From: Candidatus Eiseniibacteriota bacterium
GTDB lineage: Bacteria > Eisenbacteria > RBG-16-71-46 > CAZAMP01
Assembly (NCBI GenBank): GCA_965224245.1
Contig: OZ245046.1
Span: forward strand, 2,240,001 to 2,304,000
DNA: 64,000 bases
Direction: 5' to 3'
Part shown: positions 1 through 64,000 of the stretch, piece after piece
How the letters are laid out: every line of letters starts with the position of its first letter
Numbering within the stretch: the stretch's first letter is position 1
The notes under the pieces: model-generated
The model's database searches: none
Told to the model about the DNA's origin: nothing
Seen by the model: the letters and a program-made list of their open reading frames with translations, nothing else
Program-made: the position numbers and the translations under genes

Positions 1-230
1 CGACCGCGGACGCGGCGGTGATGCTGGGGGACTCGTGGGCGTCGGACGTCGTCGGCGCGTCGCGGGCCGGGATCGCGGCGGTGTGGCTGAACCGGTATCG
101 CGTCCCGTGTCCGGATCCGGCGATGGCGATCGAGGTGACGTCGTTGACTCCGACCGAGCGGGTGCTGGAGGCGCTCGAGGAGGCTCGGGTGGCGACGCGC
201 GCAGGTGCGTCGGGGCGGGGATCTCGTTGA
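1..230 (+). CDS. HAD-family hydrolase, C-terminal part (5' truncated by window edge)
   Basis: Motif IV 'AVMLGDSWASDVVGASRAGIAAVWLNR' typical of HAD-IA hydrolases. Confidence 0.8.
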   Translation, partial: TADAAVMLGDSWASDVVGASRAGIAAVWLNRYRVPCPDPAMAIEVTSLTPTERVLEALEEARVATRAGASGRGSR

Positions 231-330
231 GTCGACCGCCGCGGGGCTCGGTGCGTCGGAGGTCGCCGGGCCGCCGGCGAGGCCCGCCTTGACCCTCCGG
301 TGGCGCCGTGTTCTCTTCATCGGTCCAGAC

Positions 331-403
331 GGGCCCATAGCTCAGTGGTTAGAGCCGCCGGCTCATAACCGGTAGGTCCCAGGTTCGAGTCCTGGTGGGC
401 CCA
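331..403 (+). tRNA. tRNA-Ile2 (CAU anticodon, lysidine type); elongator tRNA-Met not excluded
   Basis: GGGCCCA-TAGCTCAGTGGTTAGAGC-CGCCGG-CTCATAA-CCGGT...GGTTCGAGTCC-TGGTGGGCCC-A cloverleaf; CAT at 364-366; G1-C72 paired so not an initiator; resembles ileX type; CCA not encoded. Confidence 0.9.
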
Positions 404-443
404 CATTCGAGGATCGGCGGAGCCTCGTGCCGGTTGTCGATGC

Positions 444-647
444 TCACCCCCGCGTTGCGCGCCACATCACCCTGCCCGACTCCCGTGCGTCGGTCAGTAC
501 GATACCGACGTCATGGCTGATCAGGATCCAATCCCTTTCCGCGACATCTGTCGGTCGATCGTCGACGGGCCCAGCGAGCAGGGCCATGCCGACAGCCCCG
601 GACATGAACAGCGCAAGCCCGATGAGGATGATGTGACGGAGACTCAA
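444..647 (-). CDS. Small putative membrane/secreted protein (about 67 aa), possibly a fragment
   Basis: TTG start preceded by GGGAG; hydrophobic N-terminus IILIGLALFMSGAVGMALLAG then DWILISHDVGIV; overlaps the low-complexity tail of ORF 511-1776. Confidence 0.3.
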   Translation of the reverse strand: MSLRHIILIGLALFMSGAVGMALLAGPVDDRPTDVAERDWILISHDVGIVLTDARESGRVMWRATRG

Positions 648-1776
648 GGGACTGCTCCCTGGTCGATTGCGGATGCCGGCGGATCGGCACTCGCGGTGGG
701 AGCTGCCCCACGAAGACGCGGGGTTCACGCACCATGTCGGCCGCGAAGACCTGTCCCTGAGGGCCGAGCGCAACGAGGTCGACCGTGGCTCGTTCGCCGC
801 CGAACATGAGGCGCCACATCCCGAGCACCTCGCCGCCCACGGAGAACTCGTAGAGCGCGGCCCCCGGTAGCAAGAGAAAGATGCTCCCGTCGAGGCACGC
901 GACGTCGAGCAGGTATGCTGCTCCGTGTGGATGACCGTCACCGTTGGACAACGCTTCCGTCTGCCGTTCGAGCTCGTCCAACGAGAGGGCCTCTCGCACG
1001 TCGTAGCCGGCCGACCTCAGGTGCCGCTCCTGAGCGCCAAGCCAGCACCGGTGCCATTCCCACACCTCGTCGACGAGCACCGGGAAGTCGCCACGGGACC
1101 TCCCGTCGAGCGAGTACAGGTGCACCTCCGGGACACTCATCTTCGCCACGACCAGAACGCTGTCCGAGCAGAACGAGAGCCGGATGCGATTCAGAGCATC
1201 AATCGCCGCGGGTGTCCCGGTCGCCCCACGCCGCAGCCCACCAAACGCATGTCTTGCGCCACTCGACGTCACGCGTGCGACCAGCCGGTCTTCACCGGGC
1301 TTCGCCCTGACCACGACACTTCGGTCGTTGCCCAGGCCAACCTCCCGTGGGGGATAGCCGAGCTCGAGCACCCGTATCGTTTCGTCGTGAGCTCCGAACA
1401 CCCGGATGCCCCCGTGTGCATACTCCGCGATCGCGAGCTCCTCGCGGTCGTTGATCGAGACATCCACCGGCAACGCGTCGCCATCCAGAAGCCACTCACG
1501 ACTCGTCGTCCCATCCCCGTCGTACCCGGCAACCCGACCCGCGTCCGTGTCCACCACGATGACGTGCCCCTCGGGCGTGGATGCCAGCGCACTGATCGAA
1601 TCGAAAGGTGGTGTCGGTTCCAGCTGGTACAGATCCAGCGTCTCCTCGGCGCTGCCACTCCTGAGGATCGTGGCGGCACCGAGAAGCAGTGCATACACGC
1701 CACATCTGGCCGCATGATGCCGTATCATGGCGATATCCTCCGGGCTTCGAAGAGACACCACCCCACGAAGGATCAC
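511..1776 (-). CDS. Secreted NHL/six-bladed beta-propeller protein
   Basis: Signal-like VYALLLGAATILRSGSA; repeated blade motifs (ALASTPEGHVIVVDTDAGRVAGYDGDG, PVDVSINDREELAIAE, VHLYSLDG, DLVALGPQGQVFAAD); last ~55 aa look like a read-through tail. Confidence 0.65.
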   Translation of the reverse strand: MILRGVVSLRSPEDIAMIRHHAARCGVYALLLGAATILRSGSAEETLDLYQLEPTPPFDSISALASTPEGHVIVVDTDAGRVAGYDGDGTTSREWLLDGDALPVDVSINDREELAIAEYAHGGIRVFGAHDETIRVLELGYPPREVGLGNDRSVVVRAKPGEDRLVARVTSSGARHAFGGLRRGATGTPAAIDALNRIRLSFCSDSVLVVAKMSVPEVHLYSLDGRSRGDFPVLVDEVWEWHRCWLGAQERHLRSAGYDVREALSLDELERQTEALSNGDGHPHGAAYLLDVACLDGSIFLLLPGAALYEFSVGGEVLGMWRLMFGGERATVDLVALGPQGQVFAADMVREPRVFVGQLPPRVPIRRHPQSTREQSLESPSHHPHRACAVHVRGCRHGPARWARRRSTDRCRGKGLDPDQP

Positions 1777-1780
1777 CGGG

Positions 1781-2932
1781 CTACTCCTGCTCCCGGCGTT
1801 CGAGAGCGAAGCACGACAGAGTAAGTGGCGGCCTCACTCCATCGTCCGACCTGTGGAACACATAGATCCGCTCACCCCGGACGAACACACGATCTCGTCC
1901 AAGCGCAACAGGAGCCCCCTCGAACCTCACGACGACCGAGCGGGTCCGATCCGCGCCCGACGCGACGGCGCGGAATCGAAGCTCCTGCACGTCGTCTGCA
2001 AGCGGAGCACCGGAACGAACCCAGATCATCCCGCCCGAACGCAGCAGAACCTCGCCGATTCGCCGGTGGTGATCCCGCGGCTCTGCCCTCCGCGTGTACG
2101 CCCCGGTTTTGATCTGGTAGGTCCGAACTCGGTCCTTTTCGTCACCAGAGCGGCGCACCAGGGGGAGATCGCATTCAGCATCTGCTGCGAGCGACTGGCC
2201 CAAATCGTAGTGACGCAAGGTGCAGTCATCATGTTCGCGGCTGACCACGACCTCGTCGCCAGCGGCATCCCAGACCAGGGCTCCGGTGAAGAACCGCTCG
2301 TCGATGACCTCCGGGCTCGAGGGAGAGAGATCGACCTGGGAGAGCACGTGACTCGAATCGCCGGAGAACGAGTACCAGAAGAGCATGTTGGCGGCGTACG
2401 GCTCGGTACTCATCAGCGAGCTTTGACCGACCTCGACCACGACCCCGTCGTCGACGGCTTCGACACGTACGGGCGGCTGCCCGGGTCCCCCGTGAACGCT
2501 CGGTATCGTGATGCTGTGCAGATACTGCCGGGTCAGGTCGTACAGATGAAGTCGCGATGGATAGTCCCCGATCCCGATGGTCGAGTCCCAGACACATATC
2601 GCGTAGACGTCCCCGTGCTCGCCGGGCCCCTCGCCTGACGACCCGAGCTGGCCGTGAAACCGGCCTCGATCGTCCAGCACAAACACGGCGCGCTGGCCGC
2701 TGTCCACCACGTATGTCGAGTCACCGCATGTGGCGACATCCACCACGTTGCCGAAGACCTGTTCATCGGTGTCGGCGCCGACGTTCCAGAGCTCCTGGGC
2801 GACGTATGCGTCCCGAGTATGGGCCTGCGCCCACGTGACCCCGAGAATCAGGAGCACGACCGCCATCGTCGATCGAGGCCTGGGCCACCGGAGTCGAGGA
2901 CACGAAGGTGATGCCGAGAACCTGGCTGACAC
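1781..2932 (-). CDS. Secreted six-bladed beta-propeller protein (TolB-like/DUF5128-type)
   Basis: Signal peptide MAVVLLILGVTWAQA; hallmark 'VFGNVVDVA..DSTYVVDSGQRAVFVLDDRGRFHGQLGSSGEGPGE'; SD GGAGG upstream. Confidence 0.75.
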   Translation of the reverse strand: MSARFSASPSCPRLRWPRPRSTMAVVLLILGVTWAQAHTRDAYVAQELWNVGADTDEQVFGNVVDVATCGDSTYVVDSGQRAVFVLDDRGRFHGQLGSSGEGPGEHGDVYAICVWDSTIGIGDYPSRLHLYDLTRQYLHSITIPSVHGGPGQPPVRVEAVDDGVVVEVGQSSLMSTEPYAANMLFWYSFSGDSSHVLSQVDLSPSSPEVIDERFFTGALVWDAAGDEVVVSREHDDCTLRHYDLGQSLAADAECDLPLVRRSGDEKDRVRTYQIKTGAYTRRAEPRDHHRRIGEVLLRSGGMIWVRSGAPLADDVQELRFRAVASGADRTRSVVVRFEGAPVALGRDRVFVRGERIYVFHRSDDGVRPPLTLSCFALERREQE

Positions 2933-2953
2933 GTCGTGGGCCTCCCTTCTCGA

Positions 2954-3220
2954 CTAGAAGAAGTACCCACCGCCTCCTCGGGCACACTGCGTGCACGTGC
3001 ATCTCGGTACGGGACTGCACTGGCAGGTGCACGCGCAGTCCCAGGGTGCCCAGCACGTAGTGGATGCGCTCTCGCCATCGGGGCAAATGACCGCGCAACT
3101 GAAGGACTCGCCGACCGGTGGTGTTACGGCCAGGGATCGATGTCCGGTCATGACGGACCCGAGGGCGATCGCGAGCACGAGGAGCGCGATCAACCTCGTG
3201 CCAGTTCGCTTCATTTGCAT
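2954..3220 (-). CDS. Small secreted cysteine-rich peptide (88 aa, 10 Cys)
   Basis: SD GGAGGT 7 nt before ATG at 3220; basic N-terminus, hydrophobic core LIALLVLAIALGSV, SLA cleavage; mature part CAVICPDGESASTTCWAPWDCACTCQCSPVPRCTCTQCARGGGGYFF. Confidence 0.75.
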   Translation of the reverse strand: MQMKRTGTRLIALLVLAIALGSVMTGHRSLAVTPPVGESFSCAVICPDGESASTTCWAPWDCACTCQCSPVPRCTCTQCARGGGGYFF

Positions 3221-3783
3221 CACGAATACCTCCGGACGATTGATGTCGCACTGCATTGCTGATCGCTGAATGCCGCGCGCATGAGCGCAGCGTTTCGCAT
3301 CGAGCGCGGCCCAGCGAAGCGAAACGAGGTGCTGAACGCGACGCATCGTGTCGCTCGTCGCTTCGATCGCCGGCCCCGCAGGCGAAGCCATACATGATCT
3401 GCATGTGGCGGGTCGGTGGGCGGCTTCTCCTCACCGGGCACGTCAGCAGGCGTGTGAGCTCACGAGCGGAGGGCGTAGCTCATGAGGCACGAAACTCGAT
3501 CGTGGGCAGGACGCGGTGACATCGAGCGAGCTGACAGCGTCATCGTTGGAGCTGTCACGAGCGTCGACTTGCATCGTACATGGTGACGAGCTGGAGTCAA
3601 TCGCATTCTCGAGACCGACACCGCCGCGTTTTCCCCTTGGCTCCCGCATGCTCCTTTGCACCCGGGTACACGCCCACACTCGACACAGGCTCACACCCAC
3701 GGGACGACCTGCGTGCAGCGCCTCGGAGCCACCCGTCGACATGCGACTCGTCACGCCACGCTCCGCCCGGTCATCGCCATCGC

Positions 3784-4323
3784 CTGGCTCACAAGCTCGA
3801 AACCATGATGTTACGTCGGCGAGACCGCTGGCACGGTCTCGGCGTCGAGGTCACCGAGGCCCCCACCTCGAGCTCGCGCTCGCGATGTCCCACTGCGACT
3901 GGACCGTCGAGATAGCGGATCCTCCGCACGATGACGACCGACGGCGCCGCGATCGCCATCCCCAACGCGCTCGTCCGCACTTCGGATGACCCCGTGCTCG
4001 ACGTGGTCAACACACGCGTGCCCGTTCAGAACGGGGAGGCCTTCGAGGTCCCCCGCGAGTACGTCGCGGCCGGCGACGCCACGATCGAGACGATGGGCTT
4101 GCTCGACGGGGCCGCTACGTCTGGGCGCTGGCCAAGCTCGGCGTGGGCGTCGAGTTGTCCGACACCGACCGTATCGAGAGCTACCTCCTGGTCGCGAGCC
4201 CCAACCGCCAGGGCAGGTCGCTCATCATGCCGACGTCGACCCGCGTCGTCTTGCAGCAACCCCCTGAGCGCGACGCTCGGTCCGAGCGGCAACCGGTTCC
4301 GCCACACGCGCACGAGCCAGCTC
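3784..4323 (+). pseudogene. DUF932/DUF945 phage/plasmid-like protein pseudogene (multiple frameshifts, 3' truncated)
   Basis: Conserved blocks spread over different frames: AHKLETMM..WHGLGVEVTEAPT / CDWTVE / ALVRTSDD.VLDVV..PVQNGEAF..GDATIETMGLLDG / DRIESYLLV..STRVV / FRHT. Confidence 0.7.
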
Positions 4324-4545
4324 ACCGAGGCGCTCGACAACCTCACGCCGGCCGACGTGTACGAGGGTCGGGTTCGTGAGATCCGTTCAGCCGGGGTACT
4401 CGTGAAGCGAGAGACCCTGCGGCGCAGAAGGCGCTACAATCTGGGCGTGTCGGTCACGAGAAAGGACGTCATCCGCCCGGCCGACGTGAGGGAAGTGTCC
4501 ATGGCGATGAGCCGTGAAGTGTCCCCGAGGCTCTGACGACGAACT
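4324..4545 (+). mobile_element. IS3-family insertion sequence remnant (transposase C-terminus plus right end)
   Basis: EALDNLTPADVYEGR..I....VKRETLRRRRRYN resembles the C-terminus of IS3-family transposases; followed by TGTCCC...TGACGACGAACT resembling the right terminal repeat. Confidence 0.6.
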
Positions 4546-4785
4546 CGGACGGCCCCGAGGGGTCCTTCCCGGGTCGTGATCTCAGGTCCGGCGGGGGGAG
4601 TTCCTGGCACGCGGCGTGAACGATCTTACGGCTGCCGCGTGCGGTCTCCCCACCCGGCGGTGTTCTCCACTCGACGGTGTCCGTGCGCCCAGCAGGGACG
4701 CCCCAGATCGATCCCGTGGCCGGCGCCTCTCCTCGAGCCCCGCGCCGCGCCGACAGCCCAAGCATCTCGACGGAGAGGGACGCCG

Positions 4786-7110
4786 ATGATCCACGCCGAT
4801 TACCCGGGTACACGCGCGTACGACCCGATCACCGCCCACGCCATCCACGACGACGGCATGCGCGGGAACGCCGCGAGCCCCGTCGGTCCGGGCGCGGCCC
4901 GTCATGCATGGTCGCTCCTCGCCATCCTCATCGTCACCGCGGCCCTTCTCCCCTCGGCCGCCTCCGCCCAGGTCGAGACCACCTTCGACACCGACCTCGA
5001 AGGCTGGGCCGTCTACGGCGACAACGTCTTCTACTGGGTCGCCGGCGAGGGCAACCCCGGCGGCTGCCTCCGCGTGGACGACGACGCCATCGGCCTCTAC
5101 AGCGTGGCCACGGCCCCGCCCGCCTACCTCGGAGACTGGTCCACGCTGAGTCCCGCCGACTCCCTCGCCTACGACGCGATCTACGAGGCCGCGAGCAGCA
5201 CCACGCCCTCCCCACCCGCCATCTTCCGGATCGAGGGCCCCGGCGGCGCCGCGTCGTACACCACGACCAGCTTCGGGCGTGACGTCTGGAATCACTTCTC
5301 GATCCCGATCGATCCCGCCGCGTGGACGATGGAGACCGGCACCTGGGCGTCGCTGATCACCGACGTGACCGCGTGCGAGCTCGCGGCCGAGATGATCTTC
5401 GGAGACGAGGTCGTGCGTCTCGACAACGTGCGGCTCGGGGGCACGCCGGGCGTCCCGGCCCAGCTCGCCGAGGTGGAGGACTTCGAGGACGGCATCATCG
5501 GCTGGACCGAGATCGGCACGACCATCTCGCCGGACCCCATGGACGGGAGCCCCGGCGCGTGCATCGTCGTCGACGAGCAGCGGAACGGCGGCGCGGTCGT
5601 CCTGCCCTCCTGGTTCGGCGGACCCTGGGATGCGTACGTGGACGACGGCGTGATCTCGTTCTCCTGGTTTCCGCCCGACCCCATCCACCCGGGAGGTGAG
5701 ATCCGGCTCGAGGTGCTGGGCCCCGGCGGCACCGCCCGGCATACGATCTCGACCGACCCGTACGTCGGCGCGAATCACCTCTGGCACCCGATCGTGATCC
5801 CGATCACCGAGTCGGCCTTCGACGTGACCGCCGGGACGTGGGAGGGCGTGGTGGCGCACGTGCAGAAGGTCCGGATCTCCTGCGACGTCACCGCCGGCAA
5901 CGACACATTCCGCCTCGACACCGTCTATCGCGGCGGGGCGGCCGGCGCGCCGGCCACCGAGCTGCCCATCGTCATCCAGGAGCCCGACGACTACGCGCTC
6001 TGTGACTACTGGACGTTCCGGAACGCGTCCGCCCTCGCGCGGAACCCCGCAGACGGCGTCCTCTACACGCTCGTGAACGAGCCTCCGGCCGACGGCGGTG
6101 GGGTGTACGCCGTGAACGGTCCCGCCGCCGGGTTCCGGCTGCACGCGTACGATCGGCCCGCCGGGCTCGTGTTCACCGACGACGGCGACGGCTTCGTCAG
6201 CGAGAACTACGCCGGACGCGTGTTCCGGTTCGTCGGCGCCGATTCGTCGATGACGTGGATCTCGTCCTTTCTGTCGGGCGACGACGATCCGGCCGGGCTC
6301 ACGATCGCCCCGACCGGGTTCGACGGCGGCGCGGTCTCGGCCGGCGATCTGATCGTGGTCGATCACGGGAACGGCGGCACCGACGCGTTCTGGGCCGCGT
6401 CCCCGGACGTTCCCGATCAGGCGCAGCAGCTCGTGGCCGATCCGGGCGCCGCGGACTGGTACGACGTGACCACCGACGGCGCGTCGCTGTGGGCCTGCGA
6501 TTCGTACAACGACGGCGTGCTCACGATCGCGGCGCCCGACGGCTCCACGACGTCGCTCGTCCTGTCCCAGACGCTGAGCGATCCGCGGGCCATCGCCTAC
6601 GACACCGGCGAGGACGTCCTCTACCTGACCACGAACTCCCCGCCGATCGGCCTCTACCGCGTGGATCCGGTGACCGGCGACGTCACGCTGGTGGCGAACG
6701 GCTTCGGTGCGTCCGGATACGGTAACCTCGAGATCGATCCCGTGGGACGTCGGCTCTGGGTCACCGATTCCGACAACAGCCGCGTGTACGAGATCTGCCT
6801 GCCCGCGGCGGCGGCGGTTCCCGACGCGGCGCGTCCGGGCTTCGGGCTCGCGATCGGTCCGTCACCGGTGAGGGCGTCCACCGTGGTCAAGCTGGAGCTC
6901 GATACACGGTCCGTCGTGCGGCTGCACGTGTTCGACGCATCCGGGCGGCGTGTGCGCCGCCTCGCCGACGGTGTCCGTGACGCGGGCACGCTGCGCATCG
7001 CCTGGGATGCACGCGACGATCGCGGGCACCGCGTCGAGCCGGGGATCTTCTTCGTGCGAGCGGAGTCGGACGGCGCGACCCGATCGGCCAAGCTCACCGT
7101 ACTCCGGTAG
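4786..7110 (+). CDS. Secreted multidomain protein: two laminin-B-like domains, beta-propeller, C-terminal FlgD Ig-like domain
   Basis: SD GGAGAGG before ATG 4786; signal LLAILIVTAALLPSAASA; two repeats F-x-x-x-x-x-GW...G[NS]PG[GA]C; propeller repeats; tail 'PSPVRASTVV...VFDASGRRVRRLADG...WDARDDRGHRVEPGIFFVR'. Confidence 0.75.
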   Translation: MIHADYPGTRAYDPITAHAIHDDGMRGNAASPVGPGAARHAWSLLAILIVTAALLPSAASAQVETTFDTDLEGWAVYGDNVFYWVAGEGNPGGCLRVDDDAIGLYSVATAPPAYLGDWSTLSPADSLAYDAIYEAASSTTPSPPAIFRIEGPGGAASYTTTSFGRDVWNHFSIPIDPAAWTMETGTWASLITDVTACELAAEMIFGDEVVRLDNVRLGGTPGVPAQLAEVEDFEDGIIGWTEIGTTISPDPMDGSPGACIVVDEQRNGGAVVLPSWFGGPWDAYVDDGVISFSWFPPDPIHPGGEIRLEVLGPGGTARHTISTDPYVGANHLWHPIVIPITESAFDVTAGTWEGVVAHVQKVRISCDVTAGNDTFRLDTVYRGGAAGAPATELPIVIQEPDDYALCDYWTFRNASALARNPADGVLYTLVNEPPADGGGVYAVNGPAAGFRLHAYDRPAGLVFTDDGDGFVSENYAGRVFRFVGADSSMTWISSFLSGDDDPAGLTIAPTGFDGGAVSAGDLIVVDHGNGGTDAFWAASPDVPDQAQQLVADPGAADWYDVTTDGASLWACDSYNDGVLTIAAPDGSTTSLVLSQTLSDPRAIAYDTGEDVLYLTTNSPPIGLYRVDPVTGDVTLVANGFGASGYGNLEIDPVGRRLWVTDSDNSRVYEICLPAAAAVPDAARPGFGLAIGPSPVRASTVVKLELDTRSVVRLHVFDASGRRVRRLADGVRDAGTLRIAWDARDDRGHRVEPGIFFVRAESDGATRSAKLTVLR

Positions 7111-7253
7111 ATCCCGACGATCCGAGCGATCGCGAGCGGAGATGACGAATGGTGCGTTCGATCGCACCATTCGTCTTGTGCCCGGCGATCGATTGACCGT
7201 ATGGTTGCCCGTCGACTCGCCCGCGCCAGCCAGTTCCAGGACGGGAGCGCCAC

Positions 7254-8039
7254 ATGACGCCGCGACCCGCGGTATCCGTCGATCATCTGGCAGCCTTCGC
7301 GGTCGCCGCGCTCGCAGGGGCCGCCGGGCTGTGGATCCTGCGTCGCCGCGCGGTGGCGATTCCCACGAGCATCGTGATCCTGACCGCCGGCATCGGGCTC
7401 GCCGGCCTCGGCGTGGTGGCCTTCGCCCGGCCGATCGTGCGCATGACGCTGGCGCCGCCCGAGGCGCGCGCGTTTCCCCTCCCCGCGATCATGCGGGCGG
7501 CCTGGTTCTGCCTGGGGCTCGGCACGGGCGTGGTGGCCACGTGGGCGCTGGGGTCGGGCAAGACGCGACGAACCGACCGCGTCTTCGTGTGCTACCGGCG
7601 AGCCGACAGCGCCGACGCCGTCGGGCGGGTCGTCGATCGACTCGCCGCTCGCTTCGGCGTCGATCGCGTCGTCCGGGACGTCCACAGCGTCGGGGGTGGC
7701 GGCAACGTGCGCGAGCTGATCCGGCGGTACCTCGCGGAGTCGAGCGCGTTGATCGCCGTCATCGGTCCCCGCTGGCTCGATGCCGCCGGTGAGGACGGAT
7801 CACGTCGTCTGGACGATCCGTCGGACTTCGTGACGCTCGAGATCGAGACCGCGCTGGCCTTCGGCCTCCACGTGATCCCGGTCCTCGTGGGAGGCGCCCG
7901 CTTGCCCCCTCGCGACGCGCTGCCCCCACGCATCGCCGCGCTCGCCGACCGCAACGCGATGTCGGTTCGGCCCGATCCCGACTTCGAGACCGACGTCCTG
8001 CGCCTGATCGAGACCATCGAGCGCGCCGGCACGGCATAG
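7254..8039 (+). CDS. Membrane-anchored TIR-domain protein (3 predicted TM helices plus TIR_2)
   Basis: Three hydrophobic segments then 'VFVCYRRADS...LIAVIGPRWL...RRLDDPSDFVTLEIETAL...VIPVLV' TIR signature. Confidence 0.85.
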   Translation: MTPRPAVSVDHLAAFAVAALAGAAGLWILRRRAVAIPTSIVILTAGIGLAGLGVVAFARPIVRMTLAPPEARAFPLPAIMRAAWFCLGLGTGVVATWALGSGKTRRTDRVFVCYRRADSADAVGRVVDRLAARFGVDRVVRDVHSVGGGGNVRELIRRYLAESSALIAVIGPRWLDAAGEDGSRRLDDPSDFVTLEIETALAFGLHVIPVLVGGARLPPRDALPPRIAALADRNAMSVRPDPDFETDVLRLIETIERAGTA

Positions 8040-8484
8040 ACGTCCTTGCCGGACCTCGGGTCACCGAGCCCCATCCCGATCCACGACGCGATCGAGGGCC
8101 ACGACGCGCCCCGCGACACCGACGGCATCTCCGGTTGGAGACCGGCGTCCTCCCCCGCGGCGGTGCCCGGGGCTCGCGCGGCATGGCGACGATCGTCCCC
8201 GGCACCGGTCGTCTCGAGGCCCGAGGACCGGGCGGTCCGCATGAGAGCCGCCGCCCCGGTGGGCACGGCCGACCCCTGAGCGGCCGCCCGCTCGACGCTC
8301 GGTGCCACGCCGCCCTGGCCGAGACACCCCGCCAGCTTCGTCCCCGGGCTCCGTCGATCCCCGACGTAGCGAGTCGGGATGGGGGCATGGACCCCGGCGA
8401 GTTCCGGAGGGAATCAGACCGCGCGTCGAGCGCGCGGCCGCCCGAGGACTGTTTGAGCAGAGGGGTTCATGCCCCCATCCCGGC

Positions 8485-8530
8485 TCGCGGAACGCGAGGT
8501 CGTCGCGGAACGCGAGGTCGTCGCGAAACG
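8485..8530. repeat. 18-nt tandem repeat (TCGCGGAACGCGAGGTCG x2.5), each unit a mini-hairpin
   Basis: Units at 8485-8502, 8503-8520 and a partial at 8521-8530, just downstream of the rpoD stop. Confidence 0.8.
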
Positions 8531-8546
8531 GCGGCACACGCTCCGA

Positions 8547-10469
<1,923 letters not shown>

Positions 10470-12260
10470 CTAGCGATCACCCCTTTCAGCCGACGCCGGT
10501 TCACCCGCTCGACCGATCTCTTCGAGTCTCTTCTTCACATCCAGAAACCGAGCGGCCAGCCGATCCGCTTCCTCCTGGTCGCCGCGTCGCGACGACTCTC
10601 CGATCGCGCGCCGGAGACGATCCGCCTCCCGCTCCAGCGCCATGCGCGGCAGGCTCGTGGCGAGATCTCGCTGGAGCTGTCGCAGCACCGCCGTGCTCGG
10701 CGGCGGCTCCGCGGCCACCGCCATCACGAACGCCCGCACCGCGTCGTCGTGCACCTGGTCGCGCAGGCTCGCCGGGGCCACGGGGGCCTCGGACGCACCG
10801 ATCCGGTCCAGCAGCTCGAAGACGCAAGGACGTACGCGGCGCGACAGGGTCTGGCGGATCCCCTCGTGGGCCAGGAGCTCGGCCAGCTCGCCCCAGAACG
10901 ACGGATCGGCCAGCACCGCGCGCAGGAGATCGGCCTCGACCCCGGTCACCTCGCGTCCTCCGGGACGTCGGACCGCCACCGGCACCGGGCCTCCGCGGCC
11001 GGCCGTCCTCGCCTCGACCGCATCCACGAACGTCGTCTCGTCGAACTTGAACCAGTCGGCGGCGCGCGCAGAGAGCTCACGCCGCGGGATGCGCTCGGGC
11101 ACGCGCGCCACGAGCGACGCCAGGCGATCCACGGCGGCGGGCTTGGGATCGCCCCGCGACTGGCGGTAGAAGAACCCGACGACGTCCTGGCGGGCCTCGA
11201 CCCGCGCTCCGAATGCCTCGGCGCCCCCCTCGCGCACGATGTCGTCCGGGTCCTGTCCCTTCGACAGCTCGACCGCCGACACGGTCACACCGGTGGGCAG
11301 GAGCGTCTCGAACCCGCGAAGCGCCGCGCGGAGACCGGCCTCGTCTCCGTCGAACACGAACACGATCTCGGGCGCGAACCGCGACAGCACCCGGGCGTGG
11401 TCCGCGGTGACCGCGGTCCCGCAGGTGGCCACCGCGTTGGTGACCCCGGCCTGGTGCAGCGCGAGCACGTCCATGTAGCCTTCGACGATGATCACGCGCT
11501 TCTCCTGCCGGGCCAGCGTTCGCGCCTCGCGGATGCCGTACAGCACCGAGCTCTTGTGATAGACCGGCGTCTCGGGCGAGTTCAGGTACTTGGGCTCCTC
11601 GTCGCCCAGGACGCGACCGCCGAAGCCGACCACCCGCCCCGACGGACCGGTGATCGGGAAGACGATCCGATCGCGGAACCGGTCGTAGTGCCGGCCCGAC
11701 TTCTTGCCCGGAATGGCCAGCCCCGCCCGCTCCAGCGCCGCCGGGTCCCGGTGGCGGGCCAGCGCCCGGATGAGGTTGTCCCACCCCGCCGGAGCCAGCC
11801 CCAGCCGATAGCGCGCGATCGTCTCGTCGGTGAGCCCGCGCCCGGCCAGGTACGTCCGCGCCGGTCCGCCTCGGGGGCCGCCGAGCTCGGAGACGAAGAA
11901 GCGCGCGGCCAGCTCCAGCGTCTCGGAGATCTCGGCCCGGACGTCGTCCGCCTCGTCGTGGACGTCGCGGTCGGGGACCTCGACCCCCACCTCGGCGCCG
12001 AGCTGTCGCACGGCCTCGGGGAAGCTGAGGCCGTCGGTCTTCATGACGAAATCGAACACCGAGCCTCCTTCCCCGCATCCGAAGCAATGAAAGTTCTGAC
12101 TGTCCGGAAACACCTTGAACGACGGCGTCTTCTCGCGATGAAACGGGCACAGGCCCGAGAAGTGATTACCCGTCTGCTTGAGGGTGACGCTCTGACCCAC
12201 GATGGCCACGATGTCCGCCGCCTGGCGAATGCGATCGATGACGTCTTTCGGTATGGTCAC
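10470..12260 (-). CDS. dnaG: DNA primase
   Basis: CHC2 zinc finger CPFH..CFGC, PKYLNSPET, TOPRIM EGYMD and FDGDEAG; GTG start with GGAGAG SD; directly upstream of rpoD. Confidence 0.97.
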   Translation of the reverse strand: MTIPKDVIDRIRQAADIVAIVGQSVTLKQTGNHFSGLCPFHREKTPSFKVFPDSQNFHCFGCGEGGSVFDFVMKTDGLSFPEAVRQLGAEVGVEVPDRDVHDEADDVRAEISETLELAARFFVSELGGPRGGPARTYLAGRGLTDETIARYRLGLAPAGWDNLIRALARHRDPAALERAGLAIPGKKSGRHYDRFRDRIVFPITGPSGRVVGFGGRVLGDEEPKYLNSPETPVYHKSSVLYGIREARTLARQEKRVIIVEGYMDVLALHQAGVTNAVATCGTAVTADHARVLSRFAPEIVFVFDGDEAGLRAALRGFETLLPTGVTVSAVELSKGQDPDDIVREGGAEAFGARVEARQDVVGFFYRQSRGDPKPAAVDRLASLVARVPERIPRRELSARAADWFKFDETTFVDAVEARTAGRGGPVPVAVRRPGGREVTGVEADLLRAVLADPSFWGELAELLAHEGIRQTLSRRVRPCVFELLDRIGASEAPVAPASLRDQVHDDAVRAFVMAVAAEPPPSTAVLRQLQRDLATSLPRMALEREADRLRRAIGESSRRGDQEEADRLAARFLDVKKRLEEIGRAGEPASAERGDR

Positions 12261-12297
12261 GCGCTCTCCGTCCCCGACCGCGCACACGCGCGCGGAC

Positions 12298-14724
12298 TCA
12301 GCGATCCCCCAGCTGAACGATGGTCACTCCCTCTCCGCCCTCGCCGGGCTCTCCCAGCCGCATCGAGATCACGCCGAAGTGCCCCGACAAAACCTGGTTG
12401 ACACGCTTGCGGAGAACTCCGGTTCCCTTCCCGTGGATGATCCGAACGACACCGACGCCGGCCAGGAGCGCCTTGTCGAGGTACTGATCGAGCACCGGCC
12501 CCACGTCGCCGCCGGCCATGCCGCGCAGGTCGAGCTCGGTCGGGACGTGGCTGTCGGTCGACACGTGCGTCGTCACGCGCCCCTTGCCCGGCGCCGGTGC
12601 CGGGCGCTTGCCCGCCGCGCGGCCCGTGGGCACCTTGCGGAGCCGATCCACCTTCACGTCGATCCGGAACGACCCCTTGGAGATGTGCACCATCCCACGG
12701 TCGCTGGGCCGCTCGTCACACGTGGCGATGGCGCCCAGGTCGAGGCTCCAGACCGGAACGCCGGCCGCGATCTCGGCCACGTCGATCCGCTCGTAGTCGT
12801 CGCCGACGGGCGGGGTGTGGTCCTGCGGCCGATTGGCCTCGGCCGCACGTCGCTGCTCGCGCACCGCCCGTCCCGTGGCCTCGACCTCTCGCGCCGCCGG
12901 GTGCGGGCTGTCGACCAGCTTTCGCCGCGTCTCCTTGACGACCTTCTCGGCGTCCTGGAGCATGCGATCGACCTCGACCGCCGCCTCGGACCGGGCCTTC
13001 TCGAGGATGTCGCGTGCCCGCGCCTCGCGCGCCTCGACCTCGCGCAGGCGCTCGGTGGCGTCGGCGAGCGTGCGATCGGCCTCCTGGCGCTCGTGCCGGA
13101 GCCGCTCGCGCTCGGCCTCGACGTCGGCGAGCAGCTGATCCATGCGCCGCTCCTCGTCCGACAGGAGCGTTCGCGCCCGCGCCAGGACCGCGGCCGGGAA
13201 CGCCAGACGCGTGGCCACTTCGAACGCGCGACTGCGCCCCGGTGTTCCCAGATCCAGCGTGAATCTCGAGCTCAGCGTCGACTCGTCGAACGTCATCGAT
13301 CCGTTCACGGCGTTCGAATGCTCGGCCGCGAAGTCCTTCAGCGGCCCGAGGTGGGTCGTGGCCACGATGTGGGTCTCCGGGCCGTCGAGCGCCTCGAGGT
13401 AGGCCCGCGCCAGGGCCCCACCCTCGGCCGGATCGGTGCCCGTGCCCAGCTCGTCCAGGAGGATCAGCGCCGGCGCCCCCGACGACTCGAGGAACTCCCC
13501 GAGATGCTTGAGATGCGAGGCGAACGTGCTGAGGTTCTCGGAGATCGACTGCTCGTCACCGATGTCCGCGCACACGCGGCGGAAGAGCGGGAGTCCGGTG
13601 CCCGGCTGGGCCAGCACCGGCAGCGCACAGGCCGCCATCGTGCACACGAGACCGAGCGTCTTCAGGGCCACCGTCTTGCCGCCCATGTTGGGACCGGTCA
13701 GGATCAGGATCCGCTGCTCGGGGCCGAGCTCGAGGTCGAGGCCCACGATGTCGTCCGGCGAGCCCGCCTCGTCCACCATCACCGGGTGCTTCGCACCGAC
13801 GATGCGGACGTGGCCGGCCCGCTCGGTCACGTCGGGGACGATCATGCCCATCTCGGCCGCCGTCTGCGCGATGGCGCGGAGGACGTCGAGGCGCGCGAGC
13901 ACGTCCAGGTTCGTCTTCAGACCGTCGGCGAAGTCAGCGACCCGGGCCGTCAGATCGGCCAGGATCCGGCGACACTCGATCTGCGCCTCGGCCTCGCACC
14001 GGGACAGCGCGTTGTTCTCCTCCACGACCACGAACGGCTCGACGAACAGCGTCTGGCCGCTCGCCGACTGATCGTGCACGATCCCGCGCGCCTTCCCCCG
14101 ATCGCGCGAGGGCACCGGGATCACGTAGCGCCCTCCCCGGAACGTCACGTACTGCTCGCGGTCCTCGCTCAGCCCCAGCGTCCCGAAGAGCCCCTCAAGC
14201 CGCTGGCGGAGGGACTCGCGCAGCGACACGGACTGCCGCCGGAGCTTGGCCAGCTTCGGCGATGCATTGTCGAGGATCTCACCGTTGGGACCGATGGCGT
14301 GCGTGATGCGGGTCTCGAGATCGCGGGAGGGGTAGAGCGCCTCGGCCAGATCGGAGAGCCCCGGCCCTGCGTGCTCGGCGCGCTCGAGGCCCGTCTTGAC
14401 GTCGCGCACCACGCGCAGGAAGCGGGCGACCTGGAGGAGCTCGTCGGCCTCGATGACCGCGCCCTCGGCGCCCAGTCGCGCCACGAGCGGGCGGACGTCG
14501 TCGTGAGAGGTGCTCGCGAAGCCGTTCGTGGAGAGCTGGAGATCGATGGCCTCGCGCGTGAGCTGACGCTGGCGCTCGAAGCTGGCCCAGTCGTCGAACG
14601 GCGTGCGCGCCAGTAGGGCCTCGCGCCCGGCCGCCGACTGTGCGCGCGCCGCGAACAGCGCGAGCACGCGATCGAACTCGAGCACCGCCAGCGTGTGCGT
14701 CGTGATCAAGTCGCACTCCAGCAA
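12298..14724 (-). CDS. mutS2: Endonuclease/ribosome-rescue factor MutS2 (Smr domain)
   Basis: TGPNMGGKT Walker A, DIGDEQSI..STF, LLDELGTGTDPAEG, C-terminal Smr LDLRG..IIHGKGTG. Confidence 0.95.
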   Translation of the reverse strand: MLECDLITTHTLAVLEFDRVLALFAARAQSAAGREALLARTPFDDWASFERQRQLTREAIDLQLSTNGFASTSHDDVRPLVARLGAEGAVIEADELLQVARFLRVVRDVKTGLERAEHAGPGLSDLAEALYPSRDLETRITHAIGPNGEILDNASPKLAKLRRQSVSLRESLRQRLEGLFGTLGLSEDREQYVTFRGGRYVIPVPSRDRGKARGIVHDQSASGQTLFVEPFVVVEENNALSRCEAEAQIECRRILADLTARVADFADGLKTNLDVLARLDVLRAIAQTAAEMGMIVPDVTERAGHVRIVGAKHPVMVDEAGSPDDIVGLDLELGPEQRILILTGPNMGGKTVALKTLGLVCTMAACALPVLAQPGTGLPLFRRVCADIGDEQSISENLSTFASHLKHLGEFLESSGAPALILLDELGTGTDPAEGGALARAYLEALDGPETHIVATTHLGPLKDFAAEHSNAVNGSMTFDESTLSSRFTLDLGTPGRSRAFEVATRLAFPAAVLARARTLLSDEERRMDQLLADVEAERERLRHERQEADRTLADATERLREVEAREARARDILEKARSEAAVEVDRMLQDAEKVVKETRRKLVDSPHPAAREVEATGRAVREQRRAAEANRPQDHTPPVGDDYERIDVAEIAAGVPVWSLDLGAIATCDERPSDRGMVHISKGSFRIDVKVDRLRKVPTGRAAGKRPAPAPGKGRVTTHVSTDSHVPTELDLRGMAGGDVGPVLDQYLDKALLAGVGVVRIIHGKGTGVLRKRVNQVLSGHFGVISMRLGEPGEGGEGVTIVQLGDR

Positions 14725-15108
14725 CCGAGGTCCGGCCCGTGGCCGCGACCCCAGAAAGCCTGGCCTCGGGGAGCGTCCGCCCGGTGGACGAGCCGTCGCA
14801 CGGCCCGACGCCGAGACCGACGTGATCCCCGGTGCGTTCCCTGCGGGCAGTCGTCGGGCACACCGCGACGCCGTCGCGTCGCGGGCGCCACCTCGTCACG
14901 GACGAGGCGGACGACCGCTCATCGGGTACGCGCCTCCAGGCGACACGTCCACTGGGCACTGCGCCCGGACCGAGCCGTCGAGCCCGAACCGGCGTCAGTG
15001 CCGAGAGAATGCCGGCGCGGCGCATCACGCGTCCGCGTCAGCGAGAGTCGGCTTAAACAGATTGGGTCCTGGGAGCCGGCCGCGCGTGCGCCGCGCGCCC
15101 ACGGCGTC

Positions 15109-15336
15109 CTAGGAACGGCGGCGACGCGGCCCGCGCGCCTTGGCCTCCGCCTTGCGCTGGCGGAGCAACGCCTTGCGTCGAGCTGTCGCGATCTTACGTT
15201 TGCGGCGCTCCGAAGGTTTCTCGTAGCGCTGGTGCTTGCGTACGTCGGCCATGATCCCGGCCTTCTCGCACTGACGCTTGAAACGCTTCAGAGCCCGCTC
15301 GAAGGGCTCATTGTCCTTGACGCGAACGATTGGCAT
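15109..15336 (-). CDS. rpsU: 30S ribosomal protein S21
   Basis: [25 protein letters not shown]...[11 protein letters not shown]. Confidence 0.97.
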
Positions 15337-15526
15337 CGAGCCTCATCCCTTCCGGTTTCGACGGGCGACCCCGCTCCCGGCGAGGTCCGTTTGGGTCGTG
15401 GTCGGTGATCTCGCGGCCGCCGAGCCCGGGGGGCGACGGACGGCGGACCCGGGCCCTGAACGGCCGGATCCGCCGGAGAGTCGCCTGGAAACGTGCTCGC
15501 GGGCAGAATGCTGACCGAGCAGGCTA

Positions 15527-16291
15527 TCAGCCTCCGGGGACCATCGTCAAGCCGAGAGCCGCCACCAGCGCGATCGCGGCGGTCTCGGCCCGAAGACGGG
15601 TCGGCCCGAGCGAGACGGCCTCGAAGCCCGCGTCCTCGAGGAGCGACCACTCCTCGCCGGTGAAGTCGCCCTCGGGCCCCACGACGAGCGCCGCCGGATC
15701 GGCCCACGGGGACGGCTCGGCCCCCGCGGCCGCCACGGCGTCCGGGGGCCGGCCCCCCGGACGGGCCATCCACCGGAGGCCGGTCTCGCCCAGCCCGGCC
15801 ACCCAGTCGCCCAGGCTCGCCGGCGCGTCCAGCTCCGGCGGGCGCGATCGCAGCGACTGCATCGCCGCGCTCCGGATCACGCGGGCCCACCGATCGGGTC
15901 GCTCCGGCCGATGCTGTGTCCGCGCGGAGAGGATCGGCGTGAAGCGGCCGACGCCGAGCTCCACGCACTTCTCGAGCAGCGTCTCGGTGCGGCCGGACCG
16001 GAGGATCGGAAAGCCCAGATGGACGGCCCGCCGGGGCTCGGTGGGCGCCGGCATCACGCGCTCCACGGCGACCTCGATGGCCTGCCGGTCGCTGGAGGCG
16101 ATGCGTCCGACGATCCAGCCGCCGGCGCCGTCGGCCAGGTAGACCTCGGCGTCTCGGCGCTTCCGGACGACCGAGGCCAGGTGATGCGACGTCTCCGCGT
16201 CGAGCGTGACGCGCTCGCCGGCGCTCGCCGCGCGTCCGTACCAGAACAGGAGCCCCGGCCACCCGGGATCGGGTGAGGCCCGCTCGCTCAT
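15527..16291 (-). CDS. rsmE: 16S rRNA m3U1498 methyltransferase RsmE
   Basis: HHLASVVR, EKCVELGV, VGPEGDF..LGPTRLRAETA SPOUT motifs; follows dnaJ. Confidence 0.92.
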   Translation of the reverse strand: MSERASPDPGWPGLLFWYGRAASAGERVTLDAETSHHLASVVRKRRDAEVYLADGAGGWIVGRIASSDRQAIEVAVERVMPAPTEPRRAVHLGFPILRSGRTETLLEKCVELGVGRFTPILSARTQHRPERPDRWARVIRSAAMQSLRSRPPELDAPASLGDWVAGLGETGLRWMARPGGRPPDAVAAAGAEPSPWADPAALVVGPEGDFTGEEWSLLEDAGFEAVSLGPTRLRAETAAIALVAALGLTMVPGG

Positions 16292-17424
16292 CCGGCGTGG
16301 ACGTGGAGATCGTCGGACGGGGGCCCGAACACCGGCGCCCGGTCGCCGCGCAGCTTGCCCAGCTCGGTCAGGAGCTCACGCTCCCGCCGCGACAGGTTCG
16401 TCGGCGTCTCCACGATCACGCGCACGAGGAGGCTGCCCCGGCCACCGCCGCGGAGCGCCGGAAGTCCCTTGCCCCGGAGCCGGAGCACCTTCCCGCTCTG
16501 GATGCCCTCGGGGATGCTCACCCGGGCCTTGCCGGTGAGCGTCGGCACGTCCACCTTCATCCCGGTCGCGGCCTGGGAAACCGAGAGTCGCGTCTCGCAC
16601 ACGAGGTCGACGTCGCCGTCGCGGACGAAGATCTCGTGCTCGATCTCCTCGAACACGACGATCAGGTCGCCCGCGTCGGCCCCCCTCGGCCCGGCGTCGC
16701 CCTTGCCCTCGAGCCGCATGAAGTTGCCGCCCATGACCCCCGCGGGCACCCGCACCTCGACGGTCTCCTCGCCCTCGCGGCGACCGTCCCCACGGCACGA
16801 CGGGCACGGGTTCACGACCATCTGGCCGGTCCCCCGGCACCGTGCGCACACGACCACGTTGATGGACTGTCCGAACAGCGATCGCACGACCTGCTTGATC
16901 TGACCGGTGCCCTGGCACTCGGCGCAGGTCTGGACGTCGCTTCGATCGCGCGCGCCGCGGCCGTCGCATGCGTCGCAGACCACGTGCTTCTTGACCCGGA
17001 TCTTCTTCTTGACCCCCGACGCGATCTCCTCGAGCGTCAGGGCGATGCGCACCTGACGGTCCCGGCCCCGCTGGCGTCTGCTCCCTCCTCCTCCGCCGCC
17101 GCCGAACAGGTCCTCGAAGCCTCCCCCGCCGAACGCGCTCATGAACGAGCGAAGCGCCTCGTTGATGTCGACGTGGTGCCACTCGGCGCCGCCCTGCCCG
17201 AACGCGTCGTGCCCGTACTGATCGAAGCGAGCGCGCTTCTGCGGGTCCTTCAGGATCTCGTAGGCCTCGGTCGCCTCCTTGAACTTCTCCTCGGCGGCGG
17301 TGTCGCCCGGATTGCGGTCGGGATGGAACTCGAGGGCCTTCTGCCGATAGGCCTTCTTGACGTCGGCGTCGCTCGCATCACGACCGATGCCGAGCACCTC
17401 GTACGGATCGCGCGGACTGGTCAT
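16288..17424 (-). CDS. dnaJ: Chaperone DnaJ
   Basis: HPD J-domain, G/F region, four CxxCxGxG repeats. Confidence 0.98.
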   Translation of the reverse strand: MTSPRDPYEVLGIGRDASDADVKKAYRQKALEFHPDRNPGDTAAEEKFKEATEAYEILKDPQKRARFDQYGHDAFGQGGAEWHHVDINEALRSFMSAFGGGGFEDLFGGGGGGGSRRQRGRDRQVRIALTLEEIASGVKKKIRVKKHVVCDACDGRGARDRSDVQTCAECQGTGQIKQVVRSLFGQSINVVVCARCRGTGQMVVNPCPSCRGDGRREGEETVEVRVPAGVMGGNFMRLEGKGDAGPRGADAGDLIVVFEEIEHEIFVRDGDVDLVCETRLSVSQAATGMKVDVPTLTGKARVSIPEGIQSGKVLRLRGKGLPALRGGGRGSLLVRVIVETPTNLSRRERELLTELGKLRGDRAPVFGPPSDDLHVHAG

Positions 17425-18323
17425 GATCGCCCTTCTTCAGCGTCGCCGGTGTCACCGGTACCGCCGGCGGCGTCCGACTCGTCCCCGGTCGCCGGCGGCG
17501 TCCCGTTCGAGACGAGCACCTGCGCCGGCTTGATCAGCCGATCGCCGATGCGCCATCCGCACTGCACGACCTGGCTCACGTGTCCCTCGGGCAGCTCGGA
17601 CGGGAACTGCCCGAGCGCGTCCATCGTCTCGGCCTCGAACGCCTCGCCGAGCGGGTCGACGCGCTGGATGTCCATCTCGGCCAGCGCGTCGTGAACGCTC
17701 TTGCGCACCAGCTCCACGCCTCCCGCGATCGATTCCACGGTGGCGGAATCGGCGCGGGTGGACGCGATCGCCAGATCCAGCGTGTGGAGCGCGGGCGTCA
17801 GGGCCGCGACCAGATCCGCCATGCCGTCCCGCTTGGCAGCCAGCGTGTCCTTGGCGGCGCGACGCCGGTAGTTCTGGAACTCGGCCAGCAAGCGGAGCTT
17901 CTCCTGCTGCGCGTCCTCGAGCGCGGCCCGGAGCGACTCGGCCGCGTCGGGCGCGGCGTCGGCGTCCGCCTCCGCGGCCGGCTCGTCCGCGTCGTTCGCG
18001 CCGGCGCCGTCGTCGGGGCCGGCTTCGCCGGCACCGGTCGCCGCGCGCGCGCCGTCGTGGGTCTCATCGGCGGACGCGTTCGCGTCGGAGGACGCCCCTG
18101 CGTCGGCGGACGCGTTCGCGTCGTGGGCGCGGTCGGGCGCATCGTCGCGGGCGATCTCGTCGTGGTCGCGGCCGTGGCGTGCGTGGGTACCGGTCATGTC
18201 AGTCTCCGGGGCATCGTGTCGGTTCGTGGTCATGGTTCTCGCGTCCCGATCGGACGACGGATCGGCATCCTGATCCACATCGGTCGGGGCCGCGGCGGTC
18301 TTTCGGGTTCGGTTCGCTGCCAT
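17421..18323 (-). CDS. grpE: Nucleotide exchange factor GrpE with long acidic disordered N-terminus
   Basis: LRLLAEFQNYRRR...GEAF...VVQCGWRIGDRLIKPAQVLVS; GAGGA SD before ATG 18323. Confidence 0.92.
   Translation of the reverse strand: MAANRTRKTAAAPTDVDQDADPSSDRDARTMTTNRHDAPETDMTGTHARHGRDHDEIARDDAPDRAHDANASADAGASSDANASADETHDGARAATGAGEAGPDDGAGANDADEPAAEADADAAPDAAESLRAALEDAQQEKLRLLAEFQNYRRRAAKDTLAAKRDGMADLVAALTPALHTLDLAIASTRADSATVESIAGGVELVRKSVHDALAEMDIQRVDPLGEAFEAETMDALGQFPSELPEGHVSQVVQCGWRIGDRLIKPAQVLVSNGTPPATGDESDAAGGTGDTGDAEEGRS
18067..18123. repeat. 21-nt direct repeat within grpE N-terminus (DANASAD x2)
   Basis: TCGGCGGACGCGTTCGCGTCG at 18067-18087 and 18103-18123. Confidence 0.8.
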
Positions 18324-18358
18324 CGTATCCTCGGTGACGCGCGCGGGCGCGTGATCGT

Positions 18359-19138
18359 TCATCCAATGCGGGTGCCCTGCCGGGCGTCCCAGAGCTCGCC
18401 GAGCGCGTCGAGCCGCGCGACGATCGCACCGTAGTCCATCCGGGCCGGGCCGAGCACGGCCAGCGCGTCCGGGCCCGGTCCGCGAAGTCCGATCGAGACC
18501 AGCGCACAGCCGTCGAGGGCCCCGGCATCCGACCACGGGGCGGCCCCACGCCCGAACGCGCCCTCCGGCCTGCGGGCGATCTCGGACCCGAGGGCGACGC
18601 CGGCCCGACCGTGCACCGCCAGCGCGGCGATCCGATCGCCGAGCGCCGTGCGGTCGTCGAGGAGCCGGCACAGCCGCGCGAGCCGCGCCCCCTCACGAAA
18701 CTCGGGCTCGGACACGACGTGCTCGAGCCCGCCGTAGACGGCTCGCCGCCGACCCCCGGAGTGCTCGACCACGAGCGTCAGATGTCGCAGCTCGGCCGCC
18801 AGCGCGTCGGCCAGCCGCTGCGCATCGCACGGCTCGACCTCGAGCTGACGGGCCAGGCGCGCGCGCTCGGCCGGGCTCGGCTCTCGGCGCGCCATCAGAC
18901 GCTCGACGTAGACGCGGTACCCCAGATCGGTGGGCACGCGACCGGCCGATGCGTGCGGCCGCCCGATCACGCCGATCCGCTCCAGCGACGCCATGGTCGC
19001 ACGGATGCTGGCCGACGAGAGTCCGCGTCCGCGCTCGAGCGCGAGCGTGCGCGATCCCACGGGCGCCGCCAGGCGCACGTGGTGCTCGATGACCGCGATC
19101 AGGTACTCCGCCTGTCGCGGCGAAAGCTCAGGCAACAT
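18359..19138 (-). CDS. hrcA: Heat-inducible transcription repressor HrcA (short form)
   Basis: PVGSRTL..LSSASIR..M..LE..PHASAGRVPTDLGYRVYV and C-terminal VLGPARMDY; CIRCE upstream. Confidence 0.92.
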   Translation of the reverse strand: MLPELSPRQAEYLIAVIEHHVRLAAPVGSRTLALERGRGLSSASIRATMASLERIGVIGRPHASAGRVPTDLGYRVYVERLMARREPSPAERARLARQLEVEPCDAQRLADALAAELRHLTLVVEHSGGRRRAVYGGLEHVVSEPEFREGARLARLCRLLDDRTALGDRIAALAVHGRAGVALGSEIARRPEGAFGRGAAPWSDAGALDGCALVSIGLRGPGPDALAVLGPARMDYGAIVARLDALGELWDARQGTRIG

Positions 19139-19174
19139 CGATCGATCTCACCCAACTCGAATTAATCCAATGAC

Positions 19175-19201
19175 TTGGCACTCTAGGCGCAAAAGTGCCA
19201 G
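19175..19201. promoter_or_regulatory. CIRCE operator (HrcA site)
   Basis: TTGGCACTC-N9-AAGTGCCAG versus consensus TTAGCACTC-N9-GAGTGCTAA, upstream of hrcA. Confidence 0.9.
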
Positions 19202-19207
19202 CGAGGG

Positions 19208-19236
19208 ATGCTACCAGCGCGGGACGATGAGGTCAA
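19208..19236 (-). promoter_or_regulatory. Sigma70 promoter of the hrcA operon
   Basis: Minus strand TTGACC-N17-TAGCAT with extended TG; CIRCE lies at the predicted start site. Confidence 0.8.
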
Positions 19237-19285
19237 GCACCGCCCGAGGGCGGCGGGAGCCGGGACCGCGGGGGGCCGAGCGCGG

Positions 19286-20827
19286 TCAGTACGCCTGGTC
19301 GCGCCTCAGCACGACCAGCAGTGTCCGGACGAGGATCTTCAGGTCGAGCATCAGGGACCAGTTCTCGACGTAGTGGAGGTCGAACCGGGTTCGCTCGGCG
19401 ATCGACGTGTCGCCCCTGAGCCCGTTCACCTGGGCCCAGCCGGTGATCCCGCTCTTGACCCGGTGCCGATCCACGTAGTCGGGCATCTCGCCGGAGAAGC
19501 GATCCACGAAGTGCGGCCGCTCGGGTCGCGGTCCGACGAGGCTCATCTCGCCCCGGACGACGTTCACGAGCTGAGGCAGCTCGTCGAGGCTCCACTTGCG
19601 CAGAAAAGCTCCCACGCGGGTGGGCCGTCCGTCGTCGCGGCGCGCCCAGACCGGGCCGGTCGCCGCCTCGGCATTCACGGGCATGGACCGGAACTTGAGG
19701 ATCGCGAAGCGGCGTCCGTCCCGGCCGATCCGCTCCTGCCGATACAGCACGGGGCCCGGGGAGCTCCGCTTGACCGCCACCGCGATCATCGCCAGGAGCG
19801 GCGACAGCAGAGCCAGCGCCAGGCCCGACGCGACGAGATCGAACGACCGCTTCTGCACCCACGCCCAGCCGGTGAGCGGGATCTCGCGCAACGACAGGAT
19901 CGGCAGCCCGTCGAGCTCTCTCACGCGCGCGCGCCGGCTCAGGAGCTGAAGGGTGTCCGGCACCAGCTCGATGTCCACCGGGAGGCCGCGACACGAGCGC
20001 ACGATGTCCACCGCCGCGCGCTGCTCGGCGAGCGGCAGCGCCAGCACGAGCACGTCGACGCCCCGGGACGCGACGATCGAGGCCGCGTCGGCGTAGCGGC
20101 CCAGCACCTCGAGCGCCTCGTCCCCGATCGGCTCGCTCGCCCCGGCCACCGCGGTGGCGACGGCGATCGCCGGCTCCTGTGCCGGGTCGAAGAGGCTCGG
20201 GCCCCGGGCCGGCTCGGGGGCCGGCCCCGATCCGCCCGCGCGGCCGCCGCCCGCGGGCGCGACGCCCCCGGCGTTCAGGCAGCCCACGAGGCGGAACCCC
20301 GTGGGATCGACGTCCAGCAGCCGGCGGACGACCTCGTGCCCGATGGGTGTGTCTCCGGCCAGGAGAACCCGGAGCGGATGACGCCGTCGCCAGCGACGCG
20401 AGAGCGCGCCGATCGCCGCGCGCTCGAGCACCAGGAGCCCGACCAGCATCACGTACAGCACCGGAAAGTACGAACGCGAGAACGTGAACTCGCGATAGAA
20501 GAAGCTGAACGCGGCACCCACGAGCACCGCGCCGAGCGCCGCCCGGGCCAGCCGCAGCGCCTTCTGCGTGCGCGAGCCGATCTGCTCCAGCCGGTACATC
20601 CCCGCCGCGGCCAGGAACGGGAGCGTCACCGCGGTCAGGATGGCGCCCGCCGTCACGTAGGGCCCGATCGGGGGAACGCTCTTCGTCAGGGGCAGGACGT
20701 CGGTCACCGGTGAGTGAAACCGGAGCGCGTGCGCCAGCGGAAACGCGGCGAACACGGCCAGCGCATCGCCCAGCACCCACAGGAACTGGAGCCACGTCTC
20801 GCGCTTTCGCCGTTCAACGCGTCCCAT
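19286..20827 (-). CDS. wcaJ: Undecaprenyl-phosphate glucose phosphotransferase (WcaJ/CpsE family)
   Basis: N-terminal TMs, KRSFDL, ILKFRSM, LDELPQLVNVVRGEMSLVGPRPE, GITGWAQVNG. Confidence 0.9.
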   Translation of the reverse strand: MGRVERRKRETWLQFLWVLGDALAVFAAFPLAHALRFHSPVTDVLPLTKSVPPIGPYVTAGAILTAVTLPFLAAAGMYRLEQIGSRTQKALRLARAALGAVLVGAAFSFFYREFTFSRSYFPVLYVMLVGLLVLERAAIGALSRRWRRRHPLRVLLAGDTPIGHEVVRRLLDVDPTGFRLVGCLNAGGVAPAGGGRAGGSGPAPEPARGPSLFDPAQEPAIAVATAVAGASEPIGDEALEVLGRYADAASIVASRGVDVLVLALPLAEQRAAVDIVRSCRGLPVDIELVPDTLQLLSRRARVRELDGLPILSLREIPLTGWAWVQKRSFDLVASGLALALLSPLLAMIAVAVKRSSPGPVLYRQERIGRDGRRFAILKFRSMPVNAEAATGPVWARRDDGRPTRVGAFLRKWSLDELPQLVNVVRGEMSLVGPRPERPHFVDRFSGEMPDYVDRHRVKSGITGWAQVNGLRGDTSIAERTRFDLHYVENWSLMLDLKILVRTLLVVLRRDQAY

Positions 20828-21947
20828 GGGCGACCTCCACCGTGCGGCGCGGCGCGCCGTCGCTGGTCAGCGTGTCGACGATGTCCCGGAACCGCCCCAG
20901 GAAGCGCTCGCGGTCGAACCGGAGCGCGTGGCGGCGAATCGCGTCGGGATCCCACGCGTCGGCGTCGAAGGTCTCGACCGCGGCGCGGAGCGAGGCGGCG
21001 GTGGGCTCACGGAAGAATGTGCCCGTGACCCCGTCCACGACGGTCTCCAGCGCTCCCCCCTCGGCGAAGGCGATCACCGGTCGACCGCAGGCCATCGCCT
21101 CGAGCGGAACGATACCGAAGTCCTCGGGACCCGGGAACACGAGAGCCCGGCATCTCCGGTAGAGCGTGCGGAGCTCGGTGTCCGACACCCGCCCCTGGAA
21201 GGTGACGTTGGGTGGCGCGAGACGCCGCAGCCGGGCCAGCTCGGGACCGCCGCCGGCGACCACGAGCCGGGAGTCGAGACCGCGGAACGCCTCGATGGCC
21301 AGCTCCACGCGCTTGTACGGGACGAGCGCGCTCACGACCAGGAAGTCGTCGGACGGGGAATCGGGGCCCGGCGTGAACGTGGCGTGGTCGACCCAGGGAT
21401 GGACGACCTCCGCGGTGCGACCGTACGTGCGGCGGATCCGGTAAGCGACGTTGTGCGAGTTCGCGACGAACGCGCTCACGCGGCGACTCGACGTGACGTC
21501 CCAGCGCCGGAGCGGCGCCACGGCGAGGGCCATCGCCGCCCGGACGTGCGCGGGAGCCCGTCCCGGACCGAAGTAGTCCTCGTACGCGTCCCAGATGTAA
21601 CGCATCGGCGTGTGACAGTAGCAGACGTGCACGGCGCGCTCACCGGGCCGGACGCCCTTCGCCACGCAGTGGCTGGACGAGATGACGAGGTCGTAGCCGG
21701 ACAGGTCGAACTGCTCGATCGCGCGCGGGAAGAACGGCAGGTACTTTCGATAGTGCGCGGCGATGCCGGGCAGACGCTGCACGAACGACGTGTGAATCGG
21801 ATGCGACTCGATCTGGCGGGACACCGACCCCGGCAAGTGCACCAGCGTGTAGATCGGGGCGTTCGGATAGCACGAGAGAATCCCCTCGAGCACCTTCTCA
21901 CCCCCGCGCATGCCGGTGAGCCAGTCGTGCACCAGGGCGACCCTCAT
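20814..21947 (-). CDS. Glycosyltransferase family 4 (WbaZ-like)
   Basis: MRVALVHDWLTGMRGGEKVL, YCHTPMRY, EDFGIVPLEAMACG. Confidence 0.9.
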   Translation of the reverse strand: MRVALVHDWLTGMRGGEKVLEGILSCYPNAPIYTLVHLPGSVSRQIESHPIHTSFVQRLPGIAAHYRKYLPFFPRAIEQFDLSGYDLVISSSHCVAKGVRPGERAVHVCYCHTPMRYIWDAYEDYFGPGRAPAHVRAAMALAVAPLRRWDVTSSRRVSAFVANSHNVAYRIRRTYGRTAEVVHPWVDHATFTPGPDSPSDDFLVVSALVPYKRVELAIEAFRGLDSRLVVAGGGPELARLRRLAPPNVTFQGRVSDTELRTLYRRCRALVFPGPEDFGIVPLEAMACGRPVIAFAEGGALETVVDGVTGTFFREPTAASLRAAVETFDADAWDPDAIRRHALRFDRERFLGRFRDIVDTLTSDGAPRRTVEVAHGTR

Positions 21948-23197
21948 CGCGCGTCCTCCCCGAGGGCGCGTGACGCCACCGGAGACGGCGCCGATCCGGT
22001 CGCGCCCGCGCCATCCCAGGCCGCCCAGAGCTCGGCCACGAGGCCGTCGCTGACGAAGAAGGCGTCGGTCGACAGGCGCAGCCGGTCGGGATCCGGCTCG
22101 AGGAGACCGGCCTCGACGAGTCGATCGACCTCCCGCCAGAACGCCGGCGGCGCGCCCGCGAACCGCTCTCGCGAGGCTCCCTCGACCATCCGGAGACGCA
22201 TCAGCTCCTCCCCGACGACGGCGGCGTCGTCGAGCACCTCGTATCCCGCGACCGGCTCGCGACGCCCGGACAGCGCCTCCTGCCAGCGCACGCGCGTGGG
22301 ATGATTCCAGAAGCGGCGCCCCGCGAGGAAGCTGTGGGCCGATGGTCCGATCCCGAGCATCTCCTCGCGCCGCCAGTAGCCCAGATTGTGACGCGAGCGT
22401 GTGATCTCGGTGCCGAAGTTCGACACCTCGTAGCGCGGCAGTCCGGCCGCCGAGGCGCTCGCGACGAGCACGTCGTACATCGCCCGCTGGACGTCGTCCG
22501 GCAGTCCGGTCAGCTCGCCTCGCCCGCGACGCCGGCCGAGCGCGGTACCCTCCTCGTAGCCGAGACAGTAGGCCGACAGGTGCGCCGGGGCAAGGCGCAG
22601 CGCCGCCTCCAGGGATGCGCGCCACTCGTCGAGCGTCTGACCCGGAATCGCGTAGATGAGATCCAGCGAGACGGCCGGGGCGGACGCGATGCTCCTCGCC
22701 GCATCCACCGCGCGGGCCACGGCCGTCCAGTCGTGCGTCCGGTCCAGGACCGCCAGGAGGCGCGCGGTGTGCGACTGGGCCCCGATGGACACCCGGGTGA
22801 GCCCGAGCGCCGCGTAGGCGGTCAGGCGCTCGGGTGTGGTCGACTCGGGATTGCTCTCGACCGTGACCTCGACCAGCCGGTCGGGGCGCACGAGTCGCGC
22901 CAGCATCGAGACCAGGCGCGCGATCTCGTCCGGGGTCAGGAACGTCGGCGTGCCGCCGCCGACGTAGAGCGTCTGCGGCCGGAGCGGCCCGCCGAACCGC
23001 TCGCGCCAGACGTCGATCTCGGCCGAGAGGGCGTCCAGATACGCGGAGACGGCGTGTCGATCCGGGGGCACCTCGCGCGAGAACGCGCAGTACGCGCAGT
23101 CGGACGCACAGAACGGAACGTGGACGTAGACCCCGTGCACGTGATCGGCGTGATCGGCGGCGCGGAGCTGTTCCACGTCGAGTCCGGCGAACGACAT
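21944..23197 (-). CDS. hemW: Radical SAM heme chaperone HemW
   Basis: YVHVPFCASDCAYCAF, GGGTP, YEVSNF..SRHNLGYW; downstream of lepA/lepB. Confidence 0.9.
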   Translation of the reverse strand: MSFAGLDVEQLRAADHADHVHGVYVHVPFCASDCAYCAFSREVPPDRHAVSAYLDALSAEIDVWRERFGGPLRPQTLYVGGGTPTFLTPDEIARLVSMLARLVRPDRLVEVTVESNPESTTPERLTAYAALGLTRVSIGAQSHTARLLAVLDRTHDWTAVARAVDAARSIASAPAVSLDLIYAIPGQTLDEWRASLEAALRLAPAHLSAYCLGYEEGTALGRRRGRGELTGLPDDVQRAMYDVLVASASAAGLPRYEVSNFGTEITRSRHNLGYWRREEMLGIGPSAHSFLAGRRFWNHPTRVRWQEALSGRREPVAGYEVLDDAAVVGEELMRLRMVEGASRERFAGAPPAFWREVDRLVEAGLLEPDPDRLRLSTDAFFVSDGLVAELWAAWDGAGATGSAPSPVASRALGEDAR

Positions 23198-23220
23198 GTC
23201 GCCTCCGGGGCCGAGCGCGC

Positions 23221-23901
23221 TCACTTCACCGGTCGGAACATGCGCCCGAGACGCGGAAGGAAGTACTTGTCGCCGTCGAAGGATGCATAGATGAACAGGG
23301 CCTTGCCCACGACGTTCTCGAACGGGACCGCGGACTCTCTCAGATGCCGGTATCGCTGCCGGAAGAACCGCGAGTCCGAGGAGTTGTGCCGGTTGTCGCC
23401 CATCGCGAAGAACGAGTCCTCGGGCACGACGTAGTAGTGCCCTCCGCCCGGCCAGTTGACGGCTGCCGGCTGCCCGACGCCGTCGAGCTTCACGTAGGGC
23501 TCGTCCTGGGGGACGTTGTTGATGTAGAGCACGTCGTCGATGACCTGGACCGTGTCGCCCGCGATCGCCACGCAGCGCTTGATGTAGTCGGTCCTGTCGT
23601 CGCCGGGGTTCTTGAACACCACGACGTCGCCGCGCTCCATGTCCCGGAGCCCGGGCAGCCGGTAGCTCGTGAACGGGAGCGTCGCGCCGTACGTGAACTT
23701 GCTGACGAACAGGAAGTCGTGCTTGAGGAGCGTGTCCTCCATCGACTCGGATGGAATCCGGAATGCCTGGAGCACGAACGTGCGGAAGATCAGGAACAGA
23801 ACCACCGCCCACGCCAGCGACTCGACGTTCTCCCGGAGCTTGCTCTTGGGCGGGCGTGCGGGCTCGGCCGTGGCCTTGGGCTCTGTGCTGGATGCCGACA
23901 C
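23221..23901 (-). CDS. lepB: Signal peptidase I
   Basis: AFRIPSESMEDTL, DYIKRC, MGDNRHNSSDSR. Confidence 0.95.
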   Translation of the reverse strand: MSASSTEPKATAEPARPPKSKLRENVESLAWAVVLFLIFRTFVLQAFRIPSESMEDTLLKHDFLFVSKFTYGATLPFTSYRLPGLRDMERGDVVVFKNPGDDRTDYIKRCVAIAGDTVQVIDDVLYINNVPQDEPYVKLDGVGQPAAVNWPGGGHYYVVPEDSFFAMGDNRHNSSDSRFFRQRYRHLRESAVPFENVVGKALFIYASFDGDKYFLPRLGRMFRPVK

Positions 23902-23912
23902 GAGGCTCCTCC

Positions 23913-25721
23913 TCAATCACCGCGCCTGAGGACCGCGAGAAACGCCTCCTGCGGGACGTGGACCTTGCCCACGACCTTCATGCGGCGCTTGCCTTCCTTC
24001 TGGCGCTCGATCAGTTTGCGTTTGCGAGTGATGTCGCCGCCGTAGCACTTGGCGGTCACGTTCTTTCTCAAGGCGCTCACCGTCGTGCGGGCCACCACCC
24101 GGCTGCCGATCGTGGCCTGAATCGAGATCGCGAACATCTGCTTCGGAATCAGCTCGCGCAGGCGCTCGGTCATCGAGCGTCCCGATTCGTACGCGCGGTC
24201 CCGGTGCACGATCGCACAGAACGCGTCCACCGGCTCGCCGTTCAAGAGAATGTCCAGGCGCACGAGCTGCGAGTCGCGATACCCGGAGAACTCGTAGTCC
24301 AGCGACGCGTAGCCCCGGCTGGCCGACTTCAGTCGATCGTAGAAGTCCACGATGATCTCGGCCAGCGGCAGCTCGTACTTCAGGACGACGCGACGCGACT
24401 CCAGGTACTCGAGCCCCTGATGAATGCCCCGGCAGTCCTGGCAGAGCTTGGTCACGGGGCCGATCGCGTCGGGCGGCATCACGAGCTGAGTGGCGACGTA
24501 CGGCTCCTCCACCGTGGACTGGCGGTCGAGCGCGGGCATGTCGCTGGGATTGTGCACCTCGATCGTCTCGCCGGCGGCGTTCTCCACGCGATACGACACG
24601 TTGGGAACGGTGGCGATCAGTTCCAGATCGTACTCGCGCTGGAGGCGTTCGAGCACGATCTCGGCGTGGAGCGGCCCCAGGAACCCGCACCGGAACCCCG
24701 AGCCGAGCGCGACCGAGCTCTCGGGCTCGAACAGCAGCGACGCATCGTTCAGCGTGAGCTTCGAGAGCGCGTCGCGCAGGTTCTCGAAGTCGTCGGAGTC
24801 GATCGGGAAGATGCCGCTCCAGACCATCGGCTTGAGCTTGCGGTACCCCGGCAGCGCGACCGAGGCGACGTCGTCCGCGTCCGCGACCGTGTCGCCGACC
24901 TGCACGTCGTGGACGTCCTTGATCCCCGCGATGAGGTAGCCGACCTCTCCGCGTCCCAGCGCGTCGCAGGGGACGCGCTGCAGCTTGATCTGCCCGACCT
25001 CGAGCACCTCGTAGCTGCGCCGCGTGGCCAGGAGCTTCACCCGATCACCCACCCGGACCTCGCCGTCCACCACCCGCAGCATCGCGACCACGCCGCGGTA
25101 GCGGTCGTACACCGAATCGAAGATCAGCGCGCGGAGCGGGGCGTCCGCGTCGCCGCCGGGCGCGGGAATGCGCGCGTGAATGGCCTCCAGGATCTCGTCC
25201 ACACCGGTGCCGTCGCGCGCGCTGGCGCGGATGACGTCGGCCGGGTCGCACCCGATGAGCTCGGCCAGCTCGGCCGCGACCTCGTCGGGCCGCGCCGCCG
25301 GCAGGTCGATCTTGTTGATGACCGGGATGATCTCGAGGCCGCCGTCGATCGCCATCAGGAGGTTCGAGACGGTCTGCGCCTCGATCCCCTGGGCGGCGTC
25401 CACCAGCACCAGCGCGCCCTCGCAGGCCGCGAGGCTGCGCGAGACCTCGTAGGAGAAGTCGACGTGTCCGGGGGTGTCGATCAGGTTGTACAGGTATCGC
25501 TGACCGTCGGCGGCCTCGTAGGTCATGGCGACCGCATGTGCCTTGATCGTGATCCCGCGCTCACGCTCCAGATCCATCGAGTCGAGCACCTGCGCCTTCA
25601 TGTCGCGGGCCGAGAACGTCCGGGTTCGCTCGAGAAGCCGATCGGCCAGCGTCGACTTTCCGTGATCGATGTGCGCGACGATGCAGAAATTGCGGATGCG
25701 CTCGGGTGTCGTCTTGACCAT
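23913..25721 (-). CDS. lepA: Translation elongation factor 4 (LepA)
   Basis: IRNFCIVAHIDHGKSTLADR, ERERGITIK, AKCYGGDITRKRKL. Confidence 0.98.
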   Translation of the reverse strand: MVKTTPERIRNFCIVAHIDHGKSTLADRLLERTRTFSARDMKAQVLDSMDLERERGITIKAHAVAMTYEAADGQRYLYNLIDTPGHVDFSYEVSRSLAACEGALVLVDAAQGIEAQTVSNLLMAIDGGLEIIPVINKIDLPAARPDEVAAELAELIGCDPADVIRASARDGTGVDEILEAIHARIPAPGGDADAPLRALIFDSVYDRYRGVVAMLRVVDGEVRVGDRVKLLATRRSYEVLEVGQIKLQRVPCDALGRGEVGYLIAGIKDVHDVQVGDTVADADDVASVALPGYRKLKPMVWSGIFPIDSDDFENLRDALSKLTLNDASLLFEPESSVALGSGFRCGFLGPLHAEIVLERLQREYDLELIATVPNVSYRVENAAGETIEVHNPSDMPALDRQSTVEEPYVATQLVMPPDAIGPVTKLCQDCRGIHQGLEYLESRRVVLKYELPLAEIIVDFYDRLKSASRGYASLDYEFSGYRDSQLVRLDILLNGEPVDAFCAIVHRDRAYESGRSMTERLRELIPKQMFAISIQATIGSRVVARTTVSALRKNVTAKCYGGDITRKRKLIERQKEGKRRMKVVGKVHVPQEAFLAVLRRGD

Positions 25722-25743
25722 GGATGTCCCGCGAAGCCTCTCT

Positions 25744-26352
25744 CTACTGGAACGTCAGTCGGAGCCCGAGCCGGACCACCGGCTCGGGCTTGGGTACGAT
25801 GCGCTCGTCGTCGAACTGGTCGTCGAAGTCCATCAAAGCCGCGTCGACGTACGCCTCGGTCATCGTGAACAGCCACGCCAGACCGGACCACCAGATGAAA
25901 TCGTCGCGCCGATCCAGCGCGCGGTTGCGCGCGCGCCAGGTCGCGTTCTTCTCCGCACCGTCGGGCAGCGACTTCGCCTGCGTCTCCAGATCGTTGGCCT
26001 CTCCACCTTCCTCGAAGATCCGGTATCCGAGATACGCCCGCCCCGCGATGAACAGGATCGCCCGCACGTAGCGCCGGTTGTAGAGCTGTCCCCAGGCCGG
26101 CAGCGCGGTCGAGCGCCAGAACGCTCCTCCCGGCGACGGCCGGAAGGGCTCCTTCGCCGGCGCCTCGGGGCCGGCGACGCTCGCCGCGTCGCGGGGGCCC
26201 GAGTCCCCGATCCGGGCCGCCCGGAGCGGGATGCCCGCCCCCTGATCCGTTGCCGTCGCCCGGAGCGAGTCCGCCCGCCACGGCCACTGGACATCCGCGG
26301 TCGCGCCCCGGGTCCCCGAGACGGCGCACGCGATCAGGCAGAGGGTCAGCAC
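25744..26352 (-). CDS. DUF5683-like membrane protein
   Basis: SPGGAFWRSTALPAWGQLYNRRY...EAYVDAALMDFD; start uncertain, must lie downstream of tRNA-Sec. Confidence 0.7.
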   Translation of the reverse strand: MLTLCLIACAVSGTRGATADVQWPWRADSLRATATDQGAGIPLRAARIGDSGPRDAASVAGPEAPAKEPFRPSPGGAFWRSTALPAWGQLYNRRYVRAILFIAGRAYLGYRIFEEGGEANDLETQAKSLPDGAEKNATWRARNRALDRRDDFIWWSGLAWLFTMTEAYVDAALMDFDDQFDDERIVPKPEPVVRLGLRLTFQ

Positions 26353-26364
26353 CAGCGCCGTTAC

Positions 26365-26462
26365 TGGCGGGAACGTGTGGGAATCGAACCCACCTCGGAC
26401 GGGATTAGCGCCCGACAGAAGGATTTGAAGTCCTCGGAGTTCACCAGAACTCGCCCGCTCCC
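26365..26462 (-). tRNA. selC: tRNA-Sec (UCA)
   Basis: 6-bp D-stem GAGTTC/GAACTC with 4-nt loop, anticodon loop CTTCAAA, long variable arm TCGGGCG/CGTCCGA, T-arm GTGGG-TTCGATT-CCCAC, G73 discriminator, CCA. Confidence 0.93.
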
Positions 26463-26552
26463 CCAAGATCGTCCTCACGTGTGGTTGCGGGGGCCAGAGA
26501 AAGCACCCTCGATACGGCGGACGAGCGATGATCGGGCACCGTCCCGGCGAGA

Positions 26553-26942
26553 TCAACCCCGGACACGCGCAAGTGCTTCGATTTCAATGCGTGCCCCCTT
26601 CGGGAGCGCCTTCGCCTCGACGGCCGACCGGGCCGGATACGGCTCGCCGAAGTACTCCGCGTAGCGCTCGTTCACGGCCGCGAAGTCGCCGAGATCGGCG
26701 AAGAAGACGGTCGTCTTGACCACCTCGTCGAGCGAGCTGCCCGCGGCGCCGAGGATCGCCCGGAGGTTCGCCATCGCGCGCTCGAACTCGGCCAGAACGC
26801 CACCCTCGACGAGCTGACCGGTCCCGGGATCGATCCCGATCTGTCCGGCGGTCATCACGAGCGCCGAACCGTCGAACACGATCGCCTGGCTATAGGGTCC
26901 GACCGCCCCCGCGGCGTCGGACGTCTGGACCGCTCTCTTCAC
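26553..26942 (-). CDS. ridA: RidA/YjgF family enamine/imine deaminase
   Basis: GPYSQAI, AGQIGIDP, VVKTTVF, PARSAVE..LPKGARIEIE. Confidence 0.92.
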   Translation of the reverse strand: MKRAVQTSDAAGAVGPYSQAIVFDGSALVMTAGQIGIDPGTGQLVEGGVLAEFERAMANLRAILGAAGSSLDEVVKTTVFFADLGDFAAVNERYAEYFGEPYPARSAVEAKALPKGARIEIEALARVRG

Positions 26943-27118
26943 GACTCCCCCCGCGATGGACGCCTCGACGGCTCGTTCCGCCGTCGCTTTCGTGGGCAGG
27001 GAGTCTAGCACGGCGGGCCCGCGAACGCGGGCCGATGGCGCCGGGCGAGGGCGCGGGCGAGGGCCGCCACCGCCCGCGCGGACCCGTGGCGGTGACGCGG
27101 CGCCGGATGGCGAGGTGA

Positions 27119-28948
27119 CTACTCGACCGTGACGCTCTTGGCCAGGTTTCGCGGCTGGTCCACGTTGCATCCACGCAGGACGGCCATGTGGTACGAGAGC
27201 ATCTGCAAGGGCACGATGGAGACGAGCGGGGTGAACGGCTCGAGCGTGTGCGGCACGTAGATGACGTGGTCGGCCATCGTCTTCACGTCCCGGTCGCCCT
27301 CGGACGCCACGGCGATGATGCGCCCCTTGCGCGCGCGCACCTCCTGCATGTTGCTGCGGATCTTGTCGTACGCGGAGTCCTTGGTGCAGATGAACACGAC
27401 GGGCATGTTCTCGTCGATGAGCGCGATCGGACCGTGCTTCATCTCGGCCGCGGGATACCCCTCGGCGTGGATGTAGGAGATCTCCTTGAGCTTCAGCGCG
27501 CCCTCCAGGGCGGCCGGGAAGTTGTACCCGCGGCCCAGGTAGAGCGCGTTGTTGTGGTGGTGGTAGGCCCTGGCGATCTCGATGATGGCCGCCTCGTCGT
27601 CGAGCACGCGCTGGATCTTGTCGGGGATGGCCCAGAGCTCCTCGACCATCTCGCGTCCGGTGGCCAGACTCATCTCGCGGTGGCGGCCCACCCACAGCGT
27701 GAACAGGGCCAGCGCGGTGACCTGGCACGTGAACGCCTTCGTCGACGCGACGCCGATCTCCGGGCCGGCGTGGATGTAGATGCCGCCGTCCGATTCCCGC
27801 GCGATGGTGGAACCGACCTGGTTGACGATCCCGAGCACGGTGGCGCCCTTGCGCTTGGCCTCGCGAAGCGCCGCCAGCGTGTCGGCCGTCTCGCCCGACT
27901 GGCTGATCACGATGACGAGCGTGCCGTCCTGGATGATCGGATTGCGGTAGCGGAACTCCGACGCGTACTCCACCTCCACCGGGATGCCGCAGAACTCCTC
28001 GATCAGGTACTCCCCGATCATGGCCGCGTGCCAGGACGTGCCGCACGCGGTGATGATGATGCGGCGAATCTGTCGCATGACCTGGGGTGACAGGTTCGGT
28101 CCCCCGAGCCGGGCGATGCCCTCGTCCAGGAGCAGTCGCCCACGCATCGTGTTGCGCATCGCGCTGGGCTGCTCGAAGATCTCCTTCTGCATGAAGTGCT
28201 CGAAGCCGGACTTCTCGATCTCCTCGAGCGACCACGAGATCTCCTCGACGGACTTGGTGACCGGGGCCTCCTCGATCGTCATCGTGTGGTACGACTCCGG
28301 CGTGACCACGACCATCTCGCCGTCGTCGAGGTAGATGACGTCGCGCGTGTGCGAGAGGATCGCGGCCACGTCCGACGCCACGATGTGCTCGCCGTCGCCG
28401 ATCCCGACCACCAGCGGTGAGCCGTTCCGCGCGCCCACGATCTTGCCCGCCTCCTTGGACGAGACCACCGCAATGCCGTACGTGCCCTCGACGTGCCGGA
28501 GCGCCGACGCAACCGCCCGCTCCAGCGACACGTCGCGGTAGAACTCCTCGATCAGGTGCGCGAGCACCTCGGTGTCGGTGTCGGACGTGAACACGTGCCC
28601 CTTCTCGATCAACGAGGTCTTGATCGAGGCGTAGTTCTCGATGATGCCGTTGTGGACCACGGCCACCGACACGTCGGAGTCGGTGTGCGGATGCGCGTTG
28701 ATCTCGTTGGGCTCACCGTGGGTGGCCCACCGCGTGTGGGCGATGCCGAAGTACGCGTCGATCGGATTCGCACGCAGCGCCTCGTCCAGCGCCCGCAGCT
28801 TGCCCGGCTTCTTCAGGATTTGCAGGCCCTGGCCGTTCACCACCGCCACGCCGGCGGAGTCGTAGCCGCGGTACTCCAGTCGGCGAAGCCCATCCATCAG
28901 GATCGGAATGCAGCGCTTCGGTCCGGTGTATCCCACAATCCCACACAT
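27119..28948 (-). CDS. glmS: Glutamine-fructose-6-phosphate transaminase
   Basis: MCGIVGY, LEYRGYDSAG, HTRWATHG, C-terminal PRNLAKSVTVE. Confidence 0.98.
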   Translation of the reverse strand: MCGIVGYTGPKRCIPILMDGLRRLEYRGYDSAGVAVVNGQGLQILKKPGKLRALDEALRANPIDAYFGIAHTRWATHGEPNEINAHPHTDSDVSVAVVHNGIIENYASIKTSLIEKGHVFTSDTDTEVLAHLIEEFYRDVSLERAVASALRHVEGTYGIAVVSSKEAGKIVGARNGSPLVVGIGDGEHIVASDVAAILSHTRDVIYLDDGEMVVVTPESYHTMTIEEAPVTKSVEEISWSLEEIEKSGFEHFMQKEIFEQPSAMRNTMRGRLLLDEGIARLGGPNLSPQVMRQIRRIIITACGTSWHAAMIGEYLIEEFCGIPVEVEYASEFRYRNPIIQDGTLVIVISQSGETADTLAALREAKRKGATVLGIVNQVGSTIARESDGGIYIHAGPEIGVASTKAFTCQVTALALFTLWVGRHREMSLATGREMVEELWAIPDKIQRVLDDEAAIIEIARAYHHHNNALYLGRGYNFPAALEGALKLKEISYIHAEGYPAAEMKHGPIALIDENMPVVFICTKDSAYDKIRSNMQEVRARKGRIIAVASEGDRDVKTMADHVIYVPHTLEPFTPLVSIVPLQMLSYHMAVLRGCNVDQPRNLAKSVTVE

Positions 28949-28968
28949 GGCTCGTCCTCGTCTGTCGC

Positions 28969-30321
28969 TCAGCGACCGATCCCGATGAGGTCCCGGACCT
29001 CGTCGATCCGCTTGCCGAGAGTGGCGGCGTCGCGGGCTTCGGCGATGATCCGGACGATGGGCTCGGTCCCGGATTTGCGTACGTGAAGGAAACCGTCCGG
29101 CCAGCGGAGGTAGACTCCGTCGGTCCGATCGACCTCGGCATCTGAAAAAACATCGGCCACCCGGTCGAGCTCCTCCAAGCTCTGGTCGGGCGTGATGTCG
29201 AACTTGTCCTTGCGCATGCGGTAGCGGGGCAGCCCGGCCACGAGCTCGGTGAGCGGCCGGCCCTCCTCGGCCAGCAGCGAGAGCACCAGCGCCATCGCCA
29301 CCGGCGCGTCTCGACCGAGGTGGATGTCGGGGAAGATCACGCCGCCGTTTCCCTCGCCCCCGATGACGGCGTCCACCTGCCGCATCTTGGCCACCACGTT
29401 GGCCTCACCGACCGCCGCCCGGTGCACGGGCGCGCCGTGGCGCGAGGCGACGGCGTCGAGCATCAGGGACGTCGAGTAATTCGCCACCACCGGCCCCCGC
29501 CGGTGACGGAGCACGTACTCCATCGCCAGCGGCAGCGTGGCGTCCTCGCCGATGGGCGTGCCGGTCTCGTCGACGATGGCCAGCCGATCGCCGTCGGGGT
29601 CCAGCGCGAAGCCGACGTCGGCCTTCTCGCGGACCACGGCCTCGCCGAGCTCGCCGATGTTCTCGGGCAGGGGCTCGGGCACACGCGGAAACCGACCGGT
29701 GGGTGCCTCGTACAGGACGACGTGCTCGACCCCCAGCGCGTGCATGAGGCGGGTCGAGATCGGACCGCCGGCGCCGTGCAGGGCGTCCACGACGACCTTC
29801 AGCGAGCGGCGCGCGATCTTCTCGCGGTCGACCAGCGGCAGGCTCAGGATCTTCTCGACATGCGTATCGATCGCACCCCGGAAGCTGGAGTCGGCGCCGA
29901 GCGCGTCGAACGACGACCACGCGATGCGGTTCTCGCGCTCGATCGCGAACAGCTCCTCGGCCTCGGCCTTCTGGAGAAACGTCCCGTGATGCGAGATGAA
30001 CTTCAGGGCGTTCCACTGGGGCGGATTGTGGCTGGCGGTGACGGCGATGCCGCCCTGAGCACCGAGCTCTTCCACCAGGAGCTGGACCGTGGGCGTGGGC
30101 ACGATGCCGAGACGCACGACGTCACACCCCGACGCCGTCAGTCCGGCGACGGTCGCGGACGTGATCATCTCGCCCGAGAGGCGCGAATCGCGCCCCACGA
30201 CGACCTTGCCGCCGCCCACGAGGGTCCCGAACGCGGCGGCCAGCCGCGTCACCAGGTCGGCGTGCAATCCGGAACCCACGACGCCTCGGACGCCCGAGAC
30301 GCTCATCATCAGATGGCCCAC
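28969..30321 (-). CDS. glmM: Phosphoglucosamine mutase (phosphohexomutase)
   Basis: TASHNP, DPDGDR, GGEGNGG, RKSGTEP; upstream of glmS. Confidence 0.85.
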   Translation of the reverse strand: MGHLMMSVSGVRGVVGSGLHADLVTRLAAAFGTLVGGGKVVVGRDSRLSGEMITSATVAGLTASGCDVVRLGIVPTPTVQLLVEELGAQGGIAVTASHNPPQWNALKFISHHGTFLQKAEAEELFAIERENRIAWSSFDALGADSSFRGAIDTHVEKILSLPLVDREKIARRSLKVVVDALHGAGGPISTRLMHALGVEHVVLYEAPTGRFPRVPEPLPENIGELGEAVVREKADVGFALDPDGDRLAIVDETGTPIGEDATLPLAMEYVLRHRRGPVVANYSTSLMLDAVASRHGAPVHRAAVGEANVVAKMRQVDAVIGGEGNGGVIFPDIHLGRDAPVAMALVLSLLAEEGRPLTELVAGLPRYRMRKDKFDITPDQSLEELDRVADVFSDAEVDRTDGVYLRWPDGFLHVRKSGTEPIVRIIAEARDAATLGKRIDEVRDLIGIGR

Positions 30322-30519
30322 GTTGTCGACTCCAGTGGCCGATGCCGCGCCGTGGCGGCCCGAGTCGGCCGGTTTCGCGCCGCCGGGCGGAACGCGAGTG
30401 GCGATAGCGTAACGCCGCGAGGCTCATCTCGCCAAGCGGGTGGAGGAACCTCGCACGTCTCTCATCGACACGCGCCCGACCCGACCGGTCACCCCGCGCG
30501 GAGCCCGCGTCCCCGGACG

Positions 30520-30559
30520 AAACGAAAAACGGGGAGTGCCGCCGCGGCGACCTCCCCGT
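30520..30559 (-). terminator. Intrinsic terminator after the tRNA pair
   Basis: Minus strand ACGGGGAG...CTCCCCGT hairpin followed by TTTTCGTTT. Confidence 0.75.
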
Positions 30560-30564
30560 ACGCA

Positions 30565-30640
30565 TGGAGCTGGTGAGCGGAATCGAACCGCTGACCTACG
30601 CATTACGAGTGCGTTGCTCTACCTGCTGAGCTACACCAGC
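30565..30640 (-). tRNA. tRNA-Thr (CGU)
   Basis: GCTGGTGTAGCTCAGCAGGTAGAGC-AACGCA-CTCGTAA-TGCGT...GGTTCGATTCC...CACCAGCTCCA. Confidence 0.95.
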
Positions 30641-30645
30641 AAACG

Positions 30646-30721
<76 letters not shown>

Positions 30722-30748
30722 TCCCAACCTCGAAATCACGAGGCGGGA

Positions 30749-30778
30749 ACGGTAAGAGACCGAGTAAACCCTTGTCAA
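30749..30778 (-). promoter_or_regulatory. Sigma70 promoter for tRNA-Phe/Thr
   Basis: Minus strand TTGACA-N18-TACCGT. Confidence 0.6.
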
Positions 30779-30877
30779 GCCGCTCGATCACCCTGCTCGG
30801 CAGGTCGAGCCGCCCCGTGCGGGTCGGCTGACGCGCACCGCGCCGGGACGCCGCTCCGCCGTGTGGGTGCGGATCTC

Positions 30878-32590
30878 CTAGTCGCCGCCGCCGTTCCGTC
30901 GCTCGCGGCCTCGCCGATCGGTGCGTCGCGCCCGGCGCTCCGGGTTCTCGGCGATCGGAAGGCTCAGCCAGTACAGGAGCCCATCGCCGGACTCGCTGCG
31001 CGCACGGAGCTGCCCTCCGTGTTCGTTCACGATCTGATCGGCCAGGGACAGGCCGTGATCGGCCGAGCCCGGCTCGCCCGGCCCGAACGGCCGAAACAGG
31101 CTCTCGAGGATCCCGCCCGCCACGCGCCGGCCGGGGATGCGAAGCTCCACCACGACCTCCTTGCTCTGCAGCCGGGTGGTCACGATGGCCTCACCGTCGT
31201 CGACACCGGAGAGCCCGTGCCGGAGCAGCGTCACGAGGACGGTCCGGATCCTGGCCACGTCCAGGAGCAGGGGGGGAAGATCGCCCTGCAGGCGTAGCGA
31301 CACGTCTGCGGCGGGCCGCCCCGGCTCGGCGTCCCGTAGCGTCTCGGTGGCCTCGTAGACGACGTCGTTGATGTCGGAGAGCCGGAGCCGCGCCGGCTCG
31401 GAACGCGTCAGCGCGGCGAACTCCTCGAGCAGCTCGATGGCGCGATCCATCCGTCGGCGCACGGCCGACGATCGCGCATCGGCCTCGGTGTCCGACGTCG
31501 CGGCCGTCACGCCCGGCAGCTCCTCGTCTAGCGGCGTCAGGCACTCCTCGAGCGCGCTCGCGGCCGCCTTGCAGAGATCGAACCGCGCGCCATCGCGTTC
31601 GAGCCGCTCGACCCGGCGGCGATGGTCGTGGAGGTCGCGCTCCAGTCCCGCGACGCGATCCTGCAGGCGCACCTGATGAAGCGCCGTCGCCGCCACGTTC
31701 GCGGCCGTGGTCAGCGCCTCGCGAACGCCCGGCACCGGCTCGGCACCGAGAAACGGCATGCCGGCCGCGTAGTCGATCACGACGATGCAGCCGTGTACGG
31801 CGTCGTACGCCGAGAACGGCTCCACCAGCACGCGAGAGATGCCCGCGTCGTCACAGTACCCGAAGTGCGTGCTCGTGTCGGTGCGCGACACGCTGATGCT
31901 GGCCGGCGTCGCCTGCACGTCGGCCACCAGCCGCTCCAGCGTGCGCTGCCACCCGGCGTCGACGCTCCCCTGGGTCACCTGTGCGATGCACTCCGGCGCG
32001 TTCGATCGCTCGAAGCGCCAGACCGACACGTCCTTCGCGCCCGACAGCTCGGCCAGGTCTCCGGCGTTCAGCCGGAGGGCCCGGTGCAGCGACGTCTCCT
32101 GAAGCGCGCGGCGGCTGACCTCCTCGACGAACGCCAGCGCCGCGCGCCGCTGCTCGTCGGACCAGGTATGCGCCGCGCGGCCGAGCTCTCGCCCCAGCCG
32201 CGAGACGACGCCTTCGAACAGGAACCGGGCGTCGGCGCCGGTCGCCTCGTCCGAATCGGCCAGTGCGAACCAGACGGCTGTCTCCGGCCGTTCGAGCGCC
32301 CGCACGGGATAGGCCACGCCGGCCTGATCGTCGCCCGGCCACGCCCCGGGAACCGGGCGGCCGGTTGCCACGGCCTGGGTCACGGGATGGTCGACGGCCC
32401 CCGGTGCGACCCGCTCGCGGCCCCCTTCGTCCTCGAACGCGTCGGTCAGGGGGTTGCGGAACAGCACCACGGCGTCGGCGACGCCGGACAGGGCGCGGCA
32501 CTCGAGCTGGAAGTCGGCGACGACCTCGGCCACGAGATCGTGAGGATGGTGGTCGACGGCCGCTACCGAGGTCGACGGGTCGGTGGCCAA
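30878..32590 (-). CDS. GAF-domain histidine-kinase-like protein with degenerate catalytic motifs
   Basis: GAF-like regions, coiled coil, HATPase-like C-terminus (LFRPF..GLSLADQIVNEHGGQL...G..YWLSLP); TTG start with AAGGAG SD. Confidence 0.75.
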   Translation of the reverse strand: MATDPSTSVAAVDHHPHDLVAEVVADFQLECRALSGVADAVVLFRNPLTDAFEDEGGRERVAPGAVDHPVTQAVATGRPVPGAWPGDDQAGVAYPVRALERPETAVWFALADSDEATGADARFLFEGVVSRLGRELGRAAHTWSDEQRRAALAFVEEVSRRALQETSLHRALRLNAGDLAELSGAKDVSVWRFERSNAPECIAQVTQGSVDAGWQRTLERLVADVQATPASISVSRTDTSTHFGYCDDAGISRVLVEPFSAYDAVHGCIVVIDYAAGMPFLGAEPVPGVREALTTAANVAATALHQVRLQDRVAGLERDLHDHRRRVERLERDGARFDLCKAAASALEECLTPLDEELPGVTAATSDTEADARSSAVRRRMDRAIELLEEFAALTRSEPARLRLSDINDVVYEATETLRDAEPGRPAADVSLRLQGDLPPLLLDVARIRTVLVTLLRHGLSGVDDGEAIVTTRLQSKEVVVELRIPGRRVAGGILESLFRPFGPGEPGSADHGLSLADQIVNEHGGQLRARSESGDGLLYWLSLPIAENPERRARRTDRRGRERRNGGGD

Positions 32591-32805
32591 CGTTGCGTCT
32601 CCTTGCGCGCTCCCGGTTGTGCGCCGGTGGTCACGATCGAGCCGGCGAGCGAGTCTCCTCGCCATCTCGCCTTTTCATCGGGCCCCCGGCCGGAGGACTT
32701 GAGCCGGTGTGTGCGCCACGTCGGGTGGGCAGGATCGCGCGGCAAACGCTGTTCGTGGGCCCGGTCCGGCTCGTTCCCGCCGCTCGACACGCGCGGGGTC
32801 ACCGA

Positions 32806-34185
32806 CTACCAGGCGCCCGCGCGCTTCCACCGACCGCGCCGGAACCAGACCGCGAGCAGGATGCCGCGGAGCGCGCTCGTGATCGTGAGCATCCACCAGA
32901 TCGACACCGGTCCCAGCTCGAGACGGAACGCCAGGAGGTACCCGAGCGGGATCCGGATCAGCGACAGCGCCGAGGAGATGATGCCGGGGGGCAGCGTGTT
33001 GCCGGCGCCCGTGAACGCTCCGAACACGGCGATCTCCACCCCCATCCAGAGCTGGCACAGCGCCAGGATGCGCAGGAACCGCGCACCCTCGGTCACGATC
33101 GCCACGTCGTCGGAGAAGAGCCCGAACACCGGCTCGGCGAACACCAGGAAGGCCAGCCCGACCGTGCCCGTGAAGATTGCGGACTGCAGGGCGGCCATCC
33201 AGGCGGCGCGCTCGGCCAGCCGGGTGTCGCCCGCGCCGAGCGACTGACCCACCATGGTGCTCGCGGCGATCGAGAACCCGTTCGCGATCAGGTAGTTGAT
33301 GGACTCCAGGCGATTGCCCACCCCGAGCACGGCCAGGGGCGCGTTGCCCAGCGTCGCCACGACGTTCGACAGAAAGAGGTACACGAGCGTGAACAGCCCG
33401 GCGTTGAAGGACCCCGGGGTGCCGACGCGAAGGAGCCGGCCCCAGATCGCGGGCGCGGGACGTCGGATCTGATGCCAGGTCGGACGGAGCGGCGTCCGTC
33501 CCCGGGCAATGTACAGGACGTAGGCGCTCACCCCGACGAGATGGGCGATGACGGTCGCGATGGCGGCACCGGTGACGCCCCACCTCGGAAACGGACCCCA
33601 GCCGAGGATCAGGAACGGGTCGAGAGCCGCGTTCACGCTCAGCATCACCACGGACAGGAACATCGGCGTCCGCGTGTCGCCGGCCGCACGCAGGACCGAT
33701 TCGAACGCCATGAACACGAAGATCGCGGCGGACCCCCACAGGAGCACCGAGAGGTACGCCTCGCCCAGCGCGCTCACCTCGGGAGCGGCGCCGACGAAGT
33801 CGAACGTGGCACGGCACACCGCGCGCGAGACCACGGCCACGATGACGCCCATCACCAGCGCGAGCTGAAGCCCGCCCGCGACCGCGCGTCGAGCGCGATC
33901 CAGATCGCCCGCGCCGACCGCGCGTGCGACCAGCGCGGGAATGCCCATCTCGATCGCGGCCCCGAGCGCCCAGAGAATCCATGCGGCGAAGTGTGCCGGC
34001 GAGAGCGCGGCCAGTGCCGTCGGTCCCAGACGCCCGATCCAGTAAGCATCCACGAGGCTGTACAGCGTGCCCAGCCCCATCGCGATCATGACCGGCCACG
34101 CCAGGGCGAAGACGCGCCTGGCGAGCGACGCGTGTCCGATCACGCCGATGAACGGCGTCGTTTCTGCCGTCGGCCTGTCGTCCAC
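32806..34185 (-). CDS. MATE family efflux transporter
   Basis: LAWPVM..VDAYWIGRLG, LRAAGDTRTPM..LDPFLI...GVTGAAIATV, about 12 TM segments. Confidence 0.92.
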   Translation of the reverse strand: MDDRPTAETTPFIGVIGHASLARRVFALAWPVMIAMGLGTLYSLVDAYWIGRLGPTALAALSPAHFAAWILWALGAAIEMGIPALVARAVGAGDLDRARRAVAGGLQLALVMGVIVAVVSRAVCRATFDFVGAAPEVSALGEAYLSVLLWGSAAIFVFMAFESVLRAAGDTRTPMFLSVVMLSVNAALDPFLILGWGPFPRWGVTGAAIATVIAHLVGVSAYVLYIARGRTPLRPTWHQIRRPAPAIWGRLLRVGTPGSFNAGLFTLVYLFLSNVVATLGNAPLAVLGVGNRLESINYLIANGFSIAASTMVGQSLGAGDTRLAERAAWMAALQSAIFTGTVGLAFLVFAEPVFGLFSDDVAIVTEGARFLRILALCQLWMGVEIAVFGAFTGAGNTLPPGIISSALSLIRIPLGYLLAFRLELGPVSIWWMLTITSALRGILLAVWFRRGRWKRAGAW

Positions 34186-34295
34186 CGTTCACCCCGTTCA
34201 CGGTCGTTCACCCTCGGACGGCTGCTCCCGGCACCTCCAGCGGCTCGCGGGACGAGCCGGCGCCGCGGTGGTCACGAAGCGGGCGAGTATAGCCT

Positions 34296-34342
34296 GCGCG
34301 CTCGTCCCCTCGCGCGGCGCGCTCGTCCCCTCGCGCGGCGCG
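34296..34342. repeat. 21-nt tandem repeat upstream of the MATE gene
   Basis: GCGCGCTCGTCCCCTCGCGCG x2 plus partial. Confidence 0.8.
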
Positions 34343-34773
34343 TTTGCGCCGGTGCATTGCGCACGCGGCCCCGTGCAGTTTGCGTGTCGGTGGGTCTGGA
34401 TCCGATGGTGACGGCCACGGCAACGGACCGTCGAAATGATTGAATTGACATGCCTTACGAGGTCAGACGGAGGCCTGGCCCGTGCATTGCGTCACGTGGG
34501 AACCGACTCCCGTCGCCCTGGTGCCGGCGGCAGGTCTCCCCGGCCTGCCGCCGGCGCCGACCTCTCGCGACGCGTCCCCGCACGCGTCGTCGGGCGTCCC
34601 AGGGCTCCGCCTGCCCGAACGCTTCCGGGCACGGCTCACGAACCTGCGAAGCTCGCCTGACGCGGAGCGCACTGGATGCAGACGTCGCGTCTCGCGCAGA
34701 CGTCGCGCCGCCCGCGAACGGGGCAGTCCGAGCACCTCACCGCGTGGAGCCGGTGGAAGAGCAAACCGCGGGG

Positions 34774-34804
34774 AAAAGAAAGAGCCTGCGCCGGAGCGCA
34801 GGCT
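34774..34804 (-). terminator. Intrinsic terminator in the LysR-MATE intergenic region
   Basis: Minus strand AGCCTGCGC-TCCG-GCGCAGGCT followed by CTTTCTTTT. Confidence 0.75.
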
Positions 34805-35043
34805 ACCCGAAGTCTCCCGGCATCGACCGGGCGCGATCCCCGCCTTGCCGTGCTTGCCGATGAGCGAAAGTGCGACACCAACGTCGCCACTCCCGGCAGT
34901 GCACGGGCCGGCAGCAAACCTCGGAAGCGACGGGGTCTCAACGGTCACGTGTGTCGCACGGCTCCCCGACGCTTCGGGGCCGCGACAGTGCAGATCGTGT
35001 GCCACGGAACGGCGTCGGACGACTCCGCCTCGCGCGCATGGAC

Positions 35044-36000
35044 TTAGCGTTTCGGTCGCGAGGATCGACGGCGGGCGCCTCGTGCGTTTCGCAACGTCCG
35101 CATGCGTTTCGCACGTTCAGCCAGGTGCTCGGTCGCGAGCTCGCGAAAGGCGCGCGCCGCGGGCGAGACCGGCCGTCCGGACGCGGTCGCGAAGCCCAGT
35201 GTGCGCGTCGCTCGAAACCCGACGAGCGGGATCCGGGCGAGCCGCCCCTCGGCGACCTCCTCGGCGACCAGCGCCTCGGGCAGCACGGCGTACCCGAGAC
35301 CGACCTCCACCAGACGCTTCATGGCCTCGGGGGATCCCATCTCCATCGTGACCCGCGCGTCGACACCGGCATCGGCCAGGGCCCGATCGATCGTCCCCCG
35401 TGTGACCGACCCCGTTGGATAGCCGATCATGGCCAGCTCGGTGAGTGCGGGCGCCCGTATGCGGCGTCTGACCGCCAGCGCGTGCGTGGGTGCGATCACC
35501 ATCACGAGCCGCTCGGTCTCGAGCTCCTCGGTATCGAGGGCCCGGTCGGGCGCGGGCAGCGTCAGGACCGCCAGATCCAGCTCTCCGGTGCGAAGCCCCC
35601 TCGCCAGGACCCGCGACGAGTCCACCGAGACCCGGAACCCCACCCGCGGATGGCGCTCCCGGAACTCGCGGTATACCGCCGGAAGGAGATACACGCTGAC
35701 CGCGTCCGTCGTCCCGAGCCTCAGCTCGCCCCCCTCGAGTCGACCGGCCTGTCCCAGCTCCCAGCGAATCGACTCGCGATGCGCGGCGATCGCGGTGGCG
35801 TGCTCGAGCAGGACGGCTCCGGCGTCGGTCGTCCGCGCCTCGCCTCGCCGGCGCTCCACCAGCTGGGTCCCCAGCTCGGCCTCCAGGCGCTGCACGGCCA
35901 GGCTCACCGCCGGCTGGGTGAGGTAGGTCTGCTCCGCCGCCCGGGTGAAGCTCCTCGTCCGGACCACGGCGAGGAAGATGTCGAGGTCGCGCAGCTCCAT
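35044..36000 (-). CDS. LysR-family transcriptional regulator
   Basis: MELRDLDIFLAVVRTRSFTRAAEQTYLTQPAVSLAVQRLEAELG HTH plus substrate-binding domain. Confidence 0.95.
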   Translation of the reverse strand: MELRDLDIFLAVVRTRSFTRAAEQTYLTQPAVSLAVQRLEAELGTQLVERRRGEARTTDAGAVLLEHATAIAAHRESIRWELGQAGRLEGGELRLGTTDAVSVYLLPAVYREFRERHPRVGFRVSVDSSRVLARGLRTGELDLAVLTLPAPDRALDTEELETERLVMVIAPTHALAVRRRIRAPALTELAMIGYPTGSVTRGTIDRALADAGVDARVTMEMGSPEAMKRLVEVGLGYAVLPEALVAEEVAEGRLARIPLVGFRATRTLGFATASGRPVSPAARAFRELATEHLAERAKRMRTLRNARGARRRSSRPKR

Positions 36001-36006
36001 GTGAAG

Positions 36007-36021
36007 ATAAGTATCGCTCAT
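36007..36021. promoter_or_regulatory. LysR box (T-N11-A) between lysR and ino1
   Basis: ATAAG-TATCG-CTCAT near-palindrome in an AT-rich patch 6 nt from the LysR start. Confidence 0.6.
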
Positions 36022-36137
36022 GAATGACATATCAAACATAAATTTCGCTCACATCCCGGGACCCCCTACCGTGCGGGCGAGATCGGCACGGCTCACCGGC
36101 ACGGGCACGGCGCCCGGCATTCACCTGGAGATTCACG

Positions 36138-37448
36138 ATGTCCAAGATGACCATCGCCCCCGCCCAGGGCCGCCTCGGTGTCCTTCTTCCCGGACTCGGC
36201 GCGGTCGGCACCACGTTCATCGCCGGCTGCCTGGCCGCCCGACGCGGTCTGGCCAAGCCCATCGGGTCGCTGACCCAGATGGGGACGATCCGGCTGGGCA
36301 AGCGCACCGACGATCGCGTTCCCATGATCCGCGACTTCGTACCCCTCGCCGGGCTCGACGACCTGGCGTTCGGCGGCTGGGACATCTTCGAGGACGACTG
36401 CTACGAGGCGGCGATCAAGTCCGGCGTCCTCGAGCGCGAGCTCCTGGACTCGATCCGGGAGGAGCTGTCCGCCATCGAGCCGATGCCGGCGGTGTTCGAT
36501 CGGCGTTACGTCAAGAAGCTCGACGGCCCCAACGTCAAGACGGGCGGCACCTGGTGGGACAAGGCGCAGGCCCTGAAGGACGACATCGAGCGTTTCCGGA
36601 CCGAGATGGGCTGCGATCGCCTGGTGATGGTCTGGTGCGGATCCACCGAGATCTACCAGGAGCCGGGCCCCGAGCATGCCAGCGTGAAGGCGTTCGAGGA
36701 GGCCATGAAGGCCGACAGTCCGAAGATCTCGCCCAGCATGGTCTACGCGTACGCGGCCATCTCGTCACGCGTGCCCTACGCGAACGGCGCTCCCCAGGTC
36801 TGCAACGAGGTGCCGGCGCTGATCGAGCTCGCCCGGGAGCTGCGCGTGCCGATCGCGGGCAAGGACTTCAAGACCGGCCAGACGCTGATGAAGACGATCC
36901 TGGCCCCCGGCCTGAAGGCTCGCATGCTGGGGCTGAACGGCTGGTTCTCCACGAACATCCTCGGCAATCGCGACGGTGAGGTACTCGACGACCCCGACTC
37001 GTTCAAGTCGAAGGAGGTCTCGAAGCTGGGGGTGCTCGACTACATCCTTCAGCCCGACAAGTACCCCGACCTCTACGACGGCTTCTATCACAAGGTCCGC
37101 ATCAACTACTATCCGCCGCGCGGCGACAACAAAGAGGGCTGGGACAACATCGACATCTTCGGGTGGCTCGGCTATCCGATGCAGATCAAGGTGGACTTCC
37201 TGTGCCGTGACTCGATCCTGGCCGCGCCCATCGTGCTCGACCTGGCGCTGTTCATGGACCTGGCCCATCGGGCGGACATGCGCGGGATCCAGGAGTGGCT
37301 CTCGTTCTACTTCAAGGCGCCGATCACCGCACCGGGCCTCTACCCCGAGCACGATCTGTTCATCCAGCTGATGAAGCTCAAGAACACGCTGCGCCACATG
37401 CAGGGCGAGGAGCTGATCACGCACCTCGGAAACGAGTACTACGACTAG
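36138..37448 (+). CDS. ino1: Inositol-3-phosphate synthase (myo-inositol-1-phosphate synthase)
   Basis: GLGAVGTT, FGGWDI, GKDFKTGQTLMK, NILGNRDG, RDSILAAPIVLDL. Confidence 0.95.
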   Translation: MSKMTIAPAQGRLGVLLPGLGAVGTTFIAGCLAARRGLAKPIGSLTQMGTIRLGKRTDDRVPMIRDFVPLAGLDDLAFGGWDIFEDDCYEAAIKSGVLERELLDSIREELSAIEPMPAVFDRRYVKKLDGPNVKTGGTWWDKAQALKDDIERFRTEMGCDRLVMVWCGSTEIYQEPGPEHASVKAFEEAMKADSPKISPSMVYAYAAISSRVPYANGAPQVCNEVPALIELARELRVPIAGKDFKTGQTLMKTILAPGLKARMLGLNGWFSTNILGNRDGEVLDDPDSFKSKEVSKLGVLDYILQPDKYPDLYDGFYHKVRINYYPPRGDNKEGWDNIDIFGWLGYPMQIKVDFLCRDSILAAPIVLDLALFMDLAHRADMRGIQEWLSFYFKAPITAPGLYPEHDLFIQLMKLKNTLRHMQGEELITHLGNEYYD

Positions 37449-37455
37449 TCGGGGC

Positions 37456-37481
37456 CGCGCCCGCCCACGGGGGCGGGCGCG
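37456..37481. terminator. Perfect GC hairpin between convergent ino1 and hddA
   Basis: CGCGCCCGCCC-ACGG-GGGCGGGCGCG; no U-tract. Confidence 0.55.
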
Positions 37482-37506
37482 ATCACGGAGCCAGCCCGCC
37501 GGACCG

Positions 37507-38526
37507 TCAACGCATCCAGGCCTGGACGCCGCCGTGCCAGAACCCGGTGTGCACCACCTCGGCGCCCGCCGACCGGAGCGCCTCGATCACGTGGTGGCGA
37601 CGGTCGAAGTCGGTGAAGAAGAACATGAACCCGCCACCGCCGGCGCCGGTGATCTTGCCGCCGAGGGCACCCGCGGCTCGCGCGGCGTCGTACAGGGCGT
37701 CGATCTCGGGGGACGAGATGCGGGCCGACATCCGCTTCTTGACCGCCCACGCCTCGTCGAGAAGCGACCCGAAGCGCGTCATCTCACCCCGGAACAGCGC
37801 GCGCTTCATCTCCAGGGCCAGGGCCTTGGTCGCGTCCATGGCCGCGATCGCGTCCGCCTCCGCGTCGGTGTAGTTCTTGATCTGATCGGCGATGATGTCC
37901 GACGAGAAGCGACTCTGCCCGGTGTACGCGAGCACGGTCGCGTACTCGAGCTCGGCGATCCACTGGTCGGGGATCCGGAGCGGGTTCACCAGGACGTCGT
38001 CTCCGGCGAACTCCATGAAGTTGAAGCCGCCGAACGAGGCCGCGTAGGGATCCTGCCGGCCGCCCTTGATGCCCAGATCCGTCCGCTCGATGGTGACCGC
38101 GAGCCTGGCCGTCTCGTACGGGTTCAGACCCAGTCGCAGCCAGTGGTCGAACGCCCCGATCAGGGCCACCACCATCGTGGACGACGCCCCCAGCCCCGAG
38201 CCCGGCGGACAGTCGGTGTGCGTGAACAGCGTGAAGCCCTGCCGCTGCTGATCCACGCCGAGCCGGCGGATCACCCCCTTGGCCAGGTCCATCTGATAGT
38301 CGAACGGCGGAATCTCGTCGTCGATCCCGTAGCTGACCTCGTCGTCGTAGTCGAGCGAGCGAAGCGTGATCACTCCGCTGTCGTTCGGCACCAGCGTGAC
38401 GTAGGCGAACCGGTTGATGGTCGCGTTCAGGATCAGCCCGCCGCGCTCGGTCGCGTACGGGTCGACGTCGGTTCCGCCGCCCCCGAAGCTGATGCGAAGC
38501 GGCGCTCGGGCTCGAACGATCTTCAC
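37507..38526 (-). CDS. hddA: D-glycero-alpha-D-manno-heptose-7-phosphate kinase (GHMP family)
   Basis: RAPLRISFGGGGTDV, PPGSGLGASS, GGRQD, GGKITGAGGGGF. Confidence 0.85.
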   Translation of the reverse strand: MKIVRARAPLRISFGGGGTDVDPYATERGGLILNATINRFAYVTLVPNDSGVITLRSLDYDDEVSYGIDDEIPPFDYQMDLAKGVIRRLGVDQQRQGFTLFTHTDCPPGSGLGASSTMVVALIGAFDHWLRLGLNPYETARLAVTIERTDLGIKGGRQDPYAASFGGFNFMEFAGDDVLVNPLRIPDQWIAELEYATVLAYTGQSRFSSDIIADQIKNYTDAEADAIAAMDATKALALEMKRALFRGEMTRFGSLLDEAWAVKKRMSARISSPEIDALYDAARAAGALGGKITGAGGGGFMFFFTDFDRRHHVIEALRSAGAEVVHTGFWHGGVQAWMR

Positions 38527-38529
38527 GAG

Positions 38530-39276
38530 CTAGTCCCCTCCGGTTGGGCGCCGGCGCTCCGGGCGCCCGCCGACGATCGACGCCGCACGCGCGTAGTCCT
38601 CGGGCGTCCCGATGTCCAGGAACGTGGCGTCCGGGTACCGGTGTGCCCGGAGCGTGCGAGCGAGCATCGTGGGAAAGACGTCCCGCTCGATCGAGACGGG
38701 CCGATCATCCGGGATGCGGTCGATCGCCTCGGGCTCCAGCACGTACCACCCCGCGTTGATCCACCCCGCACCGGCCGACTCGCGCTTCTCGTTGAACGCC
38801 AGCACGCGGCCGTCGCCATCGAGGTCGAGCGTACCATAGCGCGATGCGTCGTCGACGCGAACCGAGGCCAGCGTGGCCAGCGCCCGCGACGACCGATGCG
38901 CGTCGACCATCTCGGAGAGCACGCCCGTCAGGTACGTGTCACCGTTCATCACGACCACGCACCCATCCAGTGCGGCCCGGCGGTAGACGAAACGGATCGC
39001 GCCGCCGGTCCCGAGCGGACTGGGCTCACGGATACACCGGACACGGGGCGTCGCGTCGGGGCGCGCGGCCAGGTATGCGTCGAACGCGTCGGCCAGATGT
39101 CCCACGCTCAGCCAGACCGACCCCACGTTCTCCTCGGCGAGCCGATCGAGGATGACGTCGAGGAACGGTCGCCCCCCGACGTCGGCCAGTACCTTCGGAC
39201 GATCGGCCACCGCGGGCCGAAGTCGGGTGCCGAGCCCCCCGCACAGCACGATCACCGGGACGCCGAGATCGCTCAC
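38530..39276 (-). CDS. hddC: Sugar-1-phosphate nucleotidyltransferase, likely heptose-1-P guanylyltransferase
   Basis: LCGGLGTRLR..PKVL, EPSPLGTGGA, NGDTY, FLDIGTPEDY; adjacent to hddA. Confidence 0.75.
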   Translation of the reverse strand: MSDLGVPVIVLCGGLGTRLRPAVADRPKVLADVGGRPFLDVILDRLAEENVGSVWLSVGHLADAFDAYLAARPDATPRVRCIREPSPLGTGGAIRFVYRRAALDGCVVVMNGDTYLTGVLSEMVDAHRSSRALATLASVRVDDASRYGTLDLDGDGRVLAFNEKRESAGAGWINAGWYVLEPEAIDRIPDDRPVSIERDVFPTMLARTLRAHRYPDATFLDIGTPEDYARAASIVGGRPERRRPTGGD

Positions 39277-40436
39277 GTCACACCCGCCTCCGCCATCAAC
39301 GACTCGATGGCCTCGTAGAGCGGATCCCAGGAGAAGCGCGGCTTCTCGGCCCGGACGCCGGCGACGAGTTGCTCGCTCATGTCCTCTCGAAAGAAGCGCG
39401 TCACGGCGGCCGCCAGCGCATCGGGGTCGTTCGGCGGCACCACGAGGCCCGCACGCTCGTGGGGCACGATCTCCGCCAATCCCCCCACGTCGGTCACGAT
39501 CGTGGGCGTATCGAACTGGTACGCGATCTGGGCCACCCCGCTCTGCGTCGCGGTCACGTACGGCTGCACGACGACGTCCGCGGCGCTGAACAGCCGGGCC
39601 ACCTCTTCGGTGGCCACGTACTCCCCGCTCATGCGGACGTGCGCCTCCAGCCCGAGCTCGCGTACCCGCTGCCGGTACGGCTCCTCGGACTCGTAGAACT
39701 CGCCGGCCACCACGAGCTGCGCTGCTGGAACGTCCCGGACCACCGCCGGCAGCGCCTCCAGGAGCACGTGAAGCCCCTTGTAGCGCCGGATGAACCCGAA
39801 GAAGAGCATGACCGGGGCGTCGGGATCGAGTCCGAGCCGGCGCCGGGCCTCTCCCCTGGGGATCGGGTCTCCGAAGATGTCGTACGTGGGGTGCTGGACG
39901 CGCCGGCGCGGCGCGTGGACGCCGAGCGTGTCGAGATCCCTCGCCACCGCCTCGCTCAGGACGACGTGCCCGTCGCACGCGCGGAGGAAGTACCGGCTCA
40001 ACGAGTCGTTCAGCGGGCGCCGCTCGTGCGGAATCGCGTTGTCCACGATCGCGATCACCTTCGCTCCCCGCGCCCGGACCCGGCGCGCGATGACCCCACA
40101 GGACGGGGCGAAGAACGGCATCCAGTACTTGAACAGGACGCACTCCGCGCGCCAGCGGGTCAGATGAGAAGCCGTGCGGTACCAGCTCCGGGGATCGATC
40201 GTGTCGAGCAGACGAACGGCCCCGATCGGGTCGTCCACGTCGTCCTGCTCGAGCTGCGTCCGGCCGGGGAAGAGCCGCTCGGGGTACTGGCGGGTGAACG
40301 TGACCGCCGACACCTCGTGGCCGCGCGCCCGGAGCCCGGCGTACACGGTCTCCAGGAAGTGCGCGATGCCGCCCCGATACGGGTGGAACGTCCCCACCAG
40401 CGCGATGCGGCGTCCGGTCGACGGAGACGGCGACAC
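39273..40436 (-). CDS. Glycosyltransferase family 4
   Basis: HPYRGGIAHF, FFGFIRRYKG, PYVTATQSGV, TDVGGLAE. Confidence 0.9.
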   Translation of the reverse strand: MSPSPSTGRRIALVGTFHPYRGGIAHFLETVYAGLRARGHEVSAVTFTRQYPERLFPGRTQLEQDDVDDPIGAVRLLDTIDPRSWYRTASHLTRWRAECVLFKYWMPFFAPSCGVIARRVRARGAKVIAIVDNAIPHERRPLNDSLSRYFLRACDGHVVLSEAVARDLDTLGVHAPRRRVQHPTYDIFGDPIPRGEARRRLGLDPDAPVMLFFGFIRRYKGLHVLLEALPAVVRDVPAAQLVVAGEFYESEEPYRQRVRELGLEAHVRMSGEYVATEEVARLFSAADVVVQPYVTATQSGVAQIAYQFDTPTIVTDVGGLAEIVPHERAGLVVPPNDPDALAAAVTRFFREDMSEQLVAGVRAEKPRFSWDPLYEAIESLMAEAGVT

Positions 40437-41630
40437 TCAGCGCACCTCGACGAAGAGGGCGAAGAGGTACTCGGTCTCCGGCATTGCGGGGAGCACGGGA
40501 TGGTCGGCCGCCTGGCGCGTCTCGGCCACGAGCCGGAGCTCACGCCCCAGCTTGGCGCCGCCGGCGCCCACCGCGGACAGGAGGTCGGCACGGGTCAGAT
40601 GGTGAGAGCACGTGCAGGCGATCAACAGTCCTCCGGGCCGGACGCGCACGAGGGCGTCCCGGCAGAGGCGTGTCATCGCGCGGAGCGCCGATGCCCGGGC
40701 GCGACGGTTTCGGGCCAGGGGCGGCGGGTCCAGGACCACCACGTCGAACCGGGACGCCTCCTCGCCCGGCACGGCGCCCGCCCCCAGGAGCTCGGCATGC
40801 TCGAAGCGACAGGCCGCCGCGACGCCGCCGGCGTCGGCGTTGCGCCGTGCGATCTCCAGCGCGCCCGGTGACCGATCCCGGCCGACGACCGATGCTCCGT
40901 GCCGCGCGGCCTCGAGTGCGAACGCGCCAGTGTAGCAAAAGAGATCCAGCACCCGTCCACCGTCGATCCACGCCCCGAGCGTGGCCCGCGTGTCTCGCTG
41001 GTCGTAGAAGTAGCCCGTCTTCTGTCCACCGAGCACGTCGACCTCCAGCTCGAGATCGCGCTCGCGGGCGATCACGCGGCCCGGCAACGTGCCGATCGCC
41101 ATGCGTCGTTCGGCCCCGAGGCCCTCCAGCGCGCGAAACGGCGAGTCGTTCGCCAGGACCACCGTATCCACCCCGGTCACGTCGACCACGAGCCGGCAGA
41201 ACGCGGCCTCCAGACGCGCCGCGCCCGCGGTCAGCGTCTGAACGACGGCCACGTCACCGTATCGATCCACGACGAAGCCCGGCAGGCCGTCGCTCTCGCC
41301 GTAGACGAGCCGTCCGAAGCGCACGTCGTCCAGCACCCGCTCGCGATAGGCGATCGCGTCGCGGAGTCGGGTGCGCAGAAACGCGTCGTCCGGGTCGGCG
41401 TCGGCGCCGAGGAGGCGGGCGGCGATGAGGGCGTGAGGGTTGACGGTGGCGGTGCCGAAGCCGCGTCCACGGGGATCGACGATCGTGCAGACGTCACCGG
41501 GGGCGATCGCCGCGAGGTCGGAGGTGACGTCGCTCGAGAACACCCACAGGTGCCCGCGGGCGAGCCGTGACGCACATCGGGCCGACACCGACACCCGTCC
41601 GCGGGTGCGTCGCCCGGTCGAGACAGTCAC
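40437..41630 (-). CDS. rlmI: Class I SAM-dependent rRNA methyltransferase (RlmI-like)
   Basis: PUA GHLWVFS, GESDGLPG..VDRY, GQKTGYFYDQR, LDLFCYTG, VLDPP, DHPV..PETEYL. Confidence 0.85.
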   Translation of the reverse strand: MTVSTGRRTRGRVSVSARCASRLARGHLWVFSSDVTSDLAAIAPGDVCTIVDPRGRGFGTATVNPHALIAARLLGADADPDDAFLRTRLRDAIAYRERVLDDVRFGRLVYGESDGLPGFVVDRYGDVAVVQTLTAGAARLEAAFCRLVVDVTGVDTVVLANDSPFRALEGLGAERRMAIGTLPGRVIARERDLELEVDVLGGQKTGYFYDQRDTRATLGAWIDGGRVLDLFCYTGAFALEAARHGASVVGRDRSPGALEIARRNADAGGVAAACRFEHAELLGAGAVPGEEASRFDVVVLDPPPLARNRRARASALRAMTRLCRDALVRVRPGGLLIACTCSHHLTRADLLSAVGAGGAKLGRELRLVAETRQAADHPVLPAMPETEYLFALFVEVR

Positions 41631-41746
41631 TCGTCACTCCTGCCCCGGCCCCGCGAGGCGAGACCCGTTCCAGCGAGATCGAAAAACGGCGCGGCGCGGG
41701 GCCGAGGGCGCCCGCACCGCGCCGGTACGTGTCGCGATCCGATCGC

Positions 41747-42367
41747 CTAGTTCACGGGCGTGAGGCGATAGATCTCGATCAGGCCGGTCTCACCCGGCGA
41801 GTAGAGCTCCAGCGCATCGGCGATGAGCCCGTCCACGCCGGCGATGGTGGCCAGCTGCACCGTCGGCCCGCCCTCGGCCAGCGCACCCGCGACCGCGGCC
41901 TCGCCCAGGGGCTCGATCCCGATCTCGCGAGCGGCCTCCAACTCGGCCAGACCGCGCGTCTCGTCCACGCGCTCGGGCAGCTCGTAGGAGCCGAAGAAGA
42001 CCAGGTCCCGGGCCAGGTCGACGGCGCCCGGCACCACGACGACCATGCGGCCGGACTCGACCCCCACGTTCGTCTGCTGCGCCGGATAGCGCCCCACGTA
42101 GAGCACGGGGCTCCAGCCCTGTCTCGGCTGGGCGAGCTCGGGGTCGACGTCGAACACGAGCACGTATCCCGACTGGAACTGCTCGCGATCGGCCGTCCAG
42201 TCGTACGTGAACGGCTCGTCGACCTCGAACGCGCGCGCGTAGACGAGGCCCTTCACCGACGTCCCGTCGTCGACGGGCTGGATCGGAACCTCGTCGCCGA
42301 ACGCCGCGGTGACCAGCGTCACCGCCGCGAGCGCTCCGAGGACTCCGGAAACGGTTCGTGTCTTCAT
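41747..42367 (-). CDS. Secreted hypothetical protein
   Basis: Signal peptide MKTRTVSGVLGALAAVTLVTAAFG; SD AAGGA; co-oriented directly behind the hydrolase. Confidence 0.75.
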   Translation of the reverse strand: MKTRTVSGVLGALAAVTLVTAAFGDEVPIQPVDDGTSVKGLVYARAFEVDEPFTYDWTADREQFQSGYVLVFDVDPELAQPRQGWSPVLYVGRYPAQQTNVGVESGRMVVVVPGAVDLARDLVFFGSYELPERVDETRGLAELEAAREIGIEPLGEAAVAGALAEGGPTVQLATIAGVDGLIADALELYSPGETGLIEIYRLTPVN

Positions 42368-42425
42368 GATCTATCCGTCCTTTTCGTCGACCGGGTCGAC
42401 GTTTGCACTCTCGGACTCGGCTCCA

Positions 42426-45095
42426 CTACTCGGCCGTGAACTGAACGTCGTCGATCCCGATCCGCCCCCGGTCGGAGCCGAACGCGGCGCCGAACTCGAG
42501 GCGCACGGCCACGACGTCCGACAGGTCGATCCCCGAACCGTTCGTCTCGAACTCGGAGACGCGGGCACGCACGGTGTTCATCTCGTTGAGCCATCCGCCC
42601 GAGCGCTGGAACAGCGGCGTCAGGTGACCCCACCCACCGAAGTGGATGGAGCTGGACGTCCCGCTTCCGTCGCGAAGCGTGACGCTGAACGAGTGATAGT
42701 CGTCGAGCGCGACCGTCTCGGGGTGGTGGGTCTGCTGGCACGCCCGGAACGAGACGAACGCCATGTCACGCACGTCGCGTGCGCCCGGCACGACCTCGTA
42801 CTCCACGTAACGCGTCTGACCCACGGTGTAGTCCCAGATCGCGCCGAACGCGATGTCACCGCCTCCCGAGTGGTACGTCATGCCGTTCATCGGGTCGGAC
42901 TCCAGCCACCCGTACGTCGAGTCGGCGTCGCCGAGGATGCCCTCGAACAGGTTCGACACGTCGTACGTGACGGTCCCGCCGGAGCTGCTCGTGCCGTCGG
43001 CCGGCTGCGTCTCGTAGTCGTCGATGACGAAGTTCGCCGCCGTCGCGCGCTCGGTGTACGTGAGCGCCACGATCGCCGTCGGAAGGACTCCGATCGGCTT
43101 CAGGTCGTCGTACATCCGGGTCAGGTACTCCTTGACCGCCGGACTGTCGTTTCCGTACGTCTCGGCCAGCGCGAGGTAGTACGACCGCGCGATCTTCTGC
43201 GCCTCGTCACGACCGATCTGATCCGCGGGGGGGCCGGTGTAGTCGTTGAAGCCGCAGCAGTTGTAGTCGTTGTGATCGGTGCCGTGTACGTACATCGTCA
43301 TCGCCGTGGCTTCGGCCCGGTCGTGGAGCCGGAAGTACTGGCAGACCGCGCAGTTCGCGGCCCCCGAGACGTCGCCGTCACCCGCGGCCCCGATCACGTG
43401 ATACGTGACGTCGTGGGGGTCGGAGACGCCCGCGGTCAGGAAGACCGTCGGCGCGATGCTCGAGACCAGAACGATCTGCGAGATGTCGAAGTTCGGGTAC
43501 GTCTCCCCGTCGAAGAGTCGGTCGTACGCGCGCACGACGCCCTCGCCGCCTCGGCTGTGGCCCGACCAGATGACTCGGTCCAGGTTCACGTTGCCGTCGA
43601 GCGCACCGCCGGCGATCGTGCCGAGGTTGCCCAGGAGGTAGTTCGTGTTCGTGAGCGTCGTCGTCGACGCCGTCTCGATGCCCGGCCCGGTGTTGTTCTG
43701 GTGGCTCATGAACACGAACCCGTGCGACGCGTAGTGCGTGCCCAGGTAGTCGTACCAGGTGTACTGGTGGCCGTTGCCGTGGCTCATGATGATGATCGGC
43801 ACGTTGGTCAGATCGCCGGTGCCGATCTCGGACGGGTAGAACAGGTTCTGGCCCAGCCAGGTACCGCCCGAGTACGTCGACTCGACAGGCGTGTAGGGCC
43901 CGGCCGCCGTGAGGTCCTTGACCACGTAGGCGCCGGCCTCCTCGCCGAAGGAGAGCCCATCGATGATGTCGCCCGCGTCCAGGGTTCCGTCCATGCCGAA
44001 GTCGTAGACGATGTCGTACGACTTGTGGATCAGCGGACCGGAGTCGAGCCCGGCGGCCCACAGCGTCACGATGTTGGCCTGCGTCGAGGCGTCCGAGAAC
44101 GTCGCCGTCTCGAAGCCGCCGGTGACGTCGGCGAGCGTGTTGTCGCCCGCCCAGCCGGCCGCGGTCTTGTGCTCGACCACGTACGCGCGGTACTGGAGGC
44201 CGTCCCGCTCGGCGTGACGCGGTCCGTCGAGCGCGCCCCGGATCTGGTCGTTCGAGTTGAACGAGTCCACGTAGTGGAAGTTCGGGTACTCGCCGATGAT
44301 CTCGCCCCCGATCCCCGGGAACGGGCCCACCCGCACGAGCACCGCGTCGGTGGTCGGCGTGCCGCGGCCCGCCGAGGCCGTGTAGCTGGCCGTGATCGTG
44401 GACGTGCCGTGATTCACCGCGTTCACGTAGAACGTGACCGGCAGCTCGCTGACGTCGTACGTCGCGGGCTGCGCGATCGCGACGCCCGACGGCGTGAAGA
44501 ACTGTAGCGAGGCGTCACCGGCGGACTCCACGCTCATCGTGCCGCTGCCCAGCGACGCGTCCTTGTCCAGCGTGAACGGACGCATGTGGAACTTGAGCTG
44601 CTGGAAGTTGAGCTGCGAGACGATGGAGATGTTGGGCTGCATGAAGATGCCGACCGACTCCTCGGTGTCGTCGTCCGAGAACGCGGCGTCGAGACGCGGC
44701 TGCGTCAAGCAGTCGGACACCTCGACCACGATCTGGTCGGTGCACGAGCCGCAGTTGGCCTCGAGCACATACGTTCCCGGCGTCGGAATGGACAGGTCGA
44801 TCGACTCGCCGGTGCCGACCGGGCTCCCGTCGAGGAGCCAGGTCGGATCGAAGTCCGAGCGCTCGTAGCCGTCCGCACAGGTGACGACGGCCGAGTACGT
44901 GCGGGTCTGGCCCGCGCACACGGTGATGTCGGATCCATCGATGTCGATCGTGCAGATCGCTCCCCGAAGGATGAGCGAATCGTAGATCTCGGTGGCCTGG
45001 TTCTCGGCGTGCGAGGTGGCCACCATCGCACCGACGATCAGCGCCCCGGTCGCGAGGCTGAACCGTCGGCGTCGAGTCAACAAGTGGTTGAACAC
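42426..45095 (-). CDS. Large secreted alpha/beta hydrolase (chlorophyllase/cutinase-like core) with Ig-like N-terminal and beta-sandwich C-terminal domains
   Basis: Signal peptide; IIMSHGNG oxyanion region, GHSRGG nucleophile elbow, GDGDV, HGTDHN. Confidence 0.8.
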   Translation of the reverse strand: MFNHLLTRRRRFSLATGALIVGAMVATSHAENQATEIYDSLILRGAICTIDIDGSDITVCAGQTRTYSAVVTCADGYERSDFDPTWLLDGSPVGTGESIDLSIPTPGTYVLEANCGSCTDQIVVEVSDCLTQPRLDAAFSDDDTEESVGIFMQPNISIVSQLNFQQLKFHMRPFTLDKDASLGSGTMSVESAGDASLQFFTPSGVAIAQPATYDVSELPVTFYVNAVNHGTSTITASYTASAGRGTPTTDAVLVRVGPFPGIGGEIIGEYPNFHYVDSFNSNDQIRGALDGPRHAERDGLQYRAYVVEHKTAAGWAGDNTLADVTGGFETATFSDASTQANIVTLWAAGLDSGPLIHKSYDIVYDFGMDGTLDAGDIIDGLSFGEEAGAYVVKDLTAAGPYTPVESTYSGGTWLGQNLFYPSEIGTGDLTNVPIIIMSHGNGHQYTWYDYLGTHYASHGFVFMSHQNNTGPGIETASTTTLTNTNYLLGNLGTIAGGALDGNVNLDRVIWSGHSRGGEGVVRAYDRLFDGETYPNFDISQIVLVSSIAPTVFLTAGVSDPHDVTYHVIGAAGDGDVSGAANCAVCQYFRLHDRAEATAMTMYVHGTDHNDYNCCGFNDYTGPPADQIGRDEAQKIARSYYLALAETYGNDSPAVKEYLTRMYDDLKPIGVLPTAIVALTYTERATAANFVIDDYETQPADGTSSSGGTVTYDVSNLFEGILGDADSTYGWLESDPMNGMTYHSGGGDIAFGAIWDYTVGQTRYVEYEVVPGARDVRDMAFVSFRACQQTHHPETVALDDYHSFSVTLRDGSGTSSSIHFGGWGHLTPLFQRSGGWLNEMNTVRARVSEFETNGSGIDLSDVVAVRLEFGAAFGSDRGRIGIDDVQFTAE

Positions 45096-45113
45096 GTCAG
45101 TCTCCCCCAGTGC

Positions 45114-45881
45114 CTATGGCAGCCGCTGCATCTTGCGTGTTTCGTTCCAGGTTCCCGAGCTCACACGATAGAAGTACGTGCCGGGAGAAACGTCCTTGCC
45201 GATCTCGTTCTTGCCGTCCCACGTGATGCGGTGGAAGCCACCGCCCAGACGGGGCGTCGTGAACGAGCGGATCTGGCGGCCCTGAATGTCGAAGATCGTC
45301 AGCTCGACCACACCCCCCTCGACCGGCAGGCCGAAGACGATGCTGGTGAGCGGTCGGAACGGGTTCGGAGTGTTGCCGACCAGTCGGTGCGCGGCCGGCG
45401 TGGAGCCGAGCTCGTCGACACCGATGATCTCCATGCAGCACTCGTCGATGCCGAACGCACGCTGAACCGGATCCACGGCAGGAAACACCGTCAGCGCGAT
45501 CATCCGGTGGCCCTCGAAGACCACCGCGCCATCCTCCAGCGTGCCCGTGACCTGGACGCGGGCGTGTCCCTTCTGCCCGAGCGCCACGTCGCCCACGTCG
45601 AAGCGGACCATGACGTCGGTGACCGCACCGGACGAGACCACGACATCGGTGACGTCTACCCAGTCGGGAACGTCGGTGACCTCGGCCCCGATGGTCACCC
45701 CATCGGTCAGGCCGGCCCGGTCGTCGAGCTGTACATGAATGACGTTGTCACTGGTCGCGGGAGCGACCTCGTACGCGAGCGCCGAACTCGTCGCGAGCGC
45801 GGCGATCACGAATCCGATGGCGATCGGACCGTGGGCACCGTCCCACAAGCGTGCACGGGCATTCCTTCTCAACGAAGACAC
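45114..45881 (-). CDS. Small secreted protein with C-terminal FlgD Ig-like domain
   Basis: GAGGAGG SD 7 nt before GTG; signal ..IAIGFVIAALATSSALA; tail 'GNTPNPFRPLTSI.F...LTIFDIQGRQIR...WDGKNEIGKDVSPGTYFYR'. Confidence 0.8.
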   Translation of the reverse strand: MSSLRRNARARLWDGAHGPIAIGFVIAALATSSALAYEVAPATSDNVIHVQLDDRAGLTDGVTIGAEVTDVPDWVDVTDVVVSSGAVTDVMVRFDVGDVALGQKGHARVQVTGTLEDGAVVFEGHRMIALTVFPAVDPVQRAFGIDECCMEIIGVDELGSTPAAHRLVGNTPNPFRPLTSIVFGLPVEGGVVELTIFDIQGRQIRSFTTPRLGGGFHRITWDGKNEIGKDVSPGTYFYRVSSGTWNETRKMQRLP

Positions 45882-45992
45882 CGAGACGCCTCCTCTGTAG
45901 CAGTTGTGTCGTTCGGATGCAGCGCATGGGGGGGCGCCGGCCGAAGACTCGGGTGATGTCCAGGCTGCTTTCGGACTCAAACACGACGCTCA

Positions 45993-46001
45993 AGTTTAGC
46001 A
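45993..46001 (-). promoter_or_regulatory. Extended -10 promoter element for the secreted-protein operon
   Basis: Minus strand TGC-TAAACT. Confidence 0.4.
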
Positions 46002-46060
46002 CGGCACGGGGCTGGCGTCGCCACCGTTCGACGCCCGCAACCCGTTCTCTCCGAGCGGGA

Positions 46061-47617
46061 TCAGACCCCGGGGGGCGGCGCGGCGGTCGGCGGCGGCGTG
46101 GTGCCGGCGTTCTCCGAATCGGCGGCGGTCCCGGGTGCCCCCTCCGAGGTCGTTTCGGGGTCTTCCCGCTCGTCACGCAGCGACGGGAAGAACACCACGT
46201 CGCGCAGCGACTCCACGCCGGTCAGGATCGCCACGAAGCGATCGATCCCGAGCCCGAGGCCCGAGATCGGCGGCATCCCGTACTCCATGCACTCGATGTA
46301 GTCCTCTTCCATCATCATCGTTTCGTCGTCGCCGCCCTCGCGGTATGCCTGCTGCTCGAGCATGCGCGCGTGCTGCTCGATCGGGTCGACGAGCTCGGAG
46401 TAGGCCTTGACCATCTCCCAGCTGTTCACCAGGACCTGGAACATGTCGAGGATGCGGGGATTCGCATCGTTTCGACGCGCGAGCGGGACCAGCTCGGACG
46501 GATGATGGACGAGGAAGCACGGCTGGATCAGCGAGGGACGCACCGTCTTCTTGTAGAGCGCATCGACGAGCGATGGATAGGACGGATAGGTCTCGACGTC
46601 GATCTCGGGCACGCTGGCCTTCACCGCCGAGGCCAGGGACTCGAGCGTGTCGTGGCTCGCGAGATCGACCGACGTCGCATCGCGGACGGCGGTGACGTAG
46701 TCCACCTCGGGCCAGTCCCCGCCGAAGTCGAGGTCGACTCCCTGGTAGGTCAGCGTGGTGCCCCCGGCGAACTCGGTCACGAGAGACTGGATCAGGTCGC
46801 GGACGACGCGCATGTTGTCGCGGTAGCTCCAGTACGCGGCGTACCACTCGAGCATGGTGAACTCCTGCAGGTGCGAGGGATCGATCCCCTCATTGCGGAA
46901 GTTCTTGCCGATCTCGTAGACCCGTTCGAGGCCACCGACCACGAGGCGCTTGAGGTACGTCTCGGGCGAGATCCGGAGAAAGAGATCCCGATCCAGGGCG
47001 TTGTGGTGGGTCACGAACGGCCGGGCGGCCGCGCCCGAGGAGGCCGCCTGGAGGATGGGCGTCTCCACCTCCATGAATCCCGCGTCGTCGAGGTAGCGCC
47101 GGATGAACTGGACCACACGCGAGCGCGTCACGAAGCGCTCCCGAGAGTCCGCGTTCGCGATCAGGTCCAGGTAGCGCTGGCGGGCCCGCAGCTCGCGGTC
47201 GGACAGGCCGTGCCACTTCTCGGGCAGGGGGCGCAGCCCCTTGGCCAGGAAGGTCAGCGCGTTCGCGCGGACGGTCCGCTCGCCCTTGCGCGTCGTCCAG
47301 AGCTCGCCCTCGATCCCGACGAAGTCGCCGACGTCCAGGAGCTTTCCCGCCACCTCGAACGACACGGCGTCCAGCACCGCCTTCTCGAAGCTGACCTGCG
47401 CGCGACCGGAGCGATCCATGAGATGCGCGAAGATCAGCTTGCCGAAGCTGCGGTGGGAGACCAGCCGCCCCGCGACCCGGCAGGGCGCCTCGTCGTCGAG
47501 CGCAACGGCATCGGTGAGCGTGTGGGTGGTCTCGAAGCGCTCCGCGTAGGGGACGATGCCGAGCTCTCGTAGCCTCGCGATCTTGTCTCGTCTGATCTGC
47601 CGGTAGTCGGTGCTCAC
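46061..47617 (-). CDS. lysS: Lysine-tRNA ligase (class II)
   Basis: LRPLPEKWHGL, RQRYLDL, FRNEGID..H..EFTMLE.Y, YGMPP.SGLGLGIDR. Confidence 0.97.
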   Translation of the reverse strand: MSTDYRQIRRDKIARLRELGIVPYAERFETTHTLTDAVALDDEAPCRVAGRLVSHRSFGKLIFAHLMDRSGRAQVSFEKAVLDAVSFEVAGKLLDVGDFVGIEGELWTTRKGERTVRANALTFLAKGLRPLPEKWHGLSDRELRARQRYLDLIANADSRERFVTRSRVVQFIRRYLDDAGFMEVETPILQAASSGAAARPFVTHHNALDRDLFLRISPETYLKRLVVGGLERVYEIGKNFRNEGIDPSHLQEFTMLEWYAAYWSYRDNMRVVRDLIQSLVTEFAGGTTLTYQGVDLDFGGDWPEVDYVTAVRDATSVDLASHDTLESLASAVKASVPEIDVETYPSYPSLVDALYKKTVRPSLIQPCFLVHHPSELVPLARRNDANPRILDMFQVLVNSWEMVKAYSELVDPIEQHARMLEQQAYREGGDDETMMMEEDYIECMEYGMPPISGLGLGIDRFVAILTGVESLRDVVFFPSLRDEREDPETTSEGAPGTAADSENAGTTPPPTAAPPPGV

Positions 47618-47837
47618 GCGTCGACGCTCCTGGCATCGGGTCGCCGCTGGATGCGATCGCGCGAGGAGGCTCCGGGGGTCACGCGGGCCGACACGGTCGC
47701 ATCGGATCGGCGGAGAGAGTAGGCGAGGCGGGCGGCGCACGCAATCGCCGCCCATGCGACCGCCCGGGCGCCCCGGACGGACGCGAGGCCACGCATCGCC
47801 ACGCCGGAACGATCGCCACGGGCGAAACGGCAGGGAC

Positions 47838-47873
47838 GAGAAAGAGGGGCCGCGGTCTCACCGCAGCCCCTCT
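47838..47873 (-). terminator. Intrinsic terminator after the dockerin-like gene
   Basis: AGAGGGGC...GCCCCTCT hairpin followed on minus strand by TTCTC. Confidence 0.55.
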
Positions 47874-47941
47874 GCAACGTCAGCTCGAAACGCGCGTCCC
47901 GGCCCCACGTCGGGGCGCCGACGCGCGATCGCGTGTCGACT

Positions 47942-48520
47942 CTACGGGCAGACCGCCAGGAAGTCGTTCTGGAAGATGACGAAGTCACCCAGCTCGACGA
48001 AGTCGTTGCACGCATCGAAGTCGAAGCACGTGTCGGCGGTCAGGAACGCCGTCTGGAACAGCACGAAGTCACCGAGGCCGGTCAGGCCGTCGTACGGCGA
48101 GTCCGCGTCGGTGGACGCGATCGAGCCGTACGTGTTCAGGACGACCGAGCCGGGGTCGGCCTCGAGGACTCCCACCGCGGCGCTGATGCAGCAGCCGCTG
48201 AGGAACACCTCGAGCGTGACCTGGCCGGACGCATCCGTCGTCCCGGAGATGACCGGGTACGCCTGCCCCGGGCAGGCCTGGATCAGGGCACCGCACGCCG
48301 CACTGTCGAGGATGAGACGCACTTCCTCCGAGTCGATCGGAAGACCGTTCGTCCCGATCACGGTGACCTGGAGACCGGTGCCGAGCGTACCGTCCGGGGA
48401 CGTCCGGAGACAGCCGGGGGTCGAGCTCGCGCCTGGATCGGGAATGATCGCGTGTGAGGACGCCACTGCGAGTGCACACATGGCCCCGGCAAGGAGTCCG
48501 CTCCGTAGGACGTTGTTCAT
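47942..48520 (-). CDS. Secreted Cys-rich protein with C-terminal dockerin/EF-hand-like duplication
   Basis: Signal MNNVLRSGLLAGAMCALAVASSHA; duplicated D..DG...LGDFVLFQ..F / DFD..ND.VELGDFVIFQ..F. Confidence 0.7.
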   Translation of the reverse strand: MNNVLRSGLLAGAMCALAVASSHAIIPDPGASSTPGCLRTSPDGTLGTGLQVTVIGTNGLPIDSEEVRLILDSAACGALIQACPGQAYPVISGTTDASGQVTLEVFLSGCCISAAVGVLEADPGSVVLNTYGSIASTDADSPYDGLTGLGDFVLFQTAFLTADTCFDFDACNDFVELGDFVIFQNDFLAVCP

Positions 48521-48665
48521 GCTTCGGTTACCCTCCATTACGACAGCGTCGCGGACCGAAAGACACTCTTCGCCAGCGCTGAGCGCATCCTCCGCCAGGT
48601 CCTGCCATACCCAGGATCAAAGATGCATCCACCGGCTCGTAGTTGTTTACAGCAGACCACGCTTA

Positions 48666-48693
48666 AGTTTACACCACTTCCCGATTCCTGCAA
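48666..48693 (-). promoter_or_regulatory. Sigma70-type promoter for the dockerin-like gene
   Basis: Minus strand TTGCAG-N16-TAAACT in AT-richer DNA. Confidence 0.45.
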
Positions 48694-49062
48694 GCGGATT
48701 TGGCCGATCCGATCCGGCCGGCAACGGGAAGCGCCGTGCCCTCGCGGGCCGCCTTACCTTACTAACGCGTAGCGGAGCGGAACCGAACGCAACCCGCTCC
48801 CCCTTTTTTCTGATGGGTCACCCGTGACGATAGCATCAAATGAACGCTCCATCCACATCCTGGTCATTTTTGTACCTACGACCCACCCAGGTTCATTCCA
48901 CACGTACGGTGGACCGGCGAGGACCCTCCACCTTTGGGTACCGGGGAGCGCCGGAATCGCCTAAACTCCGCCGGCGGTCCCGGCCCGAGATCGTGAGCGA
49001 CCCAGGAGAGCCCAAAGGCGCCCGGCGCCGCGATGCGTCGGGGTCCCCGTGCATGGAGGACG

Positions 49063-49719
49063 ATGGCGATGTGGTGCGATTCCGGTCTCGTGCGGCGAGC
49101 GGCCCTGTCGGCGACCGTGGTGCTGATGATCGCGAGCAGCGGCTGCATCCTCAGCTCGGACGACGAGAAGAAGAAGTCGAACGACGGAGGGTTCCGGTAC
49201 CTGCCGCGCACCTCGCCCGAGAACGTGCTCGATAACCTCGCGTCGGCGTATCGCAACCGCGACGTGGACGCATACGTCGATCAGCTGGATCCGGACTTCC
49301 TCTTCGAGGCGAGCGCGGCGGACCACGAGATCGACTTCGATTACCTGAGCTACGACCAGGACGTCACCGCCACCGCGAACATGTTCGAGAACGTGGACGC
49401 CATCCACATCACCCTCGATCACGACGGGGCCGTGCCCTCGGACCGCGCGACGTACCCGCCCGAAGAGGGCTACATGAAGATCCTCGTGCCGGCCGTCCGC
49501 ATCGACGTGCTGAGCCGGATCCGGGACGAGGCGTCCGGAGAGCTCATCACGTTCCGCATCAGCGGCGACCCGGCCGTGTTCATCTTCGGGCCGGATCCGT
49601 CGAAGGCCCCCGTCGAGTACCGGCTCGTCTATCAGCAAGACCTCTTCACCGGGCGGCTCGCCGGCCACGGGGCCGGTGATCTCGCCGCCTCGGCGTCAGT
49701 CGCGGGAGGGCTCCGCTAG
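49063..49719 (+). CDS. Lipoprotein with NTF2/SnoaL-like fold
   Basis: GGAGGA SD; lipobox ASSG-C; 'TSPENVLDNLASAYRNRDVDAYVDQLDPDFLF'. Confidence 0.7.
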   Translation: MAMWCDSGLVRRAALSATVVLMIASSGCILSSDDEKKKSNDGGFRYLPRTSPENVLDNLASAYRNRDVDAYVDQLDPDFLFEASAADHEIDFDYLSYDQDVTATANMFENVDAIHITLDHDGAVPSDRATYPPEEGYMKILVPAVRIDVLSRIRDEASGELITFRISGDPAVFIFGPDPSKAPVEYRLVYQQDLFTGRLAGHGAGDLAASASVAGGLR

Positions 49720-50724
49720 CCCGGGCTCGGTGATTCCGAGGCGTCGCATCTTGCCGATCAGCGTCGTGCGCTTGAGGCCGCCCAGGTAGTGGGCGGCCCG
49801 TGTCTTGTTCCAGCCCGAGCGCTCGAGCGCCTCCACGATCAGCGCGCGCTCGTACGCGGCCACCCGGCGCGTGAACGACGGGCCCTCGGGCGCCAGGTCG
49901 TCCTCGTGACGCGGGAAGTCACCGAGCGAGATGGTGCGCCGCTCCGCCCACGCCACGACGGCGGCGCGCTCGACCTCGTTGCGGAGCTGCCGCACGTTTC
50001 CGGGCCACCGGCGCCGCCGCAGCCCCGGCGCGACCTCCGCGTCGATCTCGGGACGCACACCGTGGCGGCTGGCCAGCCGGTCGAGTATGTGCGCGACCAG
50101 GAGCGGGATGTCCTGCGGACGCTCGACGAGCGGCGGCACCGTGAGCGGCGCGCCGCAGAGCCGGTAGAACAGATCGGCCCGGAACGTCCCCTCGCGTGAA
50201 CGCGATCTCAGGTCACGATTGGTCGCGGCCACCACACGCACGTCCACCCGACGGACGTCGTTCTCGCCCAGCCGGCGTATCTCGCCCTGCTCGAGGAAGC
50301 GCAGCAGCTTCGCCTGCGTCGGCGCCTCCATCTCACCCACCTCGTCGAGGAAGAGCGTGCCGTCGTCGGCCGATTCGATCAGGCCCACGCGATCGTTGCT
50401 CGCGCCGGTGAACGCGCCCCTCCGGACACCGAACAGCTCGCTCTCGAGCAGACCGGCGGGCAGGGCACCGCAGTTGACGGCGATCCACGGGCCGCGACGG
50501 CGGGCGCTCAGGCGATGGACGCCCTCGGCGAGGAGCTCCTTGCCGGTTCCGCTGGGACCCTCGATCAGAACAGGCAGGTGCGAACGTGCGTAGTCACGCG
50601 CGCGCCTGAGCATGTCGAACGTGCGGCGGTCGCAGGTGACGAATCCGGGAATGGGCGACGCCACGCCGAGCTTCGCCGTCGGCGCGGCGCGAGCGGCGTC
50701 GCGGTGCGAAGAGCAATCGGGCAT
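49696..50724 (-). CDS. Sigma54-dependent transcriptional activator (AAA+ and Fis HTH) without a sensory domain
   Basis: GPSGTGKELLA, LESELFG..RGAFTGA, LFLDEVGE, WPGNVRQL.N, WNKTRAA HTH. Confidence 0.92.
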   Translation of the reverse strand: MPDCSSHRDAARAAPTAKLGVASPIPGFVTCDRRTFDMLRRARDYARSHLPVLIEGPSGTGKELLAEGVHRLSARRRGPWIAVNCGALPAGLLESELFGVRRGAFTGASNDRVGLIESADDGTLFLDEVGEMEAPTQAKLLRFLEQGEIRRLGENDVRRVDVRVVAATNRDLRSRSREGTFRADLFYRLCGAPLTVPPLVERPQDIPLLVAHILDRLASRHGVRPEIDAEVAPGLRRRRWPGNVRQLRNEVERAAVVAWAERRTISLGDFPRHEDDLAPEGPSFTRRVAAYERALIVEALERSGWNKTRAAHYLGGLKRTTLIGKMRRLGITEPGLAEPSRD

Positions 50725-50817
50725 GCGGATCGACTCCGAACGCGATGGTCGTGAGATGCGGATGGCAGCGAGCAAGGCCAACCCGTGGTCCTGCGGCTGA
50801 ACGGCGATGCCCCGGAT

Positions 50818-50833
50818 TGCAAACGGAGTGCCA
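50818..50833 (-). promoter_or_regulatory. Sigma54 -24/-12 promoter
   Basis: Minus strand TGGCAC-TCCGT-TTGCA, matching the GG-N10-GC consensus, about 95 nt upstream of the activator gene. Confidence 0.85.
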
Positions 50834-51039
50834 CGCCCCCCCGGACCATGCACGACTCGGGGTGGAGAGGACAGCATCGTGCATCGGCAGAGGTTGCGTC
50901 CCCGCGCGGGCGTCGGCCGGCCCCCGACTTCACGCCCCGCTCCATGAGGTGATCGGCTGCCTTGTCGCCGCGCGCGATCCCCGGGCAACATCGCGACAGC
51001 GACGAGCGACGATCAACCCCCTCCGCACCGCGACGGCGA

Positions 51040-53208
51040 TCACTCCCCGCCGAGACGGGCGATCGCGCTCCGGATGGAGTCCGCGGTGGCGCCGCTCCCG
51101 GCCAGCCGCAGGGCGTCGGTGAGCTCGGTACGGGCGCGGTCTCGGGCCCCCGTCGCCGCCAGCGCGGATCCGAGCCGCCACCTGGCCACCGGGTCCCACT
51201 CGCGCAACGTGCACAGGTGGGTCCAGAGCCGCACGGCATCGTCGGCGCGGCCGAGCGAGTCGTACAGCGACGCCAGGGCTTCCACGACGTCGGGATCATC
51301 CGGTGCGGCGGCCTCGAGCGTCTCGTACGCCGCCACCGCATCGGCCGGTGAGCCGGTGCGCGCGAGCTGCTCCGCGCGATGCCGGAGGACGTCGAGATCG
51401 TCCGGCGCGAGCAGCACCGCTCGCATGAGCACCGAGTCGGAGCGCGCGTGCTCGCCGAGCGCGTCCAAAACGAGCGCGAAGCCCCGGAGGACGTCGACGT
51501 CGTTCGGCGTCTCGTCGAGGGCGGCGCGGAAGTGAGCGCGCGCCTCGTCGAGTCGACCCATCGCCGCGTGAACGCGTGCGAGACCCGCGTGCGCGTCGGC
51601 GGAGGGGAGGATCGACAGCGCCTCCGTGAACGCCCGGGCGGCCAGCGGAAGCTCACCCCGGACCAGCGCCGCCTCGCCGGTTCGCACGTGCCCCTTCGCA
51701 TCGTTGGCGGCGTTCCACTCGCCGATCCGGTCCTTGGCGTCCGGAAGCGGACCGCCCGTCGGCGGGTTCTCGAGACCCGAGATGTACCCGAGGTTGCCGA
51801 GCCACTCGCGCACGCGCGGCTCCGGCTGGATCGCCTCCACGAGACCGTCGATCCCGAACATCGCGGCGCGGGCGAGCGCACGTTCCTGAAACGCCGAGAG
51901 CTCGCCGTCGAGGCGTGCCGTCACGTCGGGAGACTCGGCGGCGACGTCATGGAGCTCCGCGGGGTCCGCCGCGCGATCGTAGAGCTCGGAGCGCGTCGTG
52001 CGTATCCACTTCCTGTCCCCGGAGATCCAGGATTCCTGGGGCGCCCAGCCGTACTCGAGCCGCGTGAAGTGGTTCTCGACGTAGATCTCTCGATCCGGTG
52101 CTCCGGGCGCCAGCCCCTTCGCGCTCTGGCCCGCGAACACTTCGGGAGGCTCGATGCCGGCCAGATCGAGGAGCGTGGGCGCGACGTCCACGAGCCCGAC
52201 GTTCGCGTCGATCCGCGCGATCGGCACCCGGGACGGGCTCCACAGGATCCACGGCACGTGCACGGTGGTGTCGTAGACGAAGATGCCGTGCGCCCACTCC
52301 TCGTGCTCGCCGAGCCCCTCTCCGTGATCGGCCACGACCGCGACCACGGGCGCGGAGTCGCGGGCTCGAACCGCATCGAGGAGTCGGGCGACCAGTGAGT
52401 CGGTGTACGCGATCTCGCCCTCGTAGAACGACTCGTAGCGCGACAGGTACGGCTCGGGCGGATCGTACGGCGAGTGGGGATCAAACAGGTGCACCATCAG
52501 GAAGTACGGTCCGTCGACCGACGCCAGCCAGTCGATCGCGCGTGCGACCGTGCGATCGCCGCGGCGTTCGCTTCCGGTCCACTCGGGTGTGAGCGACCGG
52601 AACACCTCGCGGTTGAACGTGAAGGGCTCGGAGAAGTCGTCGTCGTAGACGTCGAATCCCTGGGCGCAGCCGGTCTCGCGGCGCACGGGAAGCGACGAGA
52701 CGAACGCACCGGTGACGTAGCCGCGCTCGGCGAAGACCTCCGCGAGCGTCGTGGCGCGCTCGGAGAGGCGCTCGTCGTAGTTCTCCCGCACTCGGTGCAC
52801 GAGCGGCCACTGGCTCGACAGGATGCTCGAGACCGACGGCAGCGTCAGCGGGTACGGCGAGAAGCACGACGTGAACAGCATCCCCTCGGCCGCGAGCGCG
52901 TCCAGGTGGGGCGTCAGGTCGTCGCGACCGCCGATCGCGCCGAGGTGGTCGGCCCGAAACGTGTCGAGCACGATCAGGACCACCGGGGGCCCGGAGACCG
53001 GCGATCGCTCGCAGGCCGCGCACACCATCAGGGCCGCTGCGCCGAGCGCGATTCCCCATCGACTCGGCGGCGTGCACGATCGACACGATCGCGCGCGGCG
53101 CGGACGCGGTGGCGCGGGTGATCGACACGGTGACGGATCGGTCGGCTTGCCGGGCGCCGTGACCCGGGATAAGCTCGCCGGCGTTCGGGCCCGCGATCGG
53201 GCCCCCAA
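51040..53208 (-). CDS. Sulfatase-like (alkaline phosphatase superfamily) lipoprotein with C-terminal TPRs
   Basis: VVLIVLDTFRADHL, PLTLPS, HLFDPH.PY, ADHGEGLGEH; TPR helices; lipobox CAA-C; start codon uncertain. Confidence 0.85.
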   Translation of the reverse strand: MGARSRARTPASLSRVTAPGKPTDPSPCRSPAPPRPRRARSCRSCTPPSRWGIALGAAALMVCAACERSPVSGPPVVLIVLDTFRADHLGAIGGRDDLTPHLDALAAEGMLFTSCFSPYPLTLPSVSSILSSQWPLVHRVRENYDERLSERATTLAEVFAERGYVTGAFVSSLPVRRETGCAQGFDVYDDDFSEPFTFNREVFRSLTPEWTGSERRGDRTVARAIDWLASVDGPYFLMVHLFDPHSPYDPPEPYLSRYESFYEGEIAYTDSLVARLLDAVRARDSAPVVAVVADHGEGLGEHEEWAHGIFVYDTTVHVPWILWSPSRVPIARIDANVGLVDVAPTLLDLAGIEPPEVFAGQSAKGLAPGAPDREIYVENHFTRLEYGWAPQESWISGDRKWIRTTRSELYDRAADPAELHDVAAESPDVTARLDGELSAFQERALARAAMFGIDGLVEAIQPEPRVREWLGNLGYISGLENPPTGGPLPDAKDRIGEWNAANDAKGHVRTGEAALVRGELPLAARAFTEALSILPSADAHAGLARVHAAMGRLDEARAHFRAALDETPNDVDVLRGFALVLDALGEHARSDSVLMRAVLLAPDDLDVLRHRAEQLARTGSPADAVAAYETLEAAAPDDPDVVEALASLYDSLGRADDAVRLWTHLCTLREWDPVARWRLGSALAATGARDRARTELTDALRLAGSGATADSIRSAIARLGGE

Positions 53209-53299
53209 TCGGCTCGCGACCCGAGTCGGACGTGTCGCGTCGGGCGTCCCCGGCGCCGCGCCCGGGCATGGAGCGCGATCGTCACCCTGGAGGCTCGTG

Positions 53300-53845
53300 G
53301 TGCGCATCGAACGCGATCGGGCGACGCTCGTCGTGGTGGACGTGCAGGAGCGGCTCTTTCCCCACATCCACGGGCACGACGACCTCGCCCGCGAGATCCC
53401 GCGTCTGATCCAAGGACTGCGAACGCTGGACGTTCCCATCGTGGTCACCGAGCAGTATGTGAAGGGCCTCGGGCCGACCATCGAGCCCGTTCGCACCGCG
53501 CTCGGATCCGCCTACTCTCCGATCGAGAAGATGAGCTTTTCGTGTTGCGGCAACAACCCCTTTCTGGAGGCTCTCACCGCCCTGGATCGGAGCCACGCGA
53601 TCCTGACCGGGATCGAGACACACGTGTGCGTGTACCAGACGGCGATCGACCTGATCGAGCGCGGGTACTTCGTGCACCTGGTGGTCGATGCCGTGGGGTC
53701 CCGAACCACCCGGAACCGCGACGTGGCGGTCCGGAGGATGGAGCAGGCCGGCGTCACCCCGACGAGCGTCGAGATGTGCCTGTTCGAGCTGTGCCGCGTC
53801 GCGGGCACCGACGAGTTCCGCGCCATCTCCCGACTCGTGAAGTAG
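53300..53845 (+). CDS. Isochorismatase-family hydrolase (YcaC/ISOC-like)
   Basis: VVVDVQERL, TEQY.KGLGPT, KMSFSC, GIETHVCVYQT; GGAGG SD. Confidence 0.92.
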   Translation: MRIERDRATLVVVDVQERLFPHIHGHDDLAREIPRLIQGLRTLDVPIVVTEQYVKGLGPTIEPVRTALGSAYSPIEKMSFSCCGNNPFLEALTALDRSHAILTGIETHVCVYQTAIDLIERGYFVHLVVDAVGSRTTRNRDVAVRRMEQAGVTPTSVEMCLFELCRVAGTDEFRAISRLVK

Positions 53846-53905
53846 GGTGAGTCCGCTCGGCGACCCCGCCCGCCGGGGAAGCCCCCGCGTTCGCGCTGGC
53901 GACGA

Positions 53906-56602
53906 TCACTCGTGAGCGTCCAGCCACGTCCGTCCCCACCCGGCATCCACCACGAGCGGCACGTCCAGGTCCAGCGCGCCCTCCATCTCCTCGCGGACGA
54001 TCGACTCGAGGGCGTCCTCCTCCCCGCGCGGCGCCTCGAACACGAGCTCGTCGTGCACGGTCAAGAGCATGCCGGCCGCGAAGCCGTCGGTCTCCATGCG
54101 CCGCGCGATCCGGACCATCGCCACCTTGATGAGATCGGCCGCCGTGCCCTGGATGACCGTGTTCACCGCCGTGCGCTCGGCGTACGCCCGGCGCTGATGA
54201 TGCTCGGAGCCGATGTCGGGAAGATACCGGCGACGACCGAGCAGCGTCGTCACGTAGCCGTCGATGCGGGAGCGCCCGAGGACGTCGTCCTTGAACTGGC
54301 GCACCGATGCGTAGCGTTCGAAGTACGACTCGATGAACGCCTTCGCATCCTTCTGCGGGATCTTCAGCGCCTCGGCCAGCCCACGAGGCCCCTGTCCGTA
54401 CACGACGCCGAAGTTGACCGCCTTCGCCTTGGCGCGCATCTCGTCGGTGACGTCGTCGAACGAGACCCCGAACACGGCGGCCGCGGTGTGCCGGTGCACG
54501 TCGACCCCGTCGGTGAACGCTTCGCGGAGCCCCGAGTCGCCGGAGATCGACGCGAGGATCCGCAGCTCGACCTGGCTGTAGTCCGCACTCAGGAGCCGCC
54601 ATCGGTCGGGAGCCACGAACCCCGCTCGGATGCGACGGCCCGCCGGGGTCCGGATGGGGATGTTCTGCAGGTTGGGGTCGCTGGACGAGAGCCGGCCGGT
54701 GGCCGCGATCGTCTGGTTGAACGACGAGTGCAGCCGTCCGGTGTCGGCGCGCACGAGCTTCGGCAGCGCGTCGACGTACGTGGACAGGAGCTTCTGCACC
54801 TGCCGGTACTCGAGGATCTTCCCGGGCAAGGGGTGCCGTGACGCGAGTCGCTCGAGCACGTCGCTGTCGGTCGAGGCGCCGCTCTTCGTCTTGCGCCCCG
54901 CCGGGAGCCCGAGCTCGTCGAACAGGATCACGCGGAGCTGCGTCGGCGAGTTGACGTTGAACTCACGCCCCACGATCTCGTGGATCTCCTGCTCGCGCGC
55001 CCGCATCTCGCCGGTGAGCTCGCGGGAGAGCGCCGTGAAGAGCTCGGCATCGAGGAGGATTCCGCGCCGTTCCATCCGCAGGATGACCTCGCTGAGCGGC
55101 ATCTCCACGTCGACGAACAGCGGCTCCAGCTCGAGCTCACGCAGTCGCGGCGCGAAGACGTTGCGCAGCCGCAGCACGACGTCGACGTGCTCGCATGCGA
55201 GCTTCGAGACGCGATCCACCTCGACCTCCCACAGCTGACGCCGGTCCTTGCCGGTGCCCATGAGCTCGGCGCGCGTGGTGAGCGTCAGATCGAGCTCCTG
55301 ACGTGCGAGGTCCTCGACGGCGTAGCGCGCCTTGCCCGGCTCAAGGAGATAGGCCGCGAGCAGCGTGTCGAAGTCGACGCCCCGAAGCGTGATCCCGTGG
55401 TTCGCCAGCACCGACGCCGCGAACTTCCCGTCGTGAACGACCTTCGCCACGTCGACGTCTTCCAGCACCGGGCCGATCCGGGCCAGCACGTCGTCCAGCG
55501 GCAGGTTCACCTCGTCGGAGGCGTCCATCATCGCGCCGTGTCCCAGCGCGACGTAGTGCCCGACACCCTCGCCGACGGTGAACGCCACGCCCACCAGTCG
55601 CGCCTCCAGGGCGTCTCCGCTCGTGGTCTCGAGACCGATCGCCAGCACGTCGCCGGACGCCGCCTCGGGGAGGAGCTGCTCCAGCGACGCGAGCGACGTC
55701 ACGCGGGAGTAGCTCACCTCGGGCGCCGGTTTGCTGGGCGTGAAGAGATCGGTGAAGCGCGTGATCTCCATCGCCTTGAACAGCGCGCCGAGCCGCGCCT
55801 CGTCGGGTGCGCCGGGCTTCAACGCGTCGAAGTCCACGTCGAGGTCGACGTCGGTGTCGATGGTGACCAGCCGCCGCGAGAGCTCCGCATCGTCCCGGTG
55901 CTCCTGGAGTCGCTCGCCGAGCTTTCCCTTGATCCGGTCCGCGGTGGCCAGGATCCGATCCAGCGAGCCGTGCTCCTCGAGGAGCTTGATCGCCGTCTTC
56001 TTCCCCACCCCCGGCACGCCGGGGATGTTGTCGGAGGAGTCGCCCATCAGCGCCAGGAGGTCGACGATCCGTGCGGGCGGCACGCCCATCCACTCGGTCA
56101 CGCCGTCGGGGCCGAGCAGATCCTCGTCCCCTCCGCCCTTGGGTCGGACGATGGACACGCGGTCGCTCACCAGCTGGCAGAAGTCCTTGTCGCCCGAGTA
56201 GATCGTCACGTCGATGTCGGCCGCGGCGGCCCGCGCGGCCAGCGTTCCGATGATGTCGTCGGCCTCGATGCCGTCGTGGCTGATCAACGCGATGTTCATG
56301 GCGTCGACGAGCTCCCGGATGTGGGGCAGGGAATCGCCGAGCTCGTCGGGCATCTTGGCCCGCGTCGACTTGTACTCGGGATAGAGCGCATGACGGGGCG
56401 TCGGCGCCTTGGTGTCGAACGCGATCGCCACGTACTCGGGGTGATCCTCGCGCAGGATCTTCGTCAGCGTATTCGCGAAGCCGTAGACGGCCGACGTGTT
56501 CTCGCCGCGCGAGTTGATCAGCGGGTTCCGGATGAACACGAAGTACGACCGATACGCGAGCGCGGATCCGTCGATCAATCCCAGTCGCGGCGTTCTCGCC
56601 AT
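53906..56602 (-). CDS. polA: DNA polymerase I
   Basis: 5'-3' exonuclease (LIDG..AYRSY, EADD, GDSSDNIPGV), polymerase motifs ADYSQVELR, KAVNFGVVYG, TVHDELVFE. Confidence 0.98.
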   Translation of the reverse strand: MARTPRLGLIDGSALAYRSYFVFIRNPLINSRGENTSAVYGFANTLTKILREDHPEYVAIAFDTKAPTPRHALYPEYKSTRAKMPDELGDSLPHIRELVDAMNIALISHDGIEADDIIGTLAARAAAADIDVTIYSGDKDFCQLVSDRVSIVRPKGGGDEDLLGPDGVTEWMGVPPARIVDLLALMGDSSDNIPGVPGVGKKTAIKLLEEHGSLDRILATADRIKGKLGERLQEHRDDAELSRRLVTIDTDVDLDVDFDALKPGAPDEARLGALFKAMEITRFTDLFTPSKPAPEVSYSRVTSLASLEQLLPEAASGDVLAIGLETTSGDALEARLVGVAFTVGEGVGHYVALGHGAMMDASDEVNLPLDDVLARIGPVLEDVDVAKVVHDGKFAASVLANHGITLRGVDFDTLLAAYLLEPGKARYAVEDLARQELDLTLTTRAELMGTGKDRRQLWEVEVDRVSKLACEHVDVVLRLRNVFAPRLRELELEPLFVDVEMPLSEVILRMERRGILLDAELFTALSRELTGEMRAREQEIHEIVGREFNVNSPTQLRVILFDELGLPAGRKTKSGASTDSDVLERLASRHPLPGKILEYRQVQKLLSTYVDALPKLVRADTGRLHSSFNQTIAATGRLSSSDPNLQNIPIRTPAGRRIRAGFVAPDRWRLLSADYSQVELRILASISGDSGLREAFTDGVDVHRHTAAAVFGVSFDDVTDEMRAKAKAVNFGVVYGQGPRGLAEALKIPQKDAKAFIESYFERYASVRQFKDDVLGRSRIDGYVTTLLGRRRYLPDIGSEHHQRRAYAERTAVNTVIQGTAADLIKVAMVRIARRMETDGFAAGMLLTVHDELVFEAPRGEEDALESIVREEMEGALDLDVPLVVDAGWGRTWLDAHE

Positions 56603-56985
56603 CGTGCCTCTTCCCGTCAGGCGCCCGTCCGTGGTGGAGCCGCGTCACCCTCGCGAGCGCCCGCACCGAAATCAGTGGCGCGGATTGTACTCGGTCGCCT
56701 CGACGACGCCCAGCCCGGCCGGCTTGGCCCGAGGGTGCGGCCGTGGATGCACGATGTCGATCCGGCGCCCCGGACGGGGTCGTCGGGCGCGCACGGGCAC
56801 GACGTTCGTGGTAGAACTCCTCGTCCGCGATGGCCGGTCGCCGGCGCGGTCACGCGCCGGCGCGGAAACGAGCCCCGAGGGTTGCACACCCCGAGGGCTG
56901 CGATGACGACGGCGGCGACTCGGGCGAGAATCGAGACCGTCTCCGCAGTCGTGCGGCGGGACGTACGCGCCGCCAGGGAGGATGG

Positions 56986-57432
56986 ATGAACCCGTCGCCG
57001 GTCACCGTTCGGGACGGCTCGCCCGACGACGCGTCCGCGCTGGTGCGTCTCGGCGACGAGCTCGGCTACGCCGCGACCGAGGGCGACGTTCGCGATCGGG
57101 CCGAACGCCTGGCGTCCGACCCCGATCACGTGTTCCGCGTGGCGGTTCGAGACGGCGTCGTCGTGGGATGGATCCACGCGGCGCGCATCGACTCGCTGAC
57201 GGGCGCGCCGCGCCTGGAGATCCGGGGGCTCGTGGTCGCGCACGGCGATCGCCGGGGCGGGGTGGGCGCCCGGCTGGTGGCCGACGTCGAGACCTGGGCG
57301 AGATCTCGCGGACTCACCGCCGTGCGTGTCCGGAGCCGGACCGAGCGGGACGGCGCTCGCGCGTTCTACGAGCGACTCGGGTACCGGGTGGGCAAGACCC
57401 AGCACGTGTTCGACCGCCGGCTCGACGACTGA
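56986..57432 (+). CDS. GNAT family N-acetyltransferase
   Basis: LVVAHGDRRGGVGARL...ARAFYERLGY; GGAGG SD. Confidence 0.9.
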   Translation: MNPSPVTVRDGSPDDASALVRLGDELGYAATEGDVRDRAERLASDPDHVFRVAVRDGVVVGWIHAARIDSLTGAPRLEIRGLVVAHGDRRGGVGARLVADVETWARSRGLTAVRVRSRTERDGARAFYERLGYRVGKTQHVFDRRLDD

Positions 57433-57447
57433 GCGCGGCGCCCGGGC

Positions 57448-58866
57448 TCACTCGCGAGACGCCACCCATCGCGTGAGCGAGTCGATCGTGGCCGGGTTGA
57501 ACAGGAACATCCCCTGGCGCCAGTTCGCGAACGCCGTGGAGTCCGCATCGGCCCAGGCGAACAGGTGATCGGTGTCGGGAAGCACCATCAGCGTGGCCGC
57601 GCCCGGGTCGGGAAGCCACTCGTGTACGCGCTCGGCATCCTCGGTGGACGAGACGAAGTCGGACGAGCCGATGACCACGGCCACCCGGCCGGTCAGCGCA
57701 CCGTACAGGCGATCCAGGTCCACGTCGGCCAGCTCGCGCACGTACGTCTCGTTGCGTCCGCGCGTCCGCCCGGCGGCGTCCAGCACCAGCGGACGCCAGT
57801 CCGGATGCTCGTCCAGCACGTCCTCGATCGGACGCCCGTCGAGGACGCCGGCATAGAACGCGCGGATCGCGTCGCCGAGCGCGTCCACGTCGTGATCGCT
57901 GGCGCCGGCCAGCGAGGCCGAGCGGCGTGCGCCCGCGGCCACGAACTCCGGAAACGAACGACCCAGCGGCGCCGACAGGACCACGCCGGCGACGTCGGAC
58001 CGACCCTCGGCCACGCGCGCGGCCACGACGCCCCCGACGACGTGCCCGACGACGAAGCACTCCGCGTCCGGGTGTCGGGCCCGAACGTGGTCGAAGGCGG
58101 CCAGTGCGTCGGCCACGTCGGCCTCGAACCCCTGGTCGAGATAGCTGGGCCCCGCCGAGTCGCCGACGCCGGGCCGGTCGTAGCGCACGACGCCGAAGCC
58201 GTCGGTGGCCAGGCGAAACGCCAGCTCGCGAAAGAGGTTGTAGCCGCCCGACTCCACCGACCGATCCATGGCGTCCTGGATCAGGAGCACCCACCGCGTC
58301 GGCGTCTCGCCGGATGGACGCACGTGGATCGCGCGCAGGCAGTACTCGGCGTCCCCGCGCGAGACTCCGAATGCATCGAGCGTGACGTCGAGGCCGTCGC
58401 GCCACTCGATGGGCGCCTCGGTCAGATGCACCACGTGCTCGATCGTCCGGCGGTCGGACACGACCCGCATCGACACCTCGTCCCCGGCCGCGAACCGGCC
58501 GAGCGCGTCGAGAAACGTCATGGGATCCGGGGTGGACTGCCCGCCGACCGACACGATCACGTCGTCGACGCGGAGGCCCGCCGCGGCGGCCGGCGAGCGG
58601 CCGGCGATCGTCTGGATCCACACGCCCTCGCGTTCCTCGAGGCCGAGCCGGAGCGCGTTCGGCGTGGTCAGCGCGCGTCCGACCAGACCCAGGTACGCCC
58701 GGCGCGGCAGGCCCTCGGGGCACCCGCGTGGCGGATGGCCGGCGATACCCGTCGTGCCCTCGGCACCGGGCCCGATCACGTCCGCCGGGGTGGGCGACGA
58801 CCCCGCCAGCGCGAGAGCCGCCCCCAGCGCGGGCGTGGTGCGCGCGAGCGCCCGCATCCGCCTCAT
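57448..58866 (-). CDS. Secreted PDZ-domain alpha/beta-hydrolase-fold protein (nucleophile Ser absent)
   Basis: PDZ 'YLGL...GV.IQTI..RSPAAAAGLRVDDVIVSV'; hydrolase 'VRYDRPGVGDSAG', GHVVGG, DHLF. Confidence 0.8.
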   Translation of the reverse strand: MRRMRALARTTPALGAALALAGSSPTPADVIGPGAEGTTGIAGHPPRGCPEGLPRRAYLGLVGRALTTPNALRLGLEEREGVWIQTIAGRSPAAAAGLRVDDVIVSVGGQSTPDPMTFLDALGRFAAGDEVSMRVVSDRRTIEHVVHLTEAPIEWRDGLDVTLDAFGVSRGDAEYCLRAIHVRPSGETPTRWVLLIQDAMDRSVESGGYNLFRELAFRLATDGFGVVRYDRPGVGDSAGPSYLDQGFEADVADALAAFDHVRARHPDAECFVVGHVVGGVVAARVAEGRSDVAGVVLSAPLGRSFPEFVAAGARRSASLAGASDHDVDALGDAIRAFYAGVLDGRPIEDVLDEHPDWRPLVLDAAGRTRGRNETYVRELADVDLDRLYGALTGRVAVVIGSSDFVSSTEDAERVHEWLPDPGAATLMVLPDTDHLFAWADADSTAFANWRQGMFLFNPATIDSLTRWVASRE

Positions 58867-59081
58867 TGATCGGTCGAACCCTCGATCCTGCACGCCAACC
58901 TCCAGGCGAGCCCATCGGCACGTGGCCGGGCGGGTCGGCGCGTGGTCACGGCCGCCCGTCACGGTCATCCATCGGCCGTTCCCGCCCGATCTCCGGCCTT
59001 TTCGCTTGCCCCGAGCGCGAGGCTTCTCCGATCATCCTCGGACTCGTTTTTGGACCCACCCCCCTCTCGGGAGCCTCGCCG

Positions 59082-60827
59082 ATGCGACTCAGTCAGCTGT
59101 TCGGGGACACCTATCGCGAACGACCGGCCGAGGCGTCGGCCAGGAGCCACGAGTACCTCCTCCGCGGGGCCTACATCCGCCCTCTCGCCGCCGGAATCTA
59201 CTCGTATCTGCCGCTCGCCACGCGCGTGATCCACAAGATCCAGGCCATCATCCGCGAGGAGATGAACGCCGTGGACGGTCAGGAGATCCTGATGCCGGTC
59301 GTCCACCCGGCCGAGATCTGGCAGGAGTCGGGGCGCTACCAGAAGGTCGGGCCCGAGATGGCCCGCCTGAACGACCGGGCCGGACGCCCGATGGTCCTGG
59401 CCATGACCCACGAGGAGGTCGTGACCGACCTGGCGCGCAAGGACCTCCGCTCGTACCGGCAGCTTCCGAAGGTCGTCTACCAGATCCAGACGAAGTTCCG
59501 GGACGAGCCGCGGGCCCGCGGCGGACTCATCCGGGTGCGCGAGTTCACGATGAAGGACGCGTACTCGTTCCACACCGACGTGGCCGATCTCGATCGATAC
59601 TACCCGAGCATGTACCGCGCGTACTTCCGCGTGTTCGATCGCTGCGGGCTGCCAACCGTGGCGGTGGCGTCGGACAGCGGCATGATGGGCGGCTCCGAGG
59701 CGCACGAGTTCATGGCCGTGACCGAGATCGGCGAGGACACGATCTTGCGCTGTCCCACCGGCGACTACGCCGCCAACCGCCAGGTCGCGCGCTTCCGCCG
59801 TCCGGAGGTCGCGCCAGAGGAGCCGGCGACGCTCACGAAGGTCGAGACGCCGGACTGCGAGACGATCGACGACGTCGCGTCGTTCCTGGGCGTTCCCACC
59901 TCGAGGACGGCCAAGGCGGTGTTCTTCAGCGCCACCATCGGCGACCGGGAGCGGCTGGTGTTCGCGGTCACCCGCGGCGACATGGACGTGAACGAGACCA
60001 AGCTGGCCAACGCGCTGGGCGCGCGCGAGCTCGTGGCCGCGCCCGACGAGGCCATTCGCGCCGTGGGCGCCGTCCCCGGCTACGCGTCCCCGATCGGGGT
60101 CCGGGACGCGATCGTCGTCGTGGACGAGCTCGTCGCCGCGTCGCCCAACCTCGTGACCGGCGCCAACGAGGCCGGCCACCACGTGACGGGCAGCAACTAC
60201 GGCCGCGACTACACGGCGGACCACGTGATCGACCTGGCCGCGGCCGAGGCCGGCTCGGCGTGTCCCGAGTGCGGGACCGCGCTCTCCGCCGACCGCGCGG
60301 TCGAGGTGGGCAACACGTTCAAGCTGGGCACGACCTACTCCGAGTCGATGCACGCGACCTACCTCGACGACAGCGGCGAATCGCACCCGATGGTCATGGG
60401 CTGCTACGGCATCGGCGTGGGTCGCACGCTGGCCGCCGTGATCGAGCACTCGCACGACGACGACGGCATCATCTGGCCGATCTCGATCGCGCCCTATCAC
60501 GTACACGTCGTCGTGCTCCGCGCCGATGCCGAGGGCATCGCCGACGCGACCGAGTCCATCGTGTCCACGCTGGAGGCAGACGGCGTCGAGGTGCTCGTGG
60601 ACGATCGCGACGAGATGGCGGGCGTGAAGTTCAAGGACGCCGATCTCATCGGTGTGCCCATCCGGCTCACCGTGAGCCCGCGCAACCACAAGAACGGGGC
60701 GGTCGAGCTGAAGATCCGGGGCGCCGACTCGGCCGTCGACGTGCCATACGACGACGTCGTGGCCACCGTGCGCGCGCGCATCACCGAGATGACGGCGGCG
60801 CTGGACGCGATCGCCGACGCGCGGTAG
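59082..60827 (+). CDS. proS: Proline-tRNA ligase (bacterial type with editing domain)
   Basis: MRLSQLF, THEE, QTKFRDEPR.RGGL.RVREF.MKDAYSF, MGCYGIGVGR. Confidence 0.98.
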   Translation: MRLSQLFGDTYRERPAEASARSHEYLLRGAYIRPLAAGIYSYLPLATRVIHKIQAIIREEMNAVDGQEILMPVVHPAEIWQESGRYQKVGPEMARLNDRAGRPMVLAMTHEEVVTDLARKDLRSYRQLPKVVYQIQTKFRDEPRARGGLIRVREFTMKDAYSFHTDVADLDRYYPSMYRAYFRVFDRCGLPTVAVASDSGMMGGSEAHEFMAVTEIGEDTILRCPTGDYAANRQVARFRRPEVAPEEPATLTKVETPDCETIDDVASFLGVPTSRTAKAVFFSATIGDRERLVFAVTRGDMDVNETKLANALGARELVAAPDEAIRAVGAVPGYASPIGVRDAIVVVDELVAASPNLVTGANEAGHHVTGSNYGRDYTADHVIDLAAAEAGSACPECGTALSADRAVEVGNTFKLGTTYSESMHATYLDDSGESHPMVMGCYGIGVGRTLAAVIEHSHDDDGIIWPISIAPYHVHVVVLRADAEGIADATESIVSTLEADGVEVLVDDRDEMAGVKFKDADLIGVPIRLTVSPRNHKNGAVELKIRGADSAVDVPYDDVVATVRARITEMTAALDAIADAR

Positions 60828-60833
60828 CCCGGC

Positions 60834-61538
60834 GTGATCGCCGGACGCACAACCACGGCGGGCGGCGGACGCGGGTCCCGGCAGCCGGGCGCGCCCATCG
60901 GCCGCGACGTGGATGCCGTCATCTTCGACCTCGGGAACGTGATCTGTGCGTTCGACGTCGCGCACATGTTCCGCCGGTGGTCGAAAACGCTGGGCATCCC
61001 CTTCAAACGCGTACGCGACGCGATCCGCTTCGGACCGGACGTGATCGACTTCGAGACGGGACGCATCACCGCCGACGAGTACCGGGCCATCGCGTCACGC
61101 GCGCTCGGCGTCGAGCTGAGCGTCGCCGACTTCGAGGACGGCTGGAACGCGATATTCGAAGGCGTGGTTCCGGGCATGGACACCCTGATCGCCGAGGTCG
61201 CCGCCACGTGCCGCACGGTCGTGCTGAGCAACACGAACCACACGCACGCCGAGTACTGGCGCAAAACGTTCGCCGACGTCCTGTCCCCGGTCGAGCGCGT
61301 GTTCTGCTCGCAGGAGATCGGGAGCCGAAAGCCCGAGCCGGATGCGTACCAAACCGTGATCGACTACCTCGGGCTGCCGCCATGGCGTGTGGCTTACTTC
61401 GACGACATGGCGGAGTTCGTCGAGGGGGGTCGCCGCGTGGGCCTGCGCGGCTACCGGGTCACGACCAGCGCCGAGGTGCGAACGGCACTCGGACGTCTCG
61501 GAATCCTGCGTGCAGGTGGGAACTCCGGGTCTCGTTGA
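60834..61538 (+). CDS. HAD-family phosphatase (YihX-like)
   Basis: IFDLGNVI, LSNTN..H, RKPEP, FDD. Confidence 0.88.
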   Translation: MIAGRTTTAGGGRGSRQPGAPIGRDVDAVIFDLGNVICAFDVAHMFRRWSKTLGIPFKRVRDAIRFGPDVIDFETGRITADEYRAIASRALGVELSVADFEDGWNAIFEGVVPGMDTLIAEVAATCRTVVLSNTNHTHAEYWRKTFADVLSPVERVFCSQEIGSRKPEPDAYQTVIDYLGLPPWRVAYFDDMAEFVEGGRRVGLRGYRVTTSAEVRTALGRLGILRAGGNSGSR

Positions 61539-61571
61539 CTTCGCCGGAGCGATCTGAAACGATCCGACGCC

Positions 61572-63488
61572 ATGACTTCACCCGAGCTTCCCCGCCATCG
61601 GCCGTGCACGAGCGGTCGCGCAACCCGAGTTCGCGGCTCGAGCGGCCGTACGATCGCGCGGTCGCGTGCCGGTGTGCGCCGGCTCGCGGTTGCCTCCCTG
61701 ACGGCGATGGCGACCCTCTGCGGCGGGTCCACGCACGCCGACCCGCCCGACGCCTACCGCGACGACGGCGAGCTCCGCGCGCGACTGTCCGAGCTCGCCT
61801 CCGGGCATCCCACGGTCGCGTCGGTCACGTCGATCGGCAAGACGTTCGAGGGTCGTGATCTCTGGGTGCTGACGATCGGCGCTCCCGAACAGGCACGCCC
61901 GGCGATCCTCCTCGATGCGGCGCACGACGGGCGCGACCTCGTGGCCAGCGAGGTGGCGCTCCGCGTGGCCGAGCGGCTTCTCGAGTCGCTGTCGCCCGAG
62001 GAGCTGATCGATCTGACCGGCACCGTCACGCTTCACGTGATCCCGCGGGCGAATCCGGACGGGATGGCCCGCGCCTTCGCCTCGGCGCCCCGCGAGCAGT
62101 CGCTCTTGCCCCGCCCGCGTGACGACGACGACGACGGGCAGGTCGACGAGGACGGACCGGACGACGTGAACGGCGACGGCGTGATCGGATGGATGCGCGT
62201 GCGCGATCCCCTCGGACGCTGGACCGCGGACCCGGCCGAGCCCCGCCTGCTCGTCGAGCGCATCGACGAGGACGAGGGGCCGTTCTATCGCCGCTACCGC
62301 GAGGGCGTCGACAACGACGGCGACGGTCTGGTGAACGAGGACGGCGAGGGCGGCGTAGCGCTCGATCACAGCTTTCCGCAGGGCTGGGAGCTCGAGCACG
62401 TACAGCCGCACGCGGGCCCCTACGCGACCAGCGAGCGCGAGACGGTGGCGCTCATCGAGCACGTGCTCGCGCATCCGGAGATCGCGATCGTGATCGCGCT
62501 CAGCCAGCTCGACCGGCCCGAGCGCCCGGGCGTCGAGGCCAGAAGCCACGTACCCGACGCCGATCAGACCGCGTACGCGTCCATCGACACGTGGGTCGAG
62601 GCGCTTCGCGGCTCGCCACTGAAGGTCGACTTCGACAGTCCGGGCTCCGGCCTCTTCGGCGGCGCGGGACAGCTCGTCCGGTCTCCTCCGCCGAAGGCGA
62701 AGGCCCCGCCCATCCCACGAGCGGTCGTCCCCGGTCGTTTTCTCGACTGGACGTACTTCCAGTCCGGCGCGTTCGCGCTGGCGCCGCAGATCTGGGTGAC
62801 CGCGCCCGAGCCCGTCGGGACGAGCGCGCCCGTCGAGGTATCCCCCCCGGACGGGGAGCCCGACGGTGACGACACCGGCGGCGAGGAAACCGAGAGCACC
62901 GGCACCGCGGATGACGAGGCCGACGGTGACGCCCCCGAGCCCCGCGATGCGGCCGAGGTGGCCTGGATCGCGTGGCTCGACGAGGTCGCGCCGGGCACCG
63001 TCCAGTCGTGGACGCCCTACCAGCATCCGACGCTGGGCGACGTCGAGCTCGGCGGTGTCGCCGCGGGCCCTCGGGCGTTTCCCGGCGAGGCGATTCTCGA
63101 CAGCCTCGCCACCGAGGTGACCGACCTCGTCGTCGCGCTCTCGACGCGTCTGCCCCGCGTGTCGGTCTCGGTCGCGTCGGAGTCACTCACCCCCACGTTG
63201 CACCGGGTCACGGCGACGATCGTGAACGCGGGCGATCTGCCCACGATGTCGGTGCAGGCGACCCGGACCGGGTCCTACTTCGAGCTGATGGCCGAGATCT
63301 CCGTACCGGCCACGCACGAGATCGTCGACGGCTTCCGGCGCGCGCGGGTCGGACGACTGGACGCCCGGAGCCGGCGCAGCGTCGAGTGGCTCGTCGAGGG
63401 ACCTGTTGGTGCACCGGTCTCGGTGGACGTGACCAGCTCGCGCGCGGGCAACGCCACCGCATCGGTGCGGCTGGGAGGCGGCTCATGA
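61572..63488 (+). CDS. M14 carboxypeptidase-like protein with degenerate zinc-binding motifs
   Basis: SIGKTFEGRDLW, PRANPDG, DDDDDGQVDEDGPDDVNGDG Ca-binding loops, SERET; zinc ligand motifs altered. Confidence 0.8.
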   Translation: MTSPELPRHRPCTSGRATRVRGSSGRTIARSRAGVRRLAVASLTAMATLCGGSTHADPPDAYRDDGELRARLSELASGHPTVASVTSIGKTFEGRDLWVLTIGAPEQARPAILLDAAHDGRDLVASEVALRVAERLLESLSPEELIDLTGTVTLHVIPRANPDGMARAFASAPREQSLLPRPRDDDDDGQVDEDGPDDVNGDGVIGWMRVRDPLGRWTADPAEPRLLVERIDEDEGPFYRRYREGVDNDGDGLVNEDGEGGVALDHSFPQGWELEHVQPHAGPYATSERETVALIEHVLAHPEIAIVIALSQLDRPERPGVEARSHVPDADQTAYASIDTWVEALRGSPLKVDFDSPGSGLFGGAGQLVRSPPPKAKAPPIPRAVVPGRFLDWTYFQSGAFALAPQIWVTAPEPVGTSAPVEVSPPDGEPDGDDTGGEETESTGTADDEADGDAPEPRDAAEVAWIAWLDEVAPGTVQSWTPYQHPTLGDVELGGVAAGPRAFPGEAILDSLATEVTDLVVALSTRLPRVSVSVASESLTPTLHRVTATIVNAGDLPTMSVQATRTGSYFELMAEISVPATHEIVDGFRRARVGRLDARSRRSVEWLVEGPVGAPVSVDVTSSRAGNATASVRLGGGS

Positions 63489-64000
63489 CGCGATGCATCG
63501 GCACCCATCGCGCGCGAGAGCACCACATCCCGAGACCGGTGGCGATCGCAGCCCTGGCGCTCGCGGTCTCGATCGCGGCCAGTGCGATCGACCGGACCGC
63601 GTCGAGCGCGGCCAGCGTCCCCCGTGAGCCCTCGCTGGTGGAGCCGTACCGGTTCCCGATGGACTTCAAGCACTTCTACGACTACGAGGACATGGCCGCC
63701 ACGCTGGAGCGCGTGGCCGACGCGTTCCCGGACCTGACGGAGCTTCGATCCATCGGTCGCAGCCGCGAAGGGCGCGACCTGTGGATGCTGCGCGTCACGA
63801 ACGAGAAGGTCGGCACGCCCGACGAGAAGCCGGCGATCTACGTCGACGGGAACATCCACGGGAACGAGATCCAGGCCACCGAGGTGTGCCTGTACGTCAT
63901 CCACGAGCTCGTCAACCGCGTGGGGCGCGACGAGCTCGTGACGCGCCTCCTGGACGAGCGCACGTTCTACATCGTGCCCACGGTGAACCCCGACTCTCGG
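63485..64000 (+). CDS. M14 family zinc carboxypeptidase (3' truncated by window edge)
   Basis: ATG overlaps the previous stop (ATGA); my translation gives SIGRSREGRDLW, IYVDGNIHGNE, YIVPTVNPD. Confidence 0.88.
   Translation, partial: MTRCIGTHRAREHHIPRPVAIAALALAVSIAASAIDRTASSAASVPREPSLVEPYRFPMDFKHFYDYEDMAATLERVADAFPDLTELRSIGRSREGRDLWMLRVTNEKVGTPDEKPAIYVDGNIHGNEIQATEVCLYVIHELVNRVGRDELVTRLLDERTFYIVPTVNPDSR

Follow-up and report, generated by a model that had tools for sequence, protein, structure and literature searches.

In Bacteroidota, small proteins of the NVEALA family (PF14055) reportedly adjoin genes for TolB-like or DUF5128 beta-propellers, and the locus described here is like those neighbourhoods in placing a small exported Cys protein beside six-bladed propeller genes. 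It is unlike them in the 10-12 cysteines arranged as a CxC ladder, in propellers that are without a lipobox and belong to two different families, and in the existence of a propeller-peptide fusion. Neither the window peptide (P0001; E up to 1) nor four of its relatives (E up to 0.1-0.5) matched PF14055, and the NVEALA motif is absent; by these searches the peptide does not belong to that family. The mau cluster (MauA, MauB, MauD and MauE) likewise combines a small disulfide-rich exported protein with a propeller, disulfides being predicted at our locus, and MauE is also encoded in the carrier genomes. According to one preprint (bioRxiv 10.64898/2026.03.05.709764), MauE is a DsbB-like disulfide-forming protein, and methylamine dehydrogenase (MADH) depends on MauD and MauE to form its six disulfides. 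Peptidyl-alpha-hydroxyglycine alpha-amidating lyase (PAL, PDB 3fvz), which acts on peptides, shares the NHL propeller and gave weak profile matches. At the level of families, propeller A of the locus is a PF17170 (DUF5128) member, and propeller B matches PF01436 (NHL) and is homologous to A; B is set apart by a C-terminal region with features particular to its family and by a peptide of its own, and most A-family genes in the phylum are without a Cys peptide. Two structural genomics relatives, PDB 4raa (BF0058) and 3s9j (DUF4221), were matched by the model of A. A literature search, with most subscription papers outside its coverage, returned no function for DUF5128 or NHL-type exported propellers and no such system; in PMC12426817, "NHL" denotes NHLP leader peptides, which are irrelevant to NHL propellers.

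The window analyzed here is a stretch of 64,000 nucleotides from a Candidatus Eiseniibacteriota bacterium (contig OZ245046.1), whose genome measures 6.9 Mb. Its relevant features are as follows.

331..404, + strand: tRNA (anticodon CAT) in convergent orientation to the operon; no second copy of its 3' end nearby
444..647, - strand: putative fourth small ORF that starts at TTG and encodes 67 aa with a hydrophobic N-terminus; overlaps the tail of B in another frame
511..1728, - strand: propeller B, predicted exported NHL-type propeller and specific partner of the peptide family (Pfam NHL, profiles), conserved to about 690
511..690, - strand: tail of B (about 60 aa) that is not conserved, relatives ending earlier; it scores -0.6 to -0.7 per codon
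1781..2932, - strand: propeller A, predicted exported DUF5128 (PF17170) NHL-like beta-propeller, accessory (Pfam, AlphaFold model)
2954..3220, - strand: peptide ORF (P0001), predicted exported 88-aa mini-protein with a 10-Cys CxC ladder and a mature part of about 57 aa
3228..3233, - strand: Shine-Dalgarno sequence GGAGGT of the peptide gene, 7 nt upstream of its ATG
4311..4544, + strand: C-terminal remnant of an IS transposase with integrase core (rve_3); the genome has several other copies at about 89% identity

The three genes are genuine, and the head of the operon stands as the first-pass annotation had described it, with an 88-aa ORF behind GGAGGT, ten cysteines spaced 3-9-5-1-1-1-5-1-2, a C-terminal GGGGYFF, and 21 nt between the peptide gene and the gene at 1781-2932. 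Signal peptides were called by eye together with a hydrophobicity filter, and motif inspection revealed no lipobox and no Tat motif in the proteins. The one sigma-70-like site upstream (3600-3573) compares with 0.4 expected and is not significant. Pfam, NCBIfam and PDB sequence searches assigned the peptide to no family, and a protein database search yielded no relatives among 35 candidates; relatives came instead from genome searches. Atlas matches to the peptide scored 0.81-0.83, which we regard as a lead only. Of the genome's 101,096 stop-to-stop ORFs, the peptide ORF alone matches the ladder motif C-x5-CxCxCxC-x5/6-CxC, which was composed with the window peptide in view.

Homology within the peptide family rests on Cys spacing. 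In a shuffle test run with the HMMER composition correction switched off, none of 2000 composition-preserving shuffles reached the leave-one-out profile score of P0001 or those of four relatives, and 1 of 2000 did so for each of two further sequences, the free peptide and the fused tail of the G064 locus. When the profile was built from the four other peptides, P0001 was absent from the best seven genome matches (E up to 1.3). The six free peptides contain 10, 10, 12, 10, 10 and 11 cysteines, an even number in five of the six, the exception being G064 with 11; by inspection, the window peptide is without the first family Cys and has gained an extra one near the C-terminus, so that its number stays even. 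The Cys pattern of the peptide is thus conserved across its relatives, by spacing and by the leave-one-out profiles, as the first-pass annotation had anticipated, and by this measure the window peptide is a member of an undescribed CxC-ladder family.

Both downstream genes were taken by the first-pass annotation for six-bladed propellers, which holds for A as far as its model goes. Propeller A matches PF17170 with an E of 1.2e-10 (41.5 bits, gathering cut-off 22.9) over residues 55-144 only, and its AlphaFold model (54-sequence alignment, pLDDT 91.3) has six-bladed NHL domains as best matches, led by Brat NHL in Foldseek (E 1.7e-10) and by Mei-P26 NHL in VIA (Z 20.8, rmsd 3.7 over 262 residues); its predicted fold is an NHL-like beta-propeller. 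Propeller B scores 23 bits against the Pfam NHL repeat (PF01436; cut-off 20) and its relatives 28-43 bits, and it aligns with family A by hhalign at 99.2% over 181 columns. The single-sequence model of B reached a pLDDT of 34, and we infer the propeller fold of B from the Pfam NHL match, the atlas and the hhalign alignment to family A. The atlas also pointed to NHL clusters in Acidobacteriota.

A protein database search for relatives of B found only B itself (8000 scored). The members recovered from genomes share 18-29% identity, and a B profile built without the window copy recovered window B as its best genome match (E 7e-23), so that, by profile comparison, the homology of B members is firm. 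The most likely start of B is the ATG at 1728, preceded by the Shine-Dalgarno sequence GGAGG, the GTG at 1776 having none; the database protein measures 405 aa. Given this start, the gap to A is 52 nt, and the 4-nt spacing reported earlier before the third gene is replaced by that figure. The final ~60 codons of B score as non-coding and relatives terminate near the same point, and the tail is probably a read-through past a lost stop codon. It is not an assembly slip, since contigs from the same study, possibly derived from the source sample and not independent, match positions 375-4428 without differences. From this tail, the window copy may be decaying; its fraction of family-consensus residues is 0.50, compared with 0.46-0.65 in the other members. 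The putative 67-aa ORF that overlaps the tail gave no Pfam family above cut-off.

The operon lies in a region with a GC content of 0.62-0.67 (contig 0.69) and a GC3 of 0.73-0.75 (median 0.88). The proposal of a tRNA-adjacent island is borne out in part, by this atypical composition, the IS remnant and the adjoining tRNA(CAT), but there is no att duplication: the last 12-25 nt of the tRNA have no second copy within 150 kb, and the search for an integrase of a tRNA-integrated island returned only the IS remnant.

The peptide and B recur together. All six full-length B loci carry a ladder peptide, versus none of 26 other NHL loci with any such ORF under the same filter, these control loci being shorter (mean 3.0 versus 6.6 kb). 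Three of the six loci were reached from B alone and two from the peptide alone. A search with B alone in 206 genomes of the phylum gave three non-self matches, of which G085 and G020 align over most of B, are ordered B - peptide - second propeller, and have C-x5-CxCTCxC-x5/6-CxC in common in their peptides; the third, L183, was a partial match to an unrelated propeller without a peptide. A search of metagenomes from the peptide side reduced 94 pattern matches to five loci, among which L368 and L369 encode true secreted peptides, each with B and a second propeller, while L371 and L372 were false, being without a signal peptide. L183, L371 and L372 were removed ahead of the six-locus count, and L370 was left out as a near copy of L369. 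A profile of five B sequences then found G064. The five co-oriented trios show three gene orders. With the final profiles, full-length B and the peptide both occurred in the same 4 of 206 phylum genomes, a figure that shows only the absence of solo copies, all four carriers being inside the profiles. Viral contigs gave nothing confirmed by peptide alignment; a loose Cys DNA pattern matched at least 124 stretches there and a tighter one seven, none of which was matched by the profiles of A, B or the peptide, and tblastn against plasmids gave partial NHL matches only.

The idea of an uncharacterized, conserved peptide-plus-propeller system therefore gains from the recurrence of the pair at six of six B loci, and the peptide and B probably work as a pair because this type of B adjoins the peptide at every locus recovered and is once fused to it. 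As judged from these neighbourhoods, what is conserved is the combination of peptide and propeller B, a real but rare module (six loci in all) that brings with it a new family of peptides and one naturally occurring fusion. That the genes are chance neighbours in a decaying island would fit the read-through tail on B, the IS remnant and the atypical codon use, yet five further loci carry the same pair, with the genes differently ordered; recurrence refutes chance adjacency for the family, and we give this account next to no probability.

Propeller A is less closely bound to the unit. A protein database search gave one relative of A, and a profile of A relatives produced 190 matches in 40 of 151 same-class genomes, 130 of these loci being surveyed for their neighbourhoods. 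Nine of the 130 passed a loose filter for a small ORF with a signal and six Cys, about three of which (L153, L166 and L168) are credible by eye, and the ladder peptide lay beside none, so the A family is not tied to the ladder peptide. The suggestion that homologues of 1781-2932 would be enriched for upstream Cys-rich ORFs largely fails on these counts, whereas applied to B it holds (six of six loci). A second peptide type with 6-7 Cys directly precedes some divergent A genes, with two more such pairs in the window genome (L009 and L010) and a further one that recurs in three genomes from a single genus. The window genome thus holds two Cys scaffolds, the 10-Cys ladder and the 6-7-Cys type.

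At the peptide-B loci, the second propeller is co-oriented at five of six, G064 having it in divergent orientation. Identity among the five co-oriented copies is 12-27%, and they are scattered in the tree, two of them forming a shorter subtype. A clade of peptide-linked A propellers seen in a first tree (support 0.87) dissolved after re-alignment with other sampling, and its grouping was a probable case of long-branch attraction. On present alignments, the propeller A copies at peptide-B loci are neither one clade nor orthologous across loci, and the second propeller is best described as an accessory, recruited more than once or diverged beyond recognition.

The G064 locus, in contrast to the trios, is ordered as free 11-Cys peptide, B, two ABC-2 permeases, a NEW3-domain protein, an ABC ATPase and a second B, whose C-terminus runs via a short linker, without a signal peptide, into a 7-Cys CxC domain. 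The spacing of these seven cysteines differs from that of the free peptides, and the hhalign comparison of the tail was not significant (probability 3%, E 0.014). At least six Cys in the last 45 aa occur in none of 143 A-type propellers and in 5 of 3293 long ORFs of the window genome; a ladder in the last 60 aa occurs in none of the 3293.

The fusion bears on whether the peptide is released to act as an antagonist or a signal, with the propellers as immunity proteins or receptors, an account we consider unlikely. It agrees with the patchy distribution (4 of 206 genomes), with low-GC insertions adjoining IS or nuclease genes (GC lies below the flanks at L369, L182, L368 and the window locus), with the fast divergence of B seen in its low identity, and with the exporter at G064. 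The reading is weakened because a propeller-fused peptide needs a cut for release. The mature window peptide, with four acidic and two basic residues, differs from membrane-active peptides of the cationic kind; nor do the propellers show a lipobox or second membrane anchor by inspection. The toxin role entertained in the first-pass annotation loses ground on both the fusion and the charge.

Strict linkage and fusion would equally fit an enzyme and its substrate, with B (or A) as an enzyme that matures the peptide or a factor that folds it, and the peptide as a secreted, RiPP-like product, which we hold to be rather unlikely. Other observations on that side are the weak B profile match to PAL 3fvz (E 7e-4), two His columns kept in five of the six other B proteins, the ABC-2 permeases and ATPase at G064, and a CxxC-bearing ORF (no Pfam match) that precedes B at L368. 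The PAL match, however, is confined to generic NHL blades (profile 45-135); seven B proteins have no invariant polar residue and no invariant metal ligands, and the window copy is without both His; and none of the free peptides ends in Gly. As had been noted earlier, the ORFs of positions 1-8000 (Pfam run on seven) include neither a RiPP enzyme nor a transporter that could be recognized, and the locus is unlike a classical RiPP or bacteriocin cluster in having no modifying enzyme or peptidase-transporter among the window ORFs scanned, the ABC-2 exporter genes standing at one of six loci only. Because no polar residue is invariant in the seven B proteins, binding is favoured over catalysis for B, although the His pair in most of them could mark a metal or catalytic site.

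Two further accounts concern the cysteines. The peptide might be a periplasmic metal chelator, metallothionein-like in its CxC motifs, which the propellers load or unload; the motifs are dense, most B proteins have the His pair, and PMC6689063 reports a periplasmic protein, AztD, that binds zinc. This seems quite improbable to us given Sec-type export to an oxidizing compartment, the mostly even Cys counts with MauE in all four carrier genomes, and the lack of recognizable metal-resistance or metal-regulator genes beside the inspected loci. The other account is a quinone-cofactor enzyme resembling MADH, with the same anatomy of small disulfide-rich subunit and large propeller, the Mau requirement for disulfides cited above, and two Trp in the window peptide. 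Five family members, though, have 2, 1, 0, 0 and 0 Trp, with no conserved Trp pair; the propeller is of NHL type and the small protein much shorter; MauA and MauB had no Pfam matches; and linked mauD, mauE or mauG (haem peroxidase) genes were not recognized at the inspected loci, MauE being unlinked. We regard it as highly improbable.

The reading towards which we lean, with a little more confidence than doubt, is that the peptide is a disulfide-locked, non-catalytic small partner docking on B outside the cytoplasm. Export, five disulfides and docking on B are proposed on account of the missing invariant polar residue, the Cys counts and MauE, which is encoded in four of four carrier genomes (the carriers alone being surveyed), far from the trio or on other contigs; VKOR was not found in the window genome. 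The operon would then be an exported two-component unit of peptide and B plus accessory A. After Sec export, oxidation of the ten Cys, probably through a MauE-type pathway whose genes lie elsewhere in the genome, would yield five disulfides, and the oxidized peptide would form a small, rigid domain of beta-ladder type and dock on its cognate B. The most likely role of the pair would be binding or recognition, as a fast-evolving module of the periplasm or the cell surface, with propeller A, a distant paralogue from a large family, as an exchangeable extra binding partner, in a cassette that may move horizontally.

A bolder possibility, which we put forward tentatively and regard as doubtful, is that little-studied phyla hold a general, undescribed class of cognate recognition pairs of disulfide mini-protein and propeller, in which different Cys scaffolds, each with its own propeller, are mobile and sometimes fused, and serve a diversifying periplasmic system of signalling, self-recognition or conflict that has no characterized precedent. 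The locus adds a bacterial cysteine-ladder mini-protein scaffold for which sequence searches of Pfam, NCBIfam and PDB gave no counterpart. For the abundant exported propellers of DUF5128 and NHL type it offers a defined, predicted cognate pair; together with five orthologous pairs from nature between which specificities could be swapped, and with the natural fusion, it would make the question of what such propellers bind directly testable.

The tail of B, the exported NHL-type propeller gene of the cassette, is overlapped by a 67-aa ORF that may be a truncated fourth gene of the cassette; this ORF starts with TTG, has a sequence resembling an SD and encodes a hydrophobic N-terminus. Two larger genes lie beside the cassette, and the TIR_2 protein of one matched Thoeris ThcB4 weakly, far under the cut-off.

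Window 444-647, minus strand: 67-aa ORF
Window 4576-7110, plus strand: exported FlgD-Ig propeller protein
Window 7254-8039, plus strand: membrane-anchored TIR_2 protein
Window 26365-26462, minus strand: tRNA-Sec (ARAGORN call)

Elsewhere in the phylum, contig C1 of G064 carries a single gene run (L398:4891-13645) encoding the peptide, B, two ABC-2 permeases, a NEW3-domain protein, an ABC ATPase and a further B propeller to which a Cys domain is fused. At the metagenome locus L368, a 346-aa ORF with a CxxC motif (755-1795) lies immediately 5' of B; a Pfam search gave no match for it, and no clear relative was found in the window's genome, G000.

That genome also encodes further secreted 6-Cys peptides, two of them directly 5' of divergent DUF5128 genes, and a pair similar to these occurs in three genomes of one genus (G067, G091, G103). 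A fourth such mini-protein is followed by an AhpC/TSA redoxin gene, without a propeller.

G000:C1:4949788-4950039 (L009:5789-6040), minus strand: 6-Cys peptide, DUF5128 pair
G000:C1:5534930-5535166 (L010:3931-4167), plus strand: 6-Cys peptide, DUF5128 pair
G000:C1:3927485-3927766 (L383:5486-5767), minus strand: fourth 6-Cys mini-protein

At two A-type (exported DUF5128) propeller loci, a secreted 70-aa protein with 5-6 Cys in CxxC pairs is encoded 750-850 nt 5' of the propeller.

L153:2408-2620: secreted 70-aa protein
L163:2531-2743: secreted 70-aa protein

By inspection, many A-type genes have a gene 3' of them for a small secreted protein whose acidic motif resembles G-x-I-D-(D/E)-x-P (L065, L151, L154, L163, L145, L146, L164 and others), and often also one for a large helical-repeat protein. 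This arrangement possibly represents a separate peptide-signal module.
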